Below are positions 1 to 64,000 of a DNA stretch of 64,000 bases, one piece after another; the stretch's first letter is position 1, and each line of letters opens with the position of its first letter. This stretch comes from a virus, in IMG/VR virus record IMGVR_UViG_3300021962_000074, positions 1 through 64,000 of that record; one strand, 5' to 3'. Both the position numbers and the translations under genes were made by a program. Below the pieces are notes generated by a model. The model was not told where the DNA came from. It ran no database searches and saw only the letters and a list, made by a program, of their open reading frames with translations.

Positions 1-5
1 GGTCC

Positions 6-145
6 ATGTCATGCATGACATCGAAGGCTAGAGCGGAAGTGTGTAGGACATACGGACTAGGGAAGCCTGAAAGGGCAGGAGGTTAACGAGTCCCTCCCCT
101 AGAGTCCCAAAAAGGACACACGACGAACCACCGCTAACAAACTAG
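6..145 (+). ncRNA. structured ncRNA of unknown family (possibly 5'-truncated by window edge)
   Basis: Nested helices AGCGG(32-36)/CCGCT(131-135), GTGTGT(39-44)/ACACAC(116-121), GGACT(54-58)/AGTCC(103-107); palindromic hairpin 6-21; no ORF. Confidence 0.55.
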
Positions 146-156
146 GTTCAAGAATT

Positions 157-296
157 TGGCTTGTCGTCTTAACTGGATAAGACGCATTCTAGTAGAGAGA
201 CCGAGTAGGGAAGTCCACTGGCTGCATCTAGGTTCGAGTCCTAGAGACTTCGTGAAAAGGTTGGAATGAAATGTGGGTTCGAGTCCCGCCAAGTCG
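157..296 (+). ncRNA. tRNA-like RNA with about 75-nt insertion replacing the anticodon loop and a second T-arm
   Basis: Acceptor TGGCTTG/CAAGTCG, D-arm GTCT-taactggata-AGAC, anticodon stem CATTC/GAATG, T-arm GTGGG-TTCGAGT-CCCGC; internal TCTAGG-TTCGAGT-CCTAGA; no encoded CCA. Confidence 0.75.
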
Positions 297-329
297 TTGA
301 TTTGATGGAGTTTTCGTAAGCGACTGATT
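290..329 (-). promoter_or_regulatory. two tandem IHF-consensus sites (27-nt spacing)
   Basis: Reverse complements AATCAAcgacTTG and AATCAGtcgcTTA match WATCARNNNNTTR. Confidence 0.55.
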
Positions 330-346
330 TGATGGAGTTTTTTTTA

Positions 347-376
347 GTTTACTTTTCAGTCCTAATGTAGGATAAT
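347..376 (+). promoter_or_regulatory. T4-type early promoter driving the ncRNA/tRNA region
   Basis: GTTTACT-N17-GATAAT with T-rich upstream tract; same architecture at 11435. Confidence 0.65.
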
Positions 377-381
377 GGTAT

Positions 382-522
382 CGTGGTAAGGTGATTCGAA
401 GCCTACGGGAAAGCCCGCCAAGTGCGGAACGTAACCTTCACAGGTCGGCGTAGGGAGAGGAAGATCACCACGTAGCGGGAGGCGGGAAGTCGGTGAAAAC
501 CCGACGGCAGGGGGCACGCTAC
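382..522 (+). ncRNA. structured ncRNA of unknown family
   Basis: CGTGGT/ACCACG, CCTACG/CGTAGG, GTAGCG/CGCTAC, GTCGG-TGAAAAC-CCGAC; begins at predicted TSS, ends in T-run. Confidence 0.65.
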
Positions 523-544
523 ATTTTTTGATAAATCAGAGTTT

Positions 545-662
545 TGCTGCTCTGACGCACGGCTAACTTAGGGGTTGTCAATTATTGACTTCCAACCGAT
601 GCGAATAGGTGAGTCGGTTCTTGTACTGTATCAGTACAGGCGCGCAAAAACCCCTAGCAGCA
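545..662 (+). ncRNA. structured multibranch ncRNA of unknown family
   Basis: TGCTGCT/AGCAGCA, TAGGGGTT/AACCCCTA and three internal hairpins. Confidence 0.65.
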
Positions 663-667
663 TTTCT

Positions 668-778
668 GGATCTGAGTCCTAAGAGCACTCAGAGTGCAGT
701 CGTCCGCAGCCGCACAAAGGGTTGCCCTGCAAACGGTAAGCAGGATCTCTGACGCATTGCGCCGATCAGAGCGTTCAT
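668..778 (+). ncRNA. structured ncRNA of unknown family
   Basis: Serial hairpins GCACT/AGTGC, GCAGCC/GGTTGC, CCTGC/GCAGG, CTCTGA/TCAGAG. Confidence 0.5.
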
Positions 779-787
779 TAACAATTT

Positions 788-964
788 GCGATTTTTGTAT
801 TCGCGCCACCCAGATGACGCAAGTCTAGATGGGAGCGTAACGGTGAACCCTCGATGTACTGAGGCAACTCATGACAACGTCCGTCAAGCGTTGTATTAGA
901 GAACAGTTTAAGAAACTGGGTAACCCCTGCGCCGAGTTGGGGGTGAATGGCGGATACAAATCGC
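788..964 (+). ncRNA. structured multibranch ncRNA of unknown family (177 nt)
   Basis: Closing helix GCGATTT-TTGTATTCGC/GCGGATACAA-ATCGC; two GCAA tetraloop hairpins; ACAACG/CGTTGT. Confidence 0.7.
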
Positions 965-966
965 TG

Positions 967-1003
967 CCAGTGTGGGTGTCACTGGAAATAAGAAACCACC
1001 CAC
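967..1003 (+). ncRNA. compact H-type pseudoknot upstream of first tRNA
   Basis: CCAGTG/CACTGG stem, loop TGGGTG pairs with CACCCA(997-1002), A-rich linker. Confidence 0.55.
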
Positions 1004-1010
1004 CGATTTC

Positions 1011-1084
1011 GGGGGATTAGTTAAATGGGATAACCTCTGCCTTGCACGCAGAAGTTGACAGTTCGATTCTGTCATCCTCCACCA
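1011..1084 (+). tRNA. tRNA-Ala(UGC)
   Basis: Cloverleaf, G3:U70, CCA. Confidence 0.95.
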
Positions 1085-1089
1085 AATTT

Positions 1090-1166
1090 GGGTCTATAGT
1101 ATAACGGTTTATTATCTGTGACTCTTAATCACTAGGATGTAGGTTCGAATCCTACTAGACCCACCA
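1090..1166 (+). tRNA. tRNA-Lys(CUU)
   Basis: Cloverleaf, CCA. Confidence 0.93.
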
Positions 1167-1172
1167 ATTTAT

Positions 1173-1249
1173 GCCCTGTTAGTTCAGAGGATTAGAACGC
1201 GACGCTACGAACGTCGAGGTCGGGAGTTCGAGTCTCTCACAGGGTGCCA
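1173..1249 (+). tRNA. tRNA-Arg(ACG)
   Basis: Cloverleaf, CCA. Confidence 0.95.
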
Positions 1250-1254
1250 GTTAT

Positions 1255-1338
1255 GCGCAGGTGGTGGAATGGTATACACGCTAGTCTTAGGAACTAGTGG
1301 CGAAAGTCGTGCGAGTTCGAGTCTCGCCCTGCGCACCA
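1255..1338 (+). tRNA. tRNA-Leu(UAG)
   Basis: Cloverleaf with variable arm, CCA. Confidence 0.95.
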
Positions 1339-1342
1339 AATT

Positions 1343-1545
1343 GTCAGAGTCGTGGCTGACGTTATAGTGTCCACGAACAGTAGCCTAACTGAGTTTTGGC
1401 ATGTAGTATCTGGTCGCTGGGATGCGACAACAGAGAAGCCAAGAACGTGAATGAGCGTTTGGGTCAACCACGACATCTACGCAAGGAACGGCAAGAGGAG
1501 GAGTGGGAGCATGCGCGGACGTGCGTTACAAAAACCGAGTCCGCA
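1343..1545 (+). ncRNA. structured ncRNA (about 200 nt) between tRNA-Leu and tRNA-Asp
   Basis: GTCGTGGCTGAC(1349-1360)/GTCAACCACGAC(1463-1474) 11 of 12 bp, inner TTGGC/GCCAA and GTCGC/GCGAC, 3' hairpin GCGGAC/GTCCGC. Confidence 0.65.
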
Positions 1546-1552
1546 AGATTTT

Positions 1553-1629
1553 GGTCTGTTAGTGTAGTTGGTGAACATGCCTGCCTGTCACGCAGGAGAT
1601 CACGGGTTCGAGTCCCGTACAGACCGCCA
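1553..1629 (+). tRNA. tRNA-Asp(GUC)
   Basis: Cloverleaf, CCA. Confidence 0.95.
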
Positions 1630-1635
1630 AATTTT

Positions 1636-1684
1636 CTGTCTCTGATGAGTCCGTAGGGACGAAACGCAGTGATGCGTCAGACAG
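1636..1684 (+). ncRNA. type I hammerhead ribozyme (predicted cleavage after C1678)
   Basis: Stem I CTGTCT/AGACAG, CTGATGA, stem II GTCC-gtag-GGAC, GAAA, stem III CGCA-gtga-TGCG, GTC cleavage triplet. Confidence 0.92.
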
Positions 1685-1790
1685 CGAATCTACCTTGTGG
1701 TGTAAGGTTTGCAAAGTTGATTAGGTCTCTGAAATATATTGACAAACGGCATCATATGCACTGCCTAGTAGACTTTCAGAGTGAACCACA
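1685..1790 (+). ncRNA. pseudoknotted ncRNA downstream of the hammerhead
   Basis: ACCTT/AAGGT hairpin whose loop GTGGT pairs with ACCAC(1785-1789); inner helix CTCTGAAA/TTTCAGAG. Confidence 0.55.
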
Positions 1791-1797
1791 TTTTTTT

Positions 1798-1874
1798 GGG
1801 TGTGTGGCACAGTTGGTTAGCGCACAGTCCTGATAAGACTGAGGTCGGTGGTTCGAATCCACCCACACCCACCA
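1798..1874 (+). tRNA. tRNA-Ile(GAU)
   Basis: Cloverleaf, CCA. Confidence 0.95.
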
Positions 1875-1878
1875 ATTT

Positions 1879-1955
1879 CGGAGTGTAGCACAGTCTGGTA
1901 GTGCGCTTGCTTTGGGAGCAAGATGTCGGGAGTTCGAATCTCTCCACTCCGACCA
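1879..1955 (+). tRNA. tRNA-Pro(UGG)
   Basis: Cloverleaf, CCA. Confidence 0.95.
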
Positions 1956-1961
1956 GTTTAT

Positions 1962-2036
1962 GGTTCCTTCGTCTAGCGGCTAGGACACAACCCTCTCAAG
2001 GTTGGAACACGGGTTCGATTCCCGTAGGAACTGCCA
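1962..2036 (+). tRNA. tRNA-Glu(CUC)
   Basis: Cloverleaf, CCA. Confidence 0.95.
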
Positions 2037-2042
2037 GTTTAT

Positions 2043-2117
2043 TGGCGAGTAGATCAGTGGTAGATCAGCTGACTGTTAATCAGTATGTCGTAGGTTCGAT
2101 CCCTACCTCGCCAGCCA
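2043..2117 (+). tRNA. tRNA-Asn(GUU)
   Basis: Cloverleaf, CCA. Confidence 0.95.
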
Positions 2118-2122
2118 AATAT

Positions 2123-2197
2123 GCCCGTATAGCACAGTGGTAGTGCAATCGCCTTGTAAGCGATAGGTCCTCTGTTCGAATCAGAGTGCGGGCACCA
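2123..2197 (+). tRNA. tRNA-Thr(UGU)
   Basis: Cloverleaf, CCA. Confidence 0.95.
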
Positions 2198-2202
2198 GTT
2201 TT

Positions 2203-2278
2203 GCGAGATTAACTCAGTTGGTAGAGTGTCGCCTTTACACGGCGAATGTCGGGAGTTCGAGCCTCTCATCTCGCACCA
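2203..2278 (+). tRNA. tRNA-Val(UAC)
   Basis: Cloverleaf, CCA. Confidence 0.95.
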
Positions 2279-2280
2279 AT

Positions 2281-2355
2281 GGTGACTATGGTGTAATGGT
2301 AGCACAAAAGTTTGTGGCACTTTTAGCGTCGGATCGTAACCGTCTAGTCACCCCA
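2281..2355 (+). tRNA. tRNA-His(GUG), non-canonical T-loop
   Basis: G-1:C73, T-loop ATCGTAA, CCA. Confidence 0.88.
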
Positions 2356-2361
2356 GTTTAT

Positions 2362-2436
2362 GCGGATGTAGCACAGTGGTAGTGCTTCTGCTTGCCAAGC
2401 AGAAGGTCGTGAGTTCGAATCTCATCATCCGCTCCA
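2362..2436 (+). tRNA. tRNA-Gly(GCC)
   Basis: Cloverleaf, U73, CCA. Confidence 0.95.
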
Positions 2437-2441
2437 ATTCA

Positions 2442-2493
2442 TGTGAACCAACTAACTGTGATATCTTCCACAATCGGAAGAGTAGCGTTCACA
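2442..2493 (+). ncRNA. small structured RNA in tRNA array
   Basis: TGTGAAC/GTTCACA closing stem, inner TCTTCC/GGAAGA. Confidence 0.4.
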
Positions 2494-2502
2494 CTCTCTT
2501 AT

Positions 2503-2577
2503 GTTCCCTTCATCTAGCGGTTAGGATGCTTCCCTTTCAAGGAAGCCACACGGGTTCGAATCCCGTAGGGAACGCCA
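2503..2577 (+). tRNA. tRNA-Glu(UUC)
   Basis: Cloverleaf, CCA. Confidence 0.95.
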
Positions 2578-2581
2578 ATTT

Positions 2582-2659
2582 TGCAGGATGTGTGCTAGCA
2601 GTAATGTATAGCCTCAATCGGATGCCTGGAGTGAGCAAACCCAACTATCCCATCCTGCA
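2582..2659 (+). ncRNA. tRNA-sized structured RNA lacking a T-arm
   Basis: Perfect 9-bp terminal helix TGCAGGATG/CATCCTGCA, 78 nt, occupies a tRNA slot. Confidence 0.45.
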
Positions 2660-2669
2660 TCTTTTTTAT

Positions 2670-2743
2670 TGAGGGATCGTCTAAAGGCAGGACGCATGAC
2701 TTTGAATCATGCTATCTTGGTTCGAATCCAAGTCCCTCAGCCA
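2670..2743 (+). tRNA. tRNA-Gln(UUG)
   Basis: Cloverleaf, U1:A72, CCA. Confidence 0.95.
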
Positions 2744-2745
2744 AT

Positions 2746-2820
2746 GGGTCTGTGGCGCAATGGTAGCGCAGTTGGCTTTTAACCAATTGGTTCCGAGTTC
2801 GAGTCTCGGCGGACCCACCA
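2746..2820 (+). tRNA. tRNA-Lys(UUU)
   Basis: Cloverleaf, CCA. Confidence 0.95.
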
Positions 2821-2826
2821 ATTTTC

Positions 2827-2900
2827 GCCCTCTTAGTTAAAAAGCATAACACATTCTTGGTAAGAATGAGTCGGTGGAGCGTTACCACCAGAGGGCACCA
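2827..2900 (+). tRNA. tRNA-Thr(GGU), non-canonical elbow
   Basis: All stems intact; D-loop AG instead of GG; T-loop AGCGTTA; CCA. Confidence 0.87.
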
Positions 2901-2903
2901 GTT

Positions 2904-2978
2904 TGCAGTGTGGAGAAGTAGAAACTCGCTAGGCTCATAACCTGGAGATCATGGGTGCAAATCCCATCACTGCTACCA
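2904..2978 (+). tRNA. tRNA-fMet(CAU), initiator-like
   Basis: U1:U72 mismatch, CAU anticodon, T-loop TGCAAAT, CCA. Confidence 0.85.
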
Positions 2979-2983
2979 ATTAT

Positions 2984-3068
2984 GGACAAGTGGGTGAGTG
3001 GTTAAAACCGACTGACTGTAAATCAGTTGCCTACGGCTACGGTGGTTCGAATCCATCCTTGTCCACCA
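2984..3068 (+). tRNA. tRNA-Tyr(GUA)
   Basis: Cloverleaf with variable arm, CCA. Confidence 0.95.
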
Positions 3069-3076
3069 ATTTTTTT

Positions 3077-3166
3077 GGAAGAGTGGCAGAGTCTGGTTTA
3101 TTGCACTTGTCTTGAAAACAAGCAACCGTAAAAGGTTCGTGGGTTCAAATCCTACCTCTTCCGCCA
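3077..3166 (+). tRNA. tRNA-Ser(UGA)
   Basis: Long variable arm, G73, CCA. Confidence 0.95.
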
Positions 3167-3170
3167 ATTT

Positions 3171-3244
3171 GCCTCGCTGGTGTAACGGTAACATAACTGT
3201 CTCCAAAACAGTTGTTGGGAGTTCGAGTCTCTCGCGGGGTGCCA
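3171..3244 (+). tRNA. tRNA-Trp(CCA)
   Basis: Cloverleaf, CCA. Confidence 0.93.
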
Positions 3245-3249
3245 GTTTT

Positions 3250-3326
3250 GCGGTCGTAGTTCAGTTGGATAGAACATCTGCCTTCTAAGCAGAGAGTCGG
3301 GGGTTCGAATCCCTCCGATCGCGCCA
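3250..3326 (+). tRNA. tRNA-Arg(UCU)
   Basis: Cloverleaf, CCA. Confidence 0.95.
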
Positions 3327-3331
3327 ATTAT

Positions 3332-3421
3332 GGAGACTTGGCTGAGTGGTCGATAGCGGCATCCTGCTAAGATGTTTTTCGTGAAAGCGAAACGTGGGTT
3401 CGAATCCCACAGTCTCCGCCA
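3332..3421 (+). tRNA. tRNA-Ser(GCU)
   Basis: Long variable arm, CCA. Confidence 0.95.
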
Positions 3422-3426
3422 ATTAT

Positions 3427-3502
3427 GGTGAGGTAGCATAGCGGCTAATGCAGCACTTTCATACGGTGTTTATCGTGGGTTCGAGTCCCACCCTCACTAC
3501 CA
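3427..3502 (+). tRNA. tRNA-Met(CAU), probably elongator
   Basis: Cloverleaf, anticodon loop TTCATAC, paired 1:72; Ile2 identity not excluded. Confidence 0.85.
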
Positions 3503-3503
3503 T

Positions 3504-3579
3504 GTCGCCTCAGCTGAACTAGTGATAGCGTCTGCCTGAAGAGCAGAAGAGGTTGGAGCGTAACCAACAGGCGACACCA
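3504..3579 (+). tRNA. tRNA-Phe(GAA), non-canonical elbow
   Basis: Stems intact; C8, D-loop AG, T-loop AGCGTAA; CCA. Confidence 0.87.
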
Positions 3580-3584
3580 ATTTT

Positions 3585-3661
3585 GCCCAGATGACGGAAT
3601 TGGCATACGTGTCTGACTCAAAATCAGGATTTTGTGGGTTCGACTCCCACTCTGGGCACCA
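3585..3661 (+). tRNA. tRNA-Leu(CAA) without long variable arm
   Basis: 77 nt, Leu-type D-arm, A73, CCA. Confidence 0.9.
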
Positions 3662-3663
3662 AT

Positions 3664-3738
3664 GTTACGGTGGCTGAAAGGTTAGGCGGCAGTCTGCAAA
3701 ACTGCTTCATGCTGGTTCGATTCCAGTCCGTAACTCCA
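3664..3738 (+). tRNA. tRNA-Cys(GCA)
   Basis: Cloverleaf, U73, CCA. Confidence 0.95.
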
Positions 3739-3744
3739 ATTTAT

Positions 3745-3818
3745 TGAGGGATCGTCTAACGGCAGGACGCAAGACTCTGACTCTTGCTATCTAGGTTCGA
3801 ATCCTAGTCCCTCAGCCA
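3745..3818 (+). tRNA. tRNA-Gln(CUG)
   Basis: Cloverleaf, close paralog of 2670-2743, CCA. Confidence 0.95.
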
Positions 3819-3823
3819 ATCAT

Positions 3824-3899
3824 GGGCGTGTAGTTCAGTGGTATGAACGTCTCCTTGACATGGAGAAGGTCGCTGGTTCGATCCCAGCCATGCCCACCA
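3824..3899 (+). tRNA. tRNA-Val(GAC)
   Basis: Cloverleaf, CCA. Confidence 0.95.
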
Positions 3900-3900
3900 T

Positions 3901-3975
3901 ATCCTCGTGGTGAAACGGATATCACGGTTCTCTCCTAAAGAATCATTGCAGGTTCGATTCCTGCCGAGGATGCCA
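3901..3975 (+). tRNA. tRNA-Arg(CCU)
   Basis: Cloverleaf, CCA. Confidence 0.93.
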
Positions 3976-3983
3976 ACTAAATA
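3976..3983 (+). promoter_or_regulatory. T4-type late promoter (ACTAAATA)
   Basis: TAAATA 5 nt before ATG 3989. Confidence 0.55.
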
Positions 3984-3988
3984 GATGC

Positions 3989-4492
3989 ATGGAACCAAAA
4001 ATCTATACATACGACGAAGTCCGCGCCATGGCGATGGATGGCGACATCATGTTTCTTACAGTCAATAAGAAAGATTATCTTTCTAGACTGACGTCGTGGT
4101 TCACCAAATCGCCGTTCACACATGCGGCATTTTTGTTTTGGTATCATGGTCGTCTAATGGTTGTTGAATCAACCACGCATGGTGGCATTCGCATCGTGCA
4201 AGCATCTACATACAAGGATCGCAATTTTGGATTGATTGCTGCACCACGTCCGTGGGAGTTCATCATTGATGATGCCCTAGTGCGTAGTGGCACTGCAGAG
4301 TATGGCTGGTTCAGTGCGATGTATATCGGAATGCGTGAATTTGCTTTAAAACAATTCAATGTACGTCTACCAGTCAACAAGAACAATCGCAACAAAGCCT
4401 GTAGTGAATTTGTGGCAGAAGTGTTAGGTCTAAAAGATGTTGACATTTCGCCAAAAAGATTATATGATATATTAAATGCTCCTGTAGTGTAA
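3989..4492 (+). CDS. permuted papain-like NlpC/P60 (YiiX/YebB-like) hydrolase
   Basis: GDIMF...SPFTHAAF...VVES...ACSEFVAE, His-before-Cys arrangement. Confidence 0.75.
   Translation: MEPKIYTYDEVRAMAMDGDIMFLTVNKKDYLSRLTSWFTKSPFTHAAFLFWYHGRLMVVESTTHGGIRIVQASTYKDRNFGLIAAPRPWEFIIDDALVRSGTAEYGWFSAMYIGMREFALKQFNVRLPVNKNNRNKACSEFVAEVLGLKDVDISPKRLYDILNAPVV
4440..4468 (+). promoter_or_regulatory. sigma70-type promoter inside CDS, upstream of tRNA-Ile(UAU)
   Basis: TTGACA-N17-TATGAT. Confidence 0.7.
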
Positions 4493-4572
4493 CGGTTAGC
4501 ACGCGAGGCTTATACTCTCGATCTCCGCCAGATTAGCGGGTAGTCTAGGTTCGAATCCTAGCAGGAGCACCA
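4478..4572 (+). tRNA. tRNA-Ile(UAU) with long variable arm
   Basis: GCTCCTG/CAGGAGC-A-CCA, loop CT-TAT-AC, 24-nt variable region with CCGC/GCGG hairpin, canonical T-arm. Confidence 0.85.
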
Positions 4573-4582
4573 ATAAATAAAT

Positions 4583-4656
4583 GCGGGGTTGGCATAGTGG
4601 TTGTGTCCCAGCCTTCCAAGCTGGCTACATGGGTTCGATTCCCATACTCCGCTCCA
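4583..4656 (+). tRNA. tRNA-Gly(UCC)
   Basis: Cloverleaf, U73, CCA. Confidence 0.93.
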
Positions 4657-4680
4657 GTTTTTTAGAAGGGAGATAAGAAG

Positions 4681-4944
4681 ATGAAGAAGTTCCTAACAGC
4701 AATGGTTATGACTACAGTTGTGACTACATCACATGCTGATGTGAATACAGCCGTTCCTGCACCAACAGAGCAAGAATCATTTACAGTCAAGTGGCATCCA
4801 ACTTCAGTGGTCATCGGCGCAATCGCTGGTGGTGCACTTGTTGGTGGAGTCGGTGCAGTGATCGTCGGCGGTCTCGTCGGCGAAGGTGTCATTCGTATTA
4901 TTAAGAAGAAACAAGAGCAGACTGCTAAGGAAACGCAAGAATGA
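4681..4944 (+). CDS. signal-peptide protein with glycine-zipper membrane segment
   Basis: N-terminal signal, GAIAGGALVGGVGAVIVGG; RBS upstream. Confidence 0.7.
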   Translation: MKKFLTAMVMTTVVTTSHADVNTAVPAPTEQESFTVKWHPTSVVIGAIAGGALVGGVGAVIVGGLVGEGVIRIIKKKQEQTAKETQE

Positions 4945-5111
4945 TTCGTATTCTATTCCTAGCAGCATTCCTACTCATTGGCTGTGAAAAAGATCCAGTC
5001 ACCACCGAGGCTCGACTACCTGAGCCAACTTTCAAAGTCAACACTCCGCAGCAATGGAAAGAATATTGCGCAAGAGAGGGACAGGAGGATCCAGCATGTC
5101 CTTCCAACTAA
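4941..5111 (+). CDS. 56-aa lipoprotein (not in ORF track), resembles BTLCP N-terminal segment
   Basis: MIRILFLAAFLLIG-C lipobox; PQQWKEYCAREGQEDPAC; ATGA overlap with previous gene. Confidence 0.7.
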   Translation: MIRILFLAAFLLIGCEKDPVTTEARLPEPTFKVNTPQQWKEYCAREGQEDPACPSN

Positions 5112-5506
5112 ACGAAAACAACGAAGTCATACAGACTCCAGAACTCATGGAGTTACTAAACAAGACCAATCGTCACTTCAATAAATTTCGCTATGAATAC
5201 GATGAGAATCTTCATCGTCAGATTGACTACTGGACTGCACTGATTGACAAATACAATGCTGGTGACTGCGACGACTACGCACTGTCAAAGCGCAAGAGGC
5301 TGATTGAAGAAGGTGTTCCATATGAATGCCTGTTTCCTACAATCTGCACCGTGGGTAAAGAAGGTCATCTTGTTCTTGTCGTAAGAACAGACATCTGCGA
5401 TCTTCTTCTGGACAACATTGAGCAGCGAGTGGTTGGCGTTGATCGCGTGAACTACAAGTGGTGGTATCGTTTAGATCCCGTGAACAAATCATGGGTAATG
5501 TTATAG
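5096..5506 (+). CDS. bacterial transglutaminase-like cysteine proteinase (BTLCP/LapG-like) catalytic domain
   Basis: GDCDDYALSKRKRL...GHLVLVV...LLLDN (Cys-His-Asp); GGAGG before ATG 5096. Confidence 0.85.
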   Translation: MSFQLNENNEVIQTPELMELLNKTNRHFNKFRYEYDENLHRQIDYWTALIDKYNAGDCDDYALSKRKRLIEEGVPYECLFPTICTVGKEGHLVLVVRTDICDLLLDNIEQRVVGVDRVNYKWWYRLDPVNKSWVML

Positions 5507-5509
5507 TAT

Positions 5510-5594
5510 GCGAGTGTGGCGGAATCGGTATACGCAGCAGACTTAAAATCTGCCACTTTCGAGTTTGTGGGTTCGAGTCCCACCACTCGCACCA
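5510..5594 (+). tRNA. tRNA-Leu(UAA)
   Basis: Cloverleaf with variable arm, CCA. Confidence 0.95.
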
Positions 5595-5602
5595 GGATAT
5601 AT

Positions 5603-5761
5603 ATGAAAAGAGCATGGATAATTTGGGCAAAGGCACTGGGCGAGAAAGCCGCAGATTGCGATAGAACCGCAGACAGAGTTGCTATTGTGCGAACATGCAT
5701 CGTGGGCATAAACGTGCTCACTTGTTTTTTTATTGTTGCAAATATAATTCATAACTGGTAA
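5603..5761 (+). CDS. small conserved T4-like phage membrane protein
   Basis: MKRAWIIWAKALGEKA...ADRVAIVRT...IVANIIHNW; start moved off the tRNA. Confidence 0.75.
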   Translation: MKRAWIIWAKALGEKAADCDRTADRVAIVRTCIVGINVLTCFFIVANIIHNW

Positions 5762-6186
5762 TGAAAACAACTGATCTAGATGCAATGCAACACCACTCCA
5801 AGGAATATCCGATGGAGGTGGGTGCACCAAAGTTTGAACTTGAGCCAATACAAGATAAGAAAGATTTGGCTCTGCGTTCAGCAAAGTTACATGCGCAAAA
5901 AGAATATGAACGCATCATGGAATCAGTGCGTGTGTTGCAGAAGCAAGCAGAAGAACTCAAAGAAAGATTGGGTCTGTCTCAATTAGTGCATGGTGCAACG
6001 TATACGTTTGAACCAACAGCAGGTAAGAGTTACTGGCTGGTGGAAGATACTTATGCAAACATTACAAGGCTGGTGGTGCTTGGTCCTAAGAACTGGAGTT
6101 GCGGACCACCAGAATATTATAAGTATCTGGCACACATAAAGTGTCTAGGCGATAATACATGGGAGCCAATGAGAGAAGAGGAATAG
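5761..6186 (+). CDS. hypothetical protein (DUF2452-like)
   Basis: YPMEVGAPKF, coiled coil, FEPTAGKSYWL. Confidence 0.6.
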   Translation: MKTTDLDAMQHHSKEYPMEVGAPKFELEPIQDKKDLALRSAKLHAQKEYERIMESVRVLQKQAEELKERLGLSQLVHGATYTFEPTAGKSYWLVEDTYANITRLVVLGPKNWSCGPPEYYKYLAHIKCLGDNTWEPMREEE

Positions 6187-6189
6187 ACT

Positions 6190-6759
6190 ATGGCGCATCC
6201 TGAACAACAAGCATATGTTGCAACTGTAAAGAATTTCTTCCCTAAGTATTTTGAGAATTGCACAGTACTGGAAATAGGAAGTTACAATATCAATGGCACG
6301 GTGAGAGATTTTTTCATCAATTGCAATTATTTGGGAATTGATTTGGCTCCTGGTCCTGGTGTTGACTTAGTTTGTGCTGGTCAAGAATTTAATGCTCCAA
6401 GTAATATGTATGATACTGTAATTTCCACTGAGTGTTTTGAGCATAATCCATATTGGAAAGAAACATTCTTAAATATGATCAGAGTTTGCAGACCAGGAGG
6501 TCTTGTCATATTCACTTGTGCTGGTAGAAACAGAGTTGAACATGGCACAGCTAGAATGAATCCGCAATCTTCCCCATTTACCATCTCAAATGGTTGGGAG
6601 AACTATTACATGAATCTGGAAGAGAGACACTTCCTTTATGCTGGTATCAATTGCGAACAATATTTCTGGGCACATAAGTTTTACGAAAATTCCAACTATC
6701 AACCAGCAGAACCAATCGGAGCTGTTGATCTTTGCTTTTGGGGAATTAAGAAGGTTTAA
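6190..6759 (+). CDS. class I SAM-dependent methyltransferase
   Basis: VLEIGS, YLGID, YDTVISTECFEH, RVCRPGG. Confidence 0.88.
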   Translation: MAHPEQQAYVATVKNFFPKYFENCTVLEIGSYNINGTVRDFFINCNYLGIDLAPGPGVDLVCAGQEFNAPSNMYDTVISTECFEHNPYWKETFLNMIRVCRPGGLVIFTCAGRNRVEHGTARMNPQSSPFTISNGWENYYMNLEERHFLYAGINCEQYFWAHKFYENSNYQPAEPIGAVDLCFWGIKKV

Positions 6760-6776
6760 TACATAGGAACCAATGA

Positions 6777-7493
6777 ATGATCAACAATCTGAACTTAGCG
6801 AATGATCTGAAGTTTCAATATTCAGTAAATAGTCCATTTCCAAATATAATAATTGACAATTTCTTCAATGAAGAAATATTGTCAACAGCTGTCGACGAAT
6901 TGCAAAGGTTTGGAGATTGGGGATATGATCCCACTGATGTTGTCAAGGGATATCAAGTTAATAAACAATTCACTCCTTGGTCTGAAGATTCCTATAAATC
7001 ATATCAAGAATTGGCACCTGCTGCAACTTATGTTATGCATTGTTTGAATCATCAAACTACACTGGACTTTCTACAAAAACTGACTGGCATTACAGATTTG
7101 ATAGCAGACAATTCTTGGAGTGGTGCAGGTGTCCACAAGATACTTCCTGGCGGCAAATTATCAATCCACGCAGATTATAATTGGCATCATGATCTACAAC
7201 TACACAGAAGAATAAATTTATTGTTATACCTTAATAAGAATTGGCAAGAAGAATGGGGTGGTGATTTGGAATTATGGGAAAGAGATTTGAGTGCTAGACA
7301 CGTTAAAATTGCACCAATCTTCAACAGGGCTGTTATATTTAATATCACAGATGATGCGTACCATGGTCATCCAGAACCATTAAACACTCCAGAAGGAGTT
7401 TGTAGATATTCTTTTGCGGCATATTATTTCACCAAAGATAGACCAGAATCTGAGAAGAGTCCTCCACACTATGTTCTGTGGGGTAATATCTAA
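6777..7493 (+). CDS. 2OG-Fe(II) oxygenase
   Basis: PFPNIIIDNF, LSIHADYN (HxD), GGDLELW, YHGHP, RYSFA. Confidence 0.9.
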   Translation: MINNLNLANDLKFQYSVNSPFPNIIIDNFFNEEILSTAVDELQRFGDWGYDPTDVVKGYQVNKQFTPWSEDSYKSYQELAPAATYVMHCLNHQTTLDFLQKLTGITDLIADNSWSGAGVHKILPGGKLSIHADYNWHHDLQLHRRINLLLYLNKNWQEEWGGDLELWERDLSARHVKIAPIFNRAVIFNITDDAYHGHPEPLNTPEGVCRYSFAAYYFTKDRPESEKSPPHYVLWGNI

Positions 7494-8233
7494 TGCACCC
7501 ATCAGCAAGTAAATTGTCGCAAATGTTTTTTGATGTTTATGTTAAAAATACATCTATAGAAAACCCATCAGTTGTTGAAATCGGTTCAATGGATAATCAC
7601 TCCAGCATATACAAACATATACCAGAATACATTAAAAATTACACAGGTGTAGATTATCAAGAAGGTCCAAATGTTGATATAGTTTTGAAAGATCCATACA
7701 AATTTCCAATTGAGGATAACTCAGTGGATATAATTGTTTGCAGTTCTGTGTTCGAGCACGTTGAGTTCTTTTGGCTTTCCATACTAGAAATGTATAGAGT
7801 TGTGAAATCAACTGGATTAATATACATCAATGCACCTAGTAATGGATCTTATCACAGACATCCAGTAGACTGTTGGAGATTCTATCCTGATGCGGGAGAT
7901 TCTTTTGTCAATTGGGGTAAAAGAAATCAATACAATCCTTTGTTATTAGAATCATTTGTAAATCAACAACACGATTTTCCTATGTCTATTTGGAATGACT
8001 ACGTTTGTATTATTTTGAAAGAGGCATCATACGCAGATTTGTATCCTAATCAAATACTTGATTCATATAAAGATGTTTGGTTCGGTAAGAGTCTAAAAAT
8101 ACCAATGTTCAACAAATGCACCTATGTTGAGGATCAAATGAGGTTGTTTAATCTGATGAACATATACCATGCTTCTGCTATGAATGAGGAAGACAGTCAA
8201 TTTATTAGAGGGTTGAAATGGTATGGCAAGTAA
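7493..8233 (+). CDS. class I SAM-dependent methyltransferase
   Basis: VVEIGS, YTGVD, SSVFEHVEFFW, YHRHPVDCWRFYPD. Confidence 0.88.
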   Translation: MHPSASKLSQMFFDVYVKNTSIENPSVVEIGSMDNHSSIYKHIPEYIKNYTGVDYQEGPNVDIVLKDPYKFPIEDNSVDIIVCSSVFEHVEFFWLSILEMYRVVKSTGLIYINAPSNGSYHRHPVDCWRFYPDAGDSFVNWGKRNQYNPLLLESFVNQQHDFPMSIWNDYVCIILKEASYADLYPNQILDSYKDVWFGKSLKIPMFNKCTYVEDQMRLFNLMNIYHASAMNEEDSQFIRGLKWYGK

Positions 8234-8331
8234 AAACGACATCACAGGCGATTCCATTCGCTCCAAAATAAATAACAAGACTGGATATGATGCATACCGT
8301 GACGGTTGGGAACGCATCTTTGGAGACAAAA

Positions 8332-8619
8332 ATGTCAGACGAAAAGATCGATCTAGTAGAACTGGGAAAGGTAGTAGCCAAGATAGCAAAGTATGAAGCA
8401 CAGAAAGAAGAGCAACGTGAGCAATCGTCATCTATGTACATAGTTGAAAAGAAAGATCCTGATTGTTTCAATCCGCAATGGAGTGAAATAGCACGTTTCA
8501 AGGACGATATGTTCAAGGCGATATCGTATGCCAAGGATCACGAATTTACCTGCTACAATCATCTATATCGCGTAATTCAGAAGAAAAACGGTATTGAAGA
8601 TACAGTTTGGCATTCCTGA
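8332..8619 (+). CDS. hypothetical protein
   Basis: ORF with GGAG before ATG 8332 (alternative start 8287). Confidence 0.6.
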   Translation: MSDEKIDLVELGKVVAKIAKYEAQKEEQREQSSSMYIVEKKDPDCFNPQWSEIARFKDDMFKAISYAKDHEFTCYNHLYRVIQKKNGIEDTVWHS

Positions 8620-8622
8620 TAT

Positions 8623-8630
8623 TATAAATA
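8623..8630 (+). promoter_or_regulatory. T4 late promoter
   Basis: TATAAATA. Confidence 0.7.
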
Positions 8631-8673
8631 AAAGGCTCTCGAGGCATTTTTAATAGTTATAGGAGAAATTCTC

Positions 8674-8880
8674 ATGTGGGAAACATTACTAGGTGCATTT
8701 AAGTCCAAGACTGTATGGTTGGGTCTTGTTGTTACCGTTCTTTCTTGGGTACAGCAAGTTGTTTCAGGTGCTCCAATTCCAGCTGAACTTGTTTCAGTGA
8801 TTGGAACCGTCATCGGCGGTCTAATCGTCTGGTTGCGTGCATTGACCAACACCTCTCTTGCTGAAAAAGCTGGCGAATAA
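8674..8880 (+). CDS. small two-TM membrane protein, holin-like
   Basis: KSKTVW motif, two hydrophobic helices, LRALTN tail; late promoter and AGGAG RBS. Confidence 0.6.
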   Translation: MWETLLGAFKSKTVWLGLVVTVLSWVQQVVSGAPIPAELVSVIGTVIGGLIVWLRALTNTSLAEKAGE

Positions 8881-8892
8881 TAGTAACTAGCG

Positions 8893-8918
8893 AGAGGGCT
8901 GGCAACAGCCCTCTTTTT
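8893..8918 (+). terminator. rho-independent terminator
   Basis: AGAGGGCTG-gcaa-CAGCCCTCT-TTTT. Confidence 0.8.
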
Positions 8919-8920
8919 CA

Positions 8921-9226
8921 ATGCATATACAAGACGGTCTCAAGTTATTCTCAGCAATCGCTGGTGCTATCGCAATAGTTCTTGTGACCTATGATTGGGT
9001 TGCGAGCAAGGATTATGTTGCTGAATCAACAGCACCAATCGCTGCAGATGTAAAGCAGATTCTCGCAATGGGAATCGCAGATCAAATAAGTACATTACAC
9101 CGTTACAACTGCAACAATCCTGAAGACACAAAGTTTGTGGCGTTGTTGCGCGAAAAGAAAATGGAGTTTGCGAAACTCACAGGTCGCGAATATATGGAAG
9201 CACCTTGCGATCGTTTGACTAATTAA
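8921..9226 (+). CDS. membrane-anchored hypothetical protein
   Basis: N-terminal TM helix, Cys pair. Confidence 0.6.
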   Translation: MHIQDGLKLFSAIAGAIAIVLVTYDWVASKDYVAESTAPIAADVKQILAMGIADQISTLHRYNCNNPEDTKFVALLREKKMEFAKLTGREYMEAPCDRLTN

Positions 9227-9602
9227 ACGAATAAGTCACAATATTCGATAGATCGCTTTCCATATCACTTACTGATATCGTTGTTACTGCCAAATGCCAA
9301 ACGCCATTTGGCACCCATAGAGTTGCATATGTGGCAAGACCACTCTGAACAATTAGAAGTTTACCATCTTGTTTTAGATAGTTTGGATCATTGCCATAGT
9401 AAACACGATACTCTTTAATGTCCACAGCTGGATCGATGGGTGTGCCATCTTCAAAGGTCAATGGTGGTTCCCAGTTTAGATCGATCGTATAGGTCGTTGG
9501 TTCTGGTGGTTTCGGAGGCTCAGGTGTAGGTGTTTGCCCCCCACCACCGCAAGATGATAGGATCAGAACAAGTGGGTATATAAATACTCTACGGAACTCC
9601 AT
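9219..9602 (-). CDS. lipoprotein with fibronectin type III domain
   Basis: LSS-C lipobox, Pro linker, LNWEPP..EDGTP...YRVYYG...ESDLSN; start at ATG 9602. Confidence 0.8.
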   Translation of the reverse strand: MEFRRVFIYPLVLILSSCGGGGQTPTPEPPKPPEPTTYTIDLNWEPPLTFEDGTPIDPAVDIKEYRVYYGNDPNYLKQDGKLLIVQSGLATYATLWVPNGVWHLAVTTISVSDMESDLSNIVTYSFN

Positions 9603-9615
9603 GCATATATTTATA
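9579..9615. promoter_or_regulatory. face-to-face late promoters
   Basis: TATAAATA on + (9579-9586) and on - (9615-9608). Confidence 0.65.
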
Positions 9616-9630
9616 AAAAGGGGCAATATC

Positions 9631-9987
9631 ATGAAAGGGAAGATGTTCGGTTTACTCTTATTTTTAGCGTCTTTCGGAGCATATGCAGGTGATGCAGTTG
9701 TTTCTTGGGATCCACCGTTGTTGTACGAAGATGGTTCAAGCATTCTAGCAGGTGAAGTTACCAAGTACACTGTGCTGTATGGACAGACAGATGGTGGTCC
9801 TTATGCATATTCAGTTGATGTTCCTGGAGATGTTACAACTGCTACAATTACAGGTCTTGCAAAAGGTGCTTGGTATTTCGTAGCCACTGCAACAACCAGC
9901 AATGGCATGACATCTGGCTACAGCAATCAGGCTGCGAAATCAGTACAAGGTTCATCTAAGCCACGTCCACCACGTAATGTAAGGTAA
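9631..9987 (+). CDS. secreted fibronectin type III domain protein
   Basis: Signal peptide AYA, VSWDPP..EDGS...YTVLYG...WYFVATA...SGYSN. Confidence 0.8.
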   Translation: MKGKMFGLLLFLASFGAYAGDAVVSWDPPLLYEDGSSILAGEVTKYTVLYGQTDGGPYAYSVDVPGDVTTATITGLAKGAWYFVATATTSNGMTSGYSNQAAKSVQGSSKPRPPRNVR

Positions 9988-9991
9988 TCAA

Positions 9992-10192
9992 ATGAAATAC
10001 TTGCTTGTTGCTTTGCTTTCAGGTATAATTGGTATTGCAATTGGAATGTTTGTATGTAATCACACTTACTCACCGCAAATAACTGCGCTGAAAGAGCAAG
10101 TGGGTACACTTACAACTGAATTGGAAGAATCAAAAAAGAATGTTCGCATAATTTTTGGGCATAATGAAAACTGTAAGATAAACGTGGAGTGA
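9992..10192 (+). CDS. TM plus coiled-coil hypothetical protein
   Basis: ORF, hydrophobic N-terminus. Confidence 0.6.
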   Translation: MKYLLVALLSGIIGIAIGMFVCNHTYSPQITALKEQVGTLTTELEESKKNVRIIFGHNENCKINVE

Positions 10193-10195
10193 TTT

Positions 10196-10771
10196 ATGGC
10201 AATGGTATTAGTGACAGACTCGGCAGGAACTCCTCGGGAGTGGGCTGATCTAGAAACTGCGTGTTGTTACTATGCGCGTGAAAAGATTCTTTGGGAGATT
10301 GGAACACCAATCAAGGTTTTTCGTGGCGGTGTAAATCGCGCTGGCGAAAGATCTTCTATTACAATCAGTTCAATCGTTGGTGTATCAGGACCAGTGCAGT
10401 CAGACAAACTGCGTCGCGTCACTCCATATCCTGAGCGTTCAATTCTATACGCCCGTGACGCAAATCTTTGCGCATACTGTGGCGATGAGTTTGCTTATAA
10501 CACTCTTACCATTGATCACGTTCTTCCAAGATCACGTGGTGGTAAGAACAGTTGGGTCAACTGCGTGACATCATGCCGCCCATGTAACAATCGCAAGGGC
10601 AGCAAGACACCAGAAGAAGCAAACATGAAGTTGCTGTATGTACCTTATGTGCCAAATGTGTTTGAGAAAATGATTCTACGCAATCGTAGAATTCTTGCTG
10701 ATCAAATGGAGTTCTTGAAATCTAGAGTTTCAAAGGATAGTCGTATTCATGACACACTTGCAAGAAACTGA
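10196..10771 (+). CDS. HNH endonuclease
   Basis: RDANLCAYCG...TIDHVLPRSRGG..SWVNCVTSCRPCNNRKG. Confidence 0.92.
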   Translation: MAMVLVTDSAGTPREWADLETACCYYAREKILWEIGTPIKVFRGGVNRAGERSSITISSIVGVSGPVQSDKLRRVTPYPERSILYARDANLCAYCGDEFAYNTLTIDHVLPRSRGGKNSWVNCVTSCRPCNNRKGSKTPEEANMKLLYVPYVPNVFEKMILRNRRILADQMEFLKSRVSKDSRIHDTLARN

Positions 10772-10946
10772 ACTTGGTTACTTCGCGCACCTAAGACGTG
10801 CGTGGAGTATTGCATTTGTTTTATTGATTCACGGTTTGTTTCCAAATGTCTGGAAACACAAAGCATCTGAAATGATTGAGGAGTCGCACCATGAAGAAAT
10901 TGCTGACGATAGTTCTTCTCCTGTTCACCCTTCCAGTTTCCGCTGA
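10749..10946 (+). CDS. small hypothetical protein (DUF6356-like)
   Basis: HL...YFAHL..A...IHGLFP..W...AS pattern. Confidence 0.55.
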   Translation: MTHLQETELGYFAHLRRAWSIAFVLLIHGLFPNVWKHKASEMIEESHHEEIADDSSSPVHPSSFR

Positions 10947-11271
10947 GACAATCACCGAGAGACTCAAGAAACTTCCACCATCAGAGTGGGTGTATCAAGC
11001 ACTGACCGTTGTTGACGTTGCGCAAACCATGCGTGCACTTGATGATCCGTGTAAATGTTATCGTGAACAAAATCCCATTTTTGGTAAGAATCCAAGTGAC
11101 TTTCAACTTGTCGCAACCACGCTGGCTTTCAATGCAGCTCATGCCTACCTTGTTTTGCGTATGGTAGAAACCGACCAACCCGAGTGGCTCATCAAGACCG
11201 TCACCTACACGTCGATCGCGGTCAGGGCAGGTGTGGTGTACCACAACTTTCACATTGGGATCCGTTTCTAG
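10891..11271 (+). CDS. signal-peptide membrane protein
   Basis: MKKLLTIVLLLF..VSA; D..QT...EQNPIFG; GAGGAG RBS. Confidence 0.7.
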   Translation: MKKLLTIVLLLFTLPVSAETITERLKKLPPSEWVYQALTVVDVAQTMRALDDPCKCYREQNPIFGKNPSDFQLVATTLAFNAAHAYLVLRMVETDQPEWLIKTVTYTSIAVRAGVVYHNFHIGIRF

Positions 11272-11355
11272 GCTCGATCTCCCCTCCTCCCAGACCGTGA
11301 CCCCCCAAAACCGATCGCCTCTCTCCGAGGCTCTCGCTCGGTCTCCACGCCTTCG

Positions 11356-11417
11356 TAAGTTGTTGATTTTATTAGGGTTCTTTTCGAGAAGAATCAACAA
11401 CTTATAAGTTATTGAAA
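11356..11417. promoter_or_regulatory. cluster of three IHF-consensus sites (two as inverted repeat)
   Basis: TAAGTTGTTGATT, AATCAACAACTTA, TAAGTTATTGAAA. Confidence 0.6.
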
Positions 11418-11434
11418 TTACAAGAGTTTTTTCA

Positions 11435-11464
11435 GTTTACTTTTGCAGCTCGGTTTAGTAAGAT
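11435..11464 (+). promoter_or_regulatory. T4-type early promoter
   Basis: GTTTACT-N17-TAAGAT, ATG 6 nt downstream. Confidence 0.7.
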
Positions 11465-11470
11465 ATATGT

Positions 11471-11788
11471 ATGATGAATGTTAATCTGAACCGCGATCTG
11501 CTCGGTGAAAAGCAGAAGGATCTCAAGGCTGCTCTTGAGAATGTTAAGACTCTTCGTGCCGATATCAAGGCTCTGCGTGCGTCGGTGAAGGCTGACCGTG
11601 TTGCTGCCAAGATCGCGCGTCTGGCGAAGGCTGCTGATCGTCGTGAGGCTGCTGCTGCGAAGGCTGCTGCTCGCATCGCGAAGGCTGAGGTTCGTCTTCA
11701 GGCTCTGAAGGATCGCCAGTATGCCCGCGAGCAGAAGGCTCTCCGCAAGTCTGGTTTGGTGGTTGATGTGACTGCGAGGTATGCGTAA
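11471..11788 (+). CDS. basic Ala/Lys/Arg-rich coiled-coil early protein
   Basis: Strong codon bias, low-complexity basic helix. Confidence 0.75.
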   Translation: MMNVNLNRDLLGEKQKDLKAALENVKTLRADIKALRASVKADRVAAKIARLAKAADRREAAAAKAAARIAKAEVRLQALKDRQYAREQKALRKSGLVVDVTARYA

Positions 11789-11973
11789 TGACTGACCTGA
11801 CTCTGGCATCTGCGAAGCAGATCAAGGAACTGGTTTCCAGTGGTGCTGTGACCCACACTGATGCGCTCAAGCGTGTCTACGTGGTTCTGAATCGGAGCAC
11901 TCTTGCCGCTGGTAAGAAGGCTCGGTGGACTCGCCTGGAGGCTTGGCTGCTGAATTCAGCGCCTGTAGCGTAA
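11788..11973 (+). CDS. hypothetical early protein
   Basis: Coupled start/stop, GAGG RBS. Confidence 0.7.
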   Translation: MTDLTLASAKQIKELVSSGAVTHTDALKRVYVVLNRSTLAAGKKARWTRLEAWLLNSAPVA

Positions 11974-11980
11974 GTAACTG

Positions 11981-12031
11981 AAAGGCAAGGGATTTTTGTC
12001 CCTTGCCTTTTTTCCCTCTCCACGGTATAAT
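11981..12031 (+). promoter_or_regulatory. terminator hairpin fused to early promoter (PeSL-like)
   Basis: AAAGGCAAGGGA/TCCCTTGCCTTT hairpin; TTGCCT-N17-TATAAT. Confidence 0.75.
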
Positions 12032-12037
12032 GGTTGT

Positions 12038-12424
12038 ATGATGAATAAACAATTTACATTCGACGAAAATCTGGTCTCCGATCTGTACAAGGATGCCTAC
12101 GGTTTCCGACCGTCAGGTTCATTCTGGCTGTCTTGGGAGGAAGCATCCGACCTGCGACGTCAGGAAATCTGGAATGATCTGCTGGATGAGGCAGCTCGCG
12201 TCCTCGCCGAGCAGAAGCGTGCGCAGATGAATGCGTGCGTCGATCTTGAGCAGCGCATTCTCGCGTTGCTGGACGCCAATCAGGGTTCAACTCGCGCCGA
12301 CGCGATTCAGTATCTGCTGAAAGAGTATGATTGCGGCGACTGGGTTGAGCATCTTGAGTATGAACTCGGTGTGCCGTATGGTTATCTGACCAAGGAATTT
12401 GGTCAGTTTATGGAGGTTGCGTGA
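12038..12424 (+). CDS. conserved phage hypothetical early protein
   Basis: SDLYKDAYGFRP...LEYELGVPYGY; start just after -10 box. Confidence 0.75.
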   Translation: MMNKQFTFDENLVSDLYKDAYGFRPSGSFWLSWEEASDLRRQEIWNDLLDEAARVLAEQKRAQMNACVDLEQRILALLDANQGSTRADAIQYLLKEYDCGDWVEHLEYELGVPYGYLTKEFGQFMEVA

Positions 12425-12648
12425 TGAATTGGAATCTTGAAGGTCTGCGCGTTCATGCTGGATACCTGTCGGGTGACGTCAAGGTCACTGGCAAGGTGGT
12501 CCTGAGTCGCGTGTGCTACGGTGGCGTCCCTCAGCACACCATCGTGCTGGACAAGGGATTCAACTGGAAGAACGGTACGGTCTCTCGCGAGGCTGGCGAG
12601 CGTGTTCTGGTTGACCATCCGTACATCTATCGAGTGATGAGTTCTTGA
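12421..12648 (+). CDS. hypothetical early protein
   Basis: GGAGG RBS, coupled to previous gene. Confidence 0.7.
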   Translation: MMNWNLEGLRVHAGYLSGDVKVTGKVVLSRVCYGGVPQHTIVLDKGFNWKNGTVSREAGERVLVDHPYIYRVMSS

Positions 12649-12653
12649 ATTTG

Positions 12654-12702
12654 AAGGGCAAGAGAGAAATCTTTTGCCTTTCATCCCACATTCAGATATA
12701 AT
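12654..12702 (+). promoter_or_regulatory. terminator hairpin fused to early promoter (PeSL-like)
   Basis: AAGGGCAAGAGA-gaaa-TCTTTTGCCTTT; TTGCCT-N17-TATAAT. Confidence 0.75.
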
Positions 12703-12739
12703 GAATGTGTATTTTGTAATTGTAACTGTGAGGTAATTT

Positions 12740-13159
12740 ATGTCTACGAAGTATTATGTGTTGTTCCAGTTGCTCAAGGGTGCTGGCAAGAAGGGTGCTA
12801 CTGTCGCTGAATGCGCCAAGGCACTGAATTTTGCGGAGGGTTCTGTTTCTCCGTACATGTGGTCTCTGCGCAAGAAGTTTGGTGCTGAGATCGAGGTTCT
12901 GAAGGACGGTCGCAAGGTTTCTGGCTATCGCCTTCTGAACGCTGCTGCTGTTGATGGTGTTATCACTCCGAAGCGTCGTGGTGCTGCTACCAAGACTGCA
13001 AAGGTCACCAAGACCAAGGCTGTCAAGGTGCAGAAGGTTGCCAAGACTGCAAAGGTCACCAAGTCCAAGAACGCACCTGTTGAGGTTGAGGACATGGAGA
13101 TCGAGGAGATCACCGACTCCGATTTGAGTGACATCAAGACTCAGTTGGGTTTGGTTTAA
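12740..13159 (+). CDS. winged-HTH DNA-binding protein with Lys-rich repeats and acidic tail
   Basis: TVAECAKALNFAEGSVSPYMWSLR; KTAKVTK twice. Confidence 0.7.
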   Translation: MSTKYYVLFQLLKGAGKKGATVAECAKALNFAEGSVSPYMWSLRKKFGAEIEVLKDGRKVSGYRLLNAAAVDGVITPKRRGAATKTAKVTKTKAVKVQKVAKTAKVTKSKNAPVEVEDMEIEEITDSDLSDIKTQLGLV

Positions 13160-13178
13160 TCTATAAGGATCCTATATT

Positions 13179-13586
13179 ATGTCTAATTTGAATGCCCCTT
13201 TTGTCGACCCAGCTGCAGCTGCTGAGGTGTGTCTCACCTCTCTGCGTCTGGAACTTGAGAGACAACTTCCAAAACGTGTTGACGCATTGCTGAATCAGAC
13301 TTTCGGCACAATGGCTGACCTTGTTGGTGGTCCTATTTTCCAAGTTCATGCAAAGGCTACTAAAAATGGTCTTGGTAAGCCAGTTCCTGCCACAAAGACT
13401 GCTAAGTTAGTCAACATGAAGGTTGGTGATACAATTTTCATTCCTTGTGAGAAGCGTGTCACTGTTTCTAAGTTGGAGAGCCGCTGGAGTGGAATCCGCC
13501 AGCATGCTCAAAAGCGCAGCAACTTCAAGTGGCGCATCAATCGCGATCATGATCATGGTGGCGTTCACATCACTCGCACCAAGTGA
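13179..13586 (+). CDS. hypothetical protein, possible DNA-binding
   Basis: MKVGDTIFIP...GVHITRT. Confidence 0.65.
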   Translation: MSNLNAPFVDPAAAAEVCLTSLRLELERQLPKRVDALLNQTFGTMADLVGGPIFQVHAKATKNGLGKPVPATKTAKLVNMKVGDTIFIPCEKRVTVSKLESRWSGIRQHAQKRSNFKWRINRDHDHGGVHITRTK

Positions 13587-13594
13587 AGGATAGT

Positions 13595-13624
13595 GGAGAG
13601 GAGGTTCCCTCCTCTCCCTTTTCT
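13595..13624 (+). terminator. rho-independent terminator
   Basis: GGAGAGGAGG-ttc-CCTCCTCTCC-CTTTT. Confidence 0.75.
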
Positions 13625-14296
13625 ATGCAAAAACCAACTGGCGATTTTTTCTCCACATTAGGATACTATGTCTATTGGTATACCGATGGCATTAATCCAT
13701 ACTACATTGGAAAGGGTGTGGGTGATCGTTGTTGGGCTCATGTAATTGATAAGAATTATGACCCAACAGATCTACACATTGTTGCCAAAAATTTATCCGA
13801 AGATCAAGCAATTGTTCTTGAATCTTATTTGATTTTCACACACAATCCCAGAGACAATAGAGTCTCGGGACATCATACAGAGAGGTTTGCTATGGCTAGT
13901 CTGTCGTCAATGTTTACAGAATTTGAGAGCTGCCAATATGACAATTTTGAAACATTGCCTGCTTGGTATGTTGATAATTATGCTCGTTCTTTCCGTGGAA
14001 AGATTCGCGAGTTGAAGATCAGTTCATCAACTACATTTGTATTAAGCAGTGCGAACAAGCAGATGTACATGATGTTCTATTGGAATCCAACTGACGTTGA
14101 GTCGCCAATCAAGGTCACATTCGAAATGAGTCTTCCTGAAGGTGAGCAAATGAATGCTCTCAAGAAGAAATGCGTTGAATGGTTGAAGACTGAAGACTAC
14201 AAGAAGACTTTTCCAGATGGCAAGGCACAGAAACTTGCAGTTAATGTCGATGGAATCGGCAATGTACTAAAATTATGGGATGCGTTTTGGTCGTAA
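13625..14296 (+). CDS. GIY-YIG (LEM-3-like) nuclease domain protein
   Basis: YYVYWY...PYYIGKG.GDR..AH...LESYLI...N. Confidence 0.7.
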   Translation: MQKPTGDFFSTLGYYVYWYTDGINPYYIGKGVGDRCWAHVIDKNYDPTDLHIVAKNLSEDQAIVLESYLIFTHNPRDNRVSGHHTERFAMASLSSMFTEFESCQYDNFETLPAWYVDNYARSFRGKIRELKISSSTTFVLSSANKQMYMMFYWNPTDVESPIKVTFEMSLPEGEQMNALKKKCVEWLKTEDYKKTFPDGKAQKLAVNVDGIGNVLKLWDAFWS

Positions 14297-14297
14297 T

Positions 14298-14843
14298 ATG
14301 AACATCTTCTTCCTACATCGCGAACCACGCATCGCTGCCGAACAGCACTGTGACAAGCATGTGGTGAAGATGATCGTCGAGTATTCGCAGCTCTTGTCTA
14401 CTGCTCATCGTATCCTAGACGGTACTGAGTATGTGGGCAAGACTGCGAATGGTCGTTCTATTAAGCGTTGGAGTTTACCTGATGATCGCGAACAAAATCT
14501 CTGCTTGGCTTGCCACATTAACCACCCCAGTGCGATTTGGACTCGAAGTAACATTGATCATTATCGGTGGTTACATGATCTACTTTATTTTCTAATCGGC
14601 GAATACAAGTATCGCTACAACGATAAAGTACATAAGACAGAGGAACGTATGCCTTGGCTACTAGATGCACCGCGAAACATTCCAATTGTAGATTGGTCAG
14701 ATCCACCACCAGCAATGAAACTCTATCCGCAGTGTATCGTTCCTGGGGATTCTATTCAGTCCTATCGTAACTATTATCTAGACGCAAAGAAACACTTTGC
14801 AAAGTGGAAGCGTCGTGGTGAACCAGATTGGTGGATTCCCTAA
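14298..14843 (+). CDS. pyrimidine-dimer DNA glycosylase / endonuclease V-like protein
   Basis: MNIFFL...HCDKHVVKMIVEYSQLLSTAH, HINHPSAIW. Confidence 0.8.
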   Translation: MNIFFLHREPRIAAEQHCDKHVVKMIVEYSQLLSTAHRILDGTEYVGKTANGRSIKRWSLPDDREQNLCLACHINHPSAIWTRSNIDHYRWLHDLLYFLIGEYKYRYNDKVHKTEERMPWLLDAPRNIPIVDWSDPPPAMKLYPQCIVPGDSIQSYRNYYLDAKKHFAKWKRRGEPDWWIP

Positions 14844-14851
14844 ATATAGGG

Positions 14852-15454
14852 ATGAAAACTCTAAAAGAATATATTGTAGAGACGACCACTCCAAGCCTGT
14901 TCATTTGGGACATAGATGAAACGCTGTTGCAAACATCAGCCAAAATCTATGTTCGCAAAAACGGGCAGTTGGTTCGCGCTCTCACCAATACTGAATACAA
15001 TTCTTATGTAAAGCAGCCCGACGAAACTCTGGACTTTTCCGAGTTTAAGAGGGCTGATCTTTTTAAGCAAACTTCTAAACCGTACATGAATGTCATGCGC
15101 ATTGCATCTAGACTCTTGCGCGTGACACTCAACAATCCTGGTTCTCGCATGATCATTGTTACAGCAAGAAGCGACTTTGATGATCGCGAAACTTTTCTAG
15201 ACACCTTTCGCCAATACGGTCTCAACATGAGACATATATATGTTGAGAGGTCTGGTAATCTTGGACTTCCAACAGCTGAAGGTAAGCGTGTAACCATTGA
15301 GAAGTATTTGAGTACAGGTACATTCAAGAACGCTACATTGTTTGATGATGCTGATTCAAACCTTGCGATGTTCTTGGGATTACAGAAGAAGTATCCAAAC
15401 ATTTCTTTTCATGCTTACAAGGCAGAACACGGTACATTACGAAAGGTGAAATAA
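14852..15454 (+). CDS. HAD-superfamily phosphatase with capsid-targeting-like N-terminus
   Basis: MKTLKEYIVE; WDIDETL, IVTAR, K, LFDDADSNL; TAAATA at 14841. Confidence 0.8.
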   Translation: MKTLKEYIVETTTPSLFIWDIDETLLQTSAKIYVRKNGQLVRALTNTEYNSYVKQPDETLDFSEFKRADLFKQTSKPYMNVMRIASRLLRVTLNNPGSRMIIVTARSDFDDRETFLDTFRQYGLNMRHIYVERSGNLGLPTAEGKRVTIEKYLSTGTFKNATLFDDADSNLAMFLGLQKKYPNISFHAYKAEHGTLRKVK

Positions 15455-15458
15455 CTGT

Positions 15459-15776
15459 ATGCCAACTTATTTGTTTGTGAACACTAAGACTAAGAAACAA
15501 TTTGAAGAATTTATGAGCATCTCTGCTCGCGAAGAATTTCTAAAAGAAAATCCACACATACAACAGGTGCTGACGCCAACTGCATTGGTCAGCATGGTTG
15601 GTTCAATTGACGGTAAGACAGATTCTGGCTTCAAAGAAGTCATGTCTAAGATCGCAGAAAACAATCCATCCAGTCCATTAGCAGATCGCTATGGCAGAAA
15701 ATCCATCAAAGACGTTAAGATCAGGGAGGTGCGTGAGAAGAATCGTAAGAAGCGCGAAGAACTAAAGAGGGTATAA
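15459..15776 (+). CDS. FmdB-like conserved T4-like protein
   Basis: MPTY.F.N..T...FEEFMSIS...NPHIQQ...GFKEVMSKI; usual position before phoH. Confidence 0.7.
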   Translation: MPTYLFVNTKTKKQFEEFMSISAREEFLKENPHIQQVLTPTALVSMVGSIDGKTDSGFKEVMSKIAENNPSSPLADRYGRKSIKDVKIREVREKNRKKREELKRV

Positions 15777-16531
15777 TGTCAAAAAGAAGAAATGCTAATA
15801 ACATTATTGAACTTGAACATGATAGAAAAACACCAACAGCGAGACTCAAACCAAGTGATCTGAAAAGTTTTGATCCGCTCACTGACAATCAGGGAAAGTT
15901 TTATGATGCTTATACGAGAGGTGACTACTTCATTATGCTTACTGGCAGTGCTGGTACTGGGAAGTCTTTCATTGCTTGTTATAAAAGCATCCAAGAAGTT
16001 TTCGATAAGAACAGTTCTTTTGCTAGGGTTGTTATCGTACGCAGTGCTGTTCAGTCTCGCGATGTGGGTTTTACGCCAGGATCTCTAGAAGATAAGATGG
16101 GATTGTATGAGCAACCCTATATGCAAATCTTCCATACACTATTTGGTCGCCGTGATGCTTATGAAATTCTCAAGGACTCAGGTAAGATCGAGTTCATCTC
16201 TACCAGTTTCATTCGTGGTATGAGTTTCGACGATTCAATTATCATCGTAGATGAATGTCAGAATATGAACTGGGAAGAGTTGTCTACGATCATGACTCGC
16301 GTTGGCTATCGTTCCAAGATCATCTTCTGTGGCGATTACAAGCAGACTGATTTGACCAAGAAGTCTACGGATAAGTCTGGACTGTATAAGTTTCATTCAA
16401 TTGCAAAGATGATGGATTCATTCACCAATATTGAATTTACAACTGACGATATTGTACGTTCAAGTCTAGTGAAAGACTTCCTCATTGCAGTAGATAAGTA
16501 TGAAAATAGTTTGACTACTTCCCCAAAGTAG
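15776..16531 (+). CDS. phoH: PhoH-like ATPase
   Basis: PLTDNQ, GSAGTGKS, FIRGMSF, DECQN, GDYKQTD, DIVRS. Confidence 0.95.
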   Translation: MSKRRNANNIIELEHDRKTPTARLKPSDLKSFDPLTDNQGKFYDAYTRGDYFIMLTGSAGTGKSFIACYKSIQEVFDKNSSFARVVIVRSAVQSRDVGFTPGSLEDKMGLYEQPYMQIFHTLFGRRDAYEILKDSGKIEFISTSFIRGMSFDDSIIIVDECQNMNWEELSTIMTRVGYRSKIIFCGDYKQTDLTKKSTDKSGLYKFHSIAKMMDSFTNIEFTTDDIVRSSLVKDFLIAVDKYENSLTTSPK

Positions 16532-16539
16532 GCTATAAT
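16511..16539 (+). promoter_or_regulatory. sigma70-type promoter
   Basis: TTGACT-N17-TATAAT. Confidence 0.75.
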
Positions 16540-16568
16540 AACTGTGTGGCTTTTGAAAGGTTTATATC

Positions 16569-16697
16569 ATGAATAGTAGAGAGAAAAACGACAGACCTGA
16601 AGATCCGAGACTCAAGTTGATCGAAGGAATCATGTATGGTTTGGTCATATCGACATTCCTTTGGGGAATGATAATCGCAGCATGGTTACTTTTCTAA
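16569..16697 (+). CDS. 42-aa single-TM protein (not in ORF track)
   Basis: MNSREKNDRPEDPRLKLIEGIMYGLVISTFLWGMIIAAWLLF; AAGG RBS after promoter. Confidence 0.55.
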   Translation: MNSREKNDRPEDPRLKLIEGIMYGLVISTFLWGMIIAAWLLF

Positions 16698-16705
16698 ATC
16701 GCTCT

Positions 16706-17362
16706 ATGTTTAATCATATCAAACACGAATTTCCTACACTCATTACGGAAAATGTAGATGGATCTAGGATGTACAAGACACCGACAGGTGAGGCTTATCC
16801 GTCGGTAACCACGGTTCTTTCTGACTATGGTAAGAAAGAAATCATGGAATGGCGTGCCCGTGTAGGCGAAGAGAAAGCCAATAAGATCTCTCGCCAAGCC
16901 ACTACACGAGGCACTTCCGTTCACTCTGTCATTGAGAAGTATATCAACAACGAAGATGTATCTGGCGTTGAGATGATGCCGAACGTCAAGTCTATCTTTC
17001 ATAAGATGAAGGTGGAACTGGACAAACTGCAGAACATTCACTGTCTTGAGACTCGCCTGTTCTCTCATGAATTGAAACTGGCTGGTCAGGTAGACTGTAT
17101 CGCCGAGTACAATGGTGTGCTCTCTGTCATTGACTTTAAGACTGCCAATCGTCTAAAGAGCAAGGACAAGATTGCAAATTATTTTATGCAGGGTGCTGCG
17201 TACTCTAAGATGTTCGAGGAGATGACGAATCATAAGATCGAGCAGGTTGTGATCCTGATTGGCGTTGATTCGGCTTCTTTTACGCAAGTTTTGAAGGTGA
17301 AACCAGAGGATTATCTAGAGGAACTGAAAGGCTATATAAATAGATACAGAGGATTAGCCTAA
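16706..17362 (+). CDS. PD-(D/E)XK exonuclease
   Basis: YPSVTTVL, RGTSVH, AGQVDC, IDFKT, Q..AY. Confidence 0.9.
   Translation: MFNHIKHEFPTLITENVDGSRMYKTPTGEAYPSVTTVLSDYGKKEIMEWRARVGEEKANKISRQATTRGTSVHSVIEKYINNEDVSGVEMMPNVKSIFHKMKVELDKLQNIHCLETRLFSHELKLAGQVDCIAEYNGVLSVIDFKTANRLKSKDKIANYFMQGAAYSKMFEEMTNHKIEQVVILIGVDSASFTQVLKVKPEDYLEELKGYINRYRGLA
17335..17342 (+). promoter_or_regulatory. T4 late promoter
   Basis: TATAAATA upstream of SNase gene. Confidence 0.6.
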
Positions 17363-17721
17363 TGATAAGACAATACATCTTCGAAGGACTAGTAGATCGC
17401 GTGGTTGATGGCGACACCTATGACATCATTCTTGATCTAGGTTTCTACATCACACACACCATTCGTGTAAGACTCAAGGGTGTTGATACACCTGAAGTCT
17501 ACGGCAAGAATGCCAGTGAGGAAGGTCGCGTTGCTTCTGCTTATGTGAAATCATTGATTGAAAATCAGCGTGTGGTCGTACAGACTTATAAGAATGCACC
17601 AAGTTCATTCAATCGCTGGGAAGCAGATGTGTATTTCAATCTGCTTCTGGAAGATGGGTCAACCAGCCAAGTGAGTTTGGCTGATCATTTAGTTGAGAAA
17701 GGATATGCCGTTAGGGTATAA
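17362..17721 (+). CDS. thermonuclease (SNase-like)
   Basis: RVVDGDT...RVRLKGVDTPE...LVEKGYA. Confidence 0.9.
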   Translation: MIRQYIFEGLVDRVVDGDTYDIILDLGFYITHTIRVRLKGVDTPEVYGKNASEEGRVASAYVKSLIENQRVVVQTYKNAPSSFNRWEADVYFNLLLEDGSTSQVSLADHLVEKGYAVRV

Positions 17722-17722
17722 T
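17693..17722 (+). promoter_or_regulatory. sigma70-type promoter for tmRNA
   Basis: TTGAGA-N18-TATAAT. Confidence 0.55.
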
Positions 17723-17728
17723 AGAATT

Positions 17729-18043
17729 ATAGTGGTATGAAGCGAAATGAAGGTGCTGCGGACTCGGGTTCGATTCCCGACATCTCCACCAAAAGTGTAC
17801 TGTAAGTATGATTCTGTCGAAACACTAGATTCAGAAGTCAATAAATGTTTCGCAAGTACACTTCTTATGGGGATGCACTGGCTTCGACGGGGCAAGATAG
17901 TTAAGCAGACCACTGGAAAGGCGACGAACCTAATTCGCGCAAACTAAGTAATCGCAGCAAATGACGATTATTATGATTATGCCCTAGCGGCTTAATCTGA
18001 GTTTTGCAGGTTGGACTTGGAAACAGAATCAACCTGCACTTTT
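17729..18043 (+). ncRNA. ssrA: circularly permuted two-piece tmRNA
   Basis: Acceptor piece ends GGGTTCGATTCCCGACATCTCCACCA (17791); intervening 17792-17868; coding piece starts GGGGATG (17869, G3:U70); tag frame AANDDYYDYALAA* 17954-17995; 3' hairpin. Confidence 0.93.
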
Positions 18044-18078
18044 TCAACAATCCAATAATTGGAGTTTGGTAGATATAA

Positions 18079-18744
18079 ATGAATATACATCAAGTCTATT
18101 TTGATGATTCACAAAGAGTTAATCTAAACAACGAATTCATTCCATTTCGTAACATTCCGAATATGGAAACTCCATATCCCCAGTTTTATGAATATCCGAT
18201 ATTTAAATTTCTCCAGAACAAGTATGAAGAAGAGAAATATAATGGTCTATGGGGTTATGTCAGCTGGAGATTTCAACAGAAACTTCAAAGATTTTATCCT
18301 AATCTTACACCTGCAGATTATTGTCAGTGGATAATTGATAATCCAGGTTATGATTTTTATCATATGAATGTAGTGTGGAGAGAAACTGAATTGTTTGATA
18401 ATATATTTTTTCAAGGCGAGAAATGTCATCCAGGACTACTAGGCTTCTTTACAAGATTGGTTCATCTAAAAGGGTGGGATTTCGATTTACATAAAAAATA
18501 TGATCCAGAGTATTCCCTCACTTGCCACTATTATGTGATGAACACTAAGACATGGCGTCAGTGGCTAAGTTTTTTAGATGACACATTTGAGTTTGTTAAA
18601 TCTGATGCTCAATTATACAACTATGCGAATCGTGAAAGTAGGCACAGAAACAGTCCTTGGTATAACTGGGCGTTCATAGCCGAACGGATCATCACCATAT
18701 GGATTCACTTGAATCCTCAAGTCAAATTTCTGGCATACAAATAG
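18079..18744 (+). CDS. hypothetical, possibly glycosyltransferase-like
   Basis: WGYVSWRF...HPG...FIAER pattern; AT-rich. Confidence 0.5.
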   Translation: MNIHQVYFDDSQRVNLNNEFIPFRNIPNMETPYPQFYEYPIFKFLQNKYEEEKYNGLWGYVSWRFQQKLQRFYPNLTPADYCQWIIDNPGYDFYHMNVVWRETELFDNIFFQGEKCHPGLLGFFTRLVHLKGWDFDLHKKYDPEYSLTCHYYVMNTKTWRQWLSFLDDTFEFVKSDAQLYNYANRESRHRNSPWYNWAFIAERIITIWIHLNPQVKFLAYK

Positions 18745-18754
18745 AGATAAGCTA

Positions 18755-19342
18755 ATGTTCAATAAAACCTTTGCTGCAATTCTAATTGCAGCCACGTTCG
18801 TAATCTCACACCTATACGTTTCCGATCAGCATATGATTCATACAAAGGGTCTGGAACAGCAGATCTTTGAGTTGGCGATTCAAAATAACACTATGAATGG
18901 ATTGAAAGACGAACTGGTGCGCCAAGAAACCTTCAAGCGTCAACTTGAATGCCTAGCCATGAACATCTATCACGAGGGTCGCGGTGAATCATACGATGGC
19001 AGACTGGCAATTGCTACAGTCACCATGAATCGTGTGAACAAGGATCGTTTCCCAAGTACAGTTTGTGGAGTTGTATGGCAAGCCACGAACAAGGGTTGCC
19101 AGTTCTCTTGGACTTGCGACGGCAAGAGCGATCGTATACGCAATCAAGAAGCCTATGCTGAGTCAGTAGAAATGGCTGAAAATGTTTTGCTAAATGGACT
19201 GCGTTCGTATAAAATAGGTAGAGATGTGTATCATTATCATGCTGAATACGTGAATCCTCGATGGGAAGAACGATGGGATGCTGAGATGATTGCGCAAATT
19301 GACAAACACAAATTCTACAGGGTTGCCATGTATGCTAATTGA
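18755..19342 (+). CDS. cell wall hydrolase (SleB/Hydrolase_2)
   Basis: CLAMNIYHEGRGE...MNRV...FPSTVCGVV.Q...CQFSW...HYHA.YVNP.W...H.FY. Confidence 0.92.
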   Translation: MFNKTFAAILIAATFVISHLYVSDQHMIHTKGLEQQIFELAIQNNTMNGLKDELVRQETFKRQLECLAMNIYHEGRGESYDGRLAIATVTMNRVNKDRFPSTVCGVVWQATNKGCQFSWTCDGKSDRIRNQEAYAESVEMAENVLLNGLRSYKIGRDVYHYHAEYVNPRWEERWDAEMIAQIDKHKFYRVAMYAN

Positions 19343-20339
19343 CCATGAAGTGAAACTTGACTATTCTGATGTTCTGTTAGTTCCGCGAGAGTCTGATCTA
19401 TCAAGTAGATCACAAGTTGACCTTGAGGTCAATCATTTTGACATCCCTGTAGTTCCTATCATTGCAGCGAATATGGATGGCGTTGGAACTTTTGCGATGG
19501 CAAGAGAACTGGCTAAATATAAAATCCTGACCGCTCTTACTAAACACTATTCACTCGACGAGTTATTGGACTTTTATGCATCAGATTCATCTAGGTACGC
19601 TGTTTATTCTATGGGCTGTAATAAAGCTGATTATGAGAAGTTTACTGCTTTCGATAGCAGCTGTAACGACCTTGGTATTGCTCACCCCATTGGTGTTTGT
19701 ATTGACGTTGCTAATGGTTATACTTCACATTTTGAAGAGTTCGTGGCGACGATTCGCGAAGAGTATCCAGACTACATCCTCATGGTCGGCAACGTCGTCA
19801 CGCCAGAACGAACCGAAAGATTGGTAGACGCAGGAGCCGATATCGTAAAAATCGGAATCGGTCCTGGCTCGGTCTGCACCACGCGAAAGTTGACTGGTGT
19901 TGGCTATCCGCAATTTTCTGCCGTGGCTGAGTGCGCATCAGCCGCAATTGGAGCAGGTGGAAACATTGTTGCGGATGGCGGCATTACATGTCCTGGCGAT
20001 GCTGCCAAGGCTTTCGCTGCTGGTGCAAAATATGTAATGATTGGCGGTATGTTCGCTGGTCACGTCGAAGGTGGTAATACTTCTGATGAAGTTAAATTCT
20101 ACGGCATGGCTTCCAAGGCTGCGCAGGATCAGCATAACGGTGGCGTGGCTGAGTATCGCGCCTCTGAAGGCAAGGAAGTGAAGATTGCTTTCCGTGGTCC
20201 TGTAAGTAACACCGTGCGTGAATTATTGGGTGGCATCCGTTCAGCCTGTACTTATATCGGTGCTGAGTCTTTGTCTGAAATGCCTCGACGCGCAAAGTTC
20301 GTTCGTGTCAATCGCCAACTCAATAATGTGTTTGCATGA
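19332..20339 (+). CDS. guaC: GMP reductase
   Basis: KLDYSDVLLVP, IAANMDGVG, IDVANGY, GIGPGSVCTTR..TGVGYPQ, FYGMAS, YRASEGK. Confidence 0.95.
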   Translation: MLIDHEVKLDYSDVLLVPRESDLSSRSQVDLEVNHFDIPVVPIIAANMDGVGTFAMARELAKYKILTALTKHYSLDELLDFYASDSSRYAVYSMGCNKADYEKFTAFDSSCNDLGIAHPIGVCIDVANGYTSHFEEFVATIREEYPDYILMVGNVVTPERTERLVDAGADIVKIGIGPGSVCTTRKLTGVGYPQFSAVAECASAAIGAGGNIVADGGITCPGDAAKAFAAGAKYVMIGGMFAGHVEGGNTSDEVKFYGMASKAAQDQHNGGVAEYRASEGKEVKIAFRGPVSNTVRELLGGIRSACTYIGAESLSEMPRRAKFVRVNRQLNNVFA

Positions 20340-20560
20340 TGGCTACACGTGAAGAGAAAAATACTTTCTCAATGATGATCCTAACTCGAGCAGAACAACT
20401 ACAAACGGATCACATGGATGCTATTATCACCTATTGTGAGGAAGTTGAACTTGAAGTCGAGATTGCTGCTTCGTTGATCAATGATGTGCTATTATCTAAG
20501 TTGGAAGAAGAAGCACAACAAAATAATGTGATCCAGAGGTCTGCTAAATTACCATTATGA
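20336..20560 (+). CDS. 33: late-promoter transcription accessory protein gp33
   Basis: MDAIITYCE...EIAASLI...KLEEEA...AKLPL; synteny with 59 and 32. Confidence 0.8.
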   Translation: MMATREEKNTFSMMILTRAEQLQTDHMDAIITYCEEVELEVEIAASLINDVLLSKLEEEAQQNNVIQRSAKLPL

Positions 20561-21162
20561 CAGGTATTGAGTTTTGCGCAACTTACCTTGCCGTGAAACT
20601 ACATTTTAGCAACGAGAAGTATAACTTCTTTGCAGGTAGTGGTAAGATAAAGATCGGCGAGGAAGCATTCAATCGCCGCAAAGATAAATTCAAGTTTCAT
20701 CGTCTGGCTCGAAACATTCCTGATGATGAAGTGGTTCCGTTCCTTGTGGCTAACTTCTTACAGAATGGTGACTGTTGGACGCAGAATCTACTTGAGGAAG
20801 AAGCAAGATCAGTGTATAACAAACATCGCAAGATTACACAAGCGATGACTGAACACTATAAGAATGATCTTGCTAAGTTACCAAAAGGCAAAGAGGCAAT
20901 CAATGAATTGTTTGAGGTCAAGGATGGAAAGCATCCAAAACTCTTGACAATGTATATGCAAGGCGATATACTATTAGAGACGATGGTGATATTGAATAAC
21001 ATATTCAACTACGTCGCTCATTGGGATAAACAAATCAAGGAAGATATAATTTATCCAAAGATTTCAAGAAAGATTCGTAAGTACGGATCGTTCCTGGAAG
21101 TGAATGTCACAAGGTATAAAGAGGTAACAAAAACTTGCCTTTTACAGTGTGATGATATATAA
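20557..21162 (+). CDS. 59: helicase loader gp59
   Basis: YLAVKLHF...YNFF...RKDKFKF; ETMVIL. Confidence 0.88.
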   Translation: MTGIEFCATYLAVKLHFSNEKYNFFAGSGKIKIGEEAFNRRKDKFKFHRLARNIPDDEVVPFLVANFLQNGDCWTQNLLEEEARSVYNKHRKITQAMTEHYKNDLAKLPKGKEAINELFEVKDGKHPKLLTMYMQGDILLETMVILNNIFNYVAHWDKQIKEDIIYPKISRKIRKYGSFLEVNVTRYKEVTKTCLLQCDDI

Positions 21163-21163
21163 T
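21135..21163 (+). promoter_or_regulatory. early-type promoter for gene 32
   Basis: TTGCCT-N17-TATAAT. Confidence 0.7.
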
Positions 21164-21222
21164 AGTTGTATAATGATGAATAATGTGGACAAATTTAATA
21201 CAATACATACGAGGTAATACAA

Positions 21223-22122
21223 ATGTCTAGTCTATCCGCACTAAAGAAAAACAATTCTCTTGAAAAACTAACCCGAGCAATGGAATCAACCGCTGCTGGT
21301 GGTGGTAATTTGAAGAGAGAAGATGATCGTTTTTGGGTCCCAGAGGTTGATAAAAGTGGCAATGGTTACGCTGTTATTCGTTTTCTTGATACTCCTTCCG
21401 TTGATGGTGATGATGGTCTCCCTTGGGTTCAGATCTGGTCTCATGGATTCCAAGGACCAGGAGGTTGGTATATTGAGAATTCTCTCACAACCATCGGTCA
21501 AAAAGATCCTGTCTCCGAATATAACACCCAGCTCTGGAACTCTGGCATCGAAGCCAACAAGGAAATCGCACGTAAGCAGAAGCGCAAGCTGACCTATTAC
21601 GCAAATATCTACGTTGTCTCTGATCCGAAGCGCCCTGAGAACGAGGGTAAGGTTTTCTTGTACAAGTTTGGCAAGAAGGTCTTTGAGAAGATCAATGCAA
21701 AGATCAATCCAGAGTTTGAGGATGAAAAGCCAATGAATCCTTTTGACTTCTGGAAGGGTGCGAACTTCAAGTTGAAGATTCGCAATTACGAGGGCTATCG
21801 TAACTATGACAAGTCAGAGTTTGACACACAGTCTGCTCTACTTGATGGTGATGATAAGCAGATTGAGAAGGTCTGGAAGGCTGCGCATTCTTTGAAGGAA
21901 TTCGTAAAGTCTGAGAACTTCAAGTCCTATGACGAACTCAAGGAAAAGCTGAATCGTGTTCTAGGTGCTGGTGGTGCGACTCGCGCTGCTGCTCCGAAGA
22001 TCGAGGAGGAAGAGGCACCTTGGGAAGAGCCAAAGGCTGCGAAGCCACGTAAGACTGCAGAGGCTGTCACTGTAGACGAGGATGATGATCTAAGTTACTT
22101 TGACAAGTTGGCTGCTGAGTAA
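21223..22122 (+). CDS. 32: single-stranded DNA-binding protein gp32
   Basis: DDRFW.PEVDKSGNGYAVIRFL, HGFQGPGGWYIENSLTT, YRNYDKSEF, acidic tail. Confidence 0.97.
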   Translation: MSSLSALKKNNSLEKLTRAMESTAAGGGNLKREDDRFWVPEVDKSGNGYAVIRFLDTPSVDGDDGLPWVQIWSHGFQGPGGWYIENSLTTIGQKDPVSEYNTQLWNSGIEANKEIARKQKRKLTYYANIYVVSDPKRPENEGKVFLYKFGKKVFEKINAKINPEFEDEKPMNPFDFWKGANFKLKIRNYEGYRNYDKSEFDTQSALLDGDDKQIEKVWKAAHSLKEFVKSENFKSYDELKEKLNRVLGAGGATRAAAPKIEEEEAPWEEPKAAKPRKTAEAVTVDEDDDLSYFDKLAAE

Positions 22123-22142
22123 GTCGTCTAATTCAAGACGCA

Positions 22143-22170
22143 AGAGGGGAGCTTCGGCTCCCCTTTTTTT
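22143..22170. terminator. rho-independent terminator between convergent genes
   Basis: GGGGAGC-ttcg-GCTCCCC-TTTTTTT. Confidence 0.9.
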
Positions 22171-24799
22171 ATGCGTATCCAACAGGTGGTTGGGAATCAA
22201 TTCTATTTGTGAACCCAGTTACTGGCTCTGGATCTCTCACACCACCCATAATAGATGCGTCTCTGCTACCATCTGTTGTTGAACGATTAACAACCGTAGT
22301 ATTGTTGATTGGTTGCAACGCAAATAATTCTCTACCTGTGCCGCCAGTTTGGTATTGTGGTGGCGAGGTATCAGTTGCAGGTAAGTTTGTTGATGGTTTT
22401 GAAGCCATCATTTGTCCACCTGATTCCTTTAATGCAGATCGATAATTCTGCTCAAATCGTTTTTGAGCATCCTTTGTTGATTCCTGTTCTTCTACTCCAC
22501 CAGGAAGTGAGGTCCAAGTTCCTTTGAGAGCTGGTCCTATTTGATCCAATTTACCAGCCTTCAAATCATCATAAAGAGATTTCCCACCTGTATTGTATCT
22601 TTCTTGAGCCAGTAACCATGCAGCCTTATCTTGATTTGCTGGAGAAAAATCATCCAGTCCAGCTTCAGGATAGACTTTTTTTAGTCTATCCCACTCTGTT
22701 TCTGTTATTTGGTATTTTCCTGCTGCAGTCGAGGGTCCGCGAGGGGTGCGCATACCCCTTATTCTAGGATGATCAGAGTAATCATCAAATGTTGCAGGAG
22801 GTTTACCATCTATTAAACCACGTGTTTTGTTGACTTCAAGATCAGCTTTAGTTAATCCTTGCCCAGAACCCTCTCCAACAATTACATCATATCTGCCTCT
22901 ACTTTCTGGTTGCGCTATGGCATCTAATAATGCTGCTCCCTCTGGTGGAATATCCAACAACATATCAGATTTTCCTGGGTATTTTTCAAAATCTCCTTCT
23001 TGTCTTCTACCTCTCCTACCTCCTCTACCACTGGGTCCACCACCATAATTAGAATCAGGTGATCTAGTTCCTTCTGTTTGCCCACCCATACCAAATGGAG
23101 GCAGATCTGCTCCAGTTAGAGGCGATGGAGGTGGTGTTCCTGGTGGTGGAGGTGGTGTTTGACTTCTTAGTTTCAATCCATATTTTCTTACAAGATTAAT
23201 GAATCCTGGAGTTTCATAGGTAAGTTCACCAGCATCATATTGATTCTGATATTTTTCCTTCTCATTTGCATGTTGCCACTGCTCATCTATTGTCATCTTA
23301 GCGAGCATTTCTTTTCTTTCAGCTTCATAATCTGGCTGCGGAGGTGGTGGTGTTTGAGGAGGAGGAGGAGGAGGAACTCCAGCGTTGTATTTTTTTCTGA
23401 TTGCTGCTTTGGCTTGTTCATTTGATGCCAGTTTTTCTGCAACATAACGATCAACAGCTTTCTTTTTGTCTTTATCCCATTGTTGTTTCCCAACCCCGAG
23501 CCCACCGCCCAGATACACATCTGGGGGCGCTAGGGGAATTGGCTCGCCATTATCTTTGGTGCCAACTATCAATATACCTTGTTTATTTCCACTCTCAGCT
23601 ATTTGTTCAGCTTCTTTTCTTAGATCATCTTCACTCTTATCCAACCCTGCTGCTGTCATATCAGCAGCCATTTTTTGAGTATCTGATAGCTGACTGCTAT
23701 CTAATATTTGACCAGTCTTCAAATCTTTATATTTTCCACCGCCAACTGCTTCTAGACCGACATCTTTGAGACCACCAACTCCTGTTCTTGCTGCTTGTTC
23801 TGTAAGAATCTGTTCTGATGTTTTTTGATCAACGTTTGGATCAAATTTTTTCCCAGTAAGATTATCTAATATATCGCCAATCCCCTGAGATAAATTAAAT
23901 TTGTCGTTTAAATAGTCTCCAATTGCATAACCAATAATTCCAGCAAGACCAACACCCATTCCAGCAACACCAAATCTAAATAATTTTGTTATCCAACCAG
24001 CTAATTTGGCTCCCAACGCACCTCCAATAATATCGTCTATCCATGAATCTCCACCAGAACCTTTCTCAGTTTTCCCAGAAAGTTTATTGATCATGTCAAT
24101 AACTTCATCGAATCTTGCATTCATTTCTTTACGAAGTCTTGCAATCGGATCAGTATCTTCTCCTGGATCAACGAATGAAGTTGGATCGCTGAGATCAACA
24201 CCAGCTGCTAATGCAACCTTTTCTTGATTGCTTTCAATCTTTTGGAATTTACCTTCAAATTGTTTCAAGACTCCAGCAGTGACCTTTCCGATTGCAGATT
24301 GTTCTAAATCTTTACCCATAGCAGAGGTAAATTTACCACCTTCCTCAGCTCTACGGAACTGTTGTCCAGCTGGACCAAGTGGATCATACATAACACGCTT
24401 TAATTCGCCAGTCTCACTGCTCTTTGCATTAAAAAACTTTGGTGATAATCTTTCCTTGATGAAGTCCACATCACCTTGTATTGACTGTAATAATTTGAGT
24501 ATTGTTACTTGAAGTCTGTCACCTGCTGCTGGACCTTCTTTCTTGGGTCCTTCCTTCTTTTCTTCATTTTTTTGTTGTGCTGCTTTTTGTGCGGCTTCTT
24601 GTTTTTCCTTTTCCATTTCTTTATTTCGAACATACTGATCAATCTTATCACCTAACCATGTGTATGCTGGAGCATTGAAAATATTCCCAGCAATACGCAA
24701 CAATCCACCAGTTTTGGTTGGCTTGAACTCTTTCTTCTTTCTTTCTCGAAGAGCCTTTTCTATTGCTTTTTGTAGATCTTTCTCAGCTGTTAATGCCAT
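22169..24799 (-). CDS. tape-measure/baseplate hub-like protein with lambda-type lysozyme domain
   Basis: Helical, TM-like Gly-rich segment, poly-Pro; LLDAIA..ES...DHPR...STAAGKYQI...DFSPANQD; follows gp26/gp51. Confidence 0.75.
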   Translation of the reverse strand: MALTAEKDLQKAIEKALRERKKKEFKPTKTGGLLRIAGNIFNAPAYTWLGDKIDQYVRNKEMEKEKQEAAQKAAQQKNEEKKEGPKKEGPAAGDRLQVTILKLLQSIQGDVDFIKERLSPKFFNAKSSETGELKRVMYDPLGPAGQQFRRAEEGGKFTSAMGKDLEQSAIGKVTAGVLKQFEGKFQKIESNQEKVALAAGVDLSDPTSFVDPGEDTDPIARLRKEMNARFDEVIDMINKLSGKTEKGSGGDSWIDDIIGGALGAKLAGWITKLFRFGVAGMGVGLAGIIGYAIGDYLNDKFNLSQGIGDILDNLTGKKFDPNVDQKTSEQILTEQAARTGVGGLKDVGLEAVGGGKYKDLKTGQILDSSQLSDTQKMAADMTAAGLDKSEDDLRKEAEQIAESGNKQGILIVGTKDNGEPIPLAPPDVYLGGGLGVGKQQWDKDKKKAVDRYVAEKLASNEQAKAAIRKKYNAGVPPPPPPQTPPPPQPDYEAERKEMLAKMTIDEQWQHANEKEKYQNQYDAGELTYETPGFINLVRKYGLKLRSQTPPPPPGTPPPSPLTGADLPPFGMGGQTEGTRSPDSNYGGGPSGRGGRRGRRQEGDFEKYPGKSDMLLDIPPEGAALLDAIAQPESRGRYDVIVGEGSGQGLTKADLEVNKTRGLIDGKPPATFDDYSDHPRIRGMRTPRGPSTAAGKYQITETEWDRLKKVYPEAGLDDFSPANQDKAAWLLAQERYNTGGKSLYDDLKAGKLDQIGPALKGTWTSLPGGVEEQESTKDAQKRFEQNYRSALKESGGQMMASKPSTNLPATDTSPPQYQTGGTGRELFALQPINNTTVVNRSTTDGSRDASIMGGVRDPEPVTGFTNRIDSQPPVGYA

Positions 24800-25006
24800 T
24801 TACTTTCTTCTTTTGGTTTGTTGCTCTAATCGAATACGCTCATTTTCAGCCTTGATGTGATTAATCAACATCGTGACATAAACTTGCCTCTCCCACGAAA
24901 TCATATTTTCCAATTCAGTGAGGGAATACTTATGATGTTGCATTAATGAAAAATTCGTATCTAAAAAGTTCGCTAAATTATCATGACCAAGAATTAGGTA
25001 AAAAAA
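24800..25006 (-). CDS. 51: gp51-like baseplate hub assembly segment (frameshift extension of gp26; internal ATG at 24943)
   Basis: HDNLANFLDTNFSLMQHHKYSLTELENMISWERQVYV; open from the T7 slippery run; not in ORF track. Confidence 0.8.
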   Translation of the reverse strand, partial: FFYLILGHDNLANFLDTNFSLMQHHKYSLTELENMISWERQVYVTMLINHIKAENERIRLEQQTKRRK

Positions 25007-25719
25007 CTGTAGAGATTATCAGCCTCCACCTCATGTTCGAATCCACATTTTTTACAAACAATTGTATCCTTCAACACTACCTTTGGCGTAGTTGCGAAAA
25101 ATACTTGAATTTTGTCAAGCTGCTCAGCTGTAAGATTTTCCACAAATTCGATAACAGCAGCTGCACCCAGATCCTCAGCCTTATATACCGATTCAGGATC
25201 ATAAATTGAATCTATGTTTTGGGCTATAAATTGTAATGCAGCGTCATAAGCATCAGCTTCTTTGATAATACTTGCACTTGCAATGGTAGGATATTTCAAT
25301 TTAATACCCACCTCATCGGTAATTTTGACTGTGGAACTATGCCCATCAGCCAACACATATTGAACATTATCTAAGTTGAGCATATATGGATTATCAGTGT
25401 CGCAAGGATTTCCCTCATCATTCTTATGCTTACAATTATAAATTAACTTTGCATTCTCACCAATTGATCTAGCGCGAAGATTGATGAATATCATCTCAAT
25501 GTCGAACAATGGTAGTTTTTCAACGTCAATGTTCTCGTCAAGAATGCAGTTATTAATTACCTGCATCACTGTGCGTTTGATCTCATCATTGTCTTTGGAT
25601 TCTCTAGCCATCAGAAGTAATTTTTCCTCTTTGACTAGAAATGGACGAAATCGAACTTTACGATCTAGTGATTTCAAATAGATCTCATAAATCGGATGTT
25701 GTATCTTTGGTAAAGCCAT
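24994..25719 (-). CDS. 26: baseplate hub subunit/chaperone gp26
   Basis: MALPKI.HP.YE...RFRPFLVKEEKLLLMA, FDIE.IF.NLRARSIGE, CxxC, SFF end. Confidence 0.9.
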   Translation of the reverse strand: MALPKIQHPIYEIYLKSLDRKVRFRPFLVKEEKLLLMARESKDNDEIKRTVMQVINNCILDENIDVEKLPLFDIEMIFINLRARSIGENAKLIYNCKHKNDEGNPCDTDNPYMLNLDNVQYVLADGHSSTVKITDEVGIKLKYPTIASASIIKEADAYDAALQFIAQNIDSIYDPESVYKAEDLGAAAVIEFVENLTAEQLDKIQVFFATTPKVVLKDTIVCKKCGFEHEVEADNLYSFFT

Positions 25720-25737
25720 AACATTTCACCTCAATTT

Positions 25738-26889
25738 TTAAATGGTCTCAGGACTATATCCTATAGGATTATTATTAACATTAGGAACTGGTGGTTCAGT
25801 GACAGGGGGAATATCAAAACTTTCTACTGGTATAGTGGCTGGCGGATCAATAGTTATACCAGGATCATTTTCAACTTGAATAGGCTCAGTTGTTCCTGGG
25901 GGGTTTAATCTTTGCGCCTCTCTAAATGCCGCTTGGCTGCGCGATAATTTATTGTATCTTTCTCTGGTTAGTGCATTTGTTTCTGCAAGTCTAATTTGTA
26001 AGGCTGTTTCAACAGGACCGCCATCATAGAATGTTGCAAATTGCCCCGCTCCACCGTTAGGGTAAGAAACATCGATGCCAACACATGCGCAATCTAATAA
26101 CGCTGGTATCTTATTATTCAGCACGCCACCAAAATAAAATTCAACTTTCCAAATTGCTGGGATTCCCACCAAACGCGCACCAAAATCTGTATCACCGCTC
26201 GGTAAAGAATAATATTGAAAACAGTCAATAATGCTTCTTATACTATCTGATTCTTTTTTAGTTTTAGGTACAAACCTAAAATCAAAAACATATTGTCTTG
26301 GAGTTGTTGAATTAAATAATAGTTCATATCTAGGATTAACAGCCACATTTTGACCAGATAAAGCAAACCTGACTGCTTCTTTTGAATCAAGTCCAAACAA
26401 ACCACTCCCAGTAGCAAGTGCTCTAGTTAAAGCGGCTTTGGCGTCTTTAGGCGTGCCTTTCACATCAAATATGTCTCCGCTAAAGCCTAAATCCCTAGCC
26501 ATATTATTCAGTCCACCTTTGAGAGCATCTCCAATCCCTTCTCCCGCACCAGCAGCAACATCATAGTTTCCTAACAGTTCAGCAAAACTTCCATTTGACC
26601 AGTCATGTTGTTGCGTGAACGCAAGTCCATCTGGAATGTACAAGTATATTTCATCTCCAACTGGCGATCCAGTTGAACCTTGGTACATAGTATAACTACT
26701 ATATTCATATGGAGTGAATTTCATCATATGAGGATATCGGTCACCACCAACATTTTCTGGAAATTTAAGTACGTTTGCACCACTTCCAAATTTAGCACTA
26801 AACAACTCTCTAGTTTGCGATGGTCCAGCAGCTTTATTGGTCAAATAATCTGCTGCTTTATTTAATAATGTTTGCGTTAAACCAGCCAT
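25738..26889 (-). CDS. 48: baseplate tail-tube cap gp48
   Basis: IYLYIP...VNPRYELLF....RQYVFDFRFVPK...ES..I..I. Confidence 0.8.
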   Translation of the reverse strand: MAGLTQTLLNKAADYLTNKAAGPSQTRELFSAKFGSGANVLKFPENVGGDRYPHMMKFTPYEYSSYTMYQGSTGSPVGDEIYLYIPDGLAFTQQHDWSNGSFAELLGNYDVAAGAGEGIGDALKGGLNNMARDLGFSGDIFDVKGTPKDAKAALTRALATGSGLFGLDSKEAVRFALSGQNVAVNPRYELLFNSTTPRQYVFDFRFVPKTKKESDSIRSIIDCFQYYSLPSGDTDFGARLVGIPAIWKVEFYFGGVLNNKIPALLDCACVGIDVSYPNGGAGQFATFYDGGPVETALQIRLAETNALTRERYNKLSRSQAAFREAQRLNPPGTTEPIQVENDPGITIDPPATIPVESFDIPPVTEPPVPNVNNNPIGYSPETI

Positions 26890-26907
26890 TATGATTCCTA
26901 AAAGGTG

Positions 26908-26921
26908 ACTAAATATTTATA
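26908..26921. promoter_or_regulatory. overlapping bidirectional late promoter
   Basis: ACTAAATATTTATA = TAAATA (+) and TATAAATA (-). Confidence 0.75.
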
Positions 26922-27346
26922 TGGCATATTCAGGACGATTTTCACCAAAGAATCCCAAGAAGTATCTTGGAGATCCTACCAATGTATGGTATCGCAGCCT
27001 ATGGGAGCGACGAGTCATGGTACATTTGGATTCCAATGGTGATGTCCTGCAGTGGTCAAGTGAAGAAATTGTTATACCTTATTTATCTCCAATTGACCAG
27101 CGTTACCATCGTTATTTTCCTGATTTCTATGTACGAACTAAGAGCGGATCAATGGTATTGGAAGTGAAACCTCTGAGTCAGTCAGTGGCTCCAAAGGCTC
27201 GAAAGAGAGTGACTCATCAGTACATCAACGAAGTCATGACTTATGGTGTAAATCAGGCTAAATGGAAGGCTGCTGAGGAATATTGTAAAGATCGAAACTG
27301 GAAGTTCAAGGTGGTTACTGAGAAAGAACTATTCGGGAAGAAATAA
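26921..27346 (+). CDS. 4: head completion nuclease gp4
   Basis: MAYSGRF.PKNP.KY.GDP...YRSLWER, WSSEE, RYFPDF, EVKP, NQAKW. Confidence 0.95.
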   Translation: MAYSGRFSPKNPKKYLGDPTNVWYRSLWERRVMVHLDSNGDVLQWSSEEIVIPYLSPIDQRYHRYFPDFYVRTKSGSMVLEVKPLSQSVAPKARKRVTHQYINEVMTYGVNQAKWKAAEEYCKDRNWKFKVVTEKELFGKK

Positions 27347-27894
27347 TGCCATCACTATACGATAAGTTCAAGAAAGAAATGACCTCCGCTGGCATCAAGC
27401 CAAGGACTGGTCAAGCCAGAACTTGGCTACAGAGCAAGATTGCTCAGCTGCGTATTCCATCCAGCCGCGCAAACCTACTCAATGATCCTAGTCGCGGAGG
27501 TGGTCTGGCTGTAATCGGCAAGATGTACTTCTTCAGTTATGATCCAAAGTACAAAGAGACCCTTCCAGTCTATGATCGATTCCCTCTGGTTCTTCCGATG
27601 GAACTCTATGGAGATGGATTCCTTGGTATGAATCTGCATTATCTTGATCCATATAGTCGTTTGGCTCTACTGGATCAATTACAAGACTTCATAAACAACG
27701 ATAAATACAATGATACAACTAGATTCAAGTTATCATATAAGACGCTGGCTGCATCTAGAAGATATAGTTTATTTGAACGATGCGTAAAGAGATACTTATT
27801 CAGTCACATTATGTCTCCGATGATTTATATAGAGCCAGATAGTTGGGAAACCGCTATCTTCTTACCAACTGAAAAAATGGTGTATAACAACTAA
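27346..27894 (+). CDS. 2: DNA end protector gp2
   Basis: GKMYFF.YDPK.KETLP.YDRFPL, GMNLHYL, KRYL. Confidence 0.93.
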   Translation: MPSLYDKFKKEMTSAGIKPRTGQARTWLQSKIAQLRIPSSRANLLNDPSRGGGLAVIGKMYFFSYDPKYKETLPVYDRFPLVLPMELYGDGFLGMNLHYLDPYSRLALLDQLQDFINNDKYNDTTRFKLSYKTLAASRRYSLFERCVKRYLFSHIMSPMIYIEPDSWETAIFLPTEKMVYNN

Positions 27895-28586
27895 TGGCAT
27901 TTGTACCTCAAGCATTTTTAGCAAATTATGCAGTTCATGGAGATTTTTCTAAAGTCTCAAAATTTGCTGCATATATCTTCCCACCAAAAAATTTAGAAAG
28001 CGGTGGATTATTTGGTGGATTATTACCTTTACCATCCTTTTTAAATGCTGCCAGTCTTTCGTTTCAATGCGAGGCTGCTGAATTACCAGGATATAACATC
28101 AACACCATAGAAGGTAAAGTTTATGGTGCAGCATATCACGTAGCGGCGACACCAGTGTTTAATGAATTAAACCTCACCTTTATCTGCGCTGGAGATTTAT
28201 GGGAAAAGAAATTTTTTGATGATTGGATGGATTTAGTTTTACCAAAAAAGACAAGTGGTAGAACTGGGTATCTGGCATCGTTTTTTAAAGATTATTCATC
28301 TTCAATAAGAGTTGTACAATTCACAGAAGTCGGCATACCAGCATATACAGTTCAATTTGAACAAGCCTACCCATACACAATGCAACCAATGCAAACAAAT
28401 TGGGCTGATGATGGTATTCATAGACTGTCAGTTGGATTTAGATACACTGAGTGGGAACGCAAGAGTTTGGTCGGAGAACTGCTTGGTAAAATTTCTGATA
28501 TGATTCCAGCTCCACGCACAGGCACTGTTGATGTTGGACCATTAACCCAAACTCCTGAGCAACGCGCAACCCAAATCCGCGGTTAG
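27894..28586 (+). CDS. 54: tail tube initiator gp54 (gp19-fold)
   Basis: CEAAELPG, LTF...EKKFFDDW, AYP, L.V.FRY. Confidence 0.75.
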   Translation: MAFVPQAFLANYAVHGDFSKVSKFAAYIFPPKNLESGGLFGGLLPLPSFLNAASLSFQCEAAELPGYNINTIEGKVYGAAYHVAATPVFNELNLTFICAGDLWEKKFFDDWMDLVLPKKTSGRTGYLASFFKDYSSSIRVVQFTEVGIPAYTVQFEQAYPYTMQPMQTNWADDGIHRLSVGFRYTEWERKSLVGELLGKISDMIPAPRTGTVDVGPLTQTPEQRATQIRG

Positions 28587-28596
28587 GTATAATGTA

Positions 28597-29265
28597 ATGC
28601 AAAAATATTTCGAACCATTTAAAAAAATTCCATATACTTTTGATTCCAGAGGATTGAATAAAGTTGCTGTAGTCAACATATTTCAACGCTCCGCATTTTT
28701 AAAATCTTTATATGAGAACATCGATGTTTTCTACGACTATTCTTTAAAAGATAGCGACAATTTCGAAATAGTAGCAACAAATTATTATGGAGATGCCCAA
28801 TATCATTGGATAATAATGTTATTCAATAACATAGTAGATCCATATTATTCTTTACCTCTATCAAGAGAAAGATTAGACCAGTACATAATCAAAAAGTATG
28901 GATTGGTAAATGCGAGTGCACTCCATCATTACGAATTGAGAACTGTTATAGAAGAAAGCGTTAACAATACATTAATTAATAAGTCAGTGTATGTTCGCGA
29001 AGTGTCTAATCAAGAAGTTAATCATGATACTGGTAGTATATCAAACAGAACATCGTTACCATCAGTTGGACAAACGATTGAATTGGAAAACAAGGTTGTG
29101 GTTATAGATTCTGCAACATTGCGCGTCATTGATTCAATTACAGGTATTTCAAATTATCGCTATGAGTACATAGAAAATGAGAAGAAAAGGAATATTAAGT
29201 TGATTAGAAAAGAACTTATTCCAGGTATAGAAACTGAGTTCAGAAGATTAATGACAGCTGGATAA
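28597..29265 (+). CDS. 53: baseplate wedge gp53
   Basis: YF..F..IPY; EIVA.NYYGD..YHWII...NNI.DPY; YE..ENE.KRNIKL. Confidence 0.9.
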   Translation: MQKYFEPFKKIPYTFDSRGLNKVAVVNIFQRSAFLKSLYENIDVFYDYSLKDSDNFEIVATNYYGDAQYHWIIMLFNNIVDPYYSLPLSRERLDQYIIKKYGLVNASALHHYELRTVIEESVNNTLINKSVYVREVSNQEVNHDTGSISNRTSLPSVGQTIELENKVVVIDSATLRVIDSITGISNYRYEYIENEKKRNIKLIRKELIPGIETEFRRLMTAG

Positions 29266-29271
29266 TACATT

Positions 29272-30759
29272 ATGGCTGTTTATCAAAAAAATCCTGCAGT
29301 AGTCTATACAAATTATAGAATACAAAGTTTTTCTATCTTGACAACTAATGGTCAACCTATAGATCTATCGGCTCAGGCTGTCAATTTAAGTATATTTTTT
29401 GATATATTCGTATCAACATCGTCTGGCACCATAACATTTATTGATGGTAATGATATAATTGCTGGATATGTTGATAGATTGACTGGATCCAGAGCCTCTC
29501 CTATTTGCGGATTAGAAGATCTAATTATCACATTCAGTGTGTTGGTCGACAACAAAGAAGAAACTTTTGATAAAAATTATAGAATTAATAAAGTCTATAA
29601 CAGATCTCCATCTAGAAACGGTGCCAGTGTATATGAAATACACTTTGTGTCTAGTCCAAAAATAAGATCTCTAACTTCAAAAGTCAATAAGTCATATAAA
29701 GGTATTGCTAATCATGACATCGTGGCGGAAATTTGCAGAGACCATTTACTGATAGAAGATGTAGAAATTGATCAAACTACTGGCATATATGATCATATAA
29801 TTCCCAATCTAAGACCATTACAGGCTATATCTTGGATTGCATCTAAATCTTACTCAAGTAGTCCATACAGCACCAGTTTTTTCTTTTTTGAAACTGTAGA
29901 TGGGTTCAAGTTTAAATCGTTACAAAATTTGTATCAGCAAGAACCAAAATATTCGAACCCATATACATTTGGTAGTAAACTGATGAATGATCCCACAGAT
30001 GATTCCAGAAATCCAGAATTTGAAATATTAGACTTCAATTTTCAAGAATTTGATATGCAAAATGCATTTGTGGCTGGTGGAATTTCTTCTAAGATGTTGG
30101 CTGTGGATATATTCAATCAATCCACAAATGTGTACGAAGAAAGTTTTGATAAGAACATAGGTAGCAGTTTAAATAAAAACCTTCCGTTCTATGACCCAAG
30201 ATCTAAATGGTCTGAAAAGTATGATACATATTTCTTAACAGCCAGTGAAATTAAAGATCAGAGCACAGCTGTAGATAATGATGTGCAATATGTTTTAAAT
30301 AGAACGCAGGCTATGGCTATGATTAGGCACTATACAATGAAATTTCAAGTTGCTGGAAACTGGTCATTATCTCCAGGAGACATAATTGAAATTGATTATT
30401 ATAGATTTAAAGTTCCAGAACATAAAGCCACATCAATTGAGAAAAATAATTTTAGAAACGGCAAATTTTTGGTGACAGCGGTGAATCATACTTTACGAGG
30501 TAAGAGTATGGTTACAACAGTTGAGGTTGCATCAGATTCTCTAGCGTCTGCGTTGTCTCAGAGACAAGGAGGCGATGCATATGGCGGTGGTGATGTTCCT
30601 CCAATATTAGGTGATGAAGAAATGGAAGCATTGGCACCTATAACAATTGCGGAACCAAATTCAATACCTGTAGATATACCGACAATTCCTAGTGATTCTG
30701 TTGATATAACAGGACCAGCAGATATACCTGTTACTGGTATACCAGATTTTGGTGGCTAA
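29272..30759 (+). CDS. baseplate hub gp27-like protein
   Basis: IPNLRP..AI.W, FFFFET.DGF.FKS, GKFLVTAVNH; precedes gp5. Confidence 0.7.
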   Translation: MAVYQKNPAVVYTNYRIQSFSILTTNGQPIDLSAQAVNLSIFFDIFVSTSSGTITFIDGNDIIAGYVDRLTGSRASPICGLEDLIITFSVLVDNKEETFDKNYRINKVYNRSPSRNGASVYEIHFVSSPKIRSLTSKVNKSYKGIANHDIVAEICRDHLLIEDVEIDQTTGIYDHIIPNLRPLQAISWIASKSYSSSPYSTSFFFFETVDGFKFKSLQNLYQQEPKYSNPYTFGSKLMNDPTDDSRNPEFEILDFNFQEFDMQNAFVAGGISSKMLAVDIFNQSTNVYEESFDKNIGSSLNKNLPFYDPRSKWSEKYDTYFLTASEIKDQSTAVDNDVQYVLNRTQAMAMIRHYTMKFQVAGNWSLSPGDIIEIDYYRFKVPEHKATSIEKNNFRNGKFLVTAVNHTLRGKSMVTTVEVASDSLASALSQRQGGDAYGGGDVPPILGDEEMEALAPITIAEPNSIPVDIPTIPSDSVDITGPADIPVTGIPDFGG

Positions 30760-30762
30760 CCT

Positions 30763-32352
30763 ATGTCAAATCCAATGAAAAATTTTATGGGTTTAGAAGG
30801 ATTCGTCTGGTTCGTGGGCGTTGTGGAAGATCGCATGGATCCAGAGAAACTAAATCGAGTCCGTGTGCGATGCTATGGCTTCCACAGCGATGATAAGTCA
30901 GACATTCCAACGGAAGATCTACCATGGGCTTCTTGTATTGTTACACCAACCAACCCAGCGGCATATTCACCAAAAGAAGGTGATTGGGTAGTTGGATTTT
31001 TTATGGATGCATATGATGCTCAGCAGCCAGTCATCATGGGTGTTCTTCCTGGTAAACCAAAAACAAGACCACCAAGCGATAAAGGATTTTCAGATCCAAA
31101 CGGTAAGTATCCAGAATATTTGAGTGAGCCAACCACCACTCGATTGGCTCGCGGCGACACACGTGGAACAGTAATCGAAACTAGAAAGAAACAAAGAAAA
31201 ACTGGCGTCCGATCAACTAAGATTGGTGGTCGAAATTGGAATGAACCAGCACCAGAATATGGTGCAAAGTATCCCTATAACTACGCGCATGAAACAGAAT
31301 CGGGTCATGCGTTTGAATTGGATGATACCAAGGGGAAAGAGCGAGTTCATTTAGCACACAAGATAGGAACAGCCACTGAATTTACTTCCAAAGGTGATAG
31401 AGTAGATCATATAGTCAAGGATCGATACTCTGTAGTGATGGGCAGCGACTTTATGTATGTGAAAGGATCTTGCTCAATTACTGTCGATGGTGATTGCAAT
31501 ATGAAGATTGGTGGTAAATGGAATGTAGAAGCCGCTGAAATCAATATCTGCGCACAAGGTCATGTAAAGATAAAAGGTGGCTCAAAGACTCAAATTGAAG
31601 CTGGTGGCGCAATGGACTTGAAGGCTGGCGGCGCAATGAAAGTTGGTGGTGGTGGTAAAGCCAGCTTCGGTGGTTCAAAAGCAGTTATATATGGAGCAAA
31701 GATTGATTTGGCAGGTGCGATAAACAATATTCCTGGAGGATCTCCAAGTACACCATCGGGGACAGGATTATCTGCTGGTGGAGCCAGCGGGTTTGTTCAA
31801 GGAGCTGCAATCGGAACGCCAGAATGGCGTGATGCGCTAGGAAAAGGTTTGATTGATATAGCAGGAAATCCTATTCCTGGAATAACTGGCGGATTGTCTG
31901 GCATAGATCTTGGTGGGTTGACTGGAGATTTGGCGGGACAGCTAGGTCAATCGCAATTTGCGTCATTGACAAAACAAGTTGCAGGAATAACTTCATCGAT
32001 CAATCAATCAATTGGACAAGCACAAAATTTAATTAATCAAGGAAACAATCTGTTAAACCAAAACTTGGCAATTGGACAGTTAGAAAATGGATTACAAACT
32101 GTTGAGGCTGGTCTGAATAATCTATCAGGCGATCTGCAGAATGCTACTGTAGCACAGTTTAAGTCTATACAAGATCAAACAACTCAGTTGGTGCAATCTG
32201 CTGCAGACCAAGGGGTTACAATTAACTTAGATCCTATTAATAGTGTCAATCTGGCTGGTCCAGTCGATCCAAATCAGTATGTAGCAAATATCGGCAAGCA
32301 ACTGTATCCAAAAACTGAGACAGTTCCTGTACCAACAGCAAATACGGGGTAA
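30763..32352 (+). CDS. 5: baseplate hub/spike gp5 (no lysozyme domain)
   Basis: WFVGVVEDRMDP...RVRVR, LPWA, YPYN..ETESGH.FELDDT, beta-helix repeats. Confidence 0.92.
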   Translation: MSNPMKNFMGLEGFVWFVGVVEDRMDPEKLNRVRVRCYGFHSDDKSDIPTEDLPWASCIVTPTNPAAYSPKEGDWVVGFFMDAYDAQQPVIMGVLPGKPKTRPPSDKGFSDPNGKYPEYLSEPTTTRLARGDTRGTVIETRKKQRKTGVRSTKIGGRNWNEPAPEYGAKYPYNYAHETESGHAFELDDTKGKERVHLAHKIGTATEFTSKGDRVDHIVKDRYSVVMGSDFMYVKGSCSITVDGDCNMKIGGKWNVEAAEINICAQGHVKIKGGSKTQIEAGGAMDLKAGGAMKVGGGGKASFGGSKAVIYGAKIDLAGAINNIPGGSPSTPSGTGLSAGGASGFVQGAAIGTPEWRDALGKGLIDIAGNPIPGITGGLSGIDLGGLTGDLAGQLGQSQFASLTKQVAGITSSINQSIGQAQNLINQGNNLLNQNLAIGQLENGLQTVEAGLNNLSGDLQNATVAQFKSIQDQTTQLVQSAADQGVTINLDPINSVNLAGPVDPNQYVANIGKQLYPKTETVPVPTANTG

Positions 32353-32358
32353 TACATT

Positions 32359-34158
32359 ATGTCTGTAACAGTAGGATTAGTTAAGAAAATTGTTTTAGCA
32401 TATATTGGTGGTACTAAATTGATGCCTGTGCCAACTGTTAAAATCGGTGGCACAACAGCTGTCTCTCAACTTGGTGGTTTGGCTGGTATGGCATCTTCAT
32501 TTATGTCAGGAGGTCTTGGTGGTATTGCAGGTGCACTGAGTGGTGGTCTGAGTGGTGCATTAGCGCAATCATTGAGTGGCGGATTGACGTCAGCATTTGG
32601 AAGTCTACAAAGTCAACTTGGTAGTTTGACAGCAGGTTTACCTTCTCTGGGATCTTTCGGAGAGGGTATCACTGGAGCGTTGTCTGGTAACTTGGGTGGA
32701 TTAGAAAATCTAACTCAAAAACTCAGTGATTTAAATGTTGATATGAATTCACTCAGTAACTATGTTGGTCAGGTTGGGAGTCTATCAACCATTACACAAT
32801 TAAAAACTGCAGTGGGAGAGGTCGGCGCGGGGATTTCTATTGGAGAACTAACCAACATAAGCGCATTAAATACCAAATTACAAGGCATTGGAGTCAATCC
32901 TGCAGACTTTGGTAATTTAAATGAACTGACCAATGTAGGTAAATTGTCAGATACTTTAAGCAATATGGGAGTGATTGGAGATTTCAATTTTGGAGATCTA
33001 TCTGGCATAACTGCAAGCATACCATCACAAGTACAGCCAATTAATATGGGCAATTTTGGTGCTTTAGTCGAGGAAAATGGTGGATTGAATGGATTAGCTA
33101 AATCACTTGCGACTGGTGGGGTTTCATTAGATGAAACTCTAGCGTCTATATCTGTGAATCCAGCAGCTGTTAATATCAATGCAGCTAAGTCAACATTGTC
33201 TAGCCTAACTGCATGTAACTATAGTGGACTAGATTCAACGCTGTCTTCCATCTCAGGAGAAGCTGCATTGGCTCCTGCGTATCAACAACTAAAGTTAGCC
33301 TTGGGTGGTCCAGACGGATTGAGTGGATCGGTTGCATACGTGAATGCGTTTGAAGACCACACCAATAGATTATCTGGAGTTACGCTTTCATCAGATATAA
33401 CTGGAATCATACCAGAAGAAGAAAATACAGAGATATTTGAATACAAGTATGACCTACCAATTAATACTCAGACTGTGATCGCACACTTCAATCCACAGAA
33501 GATTCGATCAGCTAAGTTCTTCGTCCAAGCCACATCTAATGTCGACCATCAATCCTCTGAAGTATTCGTGGTCCATGATAACCAAAGAGTGTATACTCGA
33601 GAGGTTGATGTAATCTATACACATGATCCGTTTATTACATTTACCAGCCAATTTGCAGCTGATAATGTTACAATTATGGCTACCAGTACTAAAGTCAATA
33701 CTGATATGGTAATCTATAGCATTAGATTACCTGTTATCACAAAGGCTAACTCGGATCACACCTTTGACCAAAGTAAATTGATCGAAAATGCTCGCGCTCT
33801 ATCTGGATTCTTCCCAGAAGATAAGGTAGATTATGTGGCTGCACAGGCAGGTAGTCTACAAAATGGCGGTTCCGTTTCCCAGCTGAATACAGAGATAAAC
33901 GAGGCTTTGGTAAAATTGCAGAGCAGTCAATTTACCTCCCTATCAACTGAGGGTAAAAAAGAGTACATAAACTCAATTGCAACTGCTATAAATACAAAGA
34001 GCGTAAGTTTACAACAATCAATTGACAAAGATCTATCAGCCTACGCTGATGTGGAGAAATTGGTGAATGCGGCTGATGTAGTTTCTACTCTGGTCGTAAA
34101 TTATGCATCAACAGATACTAAGAGATTGTATGACGTTACAACACTAAAGGCTGATTAA
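32359..34158 (+). CDS. Gly/Ser/Leu-rich virion protein of unknown function
   Basis: Long ORF between gp5 and gp25; RSAKFFVQ...EVFVVHD domain. Confidence 0.65.
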   Translation: MSVTVGLVKKIVLAYIGGTKLMPVPTVKIGGTTAVSQLGGLAGMASSFMSGGLGGIAGALSGGLSGALAQSLSGGLTSAFGSLQSQLGSLTAGLPSLGSFGEGITGALSGNLGGLENLTQKLSDLNVDMNSLSNYVGQVGSLSTITQLKTAVGEVGAGISIGELTNISALNTKLQGIGVNPADFGNLNELTNVGKLSDTLSNMGVIGDFNFGDLSGITASIPSQVQPINMGNFGALVEENGGLNGLAKSLATGGVSLDETLASISVNPAAVNINAAKSTLSSLTACNYSGLDSTLSSISGEAALAPAYQQLKLALGGPDGLSGSVAYVNAFEDHTNRLSGVTLSSDITGIIPEEENTEIFEYKYDLPINTQTVIAHFNPQKIRSAKFFVQATSNVDHQSSEVFVVHDNQRVYTREVDVIYTHDPFITFTSQFAADNVTIMATSTKVNTDMVIYSIRLPVITKANSDHTFDQSKLIENARALSGFFPEDKVDYVAAQAGSLQNGGSVSQLNTEINEALVKLQSSQFTSLSTEGKKEYINSIATAINTKSVSLQQSIDKDLSAYADVEKLVNAADVVSTLVVNYASTDTKRLYDVTTLKAD

Positions 34159-34556
34159 TGGCTGTCATTAGAAAGAAAACTAGATATCTAGATCTAGATT
34201 TAAATTTTACTCCGCATCCTATTACTGGAGATATAGTAAAAGTTAAAGATGAAAAGGCTGTTATAGCTGCTATTGGTAATCTTATACAAACTAATTATTA
34301 TGAAAGATTGTTCAGGCATGAAATTGGCTCCAACATCAATAAAATGTTATTTGAACCAGTAGATCTCATAACTTCCACAAACATAAAAGATGGTTTGGAA
34401 AGAATAATAAATGAGTTTGAGCCTCGAGCAAATATTCAAGAATTACTTGTGACGCCTAATGAGGATGAAGAAAGATACGATATTTCATTGAGTATATCTA
34501 TCAATAATCTATCAGACCCTTTTACTATTAATTTCTTCCTAGAGAGAATAAGATAA
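34158..34556 (+). CDS. 25: baseplate wedge gp25
   Basis: DLDLNF..HP.TGD, NLIQTN.YER.F...GS, FEPR, LERIR. Confidence 0.93.
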   Translation: MAVIRKKTRYLDLDLNFTPHPITGDIVKVKDEKAVIAAIGNLIQTNYYERLFRHEIGSNINKMLFEPVDLITSTNIKDGLERIINEFEPRANIQELLVTPNEDEERYDISLSISINNLSDPFTINFFLERIR

Positions 34557-34557
34557 A

Positions 34558-36615
34558 ATGGCAGAAAAAAAGATTACCATATCAGAACTAGATTTTGATA
34601 CTATCAAAACAAACTTAAAGACTTTTCTAAAGAGCCAGTCTGAGTTTGCCGATTACAATTTCGAAGGTTCTGGTATGTCTGTATTGCTGGATGTTCTAGC
34701 ATACAATACACACTATATGGGCTATTACATGAACATGGTTGCTAATGAAATGTTCATTGACACTGCTCAGTTACGAGAATCCGTAGTATCTCACGCTAAA
34801 CTACTCGGCTATACGCCAGCTTCCAGAGTGGCATCTCAAGCCACGATTAATGTTTCTTTCCAGGAAGTGAGTGGTGGATCAAATAGTTCTCTGACGATTC
34901 CAAGATTTACAAGATTTGTTTCCGCTTCTAAAGATTCAGTGACATATAACTTCGTAAGTGTGGAACAAAGAATTGCCACCAAAGATAATGATGGATACTT
35001 TGTTTTCCCAAATGTTAGAATCAAAGAAGGTGTGCCAGCATCGTATACTTTTGTGTACGATTCACAAACAAATAGCAAACAAACATTTACTCTACCAGAT
35101 GCTGGAATTGACATTTCAACCTTGTTAGTCAGAGTTCAGAAGTCAACTAGAAACGCAAATTTAGAAACATTCGTCCTAGCAGAAGACGCCACCGAAGTGA
35201 ACTCTACTGCAGCTGTGTATTACATAGAAGAAAATCGAGAAGGACAATATCAAATTTATTTTGGCGATGATGTAATTGGTAAAAAATTGACTGATGGTAA
35301 TATTGTTATTGTTTCATATTTGGTAACTTCTGGTGATGCAGCAAACGGAATCAAAAGATTTAAACTACTTGATAATGTAAAAACTGGTTCTACTCCAACA
35401 ATAACATTAGTGACAGAATCTTCAGATGGTAAATTGGAAGAATCTATAGATAATATTAGATTTACTGCACCAAAATCATTCGTCGCGCAGAATAGAGCTG
35501 TCACAAAGAATGATTACATCTCATTGATCAATAAGAATTACCCATACTTTGATGCTGTTACCGTTTGGGGTGGTGAGGAAAACAATCCTCCAGTGTATGG
35601 TAAGATCTTCTTTTCGATTAAACCACGTGGTAACTATGAGGTGACCGCTACTGAGATTGAGTATCTAAAAAGCGAAATCATTAGACCAGTTAGCGTCTTA
35701 ACTGTAACGCCAGAATATGTGGCTCCTGATTACAATTATCTAAATTTGATCATTGACGTGGTATACGATCCAAGAAAAACTACAAAAACTGCATCAGAAA
35801 TTAAAACATCTGTTGCTAATTCTGTTACCACATTCGCAAATCAATATCTAAACACATTCAATAATACTCTGAAATTGTCTAGACTAATACGTGCTGTCGA
35901 TGATTCAGATCCATCAATTGAAAATAACAATGTTAAGTTGATGCTCGAGAAAAGATTCAGACCAGCATTGGGTCAATCAAAGAGTTATAGATTAGATTAT
36001 GGCGTTCCTCTAAAGAGAGGAACAGCGACTGATAGGATCTATAGTGAACCATCATTTACTTATTATGATGAATTTGGTACTCTAAGAACTGGATTTATTG
36101 AAGAAGTACCACAATCCTTTTCTGGTATAGAAGAAATAGAAATTATTTCAAACGGAAGCGATTATACAGAAATACCAGAAATTGTAATTGAAGGTGATGG
36201 TGAAGGTGCTATAGCGCAAGCAGTAATAGTAAACGGTAAGTTAAAATCAGTCGTTGTTGTCAGATCTGGATCTAACTATTCAGCTGCAGTCGCAAGAGTA
36301 GTTGGTGGTGGTGGAAGTGGTGCTACGATTAAACCATTACTGCAAGGTAAAAAGGGTACTCTCAGACTGTATTATTTTGATAGCAACAATGTTAAGAAAA
36401 TAATCAATCCTAATATCGGAGCAGTTTACTATCTGGATGGATATCTAGAGTTATATAACTTTCAACCTGAAACGGTATTTGATGCATTTGGCACTTTGGT
36501 GTTCAAGGCTGTTCCGAACACAACTGTATTTTCGTCAAAAAGAAGTTCTATACTAACACTTGATACAACCGATCCTGCAGCAGTTCAGATTAATATTAGC
36601 CAAGTTTCAAGTTAA
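34558..36615 (+). CDS. 6: baseplate wedge gp6
   Basis: ELDFD.IK.NLK, DYNFEGSG, LDVLAYNTHY, QNRAVT..DY, WGGEEN.PP.YG. Confidence 0.95.
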   Translation: MAEKKITISELDFDTIKTNLKTFLKSQSEFADYNFEGSGMSVLLDVLAYNTHYMGYYMNMVANEMFIDTAQLRESVVSHAKLLGYTPASRVASQATINVSFQEVSGGSNSSLTIPRFTRFVSASKDSVTYNFVSVEQRIATKDNDGYFVFPNVRIKEGVPASYTFVYDSQTNSKQTFTLPDAGIDISTLLVRVQKSTRNANLETFVLAEDATEVNSTAAVYYIEENREGQYQIYFGDDVIGKKLTDGNIVIVSYLVTSGDAANGIKRFKLLDNVKTGSTPTITLVTESSDGKLEESIDNIRFTAPKSFVAQNRAVTKNDYISLINKNYPYFDAVTVWGGEENNPPVYGKIFFSIKPRGNYEVTATEIEYLKSEIIRPVSVLTVTPEYVAPDYNYLNLIIDVVYDPRKTTKTASEIKTSVANSVTTFANQYLNTFNNTLKLSRLIRAVDDSDPSIENNNVKLMLEKRFRPALGQSKSYRLDYGVPLKRGTATDRIYSEPSFTYYDEFGTLRTGFIEEVPQSFSGIEEIEIISNGSDYTEIPEIVIEGDGEGAIAQAVIVNGKLKSVVVVRSGSNYSAAVARVVGGGGSGATIKPLLQGKKGTLRLYYFDSNNVKKIINPNIGAVYYLDGYLELYNFQPETVFDAFGTLVFKAVPNTTVFSSKRSSILTLDTTDPAAVQINISQVSS

Positions 36616-39600
36616 TGTCAACATCACAAAAAACTATTTCTGCGTTAATTAATCAGCAGCTGCCTGATTTCGTCAGAGCAGATTATCCTCGATTTAGAAA
36701 CTTTCTAGAAAAGTATTACGCTTGGTTGGAAGACGAGACTAAAGGCAACACAGTCTATCATATCATGCACTCTGAGAAGTATCGTGATATAGATGAGACT
36801 ATTGATCCTTTTATTCGTATCTTTAAGAATGAGTTGTTGCCATATTTTCCAGAGAGAACAGAACTTGATTTAATTAAAATTCTAAAGAATGCTAGAGAAT
36901 TTTATATCAAGAAAGGTAGTGAAGAATCAGTAAAGTGGCTGTTTAGAGTTTTGTTTAATGAAGAAATTCAAGTATACTATCCAAAACAGCAAATTTTAAA
37001 AACATCTGATGGTAAATGGAAACTACCAAAAGCATTCCAATTAACATTGAGCGATGCAAATCAGGGTATAAATCCAAATCTATTAGAAAGGCATAAAGGA
37101 ACTGGATCAGAGTCAACCGCTACCTGTATCATTGAGTCCGCAAACATTACCATTGATCCGAATCTTGGTACAGAGATCTTGGAAATATATGTATCTAATG
37201 TATTCAAAGACTTTATTAATGGCGAGAATCTTGAGATTCCATATACTGATGAAAATGGAGTTGATCAAGTATTCGTTGAGAAAATTATTGGTGCAATTTC
37301 AGGAATACGCATAGACTCAAACATTAGAACTGATCCTTTGCAAATTAGAAGAGGATTATTATACAACGTCGGCGATCCAGTGGTCGTATATGGCGGATTG
37401 GATAGCACTCCACAGGCTCGCGATGCTATTGCTTATGTCGGCAATGTATCTGCTGGATCCATTGAGGGTGTAACACCAGTGTTTCCTGGTTATGGTTATA
37501 GAGCATATACCAATACCATTTCCATTGTTTATAGTAGCGAAGGTGATGATCCTAACGCTAATGCAACCACTGACATTCGAGTCAGTGGATTAAACTTAAT
37601 CAATGTAGCTGGTAATAGCCAGATCTCATTCCAGGAATATATCTCTGTTGATAAGATGCCAATTGAATATTTAAAGACTGTTCAAATTGGAGATGGTAGC
37701 ACAGAGTATGAAGTGTTCACAGTAGACAATAGAAATATTGTATTGGATGCTACAGAAACAGATGAAGATGACGTCTTCAATACTTATGAAGATGTATATG
37801 CCAACTCAGCTGGATCTTATCTAACAGCAAACTTTAGAGCACAGATAGCCACATCTAATGATGGTTCAACATTCGGAAACTTCGGTGGTGGCACTCCATA
37901 TACAGGAGATCTACTATTAATTAATGTGCATCTATATGATGGGGATGATGAGTTGACAGTTGACACTGCCAATTTACAAGCTGTGTTGGACATAGGTGGA
38001 ACACCGCATCCAATTTATACCAGAACAACTGCTAAGGTATTCACACCAAATTCAGTTACTGCAGACAGCATTCCAGCAAATGCTAATTCACAGATAATAC
38101 AAGCGTTGACCTATGAGACGTTAGAAACTGGTGGTATCGCTTTGTATAACGTGATTGATGGTGGTAATGGATTTAGAACAACACCAACCATTGGAATCAC
38201 CAGTTACTTTGACACTTATCTGTCAGAAGCGCAAAAACTATCATTGGTTGATAATGATGAGTTTTTAGAAAATGAAGATTATCAAACATACAGACAACCA
38301 TTGGGTGGGTTTGGTAAGATTGCGCACGTGTATATTGATAACCCAGGAACTGGTTATACAACTGGCGATCAAATAGTAATTGGAGATAGAGGATATGGAT
38401 TTGTTGGCACTGTCACTGTAAATGCAACAGGTTCTATCATAAGAACTAATATCACAAATAGAGGCGAAGGATACTATGGTCCTAAGACAGTGAGCGTATC
38501 GTCTTCTGGCGGAGAAGGTGCTGTATTAAGTGCATATGGTTTTGGTGAAGGTGTGATCAATGAAATCAACACTGGTGCTATTGGTCGTATTCGTGATATT
38601 CGATTAATTTCCAGAGGATTTGATTATGTCGAAGCACCGACAGTTTCGTTGAAAGTTGTTGATATGGTAGTTACTGGTGTTTCTGAATTTGAATCGTTAA
38701 ATGAAGGCGAAAGAGTTTATCAAGGCGACAGTTTAGCAACTGCAACATTCCAAGGTATAATTAAAGACTTCAATCGAACAACAAATGCATTAAGACTATT
38801 TAATTATTCTGGCGCATCATTCAACAACTTTGATCCAACACTACCGTTTACGTCAGAAAATGGTACAACATTTACAGTAGATACATCAAGAACAGTTACT
38901 CCACCTGCACAGTACCCAGTTGAGACTCAACTGAGTGGGTTGCCAAATCCATATTTTTATGGCAATGGTAGAGGAAAGGCTGCAGCAGATTTCTTCAATG
39001 GATTGATCAAATATCCAGGATTCTATATTAATACAGATGGATTCTTGAGTGCTGACAAGAAGATTCAGGACTCAAAACTGTACCACAACTATTCTTACAT
39101 CATTGAGTCGAACAAATCTATTGGTGAATATAAGAATGTAATTAAAGACATTGTCCATCCTATTGGTATGTCTATGCTGGGTAGATTAAAAACTGAAAAC
39201 GAATTGAATGACTATATTACTGCGAATTCCACCACTTATATTAATTTAATGAATGAGCCAGGATCAAACATCACTGTCGCTGATTCCAGAACAAATATTG
39301 TGACAGGTGTATCAACTGCATTTACTAATACCTCACATATTACATCTGCGCAGTATGCTGTGGCTGGCGATCTGTTAACCATCATAGACCCAAATAATCC
39401 TCTGAGAAGTCAGGCTAAAATTATTACAGCGGTCAATTCTGATACAGAATTGGAAGTTGAGAGCGACTTCACCTATATTGGTCAGGGTAAAATCAGATCA
39501 AATATAGAATTCACGCAAGTTACAGGAACTGTTACAATAAACCCAGAATTATCGGTCGGTACTGTGGAGATTAATTCACCAATAACTGGCACAGCAAATG

Positions 39601-40604
39601 TCACCAAATCTAGTAACGTAGTAATTGGAGAGTCTACCGTATTTGAAACCGACCTTGAAGTTGGAGACACCATTTCTATTAACAATGAAATTAGGAAAGT
39701 CGTTGTAATCAGAAACAATACAACGCTGGAAGTGAATACAAACTACAGATTTACTAGCACTGCTAATGACATACATTTATCCAGCAATGTGGTTACTGGA
39801 ACATCAACCAATTTTGATCCAGAAATTGCGGTCGGAGATATTATTACGATCAATAATGAGGTCCGTAAAGTTACTGTAAGAACAGACGATACGACATTGG
39901 TAGTAAACACTCCATTTAATTACTATGCAACTGCGCAATCTTTATACAAAGCAAACATATATGTTGCAGGCGATGGAACCTCATTTACCACTGAACTACA
40001 GGCTGGTGACTATATCAAGATTAATGATGAAATTAAGAGTATTGATACTATCACCAACGATACATTATTGGCTGTAAACAGCGTATTTTCCGCGTATGCA
40101 ACTGATGCTAATGTATATTTAATGGATGATACCAGAATTACAATATATGGAAATACTAACACCATATTTGACTTTATAAATACTGGTGATCAATTATCAT
40201 TTAACATTGCAGCCGCTAATTTGATGTTGGGAATGGCTAATGGTGTTGCAGACATAACCCTAGAAGATACTCAGGTCGTAGGAACAGGTACATATTTTAC
40301 CTTAGATCTACTGGTCGGCGATACTATCATGATAAATAATGAAATAAGATTGGTATCATCGATCGACGATGATGAGAATTTAAATGTGAATTCAGCATTT
40401 ACAAGCACTGCAACTGGAGAACTGGTTTATAAGAGAGAATATGTAGTGAATGCTGATGTGGAATTCGCTTCTGGGACAGAAAGCGGAAATGTGTTATTGA
40501 CTAACTTGGTAATAAACGCTAACTTAGAGTCTATTGTTTACAAAGTTGTGCCAGACTACAACTCAGTAGAATATGACTATGAAATTTTAACGGTAACGGA
40601 TTAA
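36615..40604 (+). CDS. 7: baseplate wedge initiator gp7 with C-terminal repeats
   Basis: QLPDFVR.DYP.F..FL..YY, KGSEES, SDGKW, IQDS..Y..YSY, VHPIG; four to five GD.I.INNEIR repeats. Confidence 0.85.
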   Translation: MSTSQKTISALINQQLPDFVRADYPRFRNFLEKYYAWLEDETKGNTVYHIMHSEKYRDIDETIDPFIRIFKNELLPYFPERTELDLIKILKNAREFYIKKGSEESVKWLFRVLFNEEIQVYYPKQQILKTSDGKWKLPKAFQLTLSDANQGINPNLLERHKGTGSESTATCIIESANITIDPNLGTEILEIYVSNVFKDFINGENLEIPYTDENGVDQVFVEKIIGAISGIRIDSNIRTDPLQIRRGLLYNVGDPVVVYGGLDSTPQARDAIAYVGNVSAGSIEGVTPVFPGYGYRAYTNTISIVYSSEGDDPNANATTDIRVSGLNLINVAGNSQISFQEYISVDKMPIEYLKTVQIGDGSTEYEVFTVDNRNIVLDATETDEDDVFNTYEDVYANSAGSYLTANFRAQIATSNDGSTFGNFGGGTPYTGDLLLINVHLYDGDDELTVDTANLQAVLDIGGTPHPIYTRTTAKVFTPNSVTADSIPANANSQIIQALTYETLETGGIALYNVIDGGNGFRTTPTIGITSYFDTYLSEAQKLSLVDNDEFLENEDYQTYRQPLGGFGKIAHVYIDNPGTGYTTGDQIVIGDRGYGFVGTVTVNATGSIIRTNITNRGEGYYGPKTVSVSSSGGEGAVLSAYGFGEGVINEINTGAIGRIRDIRLISRGFDYVEAPTVSLKVVDMVVTGVSEFESLNEGERVYQGDSLATATFQGIIKDFNRTTNALRLFNYSGASFNNFDPTLPFTSENGTTFTVDTSRTVTPPAQYPVETQLSGLPNPYFYGNGRGKAAADFFNGLIKYPGFYINTDGFLSADKKIQDSKLYHNYSYIIESNKSIGEYKNVIKDIVHPIGMSMLGRLKTENELNDYITANSTTYINLMNEPGSNITVADSRTNIVTGVSTAFTNTSHITSAQYAVAGDLLTIIDPNNPLRSQAKIITAVNSDTELEVESDFTYIGQGKIRSNIEFTQVTGTVTINPELSVGTVEINSPITGTANVTKSSNVVIGESTVFETDLEVGDTISINNEIRKVVVIRNNTTLEVNTNYRFTSTANDIHLSSNVVTGTSTNFDPEIAVGDIITINNEVRKVTVRTDDTTLVVNTPFNYYATAQSLYKANIYVAGDGTSFTTELQAGDYIKINDEIKSIDTITNDTLLAVNSVFSAYATDANVYLMDDTRITIYGNTNTIFDFINTGDQLSFNIAAANLMLGMANGVADITLEDTQVVGTGTYFTLDLLVGDTIMINNEIRLVSSIDDDENLNVNSAFTSTATGELVYKREYVVNADVEFASGTESGNVLLTNLVINANLESIVYKVVPDYNSVEYDYEILTVTD

Positions 40605-40607
40605 TCA

Positions 40608-42215
40608 ATGAAATCTATCATTACTCAATATCTAAGATATCAATTAGTAGAAAGGTTGAAATTGGATACATTTTCAGTTTCCTCTAACACCTACATTGGT
40701 ATTGGTCGACCAATACGTTGGGGCGATGATTCAAATGAAACTGCAGATGAAATTGAATCGCCAACATACACTATCAACTATAGAAATCAGTTAAACAGAG
40801 ACTTGGTGGCGATTAAGAAGGTACAAATATCTGATATGGCGTTAGTCGTTCCCAGAAGAGATTGGGTGTCTGGAGTTAGATATGATCCGTATGAAGACCA
40901 CATAGAAATCTATAGTCATGAAGCCAAAACTTTAGTTGGTAATGCCAACACGATATCTTCCAGCACTGAACTTGAGGAAGATGAGAACGGTATATTTACA
41001 GCTGCAAGTTTAGATGTCGGTGATATTATTCGTATCAATGGAGAAACTAGAGAAATAGTTGATATTGATGCGGGCAATGGTTTGTTAAATGTTAACATTG
41101 CGATGACTACTACTGCAACTGCAGAATCTATGATAAAGGTGTCTAATACCTATCCACAATTTGCAAATAATTTCTATGTTCGCAATTCTAAAGATCAAGT
41201 ATTTAAATGTTTATATAATGATGGTGTAAATTCAACCATTCAACCAGAAATAGACATAGATGGTCAGCTTCCAGAAAACCCATATATTCTAACTGGAGAT
41301 GGCTATAAATGGAAATATCTATACACCATTCCATATGGACTAAAACAAAAGTTCTTCACCAACAACTGGATGCCTGTTGTAAAAGACAATACAGTCGTCG
41401 CAGGTGCGATAAACGGTAGAATTGATATTATCACTATATTAGATGGGGGAAGTGGTTACTATACAATCGGTCAATCTGGTAATAGTAACACGCTACCGAT
41501 TATATCAGTTGTTGGCGATGGAACTGGAGCGAATGTAACTGCAAAAGTAGAAAGTGGTGTAATTACGGATCTAAACATTCTGAATGGTGGTAGCGGATAT
41601 ACCACAGCGGAGATAGTTGTAACAGATGACGATAAAGATCCAGATGGAGATACAGCATCATTTGACGTTATAATTGGTCCTCCATCTGGACATGGAGTTG
41701 ATCCAGCACGAGAACTTGGTTGTTTTTCGATAATGATCTCGGTAGAACTTAACGAACAAGAATCTGGCAAAGTCCCAGTCAGTTCAAGTTCTGGCGACTT
41801 CGACTTTAGACAGATTTCTCTAATCAGAGATCCAATACTATCAACTGGGTATTATGCTAATGGATCTGTATATACTGCTGCAACTATTTACACTCTGACA
41901 GATCCTGGTATTACCAACTTCATTAATGACGAAACTGTGTATATCGGATCAACTTTAGAAACAGCAACATTTACTGGGACAGTAGTTTACTGGGATCCAA
42001 ATACCAATCAATTGTACCTAAACAATCTAGCAGGAACAACTGAATCTGGTCAATCAATTACTGGAGTTACTAGCGCAGCAGTCGCAACCGTATTGTCTAG
42101 ATCTGCCTCAGAAATGAGACTCTTCACTGGGGATTTACTATATATCGAGAATAGAGCAAAAATTATTCGCGACATTGATCAATCAGAACAAATTCGTATC
42201 GTTTTATCATTCTAG
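40608..42215 (+). CDS. 8: baseplate wedge gp8
   Basis: VVPRRDW.SG, FYV.NS..QVFKCLYN, DGYKWKYLYTI, GHG.D...ELG, FRQI, Y.ENR. Confidence 0.92.
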   Translation: MKSIITQYLRYQLVERLKLDTFSVSSNTYIGIGRPIRWGDDSNETADEIESPTYTINYRNQLNRDLVAIKKVQISDMALVVPRRDWVSGVRYDPYEDHIEIYSHEAKTLVGNANTISSSTELEEDENGIFTAASLDVGDIIRINGETREIVDIDAGNGLLNVNIAMTTTATAESMIKVSNTYPQFANNFYVRNSKDQVFKCLYNDGVNSTIQPEIDIDGQLPENPYILTGDGYKWKYLYTIPYGLKQKFFTNNWMPVVKDNTVVAGAINGRIDIITILDGGSGYYTIGQSGNSNTLPIISVVGDGTGANVTAKVESGVITDLNILNGGSGYTTAEIVVTDDDKDPDGDTASFDVIIGPPSGHGVDPARELGCFSIMISVELNEQESGKVPVSSSSGDFDFRQISLIRDPILSTGYYANGSVYTAATIYTLTDPGITNFINDETVYIGSTLETATFTGTVVYWDPNTNQLYLNNLAGTTESGQSITGVTSAAVATVLSRSASEMRLFTGDLLYIENRAKIIRDIDQSEQIRIVLSF

Positions 42216-42226
42216 TAGGATAGCCA

Positions 42227-45200
42227 ATGGCAACAGAATTCAACATCGACCCATATTACGACGACTTTAAGCAGAACGCGAAAGAAAATAACTATGTTAA
42301 GATTCTTTTCAAGCCTGGAGTTTCCGTTCAGGCACGCGAACTGACTCAAATTCAGTCTATTCTACAGAATCAGATTAAAGCATTTGGTGATCACATCTTT
42401 CAAGATGGTTCCCCAGTTATAGGAGGAAATCTTTCTTTAGATAACAATATCACATATGTCAAATTAGATGACACCTATAACAATGAAGATATTGAGTTAG
42501 ATCAGTTTGACGGTAGAGTTATTGTTAGAGATTCTGATGGACTTGTGCAAGCCAAGGTTCTAGCGACATATTTCCCAGCTGGTGGTTCACCAACTCTAAT
42601 GGTGAAGTATGTCAGCGGTATCGAATTTGACGATGGTGATATTTTCAGAGTTGCAGGAACAACTCGCAGAGCCAAGTGTATTGACTCTCAGGCTACAGGA
42701 AGGGGAACCGTTGTTTCAATCAACGAAGGTATCTTCTATGTTGATGGGTACTTTATCGAAGTCTCTGAGCAAACTACTGTGGTCAGTGCATATTCTCAGC
42801 TTGCAAATGCTAAGATTGGTCTAGAAATTACTGACGAAGTTGTAGATTATGTGGTAGATTCTACATTGCTAGATCCAGCACAGGAGTCCTTCAACTATCA
42901 GGCTCCTGGTGCAGATCGCTATCAATTCAATCTATCTCTAAGCACCAGACCTCTAGAAACAGCTGTTGACGAATCAACTTTCTTTGAGTTGATGCGCGTC
43001 GAAAGTGGTGCTATCACTAAGCAAGTCAAGTACCCAATCTATTCAGAAATTGAAAAGACTCTGGCTAGAAGAACCTTTGATGAGTCTGGAGACTATACAG
43101 TTATTCCATTTAGAGCATCTGTCGCAAAATCCCAAGATGCTGCCAACTATATCATCAACATTGAGCCAGGAAAGGCTTATGTTAAGGGATTTGAGTTTGA
43201 AACTCTTGGCACATTTAAGATGGAAGTTGCTAAACCACGCGGTGAAACAGATCTGAAGAGTTTGATTGATATTGATTATGACACTTCATATGGCAATTAT
43301 ATCAAGGTCAAGGATCTATATGGTCCAAAAGATAGCGATGGAAATACATTTATTGATATAGAATCATTAGAGAGAGTTGATCTACACTTAGTAGACACAT
43401 CAAAGGTTGCTGTTGGTCATGGCACCGCAACCTCTCCTGCTATCTATGCAAATACTAAGATTGGAACTGCTCGAATTAGAAATATCAAGAGAGACCGATC
43501 ATCTGGAGCAGCTGACTATGATAGTGCTGGTGTTTATAGCATATATCTAGCAGACGTAAACATTGAACCAAAAACAGCAATTTTAACTGGTGGAACTAGC
43601 GATACTATCGTGCTGCCAGCAAATTTTTCTGCTGCAACTAATGCATATCAAAATGTAACCGTAACGATTCTACCAATTCAATTTACTACAGTCTCAGCTG
43701 CCGCAGATCTCTATGCTAATGGATATGTGACTACAACTGGAGCAGCATTTACAGGTACTGTGTACACTGGTGATGTTATTCGAATTGCTGATTACACCAG
43801 ACAAGTAATCAATGTTGCAGCCGACGGTAATTCGCTTCGTATGAATAGTGGCGTAACTGCTAATATCACTGGAGCAAGTTTGGATGTTTATGTACAGACT
43901 GCATATTCTTCTGGTGTGACAGGACAAACTCGTAAGATTGTAAGTTATAATGGTGGTACGCTAACAGCAACTTTAGATAGACCATTCGACGAAGGTGCTG
44001 CGCCAGTGGCAGGTGAGGTTGTACAATTAAACTACGCTCTAAAAGATATGGAATCTTTTATGGAGGCGAATGCAGCTGGAGCAGGTGTTGTCAACACTGC
44101 TGCAAACGTATCAGTACAAACAAGATTGATTAATGGAGATGTGGCTACATTTGAAAATGACGACAAGGTTTTAGTGTATCGTCTGCCTAAAAACTATGTG
44201 AAGCGTGGAGATGGAATAACTCCTGGTATCACAAACGTAGATTATGTACATACCAAATACCAATCAATTAATGCACCAACTTCAGCGTCATCTGGTGTGT
44301 TCAGATTTACTCTTGAGGCTCATGAAACAATTCCATGGTCATTTACTAACTCAAATGCTGAGGATAATCTAATTGTTGTCGCAAGACAAACTAGCGGCGC
44401 TGGTGCATCTGATGAAATATTGGTCGTTCCTGGTGCGAATATCTCCTCAGTTGTCAATGGTATTGAAATTGACACTGGTTTCCCAGATCTACAAAAGGTT
44501 GACGTTCTATGTAATGTTAAGAATAACGATGCTGAAAACAGAATCAGAACAAAGGTATTAAATAGCAATACCACCCCAACCTTATCTCCATTCAATTATC
44601 CAGCACCAACAGATCTTAATACAGATTATACTGTATCAGTTCCTGCATATGGTTCTGTTGCTAAGATTAACGTAGACAGTGGTATGGTGTTCATAACTGA
44701 TCCAACTTATACCAATATCTATCCTGGAGACTCAATTAATCTCTTTGTTCCAGATATTGTTAAAATTCGTAAGATTATCAAGGGAACTGTAAATGACCCA
44801 GCTGATTCTGGTAACTATACAGACATTACAGACCATTTTGTAGTCGACTATGGTCAGAAAGACGATATCTACGATCATGCCAAGTTGATATTAAAGCAAG
44901 GTTACCCATCACCAAATGCGCAAATGACAGTGCACTTCGATTTTTATGAGCATTTATATCCAGCTGGTGGTGATTCTACTTTCTTCTGCGTAGACTCTTA
45001 TGATTCTAGCATTGATGATGCTGGTAGCACTCCAATATACTACTCCTCAAAGAATGGCGTGTATGATCTGAGAGATTGTTTGGACTTCCGATCAACTCGT
45101 CAAATTGGTGTTTCGACTGGAGCAATTCAAACATGCGCTTTACCAGCACCAGACATCTCAACTGAATTGTCCTTCTCATATTATCTGCCAAGAATTGATA

Positions 45201-46777
45201 AGTTAGTATTGAGTAAGACCAAAGAGTTCAAGATTATTCAGGGTGTTTCTGCGCCAAACCCAGTTGCACCACCAGATCAAGAAGATTCAATGACTTTATA
45301 TGTCATCTATCTTCCACCATATGTAAACGACGTCAATAAGATTCGCCTACAGTATATCGAGAACAAACGATATACTATGAAAGACATCTCAAAGATTGAT
45401 AAGCGTGTAGATCGTATTGAATATTATACAGCTCTAAATTCTATTGAGAATAAAGCCTTTGACGATACTTCTCAGTATGAAGATGGTACGGAAAAGGAAA
45501 AGTATGGTATAATCGGTGAGAATTTCCGTAACTTTAACATTGCTGATTATCGTCATCCAGATTTCAACTGCAGTATGGTAAGAAATGCACTAACACCATT
45601 CTTCAAGAATAGAGTAAATGGTACTAAGATAGTTTCAACTTCAAACGCAACTGAAAACGAAAAGACTATCACCATGGCATATACTGAAGTTCCTGCAATC
45701 GTACAGGGCGTGGCAACTGAGAAGATTGTATCTGTGCAGCCATTCTTGTTTGGCACATTTATGGGTGATCTAAGAATCACTCCAGATATTGACTACTGGG
45801 TTGCAACTGATCTCAAGCCAGAAATTATTCGTGGTCCTGAGTATACAAAGGAAGTCAATACAATTACAAATACAGTCACCAAAGAAATTATTAAAGAAAT
45901 TAATACAACTCAGGTAATTGTTGAGAGAGTGAAAGAAAGAACAGTTATTGTGACTGTACCTGCTCCTGCTGTGAATAACTCACCAGCTCTAATTGAGGTT
46001 CCAAAAACTGATCCTCCACCTCCTGAACCAGAAGATGAGAGACCAGTACAAAAAGATCCTCCACCACCCGTGGTTGTGGATGAGCCAACTCCTGTTCCTC
46101 CACCAGCTCCAGAACCTGAGCCTGAGCCAGAAGTTGAGGTATTGCCAGACATTATCTCGCCAATTATTATTCCTGCAGAAACGCAGCCTGAAGATCCTCC
46201 ATATGAGCCACCTCCGCCAGAGCCAGAGGTTGAGGCTACTATTGCGCCAGAGCCTATTGTAGCATCTACATCTTCAACAACATCGTTTGGTGGTGGTGGA
46301 TGTGTTGCATTGGAAAGTTTTGTTCCTGTGGTTGAAGGTAACTCAGTAAACGGAAAACCAGTTGATCAAGCCTATCAAGTTGCAAGAATGCACAAGTTAC
46401 TATTATGTGATCTAAATACTTTGTCAAATGTTGAAGGTAAGGTCAAGGATTCATTTGTTGATTATCAAGTATGTCATAATGTCGTAACTGAATCTGGAGC
46501 GTCATTGGTATGTTCTGATACTGCTCCAATACCAACTAAGGATAATGGTATCAAGAATCCACCTGAGTTGGTTGGTGAGTTGGTGCCAGTACTTCGTAAT
46601 AACAGTATTACATGGGAAAAAGTTGTTTCAAACGAAAATATGGGATATAAGTTTGTGAAGGTTATTGATGCGTATGACAATTACTTCTGGGCTGGTGCTA
46701 CAGCTGATGCGTTCATACTACACCACAATATCATTTCTCAATTTAGAATTCAAGATCTAAGTTACGACAAGAAATAA
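42227..46777 (+). CDS. DUF4815/VrlC-like virion protein, N-terminal half, with Pro-rich linker and C-terminal Hint domain
   Basis: PYYDDF, VQARELTQ.QSILQNQ, APGADR, LARRTFDESGDY, YYLPRIDK, RYTMKDI; GGGG-C...HHN. Confidence 0.88.
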   Translation: MATEFNIDPYYDDFKQNAKENNYVKILFKPGVSVQARELTQIQSILQNQIKAFGDHIFQDGSPVIGGNLSLDNNITYVKLDDTYNNEDIELDQFDGRVIVRDSDGLVQAKVLATYFPAGGSPTLMVKYVSGIEFDDGDIFRVAGTTRRAKCIDSQATGRGTVVSINEGIFYVDGYFIEVSEQTTVVSAYSQLANAKIGLEITDEVVDYVVDSTLLDPAQESFNYQAPGADRYQFNLSLSTRPLETAVDESTFFELMRVESGAITKQVKYPIYSEIEKTLARRTFDESGDYTVIPFRASVAKSQDAANYIINIEPGKAYVKGFEFETLGTFKMEVAKPRGETDLKSLIDIDYDTSYGNYIKVKDLYGPKDSDGNTFIDIESLERVDLHLVDTSKVAVGHGTATSPAIYANTKIGTARIRNIKRDRSSGAADYDSAGVYSIYLADVNIEPKTAILTGGTSDTIVLPANFSAATNAYQNVTVTILPIQFTTVSAAADLYANGYVTTTGAAFTGTVYTGDVIRIADYTRQVINVAADGNSLRMNSGVTANITGASLDVYVQTAYSSGVTGQTRKIVSYNGGTLTATLDRPFDEGAAPVAGEVVQLNYALKDMESFMEANAAGAGVVNTAANVSVQTRLINGDVATFENDDKVLVYRLPKNYVKRGDGITPGITNVDYVHTKYQSINAPTSASSGVFRFTLEAHETIPWSFTNSNAEDNLIVVARQTSGAGASDEILVVPGANISSVVNGIEIDTGFPDLQKVDVLCNVKNNDAENRIRTKVLNSNTTPTLSPFNYPAPTDLNTDYTVSVPAYGSVAKINVDSGMVFITDPTYTNIYPGDSINLFVPDIVKIRKIIKGTVNDPADSGNYTDITDHFVVDYGQKDDIYDHAKLILKQGYPSPNAQMTVHFDFYEHLYPAGGDSTFFCVDSYDSSIDDAGSTPIYYSSKNGVYDLRDCLDFRSTRQIGVSTGAIQTCALPAPDISTELSFSYYLPRIDKLVLSKTKEFKIIQGVSAPNPVAPPDQEDSMTLYVIYLPPYVNDVNKIRLQYIENKRYTMKDISKIDKRVDRIEYYTALNSIENKAFDDTSQYEDGTEKEKYGIIGENFRNFNIADYRHPDFNCSMVRNALTPFFKNRVNGTKIVSTSNATENEKTITMAYTEVPAIVQGVATEKIVSVQPFLFGTFMGDLRITPDIDYWVATDLKPEIIRGPEYTKEVNTITNTVTKEIIKEINTTQVIVERVKERTVIVTVPAPAVNNSPALIEVPKTDPPPPEPEDERPVQKDPPPPVVVDEPTPVPPPAPEPEPEPEVEVLPDIISPIIIPAETQPEDPPYEPPPPEPEVEATIAPEPIVASTSSTTSFGGGGCVALESFVPVVEGNSVNGKPVDQAYQVARMHKLLLCDLNTLSNVEGKVKDSFVDYQVCHNVVTESGASLVCSDTAPIPTKDNGIKNPPELVGELVPVLRNNSITWEKVVSNENMGYKFVKVIDAYDNYFWAGATADAFILHHNIISQFRIQDLSYDKK
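46301..46729 (+). other. Hint (intein-like) domain, 143 aa
   Basis: Block A CVALESFV, block B SLVCSDTAP, block F VKVID..NYFWAG, block G LHHN followed by Ile. Confidence 0.75.
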
Positions 46778-46788
46778 GGGTAATTTAA

Positions 46789-49700
46789 ATGGCAGACATT
46801 TTTGTACAACAAGGAACTCTAGTATCAGAAGTTTCTTTGATTCCATTTATCCGCAAACAAGATATTGTTTTCGATGCTGATAATCTTCGCCCATATAAAA
46901 TTGCGCGTATGTTTTTTGACGAGATTGCGGTTAATCGCTGGTGTCAAAAGTCAAATAAAATTGTACTAAACTCTAAGAAAAGATTAACTGTCAACGCAAA
47001 TAGCGCATTAGCGCACTCAGGAAACACAGTATATCAAGGAACTTCCTTCGAAGGAGCAACTTTTACTGCGAAGGTCGACACGTTTAATAGTGGAACTGGC
47101 ATACTTGTAATCAACAATATGTCAGGTAATTTTGATGAGAGTGCTGTAGTTTATGTGCAAAACGCCAACGGAACTACTGCATTCAGCGGAAACATTATTT
47201 CAATCACCAATCAAAATACATCAGATATTTTCTATGGTGGTGAAGAATTAATTTGTCCAAATAATAATATTTTCTTCCAAGTAATTGGCACTTCTGGTGA
47301 AAATATTCTATATGTAAATGAAAACTTCGTAACTATTGACGTCTCTACCACTGATCAGGCGTATATATCTCAATTTAAAGTCGGTGAGTTAGTATTCCAA
47401 AATCCGACTGGTGTGAATAGAGCCAACTTGAGATCTTATCTTGCAAAAGTTGTTTATGTAACACCAACTGGCGGTTCCATTTCTCTACAGACAATTAATG
47501 GAACATTGAATGTTCATCCAACTGATACAGAAGCAAGACTGTGGAATGGATCAAACCGATCTGTGCAAAATCCTTTGCAGTGTAACGATGTTAAGTTGTA
47601 TGACATGCAAGCGAATAATGTCATAACATCAATCAAGAATCCTACCAAGAACGTATCAATAGTTTCCCACATACACAGTTCTGGTATCATCGCTAACACT
47701 GATGCTGCTACAGATTTAAGTGCAGATTACATATATGTCAGTTCATCCAATACCAGTATCGCTAATGGAAATCTAATGTATTTCACAGCTGGATCTGGTC
47801 TAGGTCAGCTGCGAAGAGTTATAGAAATTGACGGAAAGAAAATTAGGTTGAATTCTGCTCTTACAATCAATCCAACACATACAACCAAGTATTCATTGGG
47901 CAATCATGTTGTTGACGAAAATGGTTCATTGTCAGGTATCTTCAATCTCCCAGCTGAACCAAACTTCAAGTTCAAGACTGGTGAGAGAGTATTCACCGTA
48001 ACAGACACTAATAAACTATCAGATACTGACTTCACAATGAAGGCTTCTGCCAAGTTTACTGCTAGTGGTTTATTGAACAAGGCTCAGAGAATTGTGACGA
48101 CTCCAATCAATCGTCCAATGCCTGAGTATAATCCAGATAATCCGATTACTCCATTAGATCCAACAGAAAGAACATATAATTCAACTACCACGACTCAGCC
48201 AGTTGTGGGTACTACCACTACTGATATCCCAAGAATTCAGATTTCTGACGGATTGTCACAAACATTCTTTACGCCAAAAACCAAAGGCAACAAAGTAAAT
48301 AGTGGCATTTTTGCAACATCCATTGATTTGTTCTTTAAAAATAAACCAAGCACAGCAAATGGATCTCTGCAATTACCTGTAACTGTTAAAATTGCTGAAG
48401 TGAAAAATGGTTATCCAACCAAAAACTATTTGGCTGCTAAGACAATTAAGGCTAAAGATGTGAAGGTTTCAACTAACCCAAGTACATCAAATGCTGCAAC
48501 ATATACCAAGTTTACTTTCAATGATCCAGTCTATCTATTACCAGACAGTGAGTATGCAATCGTAGTTTCTTCTGAATCGCCAGAATACGAACTATACATT
48601 GCGGAGATTGGTGGTAATGTGTTAGGTGCTGATCCTCCTCGTCGTATTTCTGAACAACCATATGCTGGTTCATTGTTCAAGTCTCAAAACGCTACAACTT
48701 GGACTCCATACCAGAATCAAGATTTGATGTTCGTTGTCAATAAGGCGAAATTTAATATTGGCACTTCATCAAGTGCTACATTCAATCTTGAGGTTCCTCC
48801 TGGTTATACGCAAAATGTGGATAGAGTAATGTTGCACAGCAACCAATTAACTTTCCCCAAAGCGAGCATTGATTACAGAGTAAAGAGCACATATAAATCA
48901 AACAACAATTTCGAAAGTGTTGGATATTATGTGGCACCACATAAGCAATTCTTATATGGTAATCTATTAGACGCTGCGGTCAGAAAGACTTCTTTATCTA
49001 ATACAAACAGTCGATTGATTCAGTTTGGTAACGCAAACAGTATCATGATCGTTACTGAGTTTGCTTCTTCTGACGAAGACATTAGTCCAGTGTTTAACCA
49101 AGAATCTCTCTCAGTCATCACATCTGAGCACAATATTAATAACGGTGAACTTCCAAATACAGTAATCAGCGTTGTTAATCGCGGTGTTGGATACAATGCA
49201 GTGGTCACAACAGGCAACTCAATCCACACTCATTCTGGTGGAACAGAAACAGACACTGATCTAGCAGATGCGGCTCAGGCGTTCAGAGAAACTTTCCTGG
49301 ACACCGATTATGATGTAGGTTTTTATGCTATATCTATTTCTGGTGGCGGTGGTACTGGTGCGAATGGATTTGCTGTAGCCAACACTACTGGCACAGAAAC
49401 GATAGACTATATCGTAATTACAGAAGGTGGATCTGGATATATTGAAAATCCAACTATCACCATTGCTCCTGGTAACACTGCAACTTCCGTAACTGCTGCA
49501 GCGATTATTAATGGTGAAACTGGTAAGAGCGGTGGTAATATTCGCGCTAAATATTTAACAAGACAAATAGTCCTAGAAGATGGATTTGAGTCTGGAGATC
49601 TTAGAGTATTCATGGATTGTATTAGACCAAACGGAACTGATATCCAAGTATATTATAAAGTGTTGTCTGGAGAAGATTCAGATAGATTCACTGATAAAAG

Positions 49701-49938
49701 ATGGGTTCGTATGTTGAAAAAGGTGGATAAGAACTCTAAGAGTTTGCGAGATATAATTGAACTAGAATTTAAGCCAAATCTAGATGAAAACAAATTATAT
49801 TATTTCGATAGTGGTCAAAAGTATCCTATCGGCGACAAGTTTAAGTATTTTGCAATCAAGGTTTGTATGTTATCTGAAGACGAGGCAGTTATACCAACTA
49901 TTCGAAATCTTCGTATTATAGCTGCTCCAGAGGGATAA
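46789..49938 (+). CDS. VrlC-like virion protein, C-terminal half
   Basis: IPFIR...F.A.NL.P, DGLSQTF, TSIDLFF..K, NGYP, GSLFKSQN..TW, AKY.TR. Confidence 0.85.
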   Translation: MADIFVQQGTLVSEVSLIPFIRKQDIVFDADNLRPYKIARMFFDEIAVNRWCQKSNKIVLNSKKRLTVNANSALAHSGNTVYQGTSFEGATFTAKVDTFNSGTGILVINNMSGNFDESAVVYVQNANGTTAFSGNIISITNQNTSDIFYGGEELICPNNNIFFQVIGTSGENILYVNENFVTIDVSTTDQAYISQFKVGELVFQNPTGVNRANLRSYLAKVVYVTPTGGSISLQTINGTLNVHPTDTEARLWNGSNRSVQNPLQCNDVKLYDMQANNVITSIKNPTKNVSIVSHIHSSGIIANTDAATDLSADYIYVSSSNTSIANGNLMYFTAGSGLGQLRRVIEIDGKKIRLNSALTINPTHTTKYSLGNHVVDENGSLSGIFNLPAEPNFKFKTGERVFTVTDTNKLSDTDFTMKASAKFTASGLLNKAQRIVTTPINRPMPEYNPDNPITPLDPTERTYNSTTTTQPVVGTTTTDIPRIQISDGLSQTFFTPKTKGNKVNSGIFATSIDLFFKNKPSTANGSLQLPVTVKIAEVKNGYPTKNYLAAKTIKAKDVKVSTNPSTSNAATYTKFTFNDPVYLLPDSEYAIVVSSESPEYELYIAEIGGNVLGADPPRRISEQPYAGSLFKSQNATTWTPYQNQDLMFVVNKAKFNIGTSSSATFNLEVPPGYTQNVDRVMLHSNQLTFPKASIDYRVKSTYKSNNNFESVGYYVAPHKQFLYGNLLDAAVRKTSLSNTNSRLIQFGNANSIMIVTEFASSDEDISPVFNQESLSVITSEHNINNGELPNTVISVVNRGVGYNAVVTTGNSIHTHSGGTETDTDLADAAQAFRETFLDTDYDVGFYAISISGGGGTGANGFAVANTTGTETIDYIVITEGGSGYIENPTITIAPGNTATSVTAAAIINGETGKSGGNIRAKYLTRQIVLEDGFESGDLRVFMDCIRPNGTDIQVYYKVLSGEDSDRFTDKRWVRMLKKVDKNSKSLRDIIELEFKPNLDENKLYYFDSGQKYPIGDKFKYFAIKVCMLSEDEAVIPTIRNLRIIAAPEG

Positions 49939-49939
49939 T

Positions 49940-50149
49940 ATGAAATTAAAAGTTAAGGAAAATGAGAAATTTGTGAGAGACTCAAATAACTTAGCAATCT
50001 TAAACACTGATGAGAATGCTATAAAGAAGCATGAACTTAAAATGGAACAGCTTCGTAAACAGAAAGAGCGCGATAGAGAAATCCAGACGATAAAGAACGA
50101 TTTAGCGGAACTAAAACAATTATTGAGAGATCTAGTAAATGGCAAGTAG
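49940..50149 (+). CDS. small coiled-coil protein
   Basis: VRD....AILN.D...IKNDLAELKQLL; usual position after VrlC. Confidence 0.75.
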   Translation: MKLKVKENEKFVRDSNNLAILNTDENAIKKHELKMEQLRKQKERDREIQTIKNDLAELKQLLRDLVNGK

Positions 50150-52487
50150 TACAAATATCAGTGATGTAGCAACAGCCAATACGTTTGACGAATGGCGTAT
50201 ACAGACTAATTTGATTGGCGATGATGCCAATGAAATTGCTCGCGGCGATTTTATCAAACCTGCAGGAAATGTTACCATTAGCGATGGTTATTTGCTACTA
50301 GATAAGGGATCTGGAATCACTCTAGAAGTCGACGCAGATGCTCGCGTCTCTGGTCTTCTGGATCTGAAGAATCTAGAACAAGACGCTGATGGATATTTGT
50401 ATAGCGAAGCAGGTGATATACAGTTTCAGAATGCGGAAGTCATTATACAAGTTGCTGGAAACACTCACACCAGATTTTTGTTCAATAACACATACTCAAG
50501 TTTAGCAAACGTCAATGCCAATGGATACATAGAAACCACTGGCGTTCACTCTAATAATGATTTGTTCATGAACATTGCAAATGTTCTGAAAGTGAATACT
50601 ACTGGAACTGTAAACATCAGTGCATCTGCCACATCTCAAGGTAATTTAAACGTAGCCAATCTACATGTCGAAACACACGCAGATATAGTTAGCGCATTTG
50701 TTGGTAGTTTGGAAGTCGATACTCTAACAACCAATAGCCCTATCCAAGGTGAGGCTGAAATCGCTGCAGGAACTTATAGATTAAGAGTTGGTGCTTTAAC
50801 CGACGGCGATGGTTCTTTTGGAGTTTGGAGAGGAAGTTCTACTAAAGGTAATGCTTGGATTGAGTTCTCATCTGGAGATGAAGTTTGGAAAGTAACCAAC
50901 AGCGATATGGGTCTGGATGGATTGGGTGGTAATCCTGCTACATACTACACTATTTTGACAACTGCAAATCTAACTAATGATCTTGCAAACACTAGCCAAT
51001 ACGCTATTCCTTCTGCGTTTTTAGCGAATTCAATTTACGAAACACTAAGTTCAACTAACGAAGCCGCTGATGCTGCTGCGAATACAACTAGCGTTTCTGC
51101 TAATAGCGGCTCTGTTCTATACAAGAGAGTAGTAAATTTCGTAAACACAGAACAAGTTATAGTCTCTGTGGCAGAATCAACACAACCAGGATTTCAAGGC
51201 ACTGTTGCAAATGTCTCATTCACAGTAACAGAGGCAGTTGGTCGTCAGGGTTCTCCAGGTGTACAAGGTGCGCAAGGTGTTCAAGGTGACCGCGGAATAC
51301 AAGGTGCACAAGGCTTGCAGGGCGCGCAAGGTGTTCAAGGTCTAATTGGCAGACAAGGTGACCGCGGAATACAAGGTGCACAAGGCTTGCAGGGCGCGCA
51401 AGGTGTTCAAGGTCTAATCGGTAGACAGGGCGAAAAGGGTGATGTTGGTATTCAAGGTGTACAAGGTCTTGCTGGTACATATGGAGTTAGAGGTGGTGTT
51501 GAATATAAGATGGACACCACTGTTAATGGAACTCCAGCAAGCGGAGAAATCACATTTAGTAGCAGTACTGCATCATCTATATCAATTATTAAGATTCATG
51601 AAACTGATAGAAGAGGCGTAGATCAAAGTGCATTTATTGGAGCATGGGATGATAATTCAGCGCCAGTGAGTGGAATAAGAGGATATCTGACCATTCAGTC
51701 TCGCGATCCCACCAGTTCTGATTTTATTGCATTTAGAATTACTGGTGCAATTACTGATTCTGGTACTTATCGTCAAGTTCCAGTAAGTTATGTCAGCGGA
51801 TCTATTCCAGGCAACAACAATGAGTTGGCAGTAAACTTCTCAGCAACTGGTGACGTTGGAGCGCAAGGGGCAAACGGTGCTGATGGTTCTCAGGGTCCAG
51901 CTGGTGTTCAGGGTAGACAAGGAACTCAAGGTCCACAAGGGCGTCAAGGACTCAAGGGTGATAAAGGTGATACTGGCGACGCTGGTGCAGTAGGCGTTCA
52001 GGGTAGACAAGGAACTCAAGGTCCACAAGGTTCTGCTGGACCAAGTAATGTACTTAATGCATCTAGCACTACAGGAGCGCAATATCTAGTCGGTTCTCCA
52101 GGAACAGGTAATCAGACTCCTTATATCAGCTCAGTATACATGAGTGGTAATCAAGTCTATGCTGTTGACTTTAACGCAACTTCTGACGCCAAGTTCAAGG
52201 ATGTCATTGGTGCGATTGAAGATCCAGTGATCAAGGTAAATGCTCTTGAGGGTATTGAATACACTTGGAATGCATTGGCTAAAGAACAAGGACTGTCCGA
52301 AGCTGATGATGCCAGCGTTCAAATAGGTTTGATTGCGCAGGAAGTGGAAAAAGTCTATCCATCATTAGTCACTGAACTAAATGGCAATAAGGCAGTTAGA
52401 TATTCTAAGGTTGTGGCATTGTTGATTGAGGCAGTCAAAGAACTCAATGCGAGAGTGAAGAAACTAGAAGAAAAACTGGGTGAATAA
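50139..52487 (+). CDS. fibre protein with collagen repeats and C-terminal intramolecular chaperone (peptidase S74)
   Basis: NTFDEWR..TN; G-X-Q tracts; SDAKFK...GLIAQEVEKV.P.LV...LLIEAVKEL. Confidence 0.85.
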   Translation: MASSTNISDVATANTFDEWRIQTNLIGDDANEIARGDFIKPAGNVTISDGYLLLDKGSGITLEVDADARVSGLLDLKNLEQDADGYLYSEAGDIQFQNAEVIIQVAGNTHTRFLFNNTYSSLANVNANGYIETTGVHSNNDLFMNIANVLKVNTTGTVNISASATSQGNLNVANLHVETHADIVSAFVGSLEVDTLTTNSPIQGEAEIAAGTYRLRVGALTDGDGSFGVWRGSSTKGNAWIEFSSGDEVWKVTNSDMGLDGLGGNPATYYTILTTANLTNDLANTSQYAIPSAFLANSIYETLSSTNEAADAAANTTSVSANSGSVLYKRVVNFVNTEQVIVSVAESTQPGFQGTVANVSFTVTEAVGRQGSPGVQGAQGVQGDRGIQGAQGLQGAQGVQGLIGRQGDRGIQGAQGLQGAQGVQGLIGRQGEKGDVGIQGVQGLAGTYGVRGGVEYKMDTTVNGTPASGEITFSSSTASSISIIKIHETDRRGVDQSAFIGAWDDNSAPVSGIRGYLTIQSRDPTSSDFIAFRITGAITDSGTYRQVPVSYVSGSIPGNNNELAVNFSATGDVGAQGANGADGSQGPAGVQGRQGTQGPQGRQGLKGDKGDTGDAGAVGVQGRQGTQGPQGSAGPSNVLNASSTTGAQYLVGSPGTGNQTPYISSVYMSGNQVYAVDFNATSDAKFKDVIGAIEDPVIKVNALEGIEYTWNALAKEQGLSEADDASVQIGLIAQEVEKVYPSLVTELNGNKAVRYSKVVALLIEAVKELNARVKKLEEKLGE
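51282..51425 (+). repeat. 72-nt near-perfect tandem duplication in collagen tract
   Basis: [24 protein letters not shown] twice. Confidence 0.85.
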
Positions 52488-52489
52488 AG

Positions 52490-53047
52490 ATGGCTCTACA
52501 ATCCAGCGCAAGTGGTGCAGATCCTCTAAAATTGAGCGAAGTTAAGGCAGAATTTGGTGGGGCTACCAATCCAAAATTATCAGATTATTTGAGGGGTGGG
52601 TCTTATGTACCAAACATTAATCCAAATAGTGGTGTAGATTCCTCTTTGCCAATTAATTTATTGAGTTTGCTTGGTTCTCTAGTTCCATTAAATGAATATA
52701 CAGTAACTGTTGGTATAAGTGGTAATAATTATGGATATGGTGTGGCTGGATATGGATCTTTGGCAACAATAAAAAATACGATGTCTCCTTGGGGTGCTAT
52801 AGCAACCATTTCTTGGAACAATTCAAATGAAAATATCACTTTGGTTGTGACTAGCGCGGCTTCAATAACAAAAACTGGATCTTTCACTGGAATGGAAGTT
52901 GTTACAGGTCAAGCATATGCCAGTTCAGCTGCAACTTACAATCAAAACGGTGTAGCTGGAGCATATAGTCAATCCTGGGTATGGGGTCCTACTCCCAATG
53001 TATTCGGAGTCGTTAATGGCGCTACAAGAAAATTATATTTTTGGTAA
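52490..53047 (+). CDS. putative fibre-tip adhesin
   Basis: MALQSS...LSEVKAEFGG...LSDY.RGG N-terminal module, follows S74 fibre. Confidence 0.6.
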   Translation: MALQSSASGADPLKLSEVKAEFGGATNPKLSDYLRGGSYVPNINPNSGVDSSLPINLLSLLGSLVPLNEYTVTVGISGNNYGYGVAGYGSLATIKNTMSPWGAIATISWNNSNENITLVVTSAASITKTGSFTGMEVVTGQAYASSAATYNQNGVAGAYSQSWVWGPTPNVFGVVNGATRKLYFW

Positions 53048-53049
53048 AA

Positions 53050-53057
53050 CCTAAATA
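53050..53057 (+). promoter_or_regulatory. late promoter (CCTAAATA)
   Basis: Intergenic TAAATA. Confidence 0.55.
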
Positions 53058-53088
53058 CAATGACACCTCACACCTTTAGAGAGCAAGA

Positions 53089-53421
53089 ATGGCATACGCA
53101 GAACTTACGATTGATCAGGGGACTACGTTTCAAACCTCTATTGATCTCGCGAATGACGATGGAACCGCGATAAATGTCGCGAATTATACATTTCAGTCGC
53201 AGATAAGAAAGTCCTATTATTCCGCAAACGCGACCGCAAATCTAACCGTCACCGTAGTCGATGAGGCTAACGGTAACGTAACACTTTCTCTTACATCTGA
53301 TGAAACTGCTAATATTGCAGCTGGGCGTTATCTATATGACATAAAGATGACTTCATCTGGAGATGTGACTACTAGAATTGTGGAAGGCATTGTAACTGTC
53401 ACTCCACAGGTTAGCCGATGA
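53089..53421 (+). CDS. conserved virion structural/adaptor protein
   Basis: L.IDQG.TF...Q.RKSY...G...LSLT...T....GRY.YD...RIVEG.V.V.P.V. Confidence 0.8.
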
Positions 53422-56400
53422 AAGTCACGGTTTCTAATACCAACGATATTGGTAGACTGAGTTTAAAATCTGGCGCACCAGGACCAACTGGACCACAAGG
53501 ACCAGGAGGAGTTCAAGGTGTACAAGGTGTGCAAGGAACTCAGGGTTCACAAGGAACTCAAGGTCCACAAGGATTAACTGGTGTCCAAGGCGTCCAAGGT
53601 CCACAAGGAAATACTGGCGTCCAAGGTGTTCAAGGTCCGCAAGGATTAACTGGTGTTCAAGGTGTTCAAGGTCCGCAAGGATTAACTGGTGTCCAAGGCG
53701 TCCAAGGTCCGCAAGGATTAACTGGTGTCCAAGGTGTACAAGGACCACAGGGTGTACAAGGTGAAGTTGGTCTACAAGGTCCACAGGGATTAACTGGTGT
53801 CCAAGGCGTCCAAGGTCCACAAGGTGTACAAGGCGAAGTTGGTTTACAAGGTCCACAAGGTGCAGTAGGACCACAAGGTGTTGACGGCGCTCAAGGTGTA
53901 CAAGGTGAAGTTGGTCTACAAGGTCCACAGGGATTAACTGGTGTACAAGGTGTACAAGGACCACAGGGTGTTGTGGGTGCACAAGGTGTACAAGGCTTCC
54001 AAGGTCCACAAGGATTGATTGGTGTTCAAGGTGTCCAAGGTCCACAAGGTGTCGTTGGAGCGCAAGGCGTTCAAGGTGTGCAGGGACCACAAGGTGTTGA
54101 CGGAGCACAAGGTGTACAAGGTGTGCAGGGACCACAAGGTGTCGTTGGCGCACAGGGTGTGCAGGGTGAGCAAGGACCACAAGGCGTACAAGGTGTTCAA
54201 GGTCCGCAGGGCGTTGACGGAGCACAAGGTGTCGTCGGTGCTCAAGGTGTGCAAGGTGTACAAGGACCACAAGGTGCACAAGGTGAAACTGGATCTTTCG
54301 GTGGTGCCACATTTGATTATGAATATCGAGTAGAAACAAGTGACCCCACCAATCTTGGTGATGGTATTATTCGCTTCAATGCTGATCCATTTAACACTGC
54401 AACTGAATTGTATATTAGTTATGTTGATGCTGATACTTTAAATGTATATAATTATCTACAAACCATTGATGACTCCACTTCTACAATTAAGGGTGTGTTC
54501 AAGGTTGCAAATACTGCAAATATAAATCAGTTTGCATTCTTCAGCATAAATGGATCACACTCTGAACACACTGATCACTTTAATGTTCCTGTCGCATGGA
54601 CTAGCGGTGAAACATCTTTAGCCAATACAACAAATGTAATCATTACATTTACTAGAACTGGTGACAAAGGTGACACTGGAGCACAAGGACCACAGGGTGT
54701 ACAAGGCGTTCAAGGTCCACAAGGTGTCGTTGGAGCGCAAGGCGTTCAAGGTGAGCAAGGTCCACAAGGTGTCCAAGGTGTGCAAGGTCCACAAGGTGTT
54801 GTCGGTGCACAAGGCGTACAGGGTGTGCAAGGTCCACAGGGTGCACAAGGAGTTCAAGGCGTCCAAGGTCCACAAGGTGTTGATGGAGCGCAAGGCGTAC
54901 AAGGCGAACAAGGTCCACAGGGTGCACAAGGCGTACAAGGCGTTCAAGGTCCACAAGGTGTCGTTGGCGCACAGGGTGTTCAAGGCGTACAAGGTCCACA
55001 AGGTGTTGATGGGGCACAGGGTGTTCAAGGCGTTCAAGGTCCACAAGGTGTCGTTGGCGCACAAGGTGTCCAAGGTGTTCAAGGTCCACAAGGTGTTGAC
55101 GGAGCACAAGGTGTCGTCGGTGCTCAAGGTGTGCAAGGTGTCCAAGGCGTTCAAGGTCCACAGGGTGTCCAAGGTGTACAAGGTGCACAGGGACCACAGG
55201 GTGTACAAGGTGAACAAGGTCCACAGGGTGTGCAAGGCGTACAGGGACCACAAGGCGTTGATGGAGCACAAGGTGTCGTCGGTGCACAAGGTGTGCAAGG
55301 TGTACAGGGTGTTCAAGGACCGCAGGGTGTTGATGGAGCACAGGGTGTCCAAGGCGTCCAAGGTCCACAAGGTGTCGTTGGAGCGCAAGGCGTTCAAGGT
55401 GAACAAGGTCCACAAGGTGTCATTGGCGCACAAGGTGTTCAAGGTGAACAAGGTCCACAAGGCGTTGTGGGTGCACAAGGTGTTCAAGGTGTCCAAGGTC
55501 CACAAGGTGTTGAAGGAGCACAAGGCGTTCAAGGTGTGCAGGGACCACAAGGTGTGCAAGGCGAACAGGGACCACAAGGTGTACAAGGTGTTCAAGGTCC
55601 ACAAGGTGTCGTCGGTGCGCAAGGTGTCCAAGGCGAGCAAGGTCCACAAGGTGTCCAAGGTGTACAAGGTCCGCAAGGTGTCGTCGGTGCGCAAGGTATC
55701 CAAGGCGAGCAAGGTCCACAAGGTGTCCAAGGTGTACAAGGACCGCAAGGTGTCGTTGGCGCACAAGGTGTGCAGGGAGTTCAAGGACCGCAGGGAGTTG
55801 TAGGTGCACAGGGTGTTCAAGGTGAGCAAGGTCCACAAGGCGTCCAAGGTGTGCAAGGACCACAAGGTGTTCAAGGTGAGCAAGGTCCACAAGGTGCACA
55901 AGGCGTTCAAGGTGTACAGGGACCACAAGGTGTTGATGGAGCACAAGGCGTACAAGGTGTTCAAGGTCCACAAGGTGTCGTAGGCGCGCAAGGCGTTCAA
56001 GGTGAACAAGGTCCGCAAGGAGTTCAAGGTGTCGTTGGCGCACAAGGTGTTCAAGGTGAACAAGGTCCGCAAGGAGTTCAAGGTGTTCAAGGTCCGCAGG
56101 GTGTTCAGGGTGTACAAGGAACTCCAGGAGATCTATACGCTACAACCAGTAGCACCTCTGACACTATTGCAACTGGCAGCACAACCATAACAGTTGAAAC
56201 TGGTCTTGCCTACTCCGCAGGTCAGAGTGTAATTATTGCCTATGATAGCAGCAATAAAATGGAAGGTACTGTAACTTCCTATAATTCTGGTACTGGTGAC
56301 TTAGTTGTTGATGTGACAACAATTACAGGCTCTGGAACATATTCTGTTTGGGATGTCAACCTTGCTGGTGCTCCTGGTCCACAAGGACCACAAGGCGTCC

Positions 56401-57920
56401 AAGGTGTGCAAGGTCCGCAAGGCGTTCAAGGTGTACAGGGACCACAAGGTGTTGATGGAGCACAGGGTGTTCAAGGCGTTCAAGGTCCACAAGGTGTCAT
56501 TGGTGCTCAAGGTGTTCAAGGTGAGCAAGGTCCACAAGGCGTACAAGGTGTCGTTGGCGCACAAGGTGTTGATGGAGCACAAGGCGTCCAAGGTATCCAA
56601 GGTCCACAAGGTGTAATCGGCGCACAAGGTGTCCAAGGCGTTCAAGGTCCACAGGGAGTTGTGGGTGCGCAAGGTGTTCAAGGTGAACAAGGACCGCAAG
56701 GTGTCGTTGGTGCGCAAGGTGTTCAAGGCGAACAGGGACCACAAGGCGTTCAAGGCGTACAGGGACCACAAGGTGTTATTGGCGCACAGGGTGTTCAAGG
56801 CGAACAGGGACCACAAGGTGTCATTGGTGCTCAAGGCGTCCAAGGCGTTCAAGGTCCACAGGGTGTCATTGGTGCTCAAGGTGTTCAAGGTGAGCAAGGT
56901 CCACAAGGCGTACAGGGAGTTCAGGGACCACAAGGCGTTGATGGAGCACAAGGCGTCCAAGGTGTGCAAGGTCCACAAGGTGTTCAAGGCGTTCAAGGAC
57001 CACAAGGCGTGCAGGGTGTGCAAGGTCCACAAGGTGTTCAAGGCGTTCAAGGACCACAAGGCGTGCAGGGTGTTGCAGGTAATGATAACTTCCCAGTATC
57101 GTCGAATACTGGATCAACTGTAACATCTAGTGGAATCAATTTTACTAACACATCTAGCATTACCGTTCTAGTTGAAGCAGGTATTGATGGTAATGCTAAT
57201 GTATCTTTCTCTAGTGGTATTGATGATGGTAATGCTGACATTACTGTACTTGACTCTGCTCCAGGAGGAACACCAAGAGCCAATCAAGATTTCTGGTGGG
57301 ATTCAGATTCTGGTAGATTGAAGATCTACTATAATGACGGCGATACTGCTCAATGGGTTGATGCGTTTATCAACTCAGCTGGTCCTCAAGGTCCGCAGGG
57401 ATTGAATGGTGCATTTACCGTTTCTTCTACTGCTCCTGTATCTCCTGGCGACGGCACAGTTTGGTGGGATTCTGATACAGGTAAGTCATACATCTACTAT
57501 AATGATGGATCATCAAGTCAGTGGGTGTTGGTTGCAGATCCTGAAGTCAAGGGCGATCCTGGTGTAAACTTCTGGGTCATTGATATTGGTGATGAGACAA
57601 CTTCATTGACAACTGGAACCGCAAAGAAAACTTTCCGCGCTCCATTTGCGTTGACTCTAACTGATATTCCAAGAGCAAGTCTAACCACCGCATCAACCTC
57701 TGGTGCTGTTACCGTTGACATCAATGTGACTGGAACTTCAGTGCTTGGTGCAAATAAACTAAGCGTAGATCAAGATGAGAAAACTTCTACTACAGCTGCT
57801 ACACCAACTACAATCGCAACCAGCTCTGTAGCTGACGATGCTGAGATTACAATTGACATTGATGGTGCTGGTACTGGCGCAGCTGGATTGAAGGTTACAC
57901 TATATTTCAATAAGGTATAG
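53418..57920 (+). CDS. very long collagen-like fibre protein (Gly-X-Gln)
   Basis: Three triple-helix tracts, about 330 triplets, separated by globular domains. Confidence 0.9.
53472..57080 (+). repeat. 9-nt-period coding repeats (GGT-NNN-CAA) in three tracts
   Basis: About 53472-54293, 54660-56130, 56367-57080. Confidence 0.9.
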
Positions 57921-57922
57921 AA

Positions 57923-58876
57923 ATGGCACTAAATTTTCCATCCTCACCAAATAATGGCGATCAGTATACTGATTCAAATGGTCGTATCTGGAGATACGAT
58001 GGCACTGCATGGGAACCAAGCAGAGGATCAGGCACACGTTTGTTCAAGGGTGTTAAAGTCAAACTCACATCAAGCGAAGCGTTGACATCAACTAGCGCAG
58101 CAGTCACGTGGGATAGTGAAGTTTATGACATTGGTAACTTCTTTGATGCGGGAAGCAACAAAAGATTGACTGCATCAGAAACTGGTTACTATAGAATCAA
58201 TGCCATTGCTGTAACAGGAACTGGTGGATCTGGTAACAGTTACACACTTGCATTCAAGAAGAATGGCTCAACTACGATTTCCTCTGTTTCTGCAGGACCA
58301 AATCAAAGCATTGTGTTTGATGAGATTGTATATCTAGTCAAGGGCGATTACATTGAGTTATATGGATCAGAAACAACAGCTGCAGGTACATTGACATCTA
58401 ACACAGTGATTGAGTTTATACTCATTGGAACAGCAGCTGGATCAACCACATATAACAATGCTACAGCGTTCAGTGGCGTCAAGGTGCGACTAACTTCTTC
58501 AGAAGCAGCAACTGCTACTCCCACAGCAATTACATGGGACGAAGCAGTGTTCAATGTAAACGCAGATTCTACAGGCAATGTATATTGGAGCGTAAGCAAT
58601 ACTGCTAATGTCAGCTTCTACACTACAGGTTACTATCGCGTCAAAGCCTATATTGAAACTGGCACTGGCGGATCTTCTGGTTCATATACAATCAATCTGC
58701 GCAAAGGCACAACAACAATAGAAACAGCAACACTAAGTCCAAATGATCGTTTAGAATACGATGAGGTTTTGGCTATAAATAGTGGTGACTATTTGCAAAT
58801 TCAAATTGCTGAATCTACAGCTGCTGGAACAGCATTGGCTGATTCGTACTTTCTAATTACAAGACAGGGTATATAA
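57923..58876 (+). CDS. virion protein with tandem C1q/TNF-like domains
   Basis: MALNFPSSP N-terminus; two F.GVKV.LTSSEA...WD...TGYYR...GDY repeats. Confidence 0.7.
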   Translation: MALNFPSSPNNGDQYTDSNGRIWRYDGTAWEPSRGSGTRLFKGVKVKLTSSEALTSTSAAVTWDSEVYDIGNFFDAGSNKRLTASETGYYRINAIAVTGTGGSGNSYTLAFKKNGSTTISSVSAGPNQSIVFDEIVYLVKGDYIELYGSETTAAGTLTSNTVIEFILIGTAAGSTTYNNATAFSGVKVRLTSSEAATATPTAITWDEAVFNVNADSTGNVYWSVSNTANVSFYTTGYYRVKAYIETGTGGSSGSYTINLRKGTTTIETATLSPNDRLEYDEVLAINSGDYLQIQIAESTAAGTALADSYFLITRQGI

Positions 58877-58878
58877 TC

Positions 58879-59247
58879 ATGGCATTCGTAAAATCTACAT
58901 CAACAACTACTGCCGAAGCAGTGACTGTATCTGGATTATCTGGTGGAACTAACGGCAAATGTGTTCGTATTACAACCAACAACACTGCTGTAGATTGCAC
59001 TTATAACGATACAGTGGCGCAACTAAATTCAGTGTTGTTTAAAAACAATAATACTTATTATGGTTATGGTGTGATTGGTGGTTTGACTGGACTTTCTGCT
59101 GGTTCTATTTACTTTTTAGGATCTGATGGAACTCCAACTACTACCGCACCAACAATTTCTGCAAGCATTCGTGCTTTGAGTATTGGATTTGCAATCAATG
59201 GAACTACTTTGTTCTTCCGTCCTGGAATCGTAATCTCAGGATCATAA
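58879..59247 (+). CDS. small virion protein
   Basis: GLSAGSIYFL..DG..TTTAP...IGFA. Confidence 0.65.
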   Translation: MAFVKSTSTTTAEAVTVSGLSGGTNGKCVRITTNNTAVDCTYNDTVAQLNSVLFKNNNTYYGYGVIGGLTGLSAGSIYFLGSDGTPTTTAPTISASIRALSIGFAINGTTLFFRPGIVISGS

Positions 59248-59250
59248 TAT

Positions 59251-62200
59251 ATGGCTGCAATAAATACAGAGACAATTGTTTATGCTGCGAATACAACTGG
59301 CACTAAGATAAATCATCCAGCCATTCCAGGCATGAGTTCTGGATATTGGTTTACAGCTGACTTTGGTTCCACTACAACAAAAGACGATACAATTATACCA
59401 TATCGTTACGGAACTGAGTTGCCAACTCAATCTGGTTATCTATCATTAGTTGGAACCTTTTCTAATATATCAGAATCTTGGTTGGGAACCACAAGATATT
59501 ATCACGGCAGCACAATTTCGCACATTGGTCCTGGAGTCAACGATGTAACCGATGAAGAAGAAACCGATGCGATCATGTTTGCGCATATTGGATCTCTGGC
59601 TCTCAGCCCAGATGATACTGCGATGTATTGGGATCGTTTTTACCAAATACAAGATGGTGGTGATTATTTCTATTACAACTATCACTTACACGCACCAAAT
59701 ATCTATGAAGACGATTATGAAAACGGACGCATAGTATTCTCTGACGGTAATTATATCAATCCTGACGACAAGCACTATGGCTATATGATCTTTGCGGAAG
59801 CGGATCAGGGTCAGAATAAGTGGCAGTCGATTCTTGCTCGTATTCACCAACCATCTGTTGGTGGTGCTCACCAGTCTCACTTAGACGTTGAACTTCCTTC
59901 GGTATCAAATAAGAATTATATTCCTGGTGGTATTTTATACGGATCTAGCAGTCGCTATCACGCATTTTATTTGACTGCTGATGGATCTAATTGGAAGGTT
60001 TATTCTAGAACCTTTGTTCTTTCTAGCCGTGCATTTACAGCAGAAGTTGATCTTGGATCATATGATTTTGCTGATCCCGTATTTGTTTCTGAAACGAATG
60101 TTGGTGAATATCCATTGCGTGCAAGCTGCGGTTTGCTAAGTAGCGAAAAGATTTATTTTCCTGTAATTTATAATGGAGCGGCATCTACATATGATCTAAA
60201 GATCTGGAGATTAGACTCAGCTGATTCACTATCAGACGCAACACTTAATGTCAGTACAATTTTAACTGGATCTAATATCAAACCAGACTGTCATATGATT
60301 GAAGTTGATAGCACAATCTACGCTGTCGTTGGTCAAAATACTGGTGCTAATCTGTACAGCTGCAATATAGAAACCATGACTTGGACTAACGAAGGTCAAA
60401 TCGTTTCAAATGGATCAAAGGCACTTCGCGTACATGGCGTTTCTTATCAGTCATCTACTCGTAAGTTTTTCGTTCATCTAAGCGGCGACGAAGACGTTAC
60501 TGGCACATATTCTGGTCAGGGTGTATATAGTTTCCAAGTAGTGTATACTCGCGTTGATTATGAACATTTTGACTTTGATGTGACAAATAATGGATTTATT
60601 TTGCGCGCAGAAAATACTGCTGGTTATGTAAAATATAATCCGACAAATTATACATGGTATCGTATCAACGCAATTGAGCCAGACCCAATCCCTACAGGAA
60701 ACAACGTATTTAAATACGATTATGTATCACCACAATTCGTAGAAAGAAATTCTTCAGCAGGAGTTGGTGGTGAGCAGTATTATTATGATGTTACTGTGAT
60801 ACCTGATGGGCGTATGTTATTTTGTGGTTTGACTGGAGACAATGAAGGAAATAAAGGTGGAGATGATTTCTTAGTCGCATTATATGAACCTACAGAAGAC
60901 GTTGAGCAACCAAAAGCAACATATTGGGCTCATGGAGGAACTGGTCCTGACTATTTTACTGCAGTAACTCAAAAAGAAGGTGCTAATTATGTGTATCTAA
61001 CTGGATACTCTAAGAGTCAGTTAGTAGATTTAAATGAATTGAGATACCATCCATATGGTCGTAGATTAACAATAGACAATGCGAACACAGAATTTAAAGA
61101 CTTAGCAATCACTTCTGCAAACACAATCGTCACTGTTGGAACAAAACGCAATACAGAAAACGTGATTGTGACTAAGTACACATCAAACATTGGCGTTGAG
61201 TGGTCAAAACTAATCACAGGAACAAACGCACAAATTGGTGAAGCAATTGCTGTAGATAGTTCAGATTACATCTATGTTGGTGGTAATACCACTACAGGCA
61301 CAACATCCTCTGGCGGATTCTTAGCCAAGTTGGATAGTGATGGTAATATGATCTGGATCAAGACTCTAGATACAAGTGCTGCTGAGTATATCACTAGCAT
61401 GGCAATGTATAGCGATAATCTATACATCGCTCTGGCGAATACTACTACAAATACACATGTGATGAAACTTGCTACTGATGGAACAACCATACACTGGCAA
61501 AAGACCATTCCTGATTTTTCTGCGCGTAGAATCAAGTTAGACTCTAGTGGTAATATCTACCTTGCTGGAGATGACGGTACAGAAAGCACTGTATTTAAAT
61601 TAAACAATAGTGGCTCGCTAACATGGGCTAGAAAAACAGGCGCTGGATCTTTCTATGATGTGGGTATTGATGGTGGATCTAACGTAATCGCTGTCGGTGC
61701 AAATACTGGCAACGCTATCATTACTCAGTTTGATTCAACAGGTGCTGCAAACTGGTCAGTCTACGCTAACGTAGATTCACAGTTGACTGGCGTAGCAATT
61801 GATGGTGATGATAATATCTACGCGATTGGATATGAAAATCAAATTGATCGTCGAGATTATCACCCAGTGATTCATGCGATGTCAGAAACTAAGAATCGCG
61901 GTATCTTCTTAAAATATAATTCATCTGGTACTTTACAGAAACAAAACTATATGTGGCGCACAGACCCAGATGGTAACTTATTTGACACCAACTGGCGTTC
62001 TTGTATCATGGATCATCTTGACGATCACATTTGGATTGCTGGTGATGATTTGTTGAACACAGAAGAAAAAGGCGCAAATCTATTCCGTTTACCAAGACTT
62101 GGTTTTGGTTATGGTAAGTTACACAAAGATGATAACTTTGCTGATTATTTTGAATATGGAGTGTATCCAGCTGATGATCCAGATGTAGATTTATTTTCAT

Positions 62201-63378
62201 ATTCACCTTCTGTGACTGGCGTTGTACCGACACTAACCAATGCGTCTGTTAGTATCGGTTCTGGTTCACATACAATCGCCGAAGCCACAATTAAATTCGA
62301 AGAAGTGTTTGATGGTTCTAGCGGTCTATGGAATTTCTTTATTGCTAAATTTGATTTAGATATTGCTAATGAACACCTCAATATGCCGTCACATATGATT
62401 CATATGACAGGCAATGAAAAGGCACCAATGTATGATACTGGTGCGTTCTCTAAATTCTGGCAAATTGGCACTATTGGAGATGCGATTGCTGACGATGGTA
62501 ATTTCTTTGGTTATGATATTCTACAATATTCAGCCAATGTATTTTGGGCAGTGGGTCAGGTATCTGGAGCGATTGGTCGAGTGAATGCGCCAATCTCAGG
62601 TGCGTATGATGAAATCTTTGTACGCTTTGATGAGTCGGCTGTTCCTGGTCGTGAATTTGAGATCTATCAGTATGGACAAGATACTGACGAAGAATTATAT
62701 GCAATAACTAAACTTGCGGATGGTAATCTCGCAGTAACAGGAAGAACCACAGGAACATTGGGTGGTCTCAACGAAGGTGCATATGATGTAATTCTATCTA
62801 TCTTCGACACCACAGCCAACACGGTGCGTCACTATCAGGCTGGTGGCTCTGGTAATGATCGTGGAGTCAATCTACATGACATTGGTGGTAATCAGATTGC
62901 CATTGCATATCAGACTACAGACAACGTAGTCAACGTGGGTGCAAGTACAACCACCACTCAGGGTGGTGATGATATTGGTATCATGGTGTTCAATTATAAC
63001 ACGAATACTTGGAATGTTGCATATCAAACAGGATCTGCTGCTTCTGAGATTTTAGATACCAATGGTCGTGTTTCTGCTTTATTGCCAGGAAATGTGATTG
63101 CAGTTGTAGGACATACTACTGGTATCTTTGCTGATGATGCTTTATCTAGCGCAGGTGGATCTGATATTTTTCTTGCACTGTTCAATCTAACCACTGGACA
63201 AATACAAAAATATCAGGTTGGCAGCGCAGCTGGTGATATTGGAACCTGTGTTGTTATAGACGGAGGCATGTTATTGGTAGGTGGATATACAGATGCATCT
63301 TGGACAGAACCTGAAGATGGTATTTTTGTACATTTTGATGCAACAAAAGGATTGAAAGGCGTGACAACCATTGACTAA
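59251..63378 (+). CDS. large beta-propeller repeat protein (putative adhesin)
   Basis: IAVDSSDYIYVGG.T, KLDSDG...W, AIDGDDNIY..G, GG.D repeats. Confidence 0.8.
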   Translation: MAAINTETIVYAANTTGTKINHPAIPGMSSGYWFTADFGSTTTKDDTIIPYRYGTELPTQSGYLSLVGTFSNISESWLGTTRYYHGSTISHIGPGVNDVTDEEETDAIMFAHIGSLALSPDDTAMYWDRFYQIQDGGDYFYYNYHLHAPNIYEDDYENGRIVFSDGNYINPDDKHYGYMIFAEADQGQNKWQSILARIHQPSVGGAHQSHLDVELPSVSNKNYIPGGILYGSSSRYHAFYLTADGSNWKVYSRTFVLSSRAFTAEVDLGSYDFADPVFVSETNVGEYPLRASCGLLSSEKIYFPVIYNGAASTYDLKIWRLDSADSLSDATLNVSTILTGSNIKPDCHMIEVDSTIYAVVGQNTGANLYSCNIETMTWTNEGQIVSNGSKALRVHGVSYQSSTRKFFVHLSGDEDVTGTYSGQGVYSFQVVYTRVDYEHFDFDVTNNGFILRAENTAGYVKYNPTNYTWYRINAIEPDPIPTGNNVFKYDYVSPQFVERNSSAGVGGEQYYYDVTVIPDGRMLFCGLTGDNEGNKGGDDFLVALYEPTEDVEQPKATYWAHGGTGPDYFTAVTQKEGANYVYLTGYSKSQLVDLNELRYHPYGRRLTIDNANTEFKDLAITSANTIVTVGTKRNTENVIVTKYTSNIGVEWSKLITGTNAQIGEAIAVDSSDYIYVGGNTTTGTTSSGGFLAKLDSDGNMIWIKTLDTSAAEYITSMAMYSDNLYIALANTTTNTHVMKLATDGTTIHWQKTIPDFSARRIKLDSSGNIYLAGDDGTESTVFKLNNSGSLTWARKTGAGSFYDVGIDGGSNVIAVGANTGNAIITQFDSTGAANWSVYANVDSQLTGVAIDGDDNIYAIGYENQIDRRDYHPVIHAMSETKNRGIFLKYNSSGTLQKQNYMWRTDPDGNLFDTNWRSCIMDHLDDHIWIAGDDLLNTEEKGANLFRLPRLGFGYGKLHKDDNFADYFEYGVYPADDPDVDLFSYSPSVTGVVPTLTNASVSIGSGSHTIAEATIKFEEVFDGSSGLWNFFIAKFDLDIANEHLNMPSHMIHMTGNEKAPMYDTGAFSKFWQIGTIGDAIADDGNFFGYDILQYSANVFWAVGQVSGAIGRVNAPISGAYDEIFVRFDESAVPGREFEIYQYGQDTDEELYAITKLADGNLAVTGRTTGTLGGLNEGAYDVILSIFDTTANTVRHYQAGGSGNDRGVNLHDIGGNQIAIAYQTTDNVVNVGASTTTTQGGDDIGIMVFNYNTNTWNVAYQTGSAASEILDTNGRVSALLPGNVIAVVGHTTGIFADDALSSAGGSDIFLALFNLTTGQIQKYQVGSAAGDIGTCVVIDGGMLLVGGYTDASWTEPEDGIFVHFDATKGLKGVTTID

Positions 63379-63384
63379 TAAATA
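63377..63384 (+). promoter_or_regulatory. late promoter (AATAAATA)
   Basis: Intergenic TAAATA. Confidence 0.55.
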
Positions 63385-63412
63385 GACAGTTGATCTACTA
63401 AAGAGATAAGAA

Positions 63413-64000
63413 ATGGCATTTAATTTCCCAAGCAGCCCATCTAACGGACAAGGTTATCAGTCAGGAAGTCTAAGTTGGACTTTCGACGGTGAATCTTGGG
63501 TAGCAGATGCTGTAACAATAGCAGGTGTACAAGGTGAAGTTGGTGCACAAGGTGCAGCAGGTTCTCAAGGTGTGCAAGGTGCACAGGGTGTACAAGGATC
63601 AAAAGGTGACACTGGTGACCAAGGTGCTGCTGGTGTTCCAGGACCACAAGGTGTACAAGGCGCTCAAGGTGTACAAGGTGTGCAAGGGCAAGTTGGCGCA
63701 CAAGGTGTCGTCGGTGCACAGGGTGTCCAGGGCGTTCAAGGTCCACAAGGAGTTCAAGGCGTTCAAGGTCGACAAGGTGTGGTAGGCGCACAAGGTGTGC
63801 AAGGAGTCCAAGGTCGACAAGGTGTGGTAGGCGCACAAGGTGTGCAAGGAGTCCAAGGTCGACAAGGCGTCATTGGAGCACAAGGTGTCCAAGGTGTCCA
63901 AGGACCGCAGGGTGTTCAAGGCGTTCAGGGTCCACAAGGTGTGGTCGGTGCGCAAGGCGTGCAAGGTGTTCAAGGTGTACAAGGTCCACAGGGAGTTGTG
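63413..64000 (+). CDS. collagen-like fibre protein, 3'-truncated
   Basis: [29 protein letters not shown] then G-X-Q repeats to window end. Confidence 0.85.

Follow-up and report, generated by a model that had tools for sequence, protein, structure and literature searches.

Non-tRNA RNA cassettes among the tRNA genes of an uncultured T4-like phage

Gene content, composition, and folding of the array

The window, that is, the whole 64,000-nt stretch analyzed here (positions 1–64,000 of the IMG/VR record IMGVR_UViG_3300021962_000074), belongs to an uncultured T4-like phage, and about 11 non-tRNA RNA cassettes were found among its 33 tRNA genes (Table 1). All of the tRNA genes lie on the + strand; 32 of them were called by ARAGORN, and tRNA-Phe at 3504–3576 was called by Rfam only. 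Most are spaced 3–9 nt apart, and, in the part of the sequence that was read, the CCA ends are encoded in the tRNAs up to 3502. As originally predicted, no credible open reading frame (ORF) exists in 1–2665, where the longest frame starts with TTG, has 86 aa, and spans tRNA-Asp, and the short A/U-rich linkers between the modules are of the same kind as those between the tRNAs. The G+C content is 0.485 in the modules, 0.53 in the tRNAs, and 0.41 in the rest of the genome, and the mean folding z-score is −1.75 for the 11 modules, −1.87 for the tRNAs, and −0.55 for 30 coding controls. The modules are non-coding, occupy the tRNA strand, and resemble the tRNAs in spacing, composition, and fold stability.

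Folding energies below those of shuffled sequences had been expected for the modules: their mean z-score is indeed tRNA-like, but module 3 stays at the shuffled level (z −0.1). Because the module boundaries were drawn by eye, the z-scores and the closing helices carry a selection bias. It had also been proposed that a terminal helix closes most modules. A helix of at least 7 bp was found in modules 2, 4, 6, 10, and 11 but only in these, and, with boundaries set by eye, each lies marginally above the shuffles: the length was attained in 96 of the 2000 shuffles for module 4, in 32 of the 2000 for module 6, and in 102 of the 2000 for the untrimmed insert of module 11, which even so forms a terminal helix of 7 bp. 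The proposed strand asymmetry of G-U pairs is absent (35 of the 376 pairs on the + strand and 28 of the 361 pairs on the − strand). As for the promoter predicted at 347–376, a sigma-70-like site does occur at 348–376 (TTTACT-17-GATAAT, 9/12), but such sites are no more frequent than expected by chance (3 found vs 3.3 expected), and a better match lies at 1341–1368, inside module 8.

Table 1 Positions of the tRNA array, the modules, and the associated elements in the window
Feature	Positions	Strand	Description
Module 1	1–145	+	Nested three-way fold; MFE z −1.5
Module 2	157–296	+	tRNA-derived scaffold with acceptor, D, and T arms
A/U-rich spacer	297–381	+	17-nt word repeated at 27-nt spacing (repeat D12)
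Module 3 and U-rich tail	382–543	+	164-nt strain-variable cassette, two-domain fold
Module 4	545–662	+	Unit closed by 7-bp terminal helix; z −2.5
Module 5	668–778	+	Multi-hairpin unit; z −2.5
Module 6	788–964	+	177-nt multibranch unit with 8-bp terminal helix; z −2.4
Module 7	967–1003	+	Apparent tRNA relic, acceptor-stem remnant
tRNA array, 33 genes	1011–5594	+	ARAGORN and Rfam
Module 8	1343–1545	+	203-nt hairpin series between tRNA-Leu and tRNA-Asp; z −1.2
Type I hammerhead ribozyme	1636–1684	+	Complete canonical core; predicted cleavage after C1678
Module 9	1679–1790	+	Member of hammerhead-capped RNA family (model R1, not in Rfam)
Module 10	2442–2493	+	52 nt; 7-bp closing helix and 6-bp hairpin; z −3.0
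Module 11	2582–2659	+	78 nt; 9-bp closing helix, between tRNA-Glu and tRNA-Gln; z −2.9

Modules 1–8, 10, and 11 and their variation between strains

Modules 1–8 gave no meaningful match (E ≤ 10), and modules 10 and 11 gave no match (E ≤ 1), to GOLLD, ROOL, or any other family of Rfam 15; the expectation that the modules are absent from Rfam thus holds for these, but the hammerhead is already an Rfam family. About 370 loci were fetched in the search for distant homologues (80 via the neighboring methyltransferase, 23 via an ORF within the array, 30 hammerhead loci, and others), and among them modules 1–8, 10, and 11 were found in near-identical strains only. The HMMs of 24 spacer families from relatives also gave no homologue of these modules. 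At the Rfam gathering threshold, the arrays of the relatives yielded tRNAs only, and they carry short hairpin-closed spacer families of 45–73 nt.

These spacer families would suit a role of the modules as insulators acting in cis on processing or folding: hairpin units would prevent misfolding of the tRNA precursor and have no role once released, and the single-stranded A/U linkers would serve as RNase E entry sites. The units are self-closed, their flanking A/U-rich linkers are identical to those between the tRNAs, and rapid sequence turnover and unit swapping would be tolerable in such a role. However, most tRNAs here, 3–9 nt apart, do without any such unit; multibranch folds of 140–200 nt exceed the need; and the module 9 family, described below, keeps specific loops and occurs outside tRNA arrays before a gene. 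We regard insulation as quite improbable.

The stretch was recovered from runs of 12 studies of estuary, freshwater, lagoon, sediment, and landfill samples, and no RNA run was among those listed. Identity among the close strains is about 98–99% for modules 8 and 9, as for the tRNAs, and 86–95% for the neighboring ORF pieces in the X3 contigs; module 8 has 7 differences in 323 nt and 7 in 290 nt in the X3 and X11 contigs (about 98% identity). In strain X10, the modules are about 96% identical and are no better conserved than the ORFs (96–98%). The close strains gain, lose, and swap stretches, and the break points fall mostly at or near the module boundaries drawn earlier. One example is the joint 379→544, by which module 3, a G-rich unit (G-rich internal loops; G+C 0.62), is absent from a 3.5-kb X10 contig (side of 122 nt); the same joint occurs in X18, with a side of only 23 nt that falls under the alignment caution line. 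Another is the loss of 666–745, with the first 80 nt of module 5 missing in the X10 relative. The last is an extra stretch of about 105 nt between tRNA-Asp and the hammerhead. In addition, the alignment of module 4 to the X10 relative has 26 gaps, and the spacer at 297–381 aligns with 27 gaps in relatives, which fits the loss of one repeat copy. Module 1 does not align to the long X10 contig, and shorter X3, X10, and X18 contigs span about 20–147.

Among the 40 strain variants listed of the 661, 13 fall at predicted paired positions, and 11 of these keep the pairing. They include A876G and U892C in module 6, a linked change in two runs (X3 and X18) by which a predicted A-U pair becomes G-C. 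In module 5, the pairing is kept in all variants at the paired positions 697, 722, 725, and 730. For modules 5 and 6, the strain variants preserve pairing, with one compensatory double change. In module 2, G288A turns a U·G pair of the T-stem into U-A, and three other variants lie in an unpaired bulge.

Large ornate RNAs such as GOLLD and ROOL occur next to phage tRNAs, and the first tRNA here is preceded by non-coding sequence of about 1 kb that is continuous and looks structured. The region 1–1010 might accordingly be one large multi-domain RNA of that type rather than a set of separate small RNAs. Nevertheless, it has no Rfam match at E ≤ 10, its folds are local (long-range helices above chance were not found), single modules are lost or replaced in close strains that retain the others, and an internal promoter-like site and U-rich linkers lie between the units. 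A single large RNA is therefore very improbable.

Three of the modules resemble tRNAs. In module 2, the anticodon region is occupied by an insert of about 47 nt with a second T-arm minihelix, and no CCA is encoded; ARAGORN reports it as tRNA-Arg(cct)-like with a 47-nt insert only at a relaxed threshold with introns allowed. Its classification as a tRNA (RF00005) was rejected, as it has no Rfam tRNA match at E ≤ 10, no CCA, and no anticodon. The local alignment score of module 1 with module 2 is 39, compared with 22.4 ± 4.0 for shuffles (maximum 41 of 300), and module 1 may tentatively be taken as a paralogue of the inner part of module 2; it may be truncated, since the contig starts inside the array. 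The end of module 7 (997–1012) is identical at 15 of 16 positions to the tRNA-Ile/tRNA-Pro junction at 1866–1881 (repeat D10), where about 0.04 such matches are estimated by chance, and module 7 appears to be a tRNA relic.

These resemblances bear on the reading in which only the hammerhead and module 9 are functional and most modules are debris, consisting of tRNA pseudogenes in decay, scars of recombination, and duplicated spacers. The folded look, i.e., the acceptor-like and T-arm-like helices and the G+C content, would then be inherited from tRNA ancestors. This reading agrees with the copy of a tRNA 3′ end and linker in module 7, the three tRNA arms of module 2, which fails the Rfam tRNA model, and the possible origin of module 1 as its decayed paralogue, as well as with the stretches present or absent between near-identical strains, the z-score of module 3, and the failure to detect deep conservation of modules 1–8, 10, and 11. 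In contrast, the tRNA model gives no hit in modules 3–6 and 8 at E ≤ 10 (modules 10 and 11, E ≤ 1), pairing is kept in 11 of the 13 variants described above, module 8 shows about 98% identity in three runs, and the strongest z-scores belong to modules 10 and 11. Debris on this scale seems rather unlikely to us. The original prediction of ten structured non-coding RNAs was right as to non-coding character and tRNA-like fold stability but overstated, because module 7 is an apparent relic, modules 1 and 2 are probably tRNA-derived, module 3 is dispensable and folds as shuffled sequence does, and homologues of modules 1–8, 10, and 11 were detected in near-identical strains only. For modules 1, 4, 8, 10 (which starts 5 nt past the CCA of tRNA-Gly), and 11, the evidence is only thermodynamic or from conservation between near strains.

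The hammerhead ribozyme and the module 9 family

The predicted hammerhead was confirmed: CUGAUGA, GAAA, and the GUC cleavage triplet are present in the right order, and, as in RF00163 (Hammerhead_1), stem I is the open one of the three stems. With its short stems, the ribozyme is of minimal form; it scored 30.5 bits (E 2e-4) against that family, just below the gathering score of 34. The exact core was found in 30 IMG/VR contigs. Among these copies, stem III varies with its pairing kept, and stem I changes from CUGUCU/AGACAG to CUGCCU/AGGCAG.

Module 9 does not start at 1685, as first proposed, but at 1679, the predicted hammerhead cleavage site. It belongs to a family of 13 IMG/VR loci and the window copy, all behind a hammerhead; since the loci were fetched through the hammerhead, this association is partly by design. 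Against model R1, the window copy, which is in the seed alignment, scored 62.4 bits (E 1e-11), the lowest in the family. In module 9, P1 pairs 1696–1701 with 1785–1790 (loop UGUGGU, 3′ ACCACA), and P2 pairs 1687–1691 with 1705–1709 around a conserved loop and shows covariation; besides these, an internal covarying hairpin was found in the alignment with RNAalifold. In P1 and the internal hairpin, 96% of the cells are paired and 10 of the 17 pairs are compensatory, and the covariation score is 0.445, compared with 0.18 for shuffles (none of the 500 as high) and at most 0.12 for slid partners. A proposed GUAG:CUAC pseudoknot is not supported, as it is not conserved in the relatives, where GACC and not CUACC lies downstream. 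The predicted covariation in related phages thus holds for the module 9 family; for modules 1–8, 10, and 11, no distant homologues were found among the fetched loci.

The RNA starts at the hammerhead cleavage site in nine family loci and the window. In three others (L120, L127, and L132), about 100 nt lie between the hammerhead core and the RNA, and no canonical cleavage site was found next to the core. At a further locus (L291), a different hammerhead is followed by the same 14-nt motif, and the R1 model does not match. Particular loop sequences are retained across the family, whose members are also found ahead of a gene outside tRNA arrays. Taken together, the alignments define module 9 as a conserved, covarying RNA family, whose 5′ end is predicted to be set by a type I hammerhead. 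No description of a hammerhead paired with a particular structured RNA was found in the literature searched.

Possible roles and comparison with known systems

The reading that we prefer, at a probability of about 0.55, takes the region to be the upstream portion of a phage tRNA operon, with non-tRNA RNA cassettes carried along as passengers of the tRNAs. The cassettes would share a transcript with the tRNAs, from which host tRNA maturation and RNase E-type cleavage of the linkers would release them. RNase P may act on modules 2, 10, and 11, whose closing helices are acceptor-like, and the hammerhead would self-cleave at one site, leaving a 5′-OH on module 9. The closing helices would protect the released products, as for T4 species 1 and 2 RNA. 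Modules 1, 2, and 7 probably derive from duplicated tRNA genes, and the others may be newer acquisitions of the lineage.

The most likely role, proposed with low confidence, is that of accessory small RNAs acting on RNA-handling proteins of the host or phage. Modules 1 and 2 might be tRNA mimics, and module 9 might be a stable 5′-OH-capped RNA that in other phages is the leader of a small gene. The RNA "toolkit" reading of the array is unproven. In its bolder form, the tRNA operon would deliver a varied and quickly changing set of at least 10 functional small RNAs as strain-exchanged cassettes, among them tRNA mimics acting as decoys for tRNA-targeting host defense nucleases or modification enzymes and new hammerhead-capped, pseudoknotted 5′-OH RNAs; we consider this form doubtful. 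If true, the cassettes would constitute an RNA-level arsenal for counter-defense or host takeover, and the functional reading could give T4 species 1/2 RNA a function.

GOLLD and ROOL are likewise structured non-coding RNAs near phage tRNA genes, but the units here measure 37–203 nt, and whole units or large parts of them differ between close strains. An earlier proposal was that hammerheads of phages divide long transcripts of the phage into units (Perreault et al. 2011, PMC3088659). Unlike the known ones, the present hammerhead lies inside a tRNA array, 6 nt behind a tRNA, and downstream of hammerheads of this type there is consistently either a particular structured RNA or a 5′ hairpin with a small ORF. 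Theta (HDV-like) ribozymes, located directly downstream of phage tRNAs, were postulated to process the tRNA 3′-trailer (PMC10879173). They share with our case a small self-cleaving ribozyme right behind a phage tRNA gene, but they belong to another ribozyme class. The predicted cut of the hammerhead lies 49 nt beyond the tRNA, close to the 3′ end of the ribozyme, and would therefore define the 5′ end of the downstream RNA and not the 3′ end of the tRNA.

The comparison with T4 species 1 and 2 RNA made in the original prediction is apt. The T4 rnaC (139 nt) and rnaD (119 nt), which still have no known function (PMC12685909), follow tRNA-Arg immediately on the same strand, a few nt apart, and the modules here are arranged alike. 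Moreover, rnaC has a tRNA-like T-arm near its 3′ end, as does module 2, which is comparable to it. The differences are that T4 has two units whereas about eleven are interleaved here with 33 tRNAs, that one of these is hammerhead-capped, that the units vary between close strains, and that no module has sequence similarity to rnaC or rnaD (nhmmer against 1–2700 of the window, nothing at E ≤ 10). In this array, the T4 species 1/2 arrangement is expanded and changes fast, and a new hammerhead-capped RNA family is added to it.

Composition and folding of the array

The window covers the opening 64 kb of an IMG/VR virus fragment of 76.7 kb (~44% complete), and the feature is already under way at the contig start. 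Homologues of T4 gp26 and gp51 are named for the virus, which we take to be an uncultured T4-like myovirus; its nearest isolates show only ~26% identity, in a tail protein. From 1011 to 5594, ARAGORN called 32 tRNAs, each of them on the + strand, and Rfam added a tRNA-Phe(GAA), the T-loop of which is apparently non-standard; tRNA-His and tRNA-Thr(ggt) seemingly have similar loops without the usual TTCGA. In this array and in several related ones (e.g., the fetched loci L085, L094, and L124), the tRNA-Ile(tat) is unusually long (91–97 nt), which may reflect conservation of a long extra arm or of an insert. Two small cysteine-peptidase-like ORFs also sit among the tRNAs: one gives a weak, below-cutoff match to permuted papain (C92), and the other is BTLCP/C93. 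The first of them in position has more than 170 metagenome homologues, mostly away from tRNAs, and its closest protein relatives are 83–89% identical.

Positions 1–2665 had been proposed to hold about ten structured ncRNAs, drawn as eleven non-tRNA modules. The feature is real and beyond chance, but ten validated ncRNAs were not borne out. The absence of a credible ORF was confirmed throughout these positions, and so was the hammerhead, the one non-tRNA feature that Rfam reports there. Besides the tRNAs and the hammerhead, Rfam gave nothing meaningful at E ≤ 10 in 1–1010 and 1336–1556. The G+C content of the non-tRNA sequence (1550 nt) is 0.485, between that of the tRNAs (0.53) and that of the remaining genome (0.41). 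Against dinucleotide shuffles, the mean folding z-score of the eleven modules is −1.75 (−1.87 for 16 tRNAs of the array; −0.55 for 30 coding controls), but the values range from −0.1 to −3.0, so that one end is about the level of shuffles. Terminal helices, expected for most modules, close about half of them (2, 4, 6, 10, and 11; 7–9 bp) and not the rest; each helix is marginally above shuffles, with module boundaries drawn by eye. G-U pairs, which the original prediction placed on the + strand, have no asymmetry between strands. At the proposed early promoter a promoter-like site does exist, but the number of such sites is no higher than chance predicts. Self-comparison of the ~2.7 kb gave short repeats (D11, D13, and D19) and module/tRNA complementarities (I4 and I5) at the estimated chance level. 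In addition, two copies of the 17-nt word TGATTTGATGGAGTTTT, with a spacing of 27 nt, lie between modules 2 and 3; 27 gaps in the alignment of related strains there fit a single copy.

Coordinates of the features in the window
Feature	Position	Strand	Remark
Module 1	1–145
Module 2	157–296
Repeated TGATTTGATGGAGTTTT	298–341
Promoter-like site	348–376		proposed early promoter
Module 3	382–522
Module 4	545–662
Module 5	668–778
Module 6	788–964
Module 7	967–1003
Promoter-like site	1341–1368		better match
Module 8	1343–1545
Hammerhead	1636–1684		Rfam, 30.5 bits (gathering score 34)
Module 9	1679–1790
P2 of module 9	1687–1691/1705–1709
P1 of module 9	1696–1701/1785–1790
tRNA-His	2282–2355	+
Module 10	2442–2493
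Module 11	2582–2659
tRNA-Thr(ggt)	2827–2900	+
tRNA-Phe(GAA)	3504–3576	+	Rfam, 45.8 bits; not called by ARAGORN
ORF	3989–4492		cysteine-peptidase-like
tRNA-Ile(tat)	4478–4572	+
ORF	5054–5506		cysteine-peptidase-like

The modules in relatives and close strains

In all the relative loci searched, no homologues were detectable for modules other than module 9. When the modules were searched by blastn and nhmmer, only tRNA-Phe and the hammerhead were matched in 80 methyltransferase-reached arrays (all modules), in 23 loci reached via an in-array ORF (viral and metagenome contigs), and in 30 hammerhead loci; matches in GenBank phages were confined to tRNAs. An exact 18-mer of module 8 has one match, which lies in a coding region and is due to chance. 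Three distant arrays fetched via the tRNA-Asp 3′ anchor have tRNAs alone in common, and the loci retrieved with a double T-loop pattern (at least 119) include no homologue of module 2.

The tRNA arrays of related jumbo phages (L041, L055, L058, L059, L062, L066, and others) have their own recurrent non-tRNA spacers, which form 24 clusters of 45–200 nt, several closed by 7–9-bp helices. None of these families reached the Rfam gathering threshold in the loci tested, and HMMs built from all 24 gave zero module matches. Many are short and hairpin-closed, and their mutual similarity is too high to show covariation. Their recurrence implies that non-tRNA units are common in such arrays but turn over quickly.

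The stretch itself was found in sequencing runs of 12 studies (estuary, freshwater, lagoon, sediment, and landfill samples), with no RNA run among those listed, and contigs of four runs were aligned to window 1–6200. Identity is ~98% in module 8 and ~99% in the hammerhead–module 9–tRNA stretch, with the tRNA stretches alike; neighboring ORF pieces in the contigs of run X3 are 86–95% identical, and in the X10 strain the ORFs and modules are conserved about equally. Indels lie mostly at or near the module limits. In a 3.5-kb X10 contig, 379 is joined directly to 544; the junction removes module 3 together with its U-rich tail and brings the promoter-like site up against module 4. This contig also has no counterpart of 666–745, and its tRNA-Asp and hammerhead are separated by ~105 additional nt. 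In an X11 contig, ~285 unalignable nt replace 666–1005. Set beside these indels, one single large RNA instead of separate units is hardly to be expected. A role of the modules as cis-acting insulators is improbable.

Among the variants listed (40 of 661), 26 fall in modules: 13 are unpaired in the MFE folds, 11 keep the pairing, and 2 break it. A876G and U892C, which accompany each other in two runs, replace A-U with G-C at one predicted pair in module 6. Two modules thereby have population-level support for structure; because 40 of the 661 variants are listed, this evidence for the modeled folds is suggestive, not decisive.

The hammerhead and the RNA family of module 9

From its sequence, the hammerhead is of type I, with the cut predicted after C1678, close to the 3′ end of the ribozyme itself; the tRNA-Asp 3′ end is 49 nt upstream of this point. 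Thus, the ribozyme would make the 5′ end of the downstream RNA, not the 3′ end of tRNA-Asp. Its exact core was found in 30 IMG/VR contigs, among which stems I and III covary. Two kinds of sequence follow it. In the first kind, a short hairpin at the 5′ end is combined with a ribosome-binding site and an ORF of 81 aa (phrog_4973); here, the 3′ strand of stem I is predicted to be able to refold after cleavage as the 5′ hairpin (AGACAG...CUGUC). The second kind is a 112–174-nt RNA with the 3′ end ACCAC(A) and a U-run. Many aquatic phage contigs (L105–L134, e.g., L109:5339–5584:+ and L105:233–478:+) carry a TATA-rich promoter-like stretch, the hammerhead, and then the phrog_4973 ORF directly; this conserved ORF is missing from the 76.7-kb fragment. 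In L120, L121, L127, and L132, ~100 nt of other sequence between the exact core and the family RNA may be a large stem III insertion or mark a disrupted ribozyme.

Module 9 is a divergent copy of the 112–174-nt RNA. RNAalifold was applied, and a covariance model (R1) made from 10 copies recovers 13 loci and the window copy (62 bits, E 1e-11), the latter being in its seed alignment. Among 12 distinct sequences, 96% of the cells are paired, with compensatory changes in 10 of the 17 pairs. Covariation scores 0.445; shuffles give 0.18 (0 of 500 as high), and slid partners do not exceed 0.12. P2 is an extra short helix around a conserved 14-nt loop, GACCUUGUGGUGUA, with five pair types at one position; part of this loop forms P1 with the RNA 3′ end, which implies a pseudoknot. 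The family, which is absent from Rfam, occurs in phages of several aquatic samples; it lies within tRNA arrays in some cases and forms the leader to a small conserved gene in others. Locus L291 has a different hammerhead and the 14-nt motif, with no R1 match. A proposed GUAG:CUAC contact is not kept in relatives, an acceptor-like pairing (GACCUUG/CAAGGAU) is not kept across members as judged by eye, and the 14-mer GACCTTGTGGTGTA as a family probe gave mostly chance matches.

tRNA ancestry and the T4 arrangement

Module 2 keeps the acceptor, D, and T arms; its anticodon loop is replaced by a ~47-nt insert with a second T-arm minihelix, it is without CCA, and it fails the Rfam tRNA model. Support is modest for module 1 as a diverged paralogue of it. 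At its 3′ end, module 7 is identical to the tRNA-Ile/tRNA-Pro junction at 15 of 16 positions, which makes it a tRNA relic. Two or three modules are tRNA derivatives, and modules 1 and 2 are plausible decoys or tRNA mimics. The main rival explanation extends such an origin to everything besides module 9, as decaying tRNA copies and recombination scars. It accords with these likenesses and with the replaced stretches in close strains, but the pairing kept by module variants speaks against it; we consider it unlikely. Module 9 alone belongs to a new family with good support, and the modules that are neither tRNA-derived nor backed at the population level are only candidates.

We favor, with a probability of about 0.55, the reading that the cassettes are for the most part genuine RNAs that are processed and under selection. 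A tRNA operon would then carry passenger RNA cassettes co-transcribed with the tRNAs and freed by host tRNA-processing and RNase E-type cuts, one by the hammerhead, and the closing helices would stabilize the freed cassettes. A lineage with about eleven units is a natural comparative system for passenger-RNA roles; it combines units of clear tRNA descent, units that differ between strains living together, and one unit linked to a ribozyme. The most concrete outcome is the hammerhead-capped RNA family, through which phage hammerheads would have a defined partner and would serve to produce an exact 5′-OH end.

T4 rnaC and rnaD and the phage hammerheads already exemplify this kind of system; what is new is its scale, the way in which cassettes behave from strain to strain, and the hammerhead-capped family. 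To our knowledge, the two non-tRNA RNAs of the T4 tRNA cluster have had no known function in fifty years. The modules have no sequence similarity to them. Nevertheless, rnaC (139 nt) has a T-arm, like module 2, and both rnaC and rnaD (119 nt) lie directly behind tRNA-Arg. By analogy, the array is probably best read as the T4 species 1/2 arrangement in an expanded and rapidly evolving form.

What the first reader, a model, noticed from the sequence alone, without database searches (positions are those of the whole stretch)
157..296. Double-elbow tRNA mimic: anticodon loop replaced by a second tRNA-like corner
Seen: intact acceptor, D, anticodon and T stems, but the anticodon stem extends (CATTCTAGT/GTTGGAATG) into an insertion containing GAAGTC/GACTTC, an ACTGG segment like the first D-loop, and a second T-arm TCTAGG-TTCGAGT-CCTAGA. 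It has no anticodon and, unlike all 33 tRNAs here, no encoded CCA. Inference: a non-decoding RNA displaying two elbows, for example a decoy for anticodon nucleases or modification enzymes, a Y-RNA-like scaffold, or an analogue of the T4 species I RNA.
Basis: partly seen in the sequence, partly recalled or inferred. Interest (0 to 1): 0.8.

Follow-up and report, generated by a model that had tools for sequence, protein, structure and literature searches.

The report
Two-elbow tRNA look-alike in phage
At the head of its tRNA gene array, an uncultured T4-like water phage carries a 140-base RNA gene shaped like a tRNA whose codon-reading loop is replaced by a second tRNA "top half"; it cannot decode, looks conserved as a structured RNA in close relatives, and its job is unknown.

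Summary
Window 157-296 (+) folds into a near-canonical tRNA frame whose anticodon loop is replaced by a 74-nt insert. The insert ends in a second acceptor/T-arm stack of 12 base pairs with an identical T loop. The tRNA finders do not call it as a tRNA.

It cannot become an ordinary tRNA. No excision gives a 7-nt loop with U33, and neither 3' end has the CCA that all 33 tRNAs here encode.

Contigs from three other metagenome studies hold it at about 96-97% identity. The five listed substitutions break no pair, and one pair of them is compensatory (A217-U223 to C-G). Cassette junctions in those relatives lie within 1-3 nt of both ends, so it is a discrete module. This sample is small and shallow. 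More distant relatives (gp32 70-76% identical) lack it.

It looks home-made: the outer 5' half and the inner T arm resemble the phage's own tRNA-Gln genes.

The closest described things are the tRNA-shaped "enigmatic introns" of Lak megaphages, T4 species 1 RNA and YrlA-type Y RNAs. It fails defining features of the intron and Y RNA classes.

Best reading: a tRNA-derived, non-decoding small RNA acting by tRNA mimicry. Expression, processing and function are untested. This scan has noted similar two-elbow RNAs in other phages.

The parts
157..296 (+). whole tRNA-shaped RNA gene (140 nt); U297 would be the discriminator
   Evidence: Fold. Cassette junctions in relatives at 153/154 and 297/298.
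157..163 (+). outer acceptor stem, 5' strand; pairs with 290-296 (U1.G72, G2-C71, G3.U70)
   Evidence: Sequence. Pair probability 0.98-0.99.
166..183 (+). outer D arm: stem 166-169/180-183, loop with G175 G176
   Evidence: Resembles the D arm of the phage's own tRNA-Gln.
185..190 (+). anticodon stem, 5' strand; pairs with 263-268 (5 canonical bp plus U190.G263)
   Evidence: probability about 0.91.
191..198 (+). 8-nt purine-rich bulge AGUAGAGA
   Evidence: Minimum-free-energy fold.
199..202 (+). connector helix GACC; pairs with GGUU at 259-262
Evidence: probability 0.5-0.9.
203..208 (+). 5' side of the internal loop (GAGUA) opposite 254-258 (GAAAA), a possible bulged-G/loop-E motif AGUA/GAA; closed by G208:U253
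   Evidence: Inference from the sequence. G208.U253 becomes G-C in two relatives.
210..215 (+). inner acceptor-like stem, 5' strand; pairs with 246-251
   Evidence: probability 0.91. No listed change in relatives.
216..226 (+). inner connector: mini D hairpin C216-G224, A217-U223 with a loop holding U219 G220 G221, then C225 A226
   Evidence: A217C plus T223G together give C-G in X4, X8 and X11. C218G adds G218-C222. TGG is kept.
227..245 (+). inner T arm: stem 227-232/240-245, loop TTCGAGT at 233-239
   Evidence: Shares 18 of 19 positions with the T arm of tRNA-Gln(CUG) at 3745-3818. No listed change in relatives.
246..253 (+). inner acceptor-like stem, 3' strand (246-251), G252 in the discriminator place, U253
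254..268 (+). 3' side of the internal loop, connector helix and anticodon stem
269..289 (+). variable loop AAAU (A44, U48) and outer T arm 273-277/285-289 with loop TTCGAGT
   Evidence: G288A turns U274.G288 into U-A in X4 and X11.
290..297 (+). outer acceptor stem, 3' strand, plus U297; no CCA follows (TGA)
298..324 (+). 27-nt stretch forming one copy of a direct repeat (GATTTGATGGAGTTTT) just after the element; absent in relatives
   Evidence: left out in X4, X8 and X11.

Best explanation
This is a discrete tRNA-derived small RNA gene that does not decode. The structure is read from the sequence.

Structure:
- A tRNA-Gln-like cloverleaf keeps the nucleotides that build the tRNA L-shape: U8, G10, G18-G19, G26.A44, A15:U48, G53-C61 and a T-loop of the canonical TTCRA type.
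- In place of the anticodon loop sits a long irregular helix: 6 bp, a purine bulge, 4 bp, and an AGUA/GAA internal loop.
- That helix is capped by a second tRNA top half: a 12-bp acceptor/T-arm stack, a T loop, and a mini D hairpin offering GG.

Inferred steps, not shown:
- It is transcribed with the tRNA array.
- RNase P cuts before U157 (7-bp acceptor on a 5-bp T stem, U at -1).
- The 3' end is trimmed near U297.
- The product is a stable L-shaped RNA with a second elbow at the far end of its long arm.
- It cannot read a codon, and because no CCA is encoded it is probably not meant to be charged.

Most likely mode of action: tRNA mimicry. It would occupy or recruit factors that recognise tRNA top halves or elbows rather than anticodons. 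The partner is unknown.
For: - Cloverleaf with an intact tertiary-signature set, plus a nested stack.
- No tRNA call from ARAGORN or Rfam. ARAGORN's intron mode places the anticodon in the inner T stem, which is not credible.
- All 20 amino acids are already served by 33 CCA-ending tRNAs, including Phe.
- A191 would sit at position 33 in every possible spliced 7-nt loop (sequence).
- Relatives from three other studies keep the element at about 96-97% identity. Five substitutions are listed: one compensatory pair, one that adds a pair, and two that turn G.U into Watson-Crick pairs. None breaks a pair. There are no insertions or deletions inside it, while both flanks are swapped or deleted within 1-3 nt of its ends.
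- Randomisation: P(no broken pair) is 0.04-0.07; P(no broken pair and at least one compensatory change) is about 0.003.
- Stems are free of mismatches, unlike a decaying pseudogene.
Against: - No evidence of expression, ends or processing. The RNA runs held too few words to judge, and the single read-laying run went to DNA runs.
- Divergence among known homologues is only 3-4% and amounts to one lineage split, so covariation rests on one event.
- The 216-224 and 217-223 pairs were added after the substitutions had been seen.
- Up to four differences in two runs were not listed.
- Three relatives with gp32 70-76% identical (G001-G003) have tRNA arrays without it. One weak lagoon contig may lack it.
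- So it is young or dispensable.
- The fold z-score is only -1.2.
- No partner protein was identified.
Confidence: 0.5

Rival explanations
1. It is a derived form of the tRNA-shaped intron seen in other phage tRNAs. The inner minihelix would be cut out, or at least nicked at 209/210, by RNase P and 3'-end nucleases. That would leave a two-piece or re-ligated outer RNA and a free mini-tRNA of about 43 nt. Either the minihelix is the product, or the element is a selfish insert in a former tRNA-Gln gene.
For: - Same design as Lak-type introns: a 12-bp acceptor/T stack nested in the anticodon loop (Devoto 2019, PMC6784885).
- I found clear cases in L088:4219-4335 and L011:13478-13597. Both read CUU, then a 7+5-bp minihelix, N, CCA, then AUAA, which restores CUUAUAA on excision.
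- M. smegmatis YrlA shows that RNase P can cut a closed acceptor-like stem in vivo (PMC4201824).
- Neighbouring modules behave as cassettes in relatives.
Against: - No CCA follows the inner stem.
- The linkers are 20 and 11 nt, so excision leaves a loop of about 31 nt without U33.
- The stack is 6+6 rather than 7+5 unless a C.A mismatch is accepted.
- The inner T arm resembles this phage's own tRNA-Gln(CUG), not the intron family.
- No RNA ligase or RtcB lies in the 76.7 kb held, though that is only 44% of the genome.
Confidence: 0.2
2. It is a functionless by-product of rearrangement between tRNA-Gln gene copies, that is, a young chimeric pseudogene. It persists only because it is recent.
For: - Sequence kinship of the outer 5' half and the inner T arm with the phage's tRNA-Gln genes.
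- Absent from more distant relatives.
- Low divergence among holders, so conservation is weak evidence.
- The region is a patchwork of gained and lost modules.
Against: - All stems are perfect.
- All tertiary-signature nucleotides of both elbows are kept.
- Every listed substitution is structure-neutral or compensatory.
- There are no insertions or deletions inside it, while the flanks are riddled with them.
- The nested fold is 9 kcal/mol better than the tandem alternative.
Confidence: 0.15
3. It is an aminoacylatable tRNA-like RNA. After the host adds CCA, the outer acceptor stem with G3.U70 would be charged by alanyl-tRNA synthetase, as tmRNA is. The RNA would then act on ribosomes or on another aminoacyl-tRNA user.
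For: - G159.U294 falls at 3:70 when counted from the T stem, and G2-C71 is present.
- From established knowledge, G3.U70 is the main alanine identity element and works in minihelices.
- The phage invests in translation RNAs: 33 tRNAs and a permuted tmRNA.
Against: - No encoded CCA, in a genome where all 33 tRNAs encode it.
- U73 and U1.G72 instead of A73 and G1-C72.
- One G.U among seven pairs is easily chance.
- The bulky arm cannot enter a decoding site.
Confidence: 0.07
4. It is a Y RNA-like partner of a Ro60 protein encoded in the missing part of the genome or by the host.
For: [quoted passage not shown]
- There is a weak Rfam YrlA match at 273-304.
Against: - The match is 19 bits against a cut-off of 69, covers only the T arm, and ordinary tRNA junctions here score up to 31 bits.
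- No TROVE gene in 76.7 kb.
- No GNCGAA motif in 157-296 (sequence).
- The ends lie at the acceptor stem, not at a Ro-binding stem.
Confidence: 0.04

Closest known systems
tRNA-shaped ('enigmatic') introns of Lak megaphage tRNAs (Devoto et al. 2019, PMC6784885); further cases here in L088 and L011
   Same: - A full tRNA frame sitting in a phage tRNA array.
- The anticodon loop holds a nested 12-bp acceptor/T-arm stack with a T loop and a short GG-bearing connector.
   Different: - Those inserts run from the first base of a 7-bp stem to N-CCA and leave a perfect 7-nt anticodon loop (CUU + AUAA in L088 and L011).
- Here there is no CCA, the linkers are 20 and 11 nt, no U33 loop is possible, and the outer frame also lacks CCA.
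- The inner T arm is related to this phage's own tRNA-Gln, not to those introns.
Phage T4 species 1 RNA (rnaC, 139 nt; L120:1409-1547, minus strand)
   Same: - A stable-RNA-sized gene of about 140 nt inside the tRNA cluster of a T4-type phage.
- The ends form an acceptor-like stem next to a canonical T arm.
- No encoded CCA.
- Function unknown.
   Different: - rnaC has one T arm, no D arm and no second elbow. Its interior is made of long hairpins.
- No specific similarity: model R1 scores it at 21 bits, like T4 tRNAs.
- It lies at the end of its array, not the head.
YrlA-type bacterial and phage Y RNAs (Rfam RF02553; Chen et al. 2014, PMC4201824)
   Same: - A non-decoding RNA built around a tRNA-like domain with D and T arms.
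- The anticodon-stem position leads into another functional helix.
   Different: - YrlA is circularly permuted (closed acceptor, ends at the Ro-binding stem), lies next to Ro60 and carries a GNCGAA motif.
- None of these is met here.
tmRNA tRNA-like domain
   Same: - An acceptor/T-arm stack with a reduced D region, like the inner module.
- G3.U70, as in the outer stem.
   Different: - No tag reading frame and no pseudoknots.
- No Rfam tmRNA match at this place. The phage's own permuted tmRNA lies at 17681-18086.

Membership tests
tRNA (Rfam RF00005) | Cloverleaf with acceptor, D and T arms and the tertiary-signature nucleotides | tested here: met
tRNA (Rfam RF00005) | 7-nt anticodon loop with U33 and an anticodon; scored by tRNA finders | tested here: not met
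   - The loop is replaced by 74 nt.
- No Rfam tRNA match even at E<=10.
- Not called by ARAGORN.
- No splice can give U33.
Lak-type tRNA-shaped intron in a phage tRNA | Acceptor/T-arm minihelix nested in the anticodon loop of a tRNA frame | tested here: met
Lak-type tRNA-shaped intron in a phage tRNA | Insert ends in N-CCA | tested here: not met
   G252 is followed by TGA. L088 and L011 have CCA.
Lak-type tRNA-shaped intron in a phage tRNA | Removal of the insert restores a canonical 7-nt anticodon loop | tested here: not met
   Linkers of 20 and 11 nt, with A at position 33 in all registers.
Lak-type tRNA-shaped intron in a phage tRNA | Actual splicing of the insert | not testable with these tools
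   No usable RNA data. Splicing has not been shown for the family itself.
YrlA / Y RNA (RF02553) | Match to the family model at its gathering score | tested here: not met
   19 bits against 69, over the T arm only.
YrlA / Y RNA (RF02553) | Ro60 (TROVE) gene nearby | tested here: inconclusive
   None in the 76.7 kb held, but the genome is about 44% complete.
YrlA / Y RNA (RF02553) | Ro-binding stem at the RNA ends with a GNCGAA motif | tested here: not met
   No CGAA anywhere in 157-296. The ends form the acceptor stem.
T4 species 1 RNA (rnaC) | Sequence or structure homology to T4 rnaC | tested here: not met
   R1 scores L120:1411-1501 at 21 bits, the same as T4 tRNAs. The folds differ.
T4 species 1 RNA (rnaC) | Stable RNA of about 140 nt processed from the tRNA cluster precursor by RNase P | not testable with these tools
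   Size and location fit. Processing is unknown.
Alanine-accepting RNAs (tRNA-Ala, tmRNA) | G3.U70 in the acceptor stem | tested here: met
   G159.U294.
Alanine-accepting RNAs (tRNA-Ala, tmRNA) | A73 and a 3' CCA; charging by AlaRS | tested here: not met
   U297 and no CCA. Charging itself cannot be tested here.

The most novel reading that the evidence does not exclude
Phages repeatedly build bivalent tRNA mimics: a full tRNA body with a second tRNA top half grafted onto the anticodon arm. These would engage two top-half or elbow-binding sites at once. Candidate targets are a dimeric tRNA-targeting defence nuclease, or the host's RNase P, RNase Z or CCA machinery. This element would be a T4-like, tRNA-Gln-derived member of that kind, acting as an anti-defence or processing-control RNA.
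Probability: 0.15. Interest if true: 0.85.

Novelty: new variant of a known kind. Interest (0 to 1): 0.6.

Why it matters
Phage tRNA clusters have been known for fifty years to hold tRNA-like stable RNAs of unknown function, such as T4 species 1 and 2. Megaphage tRNAs hold unexplained tRNA-shaped inserts.

This element joins the two themes. It uses the nested-minihelix design but has lost every means of decoding, while close relatives appear to keep its structure. If it is a working RNA, the tRNA top half would be a reusable module that phages deploy outside translation. Its small size (140 nt) gives a tractable case for finding the partner.

It also warns annotators that tRNA finders miss such genes or, in intron mode, mislabel them.

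Tried and rejected
Homologue searches that found nothing useful:
- An exact 25-mer of the inner T arm in IMG/VR: no hit.
- Proteins inside the tRNA array as anchors: no relatives.
- Whole-record search of 25 gp32 relatives with model R1: nothing. That first look also missed ordinary tRNAs, so it is uninformative.
- Direct cmsearch with filters off on the tRNA arrays of three relatives (G001, G002, G003): only ordinary tRNAs. blastn of 1-1100: only tRNA-Ala matched.
- Metagenome pattern scan (TGGC, fixed spacer, two T loops): 35 loci and no homologue, only other two-T-arm tRNA-like genes.
- Linker-based pattern in IMG/VR: mostly class II tRNA ends at attachment sites.

Readings considered and rejected:
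- ARAGORN's intron-mode call 'tRNA-Arg(CCT), 47-nt intron': the anticodon lies in the inner T stem.
- Alternative tandem fold, suggested because the inner 5' strand GAAGTC resembles the outer 3' strand CAAGTC: 9 kcal/mol worse, pair probability 0.0.
- GOLLD, ROOL or other Rfam families over 1-1100: none.
- The AGUAG motif occurs twice here, and GAGUAGCG occurs twice in T4 rnaC. By my own back-of-envelope estimate, not run in a tool, the chance level is about 0.08, so this is not evidence.

Inconclusive:
- RNA ligase (PF09511, PF09414), RtcB and the CCA-adding enzyme family are absent from the 76.7 kb held. The genome is 44% complete, and PF09511 matched no control genome.
- One lagoon contig joining 149 to 542, which would lack the element, has only 25 nt on one side. 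That is too weak to use.

Full report
**Context.** The window is the first 64 kb of a 76.7-kb IMG/VR viral contig judged 44% complete.
- Its genes mark a distant T4-type myovirus: gp32-like single-strand-binding protein, DNA end protector, baseplate hub and wedge proteins, and PhoH.
- Positions 1011-5594 hold 33 tRNA genes covering all 20 amino acids. ARAGORN finds 32. Rfam adds tRNA-Phe at 3504-3579, whose anticodon GAA I read.
- A permuted tmRNA lies at 17.7 kb.
- The finding sits 700 nt upstream of the first tRNA, in a stretch without plausible reading frames.

**The observation.**
- 157-296 is a tRNA frame with a 7-bp acceptor stem, U8, a 4-bp D stem, a D loop with GG, G26, a 5-bp anticodon stem, a 4-nt variable loop and a T arm with loop TTCGAGT.
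- Counted from the T stem it keeps G10, A15:U48, G26.A44 and G53-C61.
- Between the two strands of the anticodon stem lie 74 nt (190-263).
- Their core is a 6-bp stem (210-215/246-251) abutting a 6-bp T stem (227-232/240-245) with the same TTCGAGT loop. That makes a 12-layer stack, the length of a tRNA acceptor/T-arm minihelix.
- An 11-nt connector between them carries TGG.
- Pair probabilities for all these helices are 0.9 or more.
A 4-bp GACC/GGUU helix is preferred instead. It is flanked by an 8-nt purine bulge and a 5x5 internal loop whose AGUA/GAA letters fit a bulged-G motif. That motif is my inference only.
- T-loop-like words occur in the first 6 kb only in tRNAs and twice here.
- The 'stem, short linker, T arm, stem' design occurs nowhere else in the window outside two tRNAs and the tmRNA.

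**It does not decode.**
- ARAGORN and Rfam do not call it.
- ARAGORN's intron mode gives an absurd model.
- Whatever is removed, position 33 of a 7-nt loop would be A191 or another non-U base, so no ordinary tRNA can result.
- All 33 tRNAs end in an encoded CCA. This element has U-UGA after the outer stem and G-UGA after the inner one.

**Homologues.**
- IMG/VR and the JGI metagenome contigs gave no homologue.
- Three relatives sharing 70-76% gp32 identity (G001-G003; G001 is a 96%-complete genome of 161 kb) have tRNA arrays but no such element, and nothing similar to window 1-1000.
- Logan contigs of public runs do hold it. Besides the probable source samples, runs from an estuary, an aquatic, a lagoon and a freshwater study cover 153-296.
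- The substitutions listed inside the element are:
  - A217C, C218G and T223G, together in three runs;
  - T253C, in two runs;
  - G288A, in two runs.
- Read on the structure:
  - 217 and 223 form an A-U pair that becomes C-G, in a 2-bp mini hairpin whose loop holds the conserved UGG;
  - C218G adds a third pair;
  - T253C turns G208.U253 into G-C;
  - G288A turns U274.G288 into U-A.
- Nothing breaks a pair, and the inner T arm is untouched.
- In a randomisation, five random substitutions break no pair in 4-7% of trials, and do so with a compensatory pair in about 0.3%.
- Caveats:
  - the mini hairpin was recognised after the substitutions had been seen;
  - the three linked changes are one event;
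  - up to four differences were not listed.
- In the same contigs, about 160-190 nt of unrelated sequence is inserted at 153/154 and 27 nt are missing from 298. Further modules (380-543, 874-1005) are replaced by a few letters.
- The element is therefore a discrete cassette whose borders match the predicted RNA ends to within 1-3 nt. It has no internal insertions or deletions in a region full of them.

**Origin.**
- The outer 5' half resembles the phage's two tRNA-Gln genes: U1, and the D arm TCGTCT...GACGCAT.
- The inner T arm with its 5' flank shares 18 of 19 positions with tRNA-Gln(CUG).
- The inner module reads as a tRNA that has lost positions 10-43.
- The element thus looks assembled from this lineage's own tRNA genes, which fits its narrow distribution.

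**Comparison with known things.**
- A generic scan for two T loops 30-60 nt apart found more than 118 viral loci, a mixed collection.
- Among them, L088:4219-4335 and L011:13478-13597 are clean tRNA-shaped introns. After CUU comes a 7+5-bp minihelix, a discriminator and CCA, then AUAA. Excision at the minihelix ends restores CUUAUAA, a tRNA-Ile(UAU) loop, in both.
- This is the kind of 'enigmatic intron' reported for Lak megaphages (PMC6784885). Earlier notes of this scan led me to that paper.
- The present element shares the design but fails three defining features: no CCA, long linkers, and no restorable loop.
- T4 species 1 RNA (139 nt, in the T4 tRNA cluster) shares size, setting and an acceptor/T arm, but not the second elbow or any specific similarity.
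- The YrlA match is meaningless (19 bits; ordinary tRNA junctions here reach 31), and no Ro60 gene is present in the held DNA.
- A literature search found no description of a non-decoding tRNA with a nested top half.
- Earlier AI notes of this scan report similar two-elbow RNAs in two other phages. I did not check those.

**Mechanism.**
- Shown: the shape, the inability to decode, the missing CCA, and structure-compatible change in close relatives.
- Inferred:
  - co-transcription with the array;
  - RNase P cleavage before U157;
  - 3' trimming;
  - a stable L-shaped RNA with a second elbow;
  - action by mimicry of tRNA top halves.
- Alternatives are weighed in the rival list: an intron-like or RNase P-nicked two-piece RNA, a young pseudogene, an alanine-accepting RNA (G3.U70 is present, but with U73 and no CCA), and a Y RNA.
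- No RNA ligase, RtcB or CCA-adding enzyme gene lies in the held 44% of the genome, which decides nothing.

**Verdict.**
- This is a real, discrete tRNA-derived RNA gene that appears to be under structural constraint, though the evidence for that is thin.
- It is a new variant at the meeting point of two barely understood kinds: phage tRNA-cluster stable RNAs and tRNA-shaped inserts.
- The evidence for selection rests on shallow divergence. Expression and function are open.

Noticed in passing
window 1636-1684 (+): Hammerhead type I ribozyme match just under the Rfam cut-off (30.5 bits against 34, E=1.5e-4). It starts 7 nt after the CCA of tRNA-Asp (1553-1629), so it may be a self-cleaving 3'-processing element in the array.
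   Followed up: no
window 3504-3579, 2827-2900, 2282-2355, 2904-2978: tRNA-Phe, Thr(GGU), His and one Met have non-canonical T loops (for example AGCGTAA, AGCGTTA, ATCGTAA, TGCAAAT). Phe and Thr(GGU) also lack GG in the D loop, giving an alternative elbow in a phage that also carries a two-elbow RNA. ARAGORN misses Phe, and Rfam misses Thr(GGU).
   Followed up: partly
window 4478-4572: tRNA-Ile(UAU) is 95 nt long with a long variable arm, which is unusual for an isoleucine tRNA.
   Followed up: no
window 17681-18086: Phage-encoded permuted (two-piece) tmRNA with tag AANDDYYDYALAA.
   Followed up: no
window 1-1010: The ORF-free leader of the tRNA array behaves as a set of cassettes. In relatives, 380-543 is replaced by 5 nt, 874-1005 by 25 nt, about 160-190 nt is inserted at 153/154, and sequence upstream of 118 is swapped. 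No Rfam family matches any module.
   Followed up: partly
L088:4219-4335 (+) and L011:13478-13597 (-): Two tRNA genes in low-GC phage tRNA arrays are split after CUU by a 7+5-bp minihelix ending in N-CCA, followed by AUAA. Excision at the minihelix ends gives CUUAUAA (Ile-UAU) in both, whereas a naive reading gives different anticodons (UGU, UCA). This supports cutting at the minihelix borders.
   Followed up: partly
L232:6620-6735 (+): tRNA-Asn(GUU)-like gene with an intact CUGUUAA loop, followed inside the anticodon arm by a near-duplicate of its own variable loop, T arm and acceptor 3' strand. This is a different kind of two-T-arm gene.
   Followed up: no
window 298-351: Direct repeat of about 27 nt (GATTTGATGGAGTTTT core, containing GGAG) immediately after the element. 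Relatives have one copy.
   Followed up: no
window 191-195 and 204-208; L120:1409-1547 (-): AGUAG occurs twice in the element's connector, and GAGUAGCG occurs twice in T4 rnaC. By my own rough estimate this is not significant, but it may be worth a look if a T4-type RNA-binding protein is sought.
   Followed up: partly

Follow-up and report, generated by a model that had tools for sequence, protein, structure and literature searches.

A type I hammerhead ribozyme as the likely 5′-end module of a conserved pseudoknotted small RNA in the tRNA operon of a T4-like phage

Hammerhead ribozymes are well documented in the intergenic regions of phages and have also been found in bacteria and prophages (Perreault et al. 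2011, PMC3088659; Rfam RF00163, clan CL00010). Thousands of them are present in bacteria and phages, and according to the surveys their biological role there is unknown (PMC10085705, PMC3088659). In halovirus HF2, the 5′ end of a major transcript lies within 3 nt of the hammerhead site (Perreault et al. 2011, PMC3088659). A second group of small ribozymes, the theta (minimal HDV-like) ribozymes, place the cut on the 5′ side of their own fold and in this way trim the 3′ trailers of tRNAs in phages (Kienbeck et al. 2024, PMC10879173). The hammerhead described here lies in a stretch of 64,000 nt, positions 1 to 64,000 of IMGVR_UViG_3300021962_000074, which we call the window. The source record is an estuarine viral contig of 76.7 kb, rated 44% complete. 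T4-type baseplate proteins (hub/lysozyme and wedge subunits) are encoded in the window, and the source of the hammerhead is a T4-like phage. With the type I hammerheads of RF00163 the ribozyme has in common the full core, the junction of three helices, the open stem I and the GUC site; unlike the known type I examples, it occurs among the genes of a tRNA operon, in a one-to-one fusion with a conserved pseudoknotted RNA. Full-text searches of the literature gave no description of such a module of hammerhead and pseudoknotted RNA.

All features discussed below are on the + strand. The gene for tRNA-Asp (anticodon GUC, CCA encoded) spans 1553-1629 according to ARAGORN and scores 70.3 bits with the Rfam tRNA model. 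It is followed by the A/U-rich, single-stranded spacer AAUUUU (1630-1635), a plausible site for a host endonuclease that would trim the tRNA trailer. With the tRNA ending at 1629 and the ribozyme starting at 1636, the sequence-only reading had correctly placed the hammerhead 6 nt after tRNA-Asp. On the other side of the module, seven U residues (1791-1797) separate the small RNA from tRNA-Ile, whose 5′ end is at 1798 (ARAGORN). At gathering thresholds, Rfam 15 reported tRNAs and a permuted tmRNA and nothing else. Outside the tRNA sequences, no terminator-like site was found on the + strand of the tRNA array (1011-3975), and a single promoter-like site (TTGTCA-16-TATAGT, 1341-1368) is present in it, which is consistent with a hammerhead that cuts a polycistronic transcript.

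Contigs assembled from four public RNA-library runs were compared with positions 1200-2000; they leave about 1632-1820 uncovered and hence carry no information on the expression or the ends of the module. The segment 1333-1500, which belongs to an RNA at 1343-1545, is matched at 98.6-100% identity by contigs of three RNA libraries from three studies, whereas the neighbouring non-tRNA RNAs have no such coverage. The transcript of 1333-1500 may be an abundant stable RNA, or the matches may reflect DNA carry-over. Elsewhere in the array, Rfam places a tRNA at 3504-3576 (45.8 bits) that is absent from the ARAGORN list, giving 33 tRNA genes in the array. ARAGORN also reports a tRNA-Ile with the anticodon UAU at 4478-4572, unusually long (95 nt) and apart from the main array. 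The phage-encoded tmRNA is of the two-piece (permuted) type, is located at 17681-18086 and has the tag AANDDYYDYALAA; a permuted tmRNA is also present in the related locus L016.

The type I hammerhead occupies 1636-1684, as indicated by sequence, Rfam, fold, descriptor and covariation. Stem I is open and consists of 6 bp between CUGUCU (1636-1641) and AGACAG (1679-1684). The core segment C3-A9, CUGAUGA, is found at 1642-1648 and leads into stem II, in which GUCC (1649-1652) forms 4 bp with GGAC (1657-1660) below the loop GUAG (1653-1656). G12, A13 and A14 are at 1661-1663, the GAAA at 1661-1664 including A15.1, and stem III forms 5 bp between ACGCA (1664-1668) and UGCGU (1673-1677) with a GUGA loop. 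The closing pairs are G10.1-C11.1 (G1649-C1660) and A15.1-U16.1 (A1664-U1677). C1678 follows U16.1 as C17, and thus position H17 is not a G. From the hammerhead consensus, self-cleavage is predicted at GUC/A, between 1678 and 1679.

The Rfam model Hammerhead_1 (RF00163) aligned over its full length (model positions 1-45) to 1636-1684 with 30.5 bits (E 1.5e-4 in 6 kb). This score is just below the RF00163 gathering score of 34, a curated cut-off rather than a structural feature, and the related hammerheads described below score 28.4-33.9 bits. The minimum-free-energy fold of 1630-1700 is a three-way junction. We also wrote a hammerhead descriptor with minimum stem lengths of 5, 4 and 4 bp, in which the core, the pairs G10.1-C11.1 and A15.1-U16.1, and H17 are all required. 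This descriptor matched once in the 64-kb window and not once in 300 shuffles, both strands being searched. Together with the Rfam match and the fold, this places the hammerhead far beyond chance, and on these sequence grounds we regard it as genuine. Core, helices, Rfam, fold and descriptor thus agree on the complete catalytic core with a GUC site that had been described earlier, the cut after 1678 being a predicted position.

Relatives were collected with a 24-mer spanning the core and stem II, which yielded 30 IMG/VR contigs; looser patterns gave a few more. Of 185,579 species genomes, a single one contains the exact 24-mer, on the contig of a Planctomycete MAG that has a different stem I, and blastn with the modules of the window and of the relative L011 found no family member among 50,697 deposited phage records. 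In an alignment of sixteen distinct hammerheads of normal size (A1), 99.6% of the cells are paired, compared to 31-40% in slid controls. Five pairs have changed on both sides and these are distributed across all three stems, with U-A, U-G and C-G in stem I, a change from C-G to U-A in stem II, and three pairs in stem III. Among the relatives, the catalytic nucleotides vary solely at the free position N7 (CUGAGGA in L254), the one exception within the 16, and at H17, where L023 and L028 have GUA, which is allowed, for GUC. Five relatives (L016, L017, L023, L028 and L034) carry insertions of 45-90 nt in stem III. The structured insertions in L016 (9792-9924), L023 (11199-11330) and L034 (11665-11757) leave the core and stems I and II unchanged.

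An invariant core in the midst of drifting, covarying stems is the pattern that selection for catalysis would leave. This bears on the possibility that the hammerhead domain is vestigial, that is, no longer cleaving in vivo and kept as a purely structural element at the 5′ side of the small RNA. Such a loss of activity would fit the sub-threshold Rfam score and the fact that the family comparison revealed no conserved tertiary contact between the hammerhead stems, neither loop-loop nor pseudoknot. However, apart from N7 and the allowed variation at H17, the core did not change while the stems drifted and covaried, and we regard a vestigial hammerhead as very improbable.

Directly downstream of the predicted cleavage site lies a conserved small RNA with a pseudoknot, about 112 nt long (1679-1790) and defined by a covariance model and by covariation. 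Its nucleotides 1-6 also form the 3′ strand of stem I. The model, R1, was built from 15 relatives with the window deliberately excluded. R1 nevertheless aligned to 1679-1790 at full length (model positions 1-115) with 49.2 bits (E 1.2e-9) and had no second match anywhere in the 76.7-kb record, window included. Neither the window's copy of this RNA nor those of ten relatives matched a family of Rfam 15. Judging from these comparisons, it appears to represent an uncatalogued conserved family of T4-like and smaller aquatic phages.

The RNA begins with hairpin P1 (1684-1691 with 1705-1712), which was predicted by folding and of which the outer variable pairs covary; pair 8-33, for instance, is AU in five, GC in five and GU in three relatives. 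The base of P1 uses G6 and C7 of an invariant AGACAGC, so that G1684 is common to P1 and to stem I of the hammerhead. The 13-nt loop of P1, ACCUUGUGGUGUA (1692-1704), has the layout ACCU-UGUGGU-GUA. Its UGUGGU (1696-1701) forms the 5′ strand of a pseudoknot helix, and the 3′ strand, ACCACA (1785-1790), follows an A-rich linker at the end of the RNA; both strands are supported by covariation and the second also by R1. In alignment A3, 97.8% of the cells of this helix are paired and four of its six pairs have changed on both sides, giving compensated helices such as UAUGGU/ACCAUA, GAUAGU/ACUAUC and UACGGU/ACCGUA. A conserved arm (1727-1781) is composed of P3 (CUCUGAAA, 1727-1734, with UUUCAGAG, 1774-1781), an inner helix (1739-1744 with 1767-1772) and an apical hairpin (1748-1751 with 1762-1765). 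All three were predicted by folding, and P3 and the inner helix also covary in the relatives. Four helices are thus supported on A3, namely P1, the long-range helix, P3 and the inner helix of the arm. Since P1 and the long-range helix cross, the RNA is a pseudoknot of the H type whose long loop contains the arm.

The trinucleotides ACC and GGU are both duplicated: one copy of each lies in the P1 loop (1692-1701), and the second copies are found in AGGU (1723-1726) and ACC (1785-1787). Because of this duplication, both a fully nested and a doubly knotted fold are possible, and these could interconvert by a swap of partners; on this model, ACC/GGU partner swapping could act as a conformational switch. 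Covariation supports the knotted long-range helix between 1696-1701 and 1785-1790. A second knot, between ACCU of the loop and AGGU at 1723-1726, would involve invariant bases only, and its outer pair fails in L003 and L052. A compact H-type pseudoknot was also seen at 967-1003, just 5′ of tRNA-Ala, with the hairpin CCAGUG/CACUGG, the loop UGGGUGU, an A-rich linker and CACCCA. Apart from the missing arm, this pseudoknot is similar to the P1/ACCACA core of the small RNA, and it is not matched by R1.

The relatives allowed us to ask what the hammerhead is joined to. The sequence 3′ of their cut takes one of two forms: (a) a homologue of the 1679-1790 RNA, 105-190 nt in length, or (b) an mRNA leader hairpin, GACAG...CUGUC, that reuses the 3′ strand of stem I and is followed by a gene of 81 aa. 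The 81-aa product belongs to phrog_4973, of unknown function, and scores just below threshold with Pfam HTH_39; by sequence it looks like a winged helix-turn-helix protein. The same gene is also found 3′ of form (a) in several contigs. Form (b) loci include L005 (5249-5584) and similarly L002, L004, L007, L015, L024 and L026. Their hammerhead lies about 20 nt behind a promoter-like site and directly heads an mRNA with the 5′ GACAG...CUGUC hairpin.

When 58 loci were searched with R1, all 21 matches (17 distinct sequences, including that of the window) started at the hammerhead cut site. Five related records were examined as a whole, two of them rated 100% complete (188 and 197 kb), and each contains exactly one hammerhead and exactly one small RNA, which are contiguous. 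Motif scans of IMG/VR with the 5′ loop and the 3′ arm of the small RNA returned mostly coding sequence, and the scan with the arm motif added a single new true member, L254; all members found via small-RNA motifs alone have the hammerhead. A copy of the small RNA without the ribozyme was found neither in the window nor in the 58 loci or the five whole records of relatives, in a family sample that comes mostly from hammerhead-based or family-derived patterns and could therefore miss ribozyme-free relatives.

The upstream side, on the other hand, is variable. The ribozyme follows tRNA-Asp by 6 nt in the window and tRNA-Trp by 2 nt in L020, and it is adjoined by tRNA-like 3′ ends in L021 and L022. 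In L003, L001, L006 and L011, a promoter-like sequence (TTGACT-17-TAATAT or TTTACA-17-TAGTAT) lies 10-25 nt upstream, and in L038, L052 and L034 160 to 900 nt of other sequence precede the ribozyme. Most family members have no adjoining tRNA, whereas all have the downstream partner. The R1 matches at cut sites, the contiguous single copies and the variable upstream sequence indicate that the downstream RNA carries the ribozyme as a constant module on its 5′ side. Adjacency of hammerhead and tRNA is not conserved among the relatives, and by this comparison the position of the ribozyme next to tRNA-Asp simply reflects the local order of genes.

The same data speak to a function on the tRNA side, in which the hammerhead, in the manner of a theta ribozyme, would trim the trailer at the 3′ end of tRNA-Asp or fix where this trailer ends. 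Like the theta ribozymes, the window element is a small ribozyme, here with predicted self-cleavage, beside a tRNA gene of a tailed phage, and the four tRNA or tRNA-like neighbours just listed would suit such a role. A further type I hammerhead is found in Agrobacterium phage OLIVR1, where an unannotated RNA with the 3′ end ...CACCA lies about 11 nt upstream of it, and this too could be read in favour of a tRNA-side function. The OLIVR1 hammerhead is itself unannotated (RF00163, 31.4 bits; L261 470-650, MT234338 about 3830-4010), and the RNA of about 115 nt on its 5′ side is closed by GCCGGGG/CCCCGGC, ends in ACCA and receives no tRNA call from ARAGORN. The geometry, however, differs from that of the theta ribozymes, which cut at their own 5′ side (PMC10879173), have the nested double-pseudoknot fold of the HDV type and free the 3′ end of the tRNA. 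In a type I hammerhead the cut falls on the 3′ side of the ribozyme itself, which stays on the upstream fragment, so that tRNA-Asp would be left with a trailer of 49 nt ending in a cyclic phosphate, and the RNA that is freed would be the downstream one. Moreover, the adjoining tRNA is missing in most family members while the downstream partner is constant. The resemblance to theta ribozymes at the 3′ ends of tRNAs that had been implied for this locus is thus not borne out, and we consider it quite improbable that the hammerhead serves tRNA-Asp. No HDV-like family was among the Rfam matches up to E 10 in window positions 1-6000. The habitats also differ, the window phage being aquatic and the theta ribozymes coming from the gut.

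It had further been proposed that loop II GUAG (1653-1656) pairs with CUAC (1690-1693) in an activating pseudoknot that overlaps the first hairpin of the downstream RNA. Four Watson-Crick pairs are indeed possible, 5 nt beyond stem I, and CUAC does overlap the first downstream hairpin, as it spans the stem and the loop of P1. If cleavage depended on this pairing, the ribozyme would be coupled to the folding of the downstream RNA. In general, a pseudoknot between stems I and II is used by about 40% of hammerheads, as estimated by Perreault et al. 2011 (PMC3088659), and the unrelated hammerhead of the Planctomycete MAG, which has a GUAG loop, carries CUAC 11 nt downstream, a weak hint in the same direction. 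However, about 8% of random 30-mers with the composition of the window contain CUAC, and the complementarity is therefore not beyond chance. Among 20 distinct family sequences, a 4-bp partner of loop II within 30 nt was found in the window only, compared to about 1.6 expected by chance. Changes in the loop were not compensated either: L052, the nearest relative, which has an identical stem III, has AUAG opposite AUAC and would form 2 bp only, and in L038 AAAG is opposite UUAC. In most relatives, GACC takes the place of the CUACC of the window. In addition, the nucleotides of CUAC are occupied elsewhere, C1690 and U1691 in the covarying P1 stem and A1692 and C1693 in the loop of P1, as part of its invariant ACC. 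The comparison leaves the GUAG/CUAC pseudoknot unsupported for this phage, and a dependence of cleavage on it seems unlikely to us.

Taken together, the geometry and the comparative data point to 5′-end maturation and insulation of the downstream RNA. We propose that the hammerhead is probably the built-in 5′-end maturase and insulator of a conserved small phage RNA. It is established that hammerhead cleavage leaves a 2′,3′-cyclic phosphate on the upstream fragment and a 5′-OH on the downstream fragment. The tRNA operon would be transcribed into a single precursor, and once the polymerase has passed 1684, the hammerhead would fold and cleave itself co-transcriptionally after C1678. The ribozyme body would remain on the 3′ trailer of tRNA-Asp with the 2′,3′-cyclic phosphate, to be removed later by host nucleases. 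The downstream product would begin at A1679 with a 5′-OH, an end that may confer protection. The freed strand of stem I would then partly enter hairpin P1, where G1684 pairs with C1712, and the RNA would close into the H-type pseudoknot between 1696-1701 and 1785-1790. In the window, as in L022, L034, L038 and L254, the 5′ end of a tRNA lies within about 10 nt 3′ of the small RNA, so RNase P would set the 3′ boundary; here its cut at tRNA-Ile (1798) would free the 3′ side. In this way, the hammerhead would give the small RNA an exact, unphosphorylated 5′ end regardless of the upstream sequence. The earlier suggestion that a hammerhead within a polycistron defines the 5′-OH end of the 1679-1790 RNA is well in line with the start of all 21 R1 matches at cut sites.

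A 5′-OH end could also be used differently, for cleavage and religation or for circularisation, by RtcB or by a phage kinase/ligase pair. Hammerhead products are substrates of RtcB-type ligases, which speaks for such a device. The 3′ end of the small RNA, however, is not made by a ribozyme and should carry a 3′-OH rather than a cyclic phosphate. Pfam searches for RtcB, RNA_ligase and RNA_lig_T4_1 gave no match in the 76.7-kb record, which is 44% complete, and the control for the last of these families was also without a match. We consider a ligation device extremely improbable. As for what the mature RNA might do, we mention with little confidence that the module could represent a new class of phage effector RNAs that need a ribozyme-made 5′-OH, for example a decoy or inhibitor of a host enzyme of tRNA-/RNA-end defence or repair, with the ACC/GGU duplication as a switch between the nested and the knotted state.

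The proposed processing offers a concrete role for a phage hammerhead, that of making the exact 5′-OH end of a conserved small RNA by predicted cleavage. In sister phages the same role is proposed for the 5′ end of an mRNA with a hairpin, the sequence upstream being irrelevant in that case too. As in halovirus HF2, a viral hammerhead would have its cleavage site coincide with the 5′ end of a transcript, the mapping being that of HF2. The two systems differ in that HF2 is an archaeal virus whose hammerhead is a core variant and acts on an mRNA, whereas in the window the RNA concerned is small and non-coding and belongs to a tRNA operon.

Small RNAs other than tRNAs are also known from the tRNA operon of T4-type phages, where the species 1 and species 2 RNAs of T4 (rnaC and rnaD) are small and stable and are annotated without a stated function. 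R1, run with filters off, found no match at T4 rnaC/rnaD, and no hammerhead-family similarity was found at the T4 locus. We had considered homology of the 1679-1790 RNA to rnaC/rnaD, and none is detectable by R1. An uncatalogued RNA family supported by covariation thus adds to the puzzle of non-tRNA small RNAs in phage tRNA operons.

The arrangement can finally be compared with synthetic ribozyme insulators of the RiboJ type, in which a hammerhead followed by a hairpin strips a variable leader from the transcript and leaves a defined 5′-OH end. In both cases an upstream leader would be removed and the defined 5′-OH end would fold into a hairpin, cleavage in the window being predicted. By analogy, the mRNA-type relatives with their GACAG...CUGUC hairpin look like the natural counterpart of these synthetic insulators. 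The window element differs from RiboJ in being natural and in that its product is a pseudoknotted non-coding RNA.
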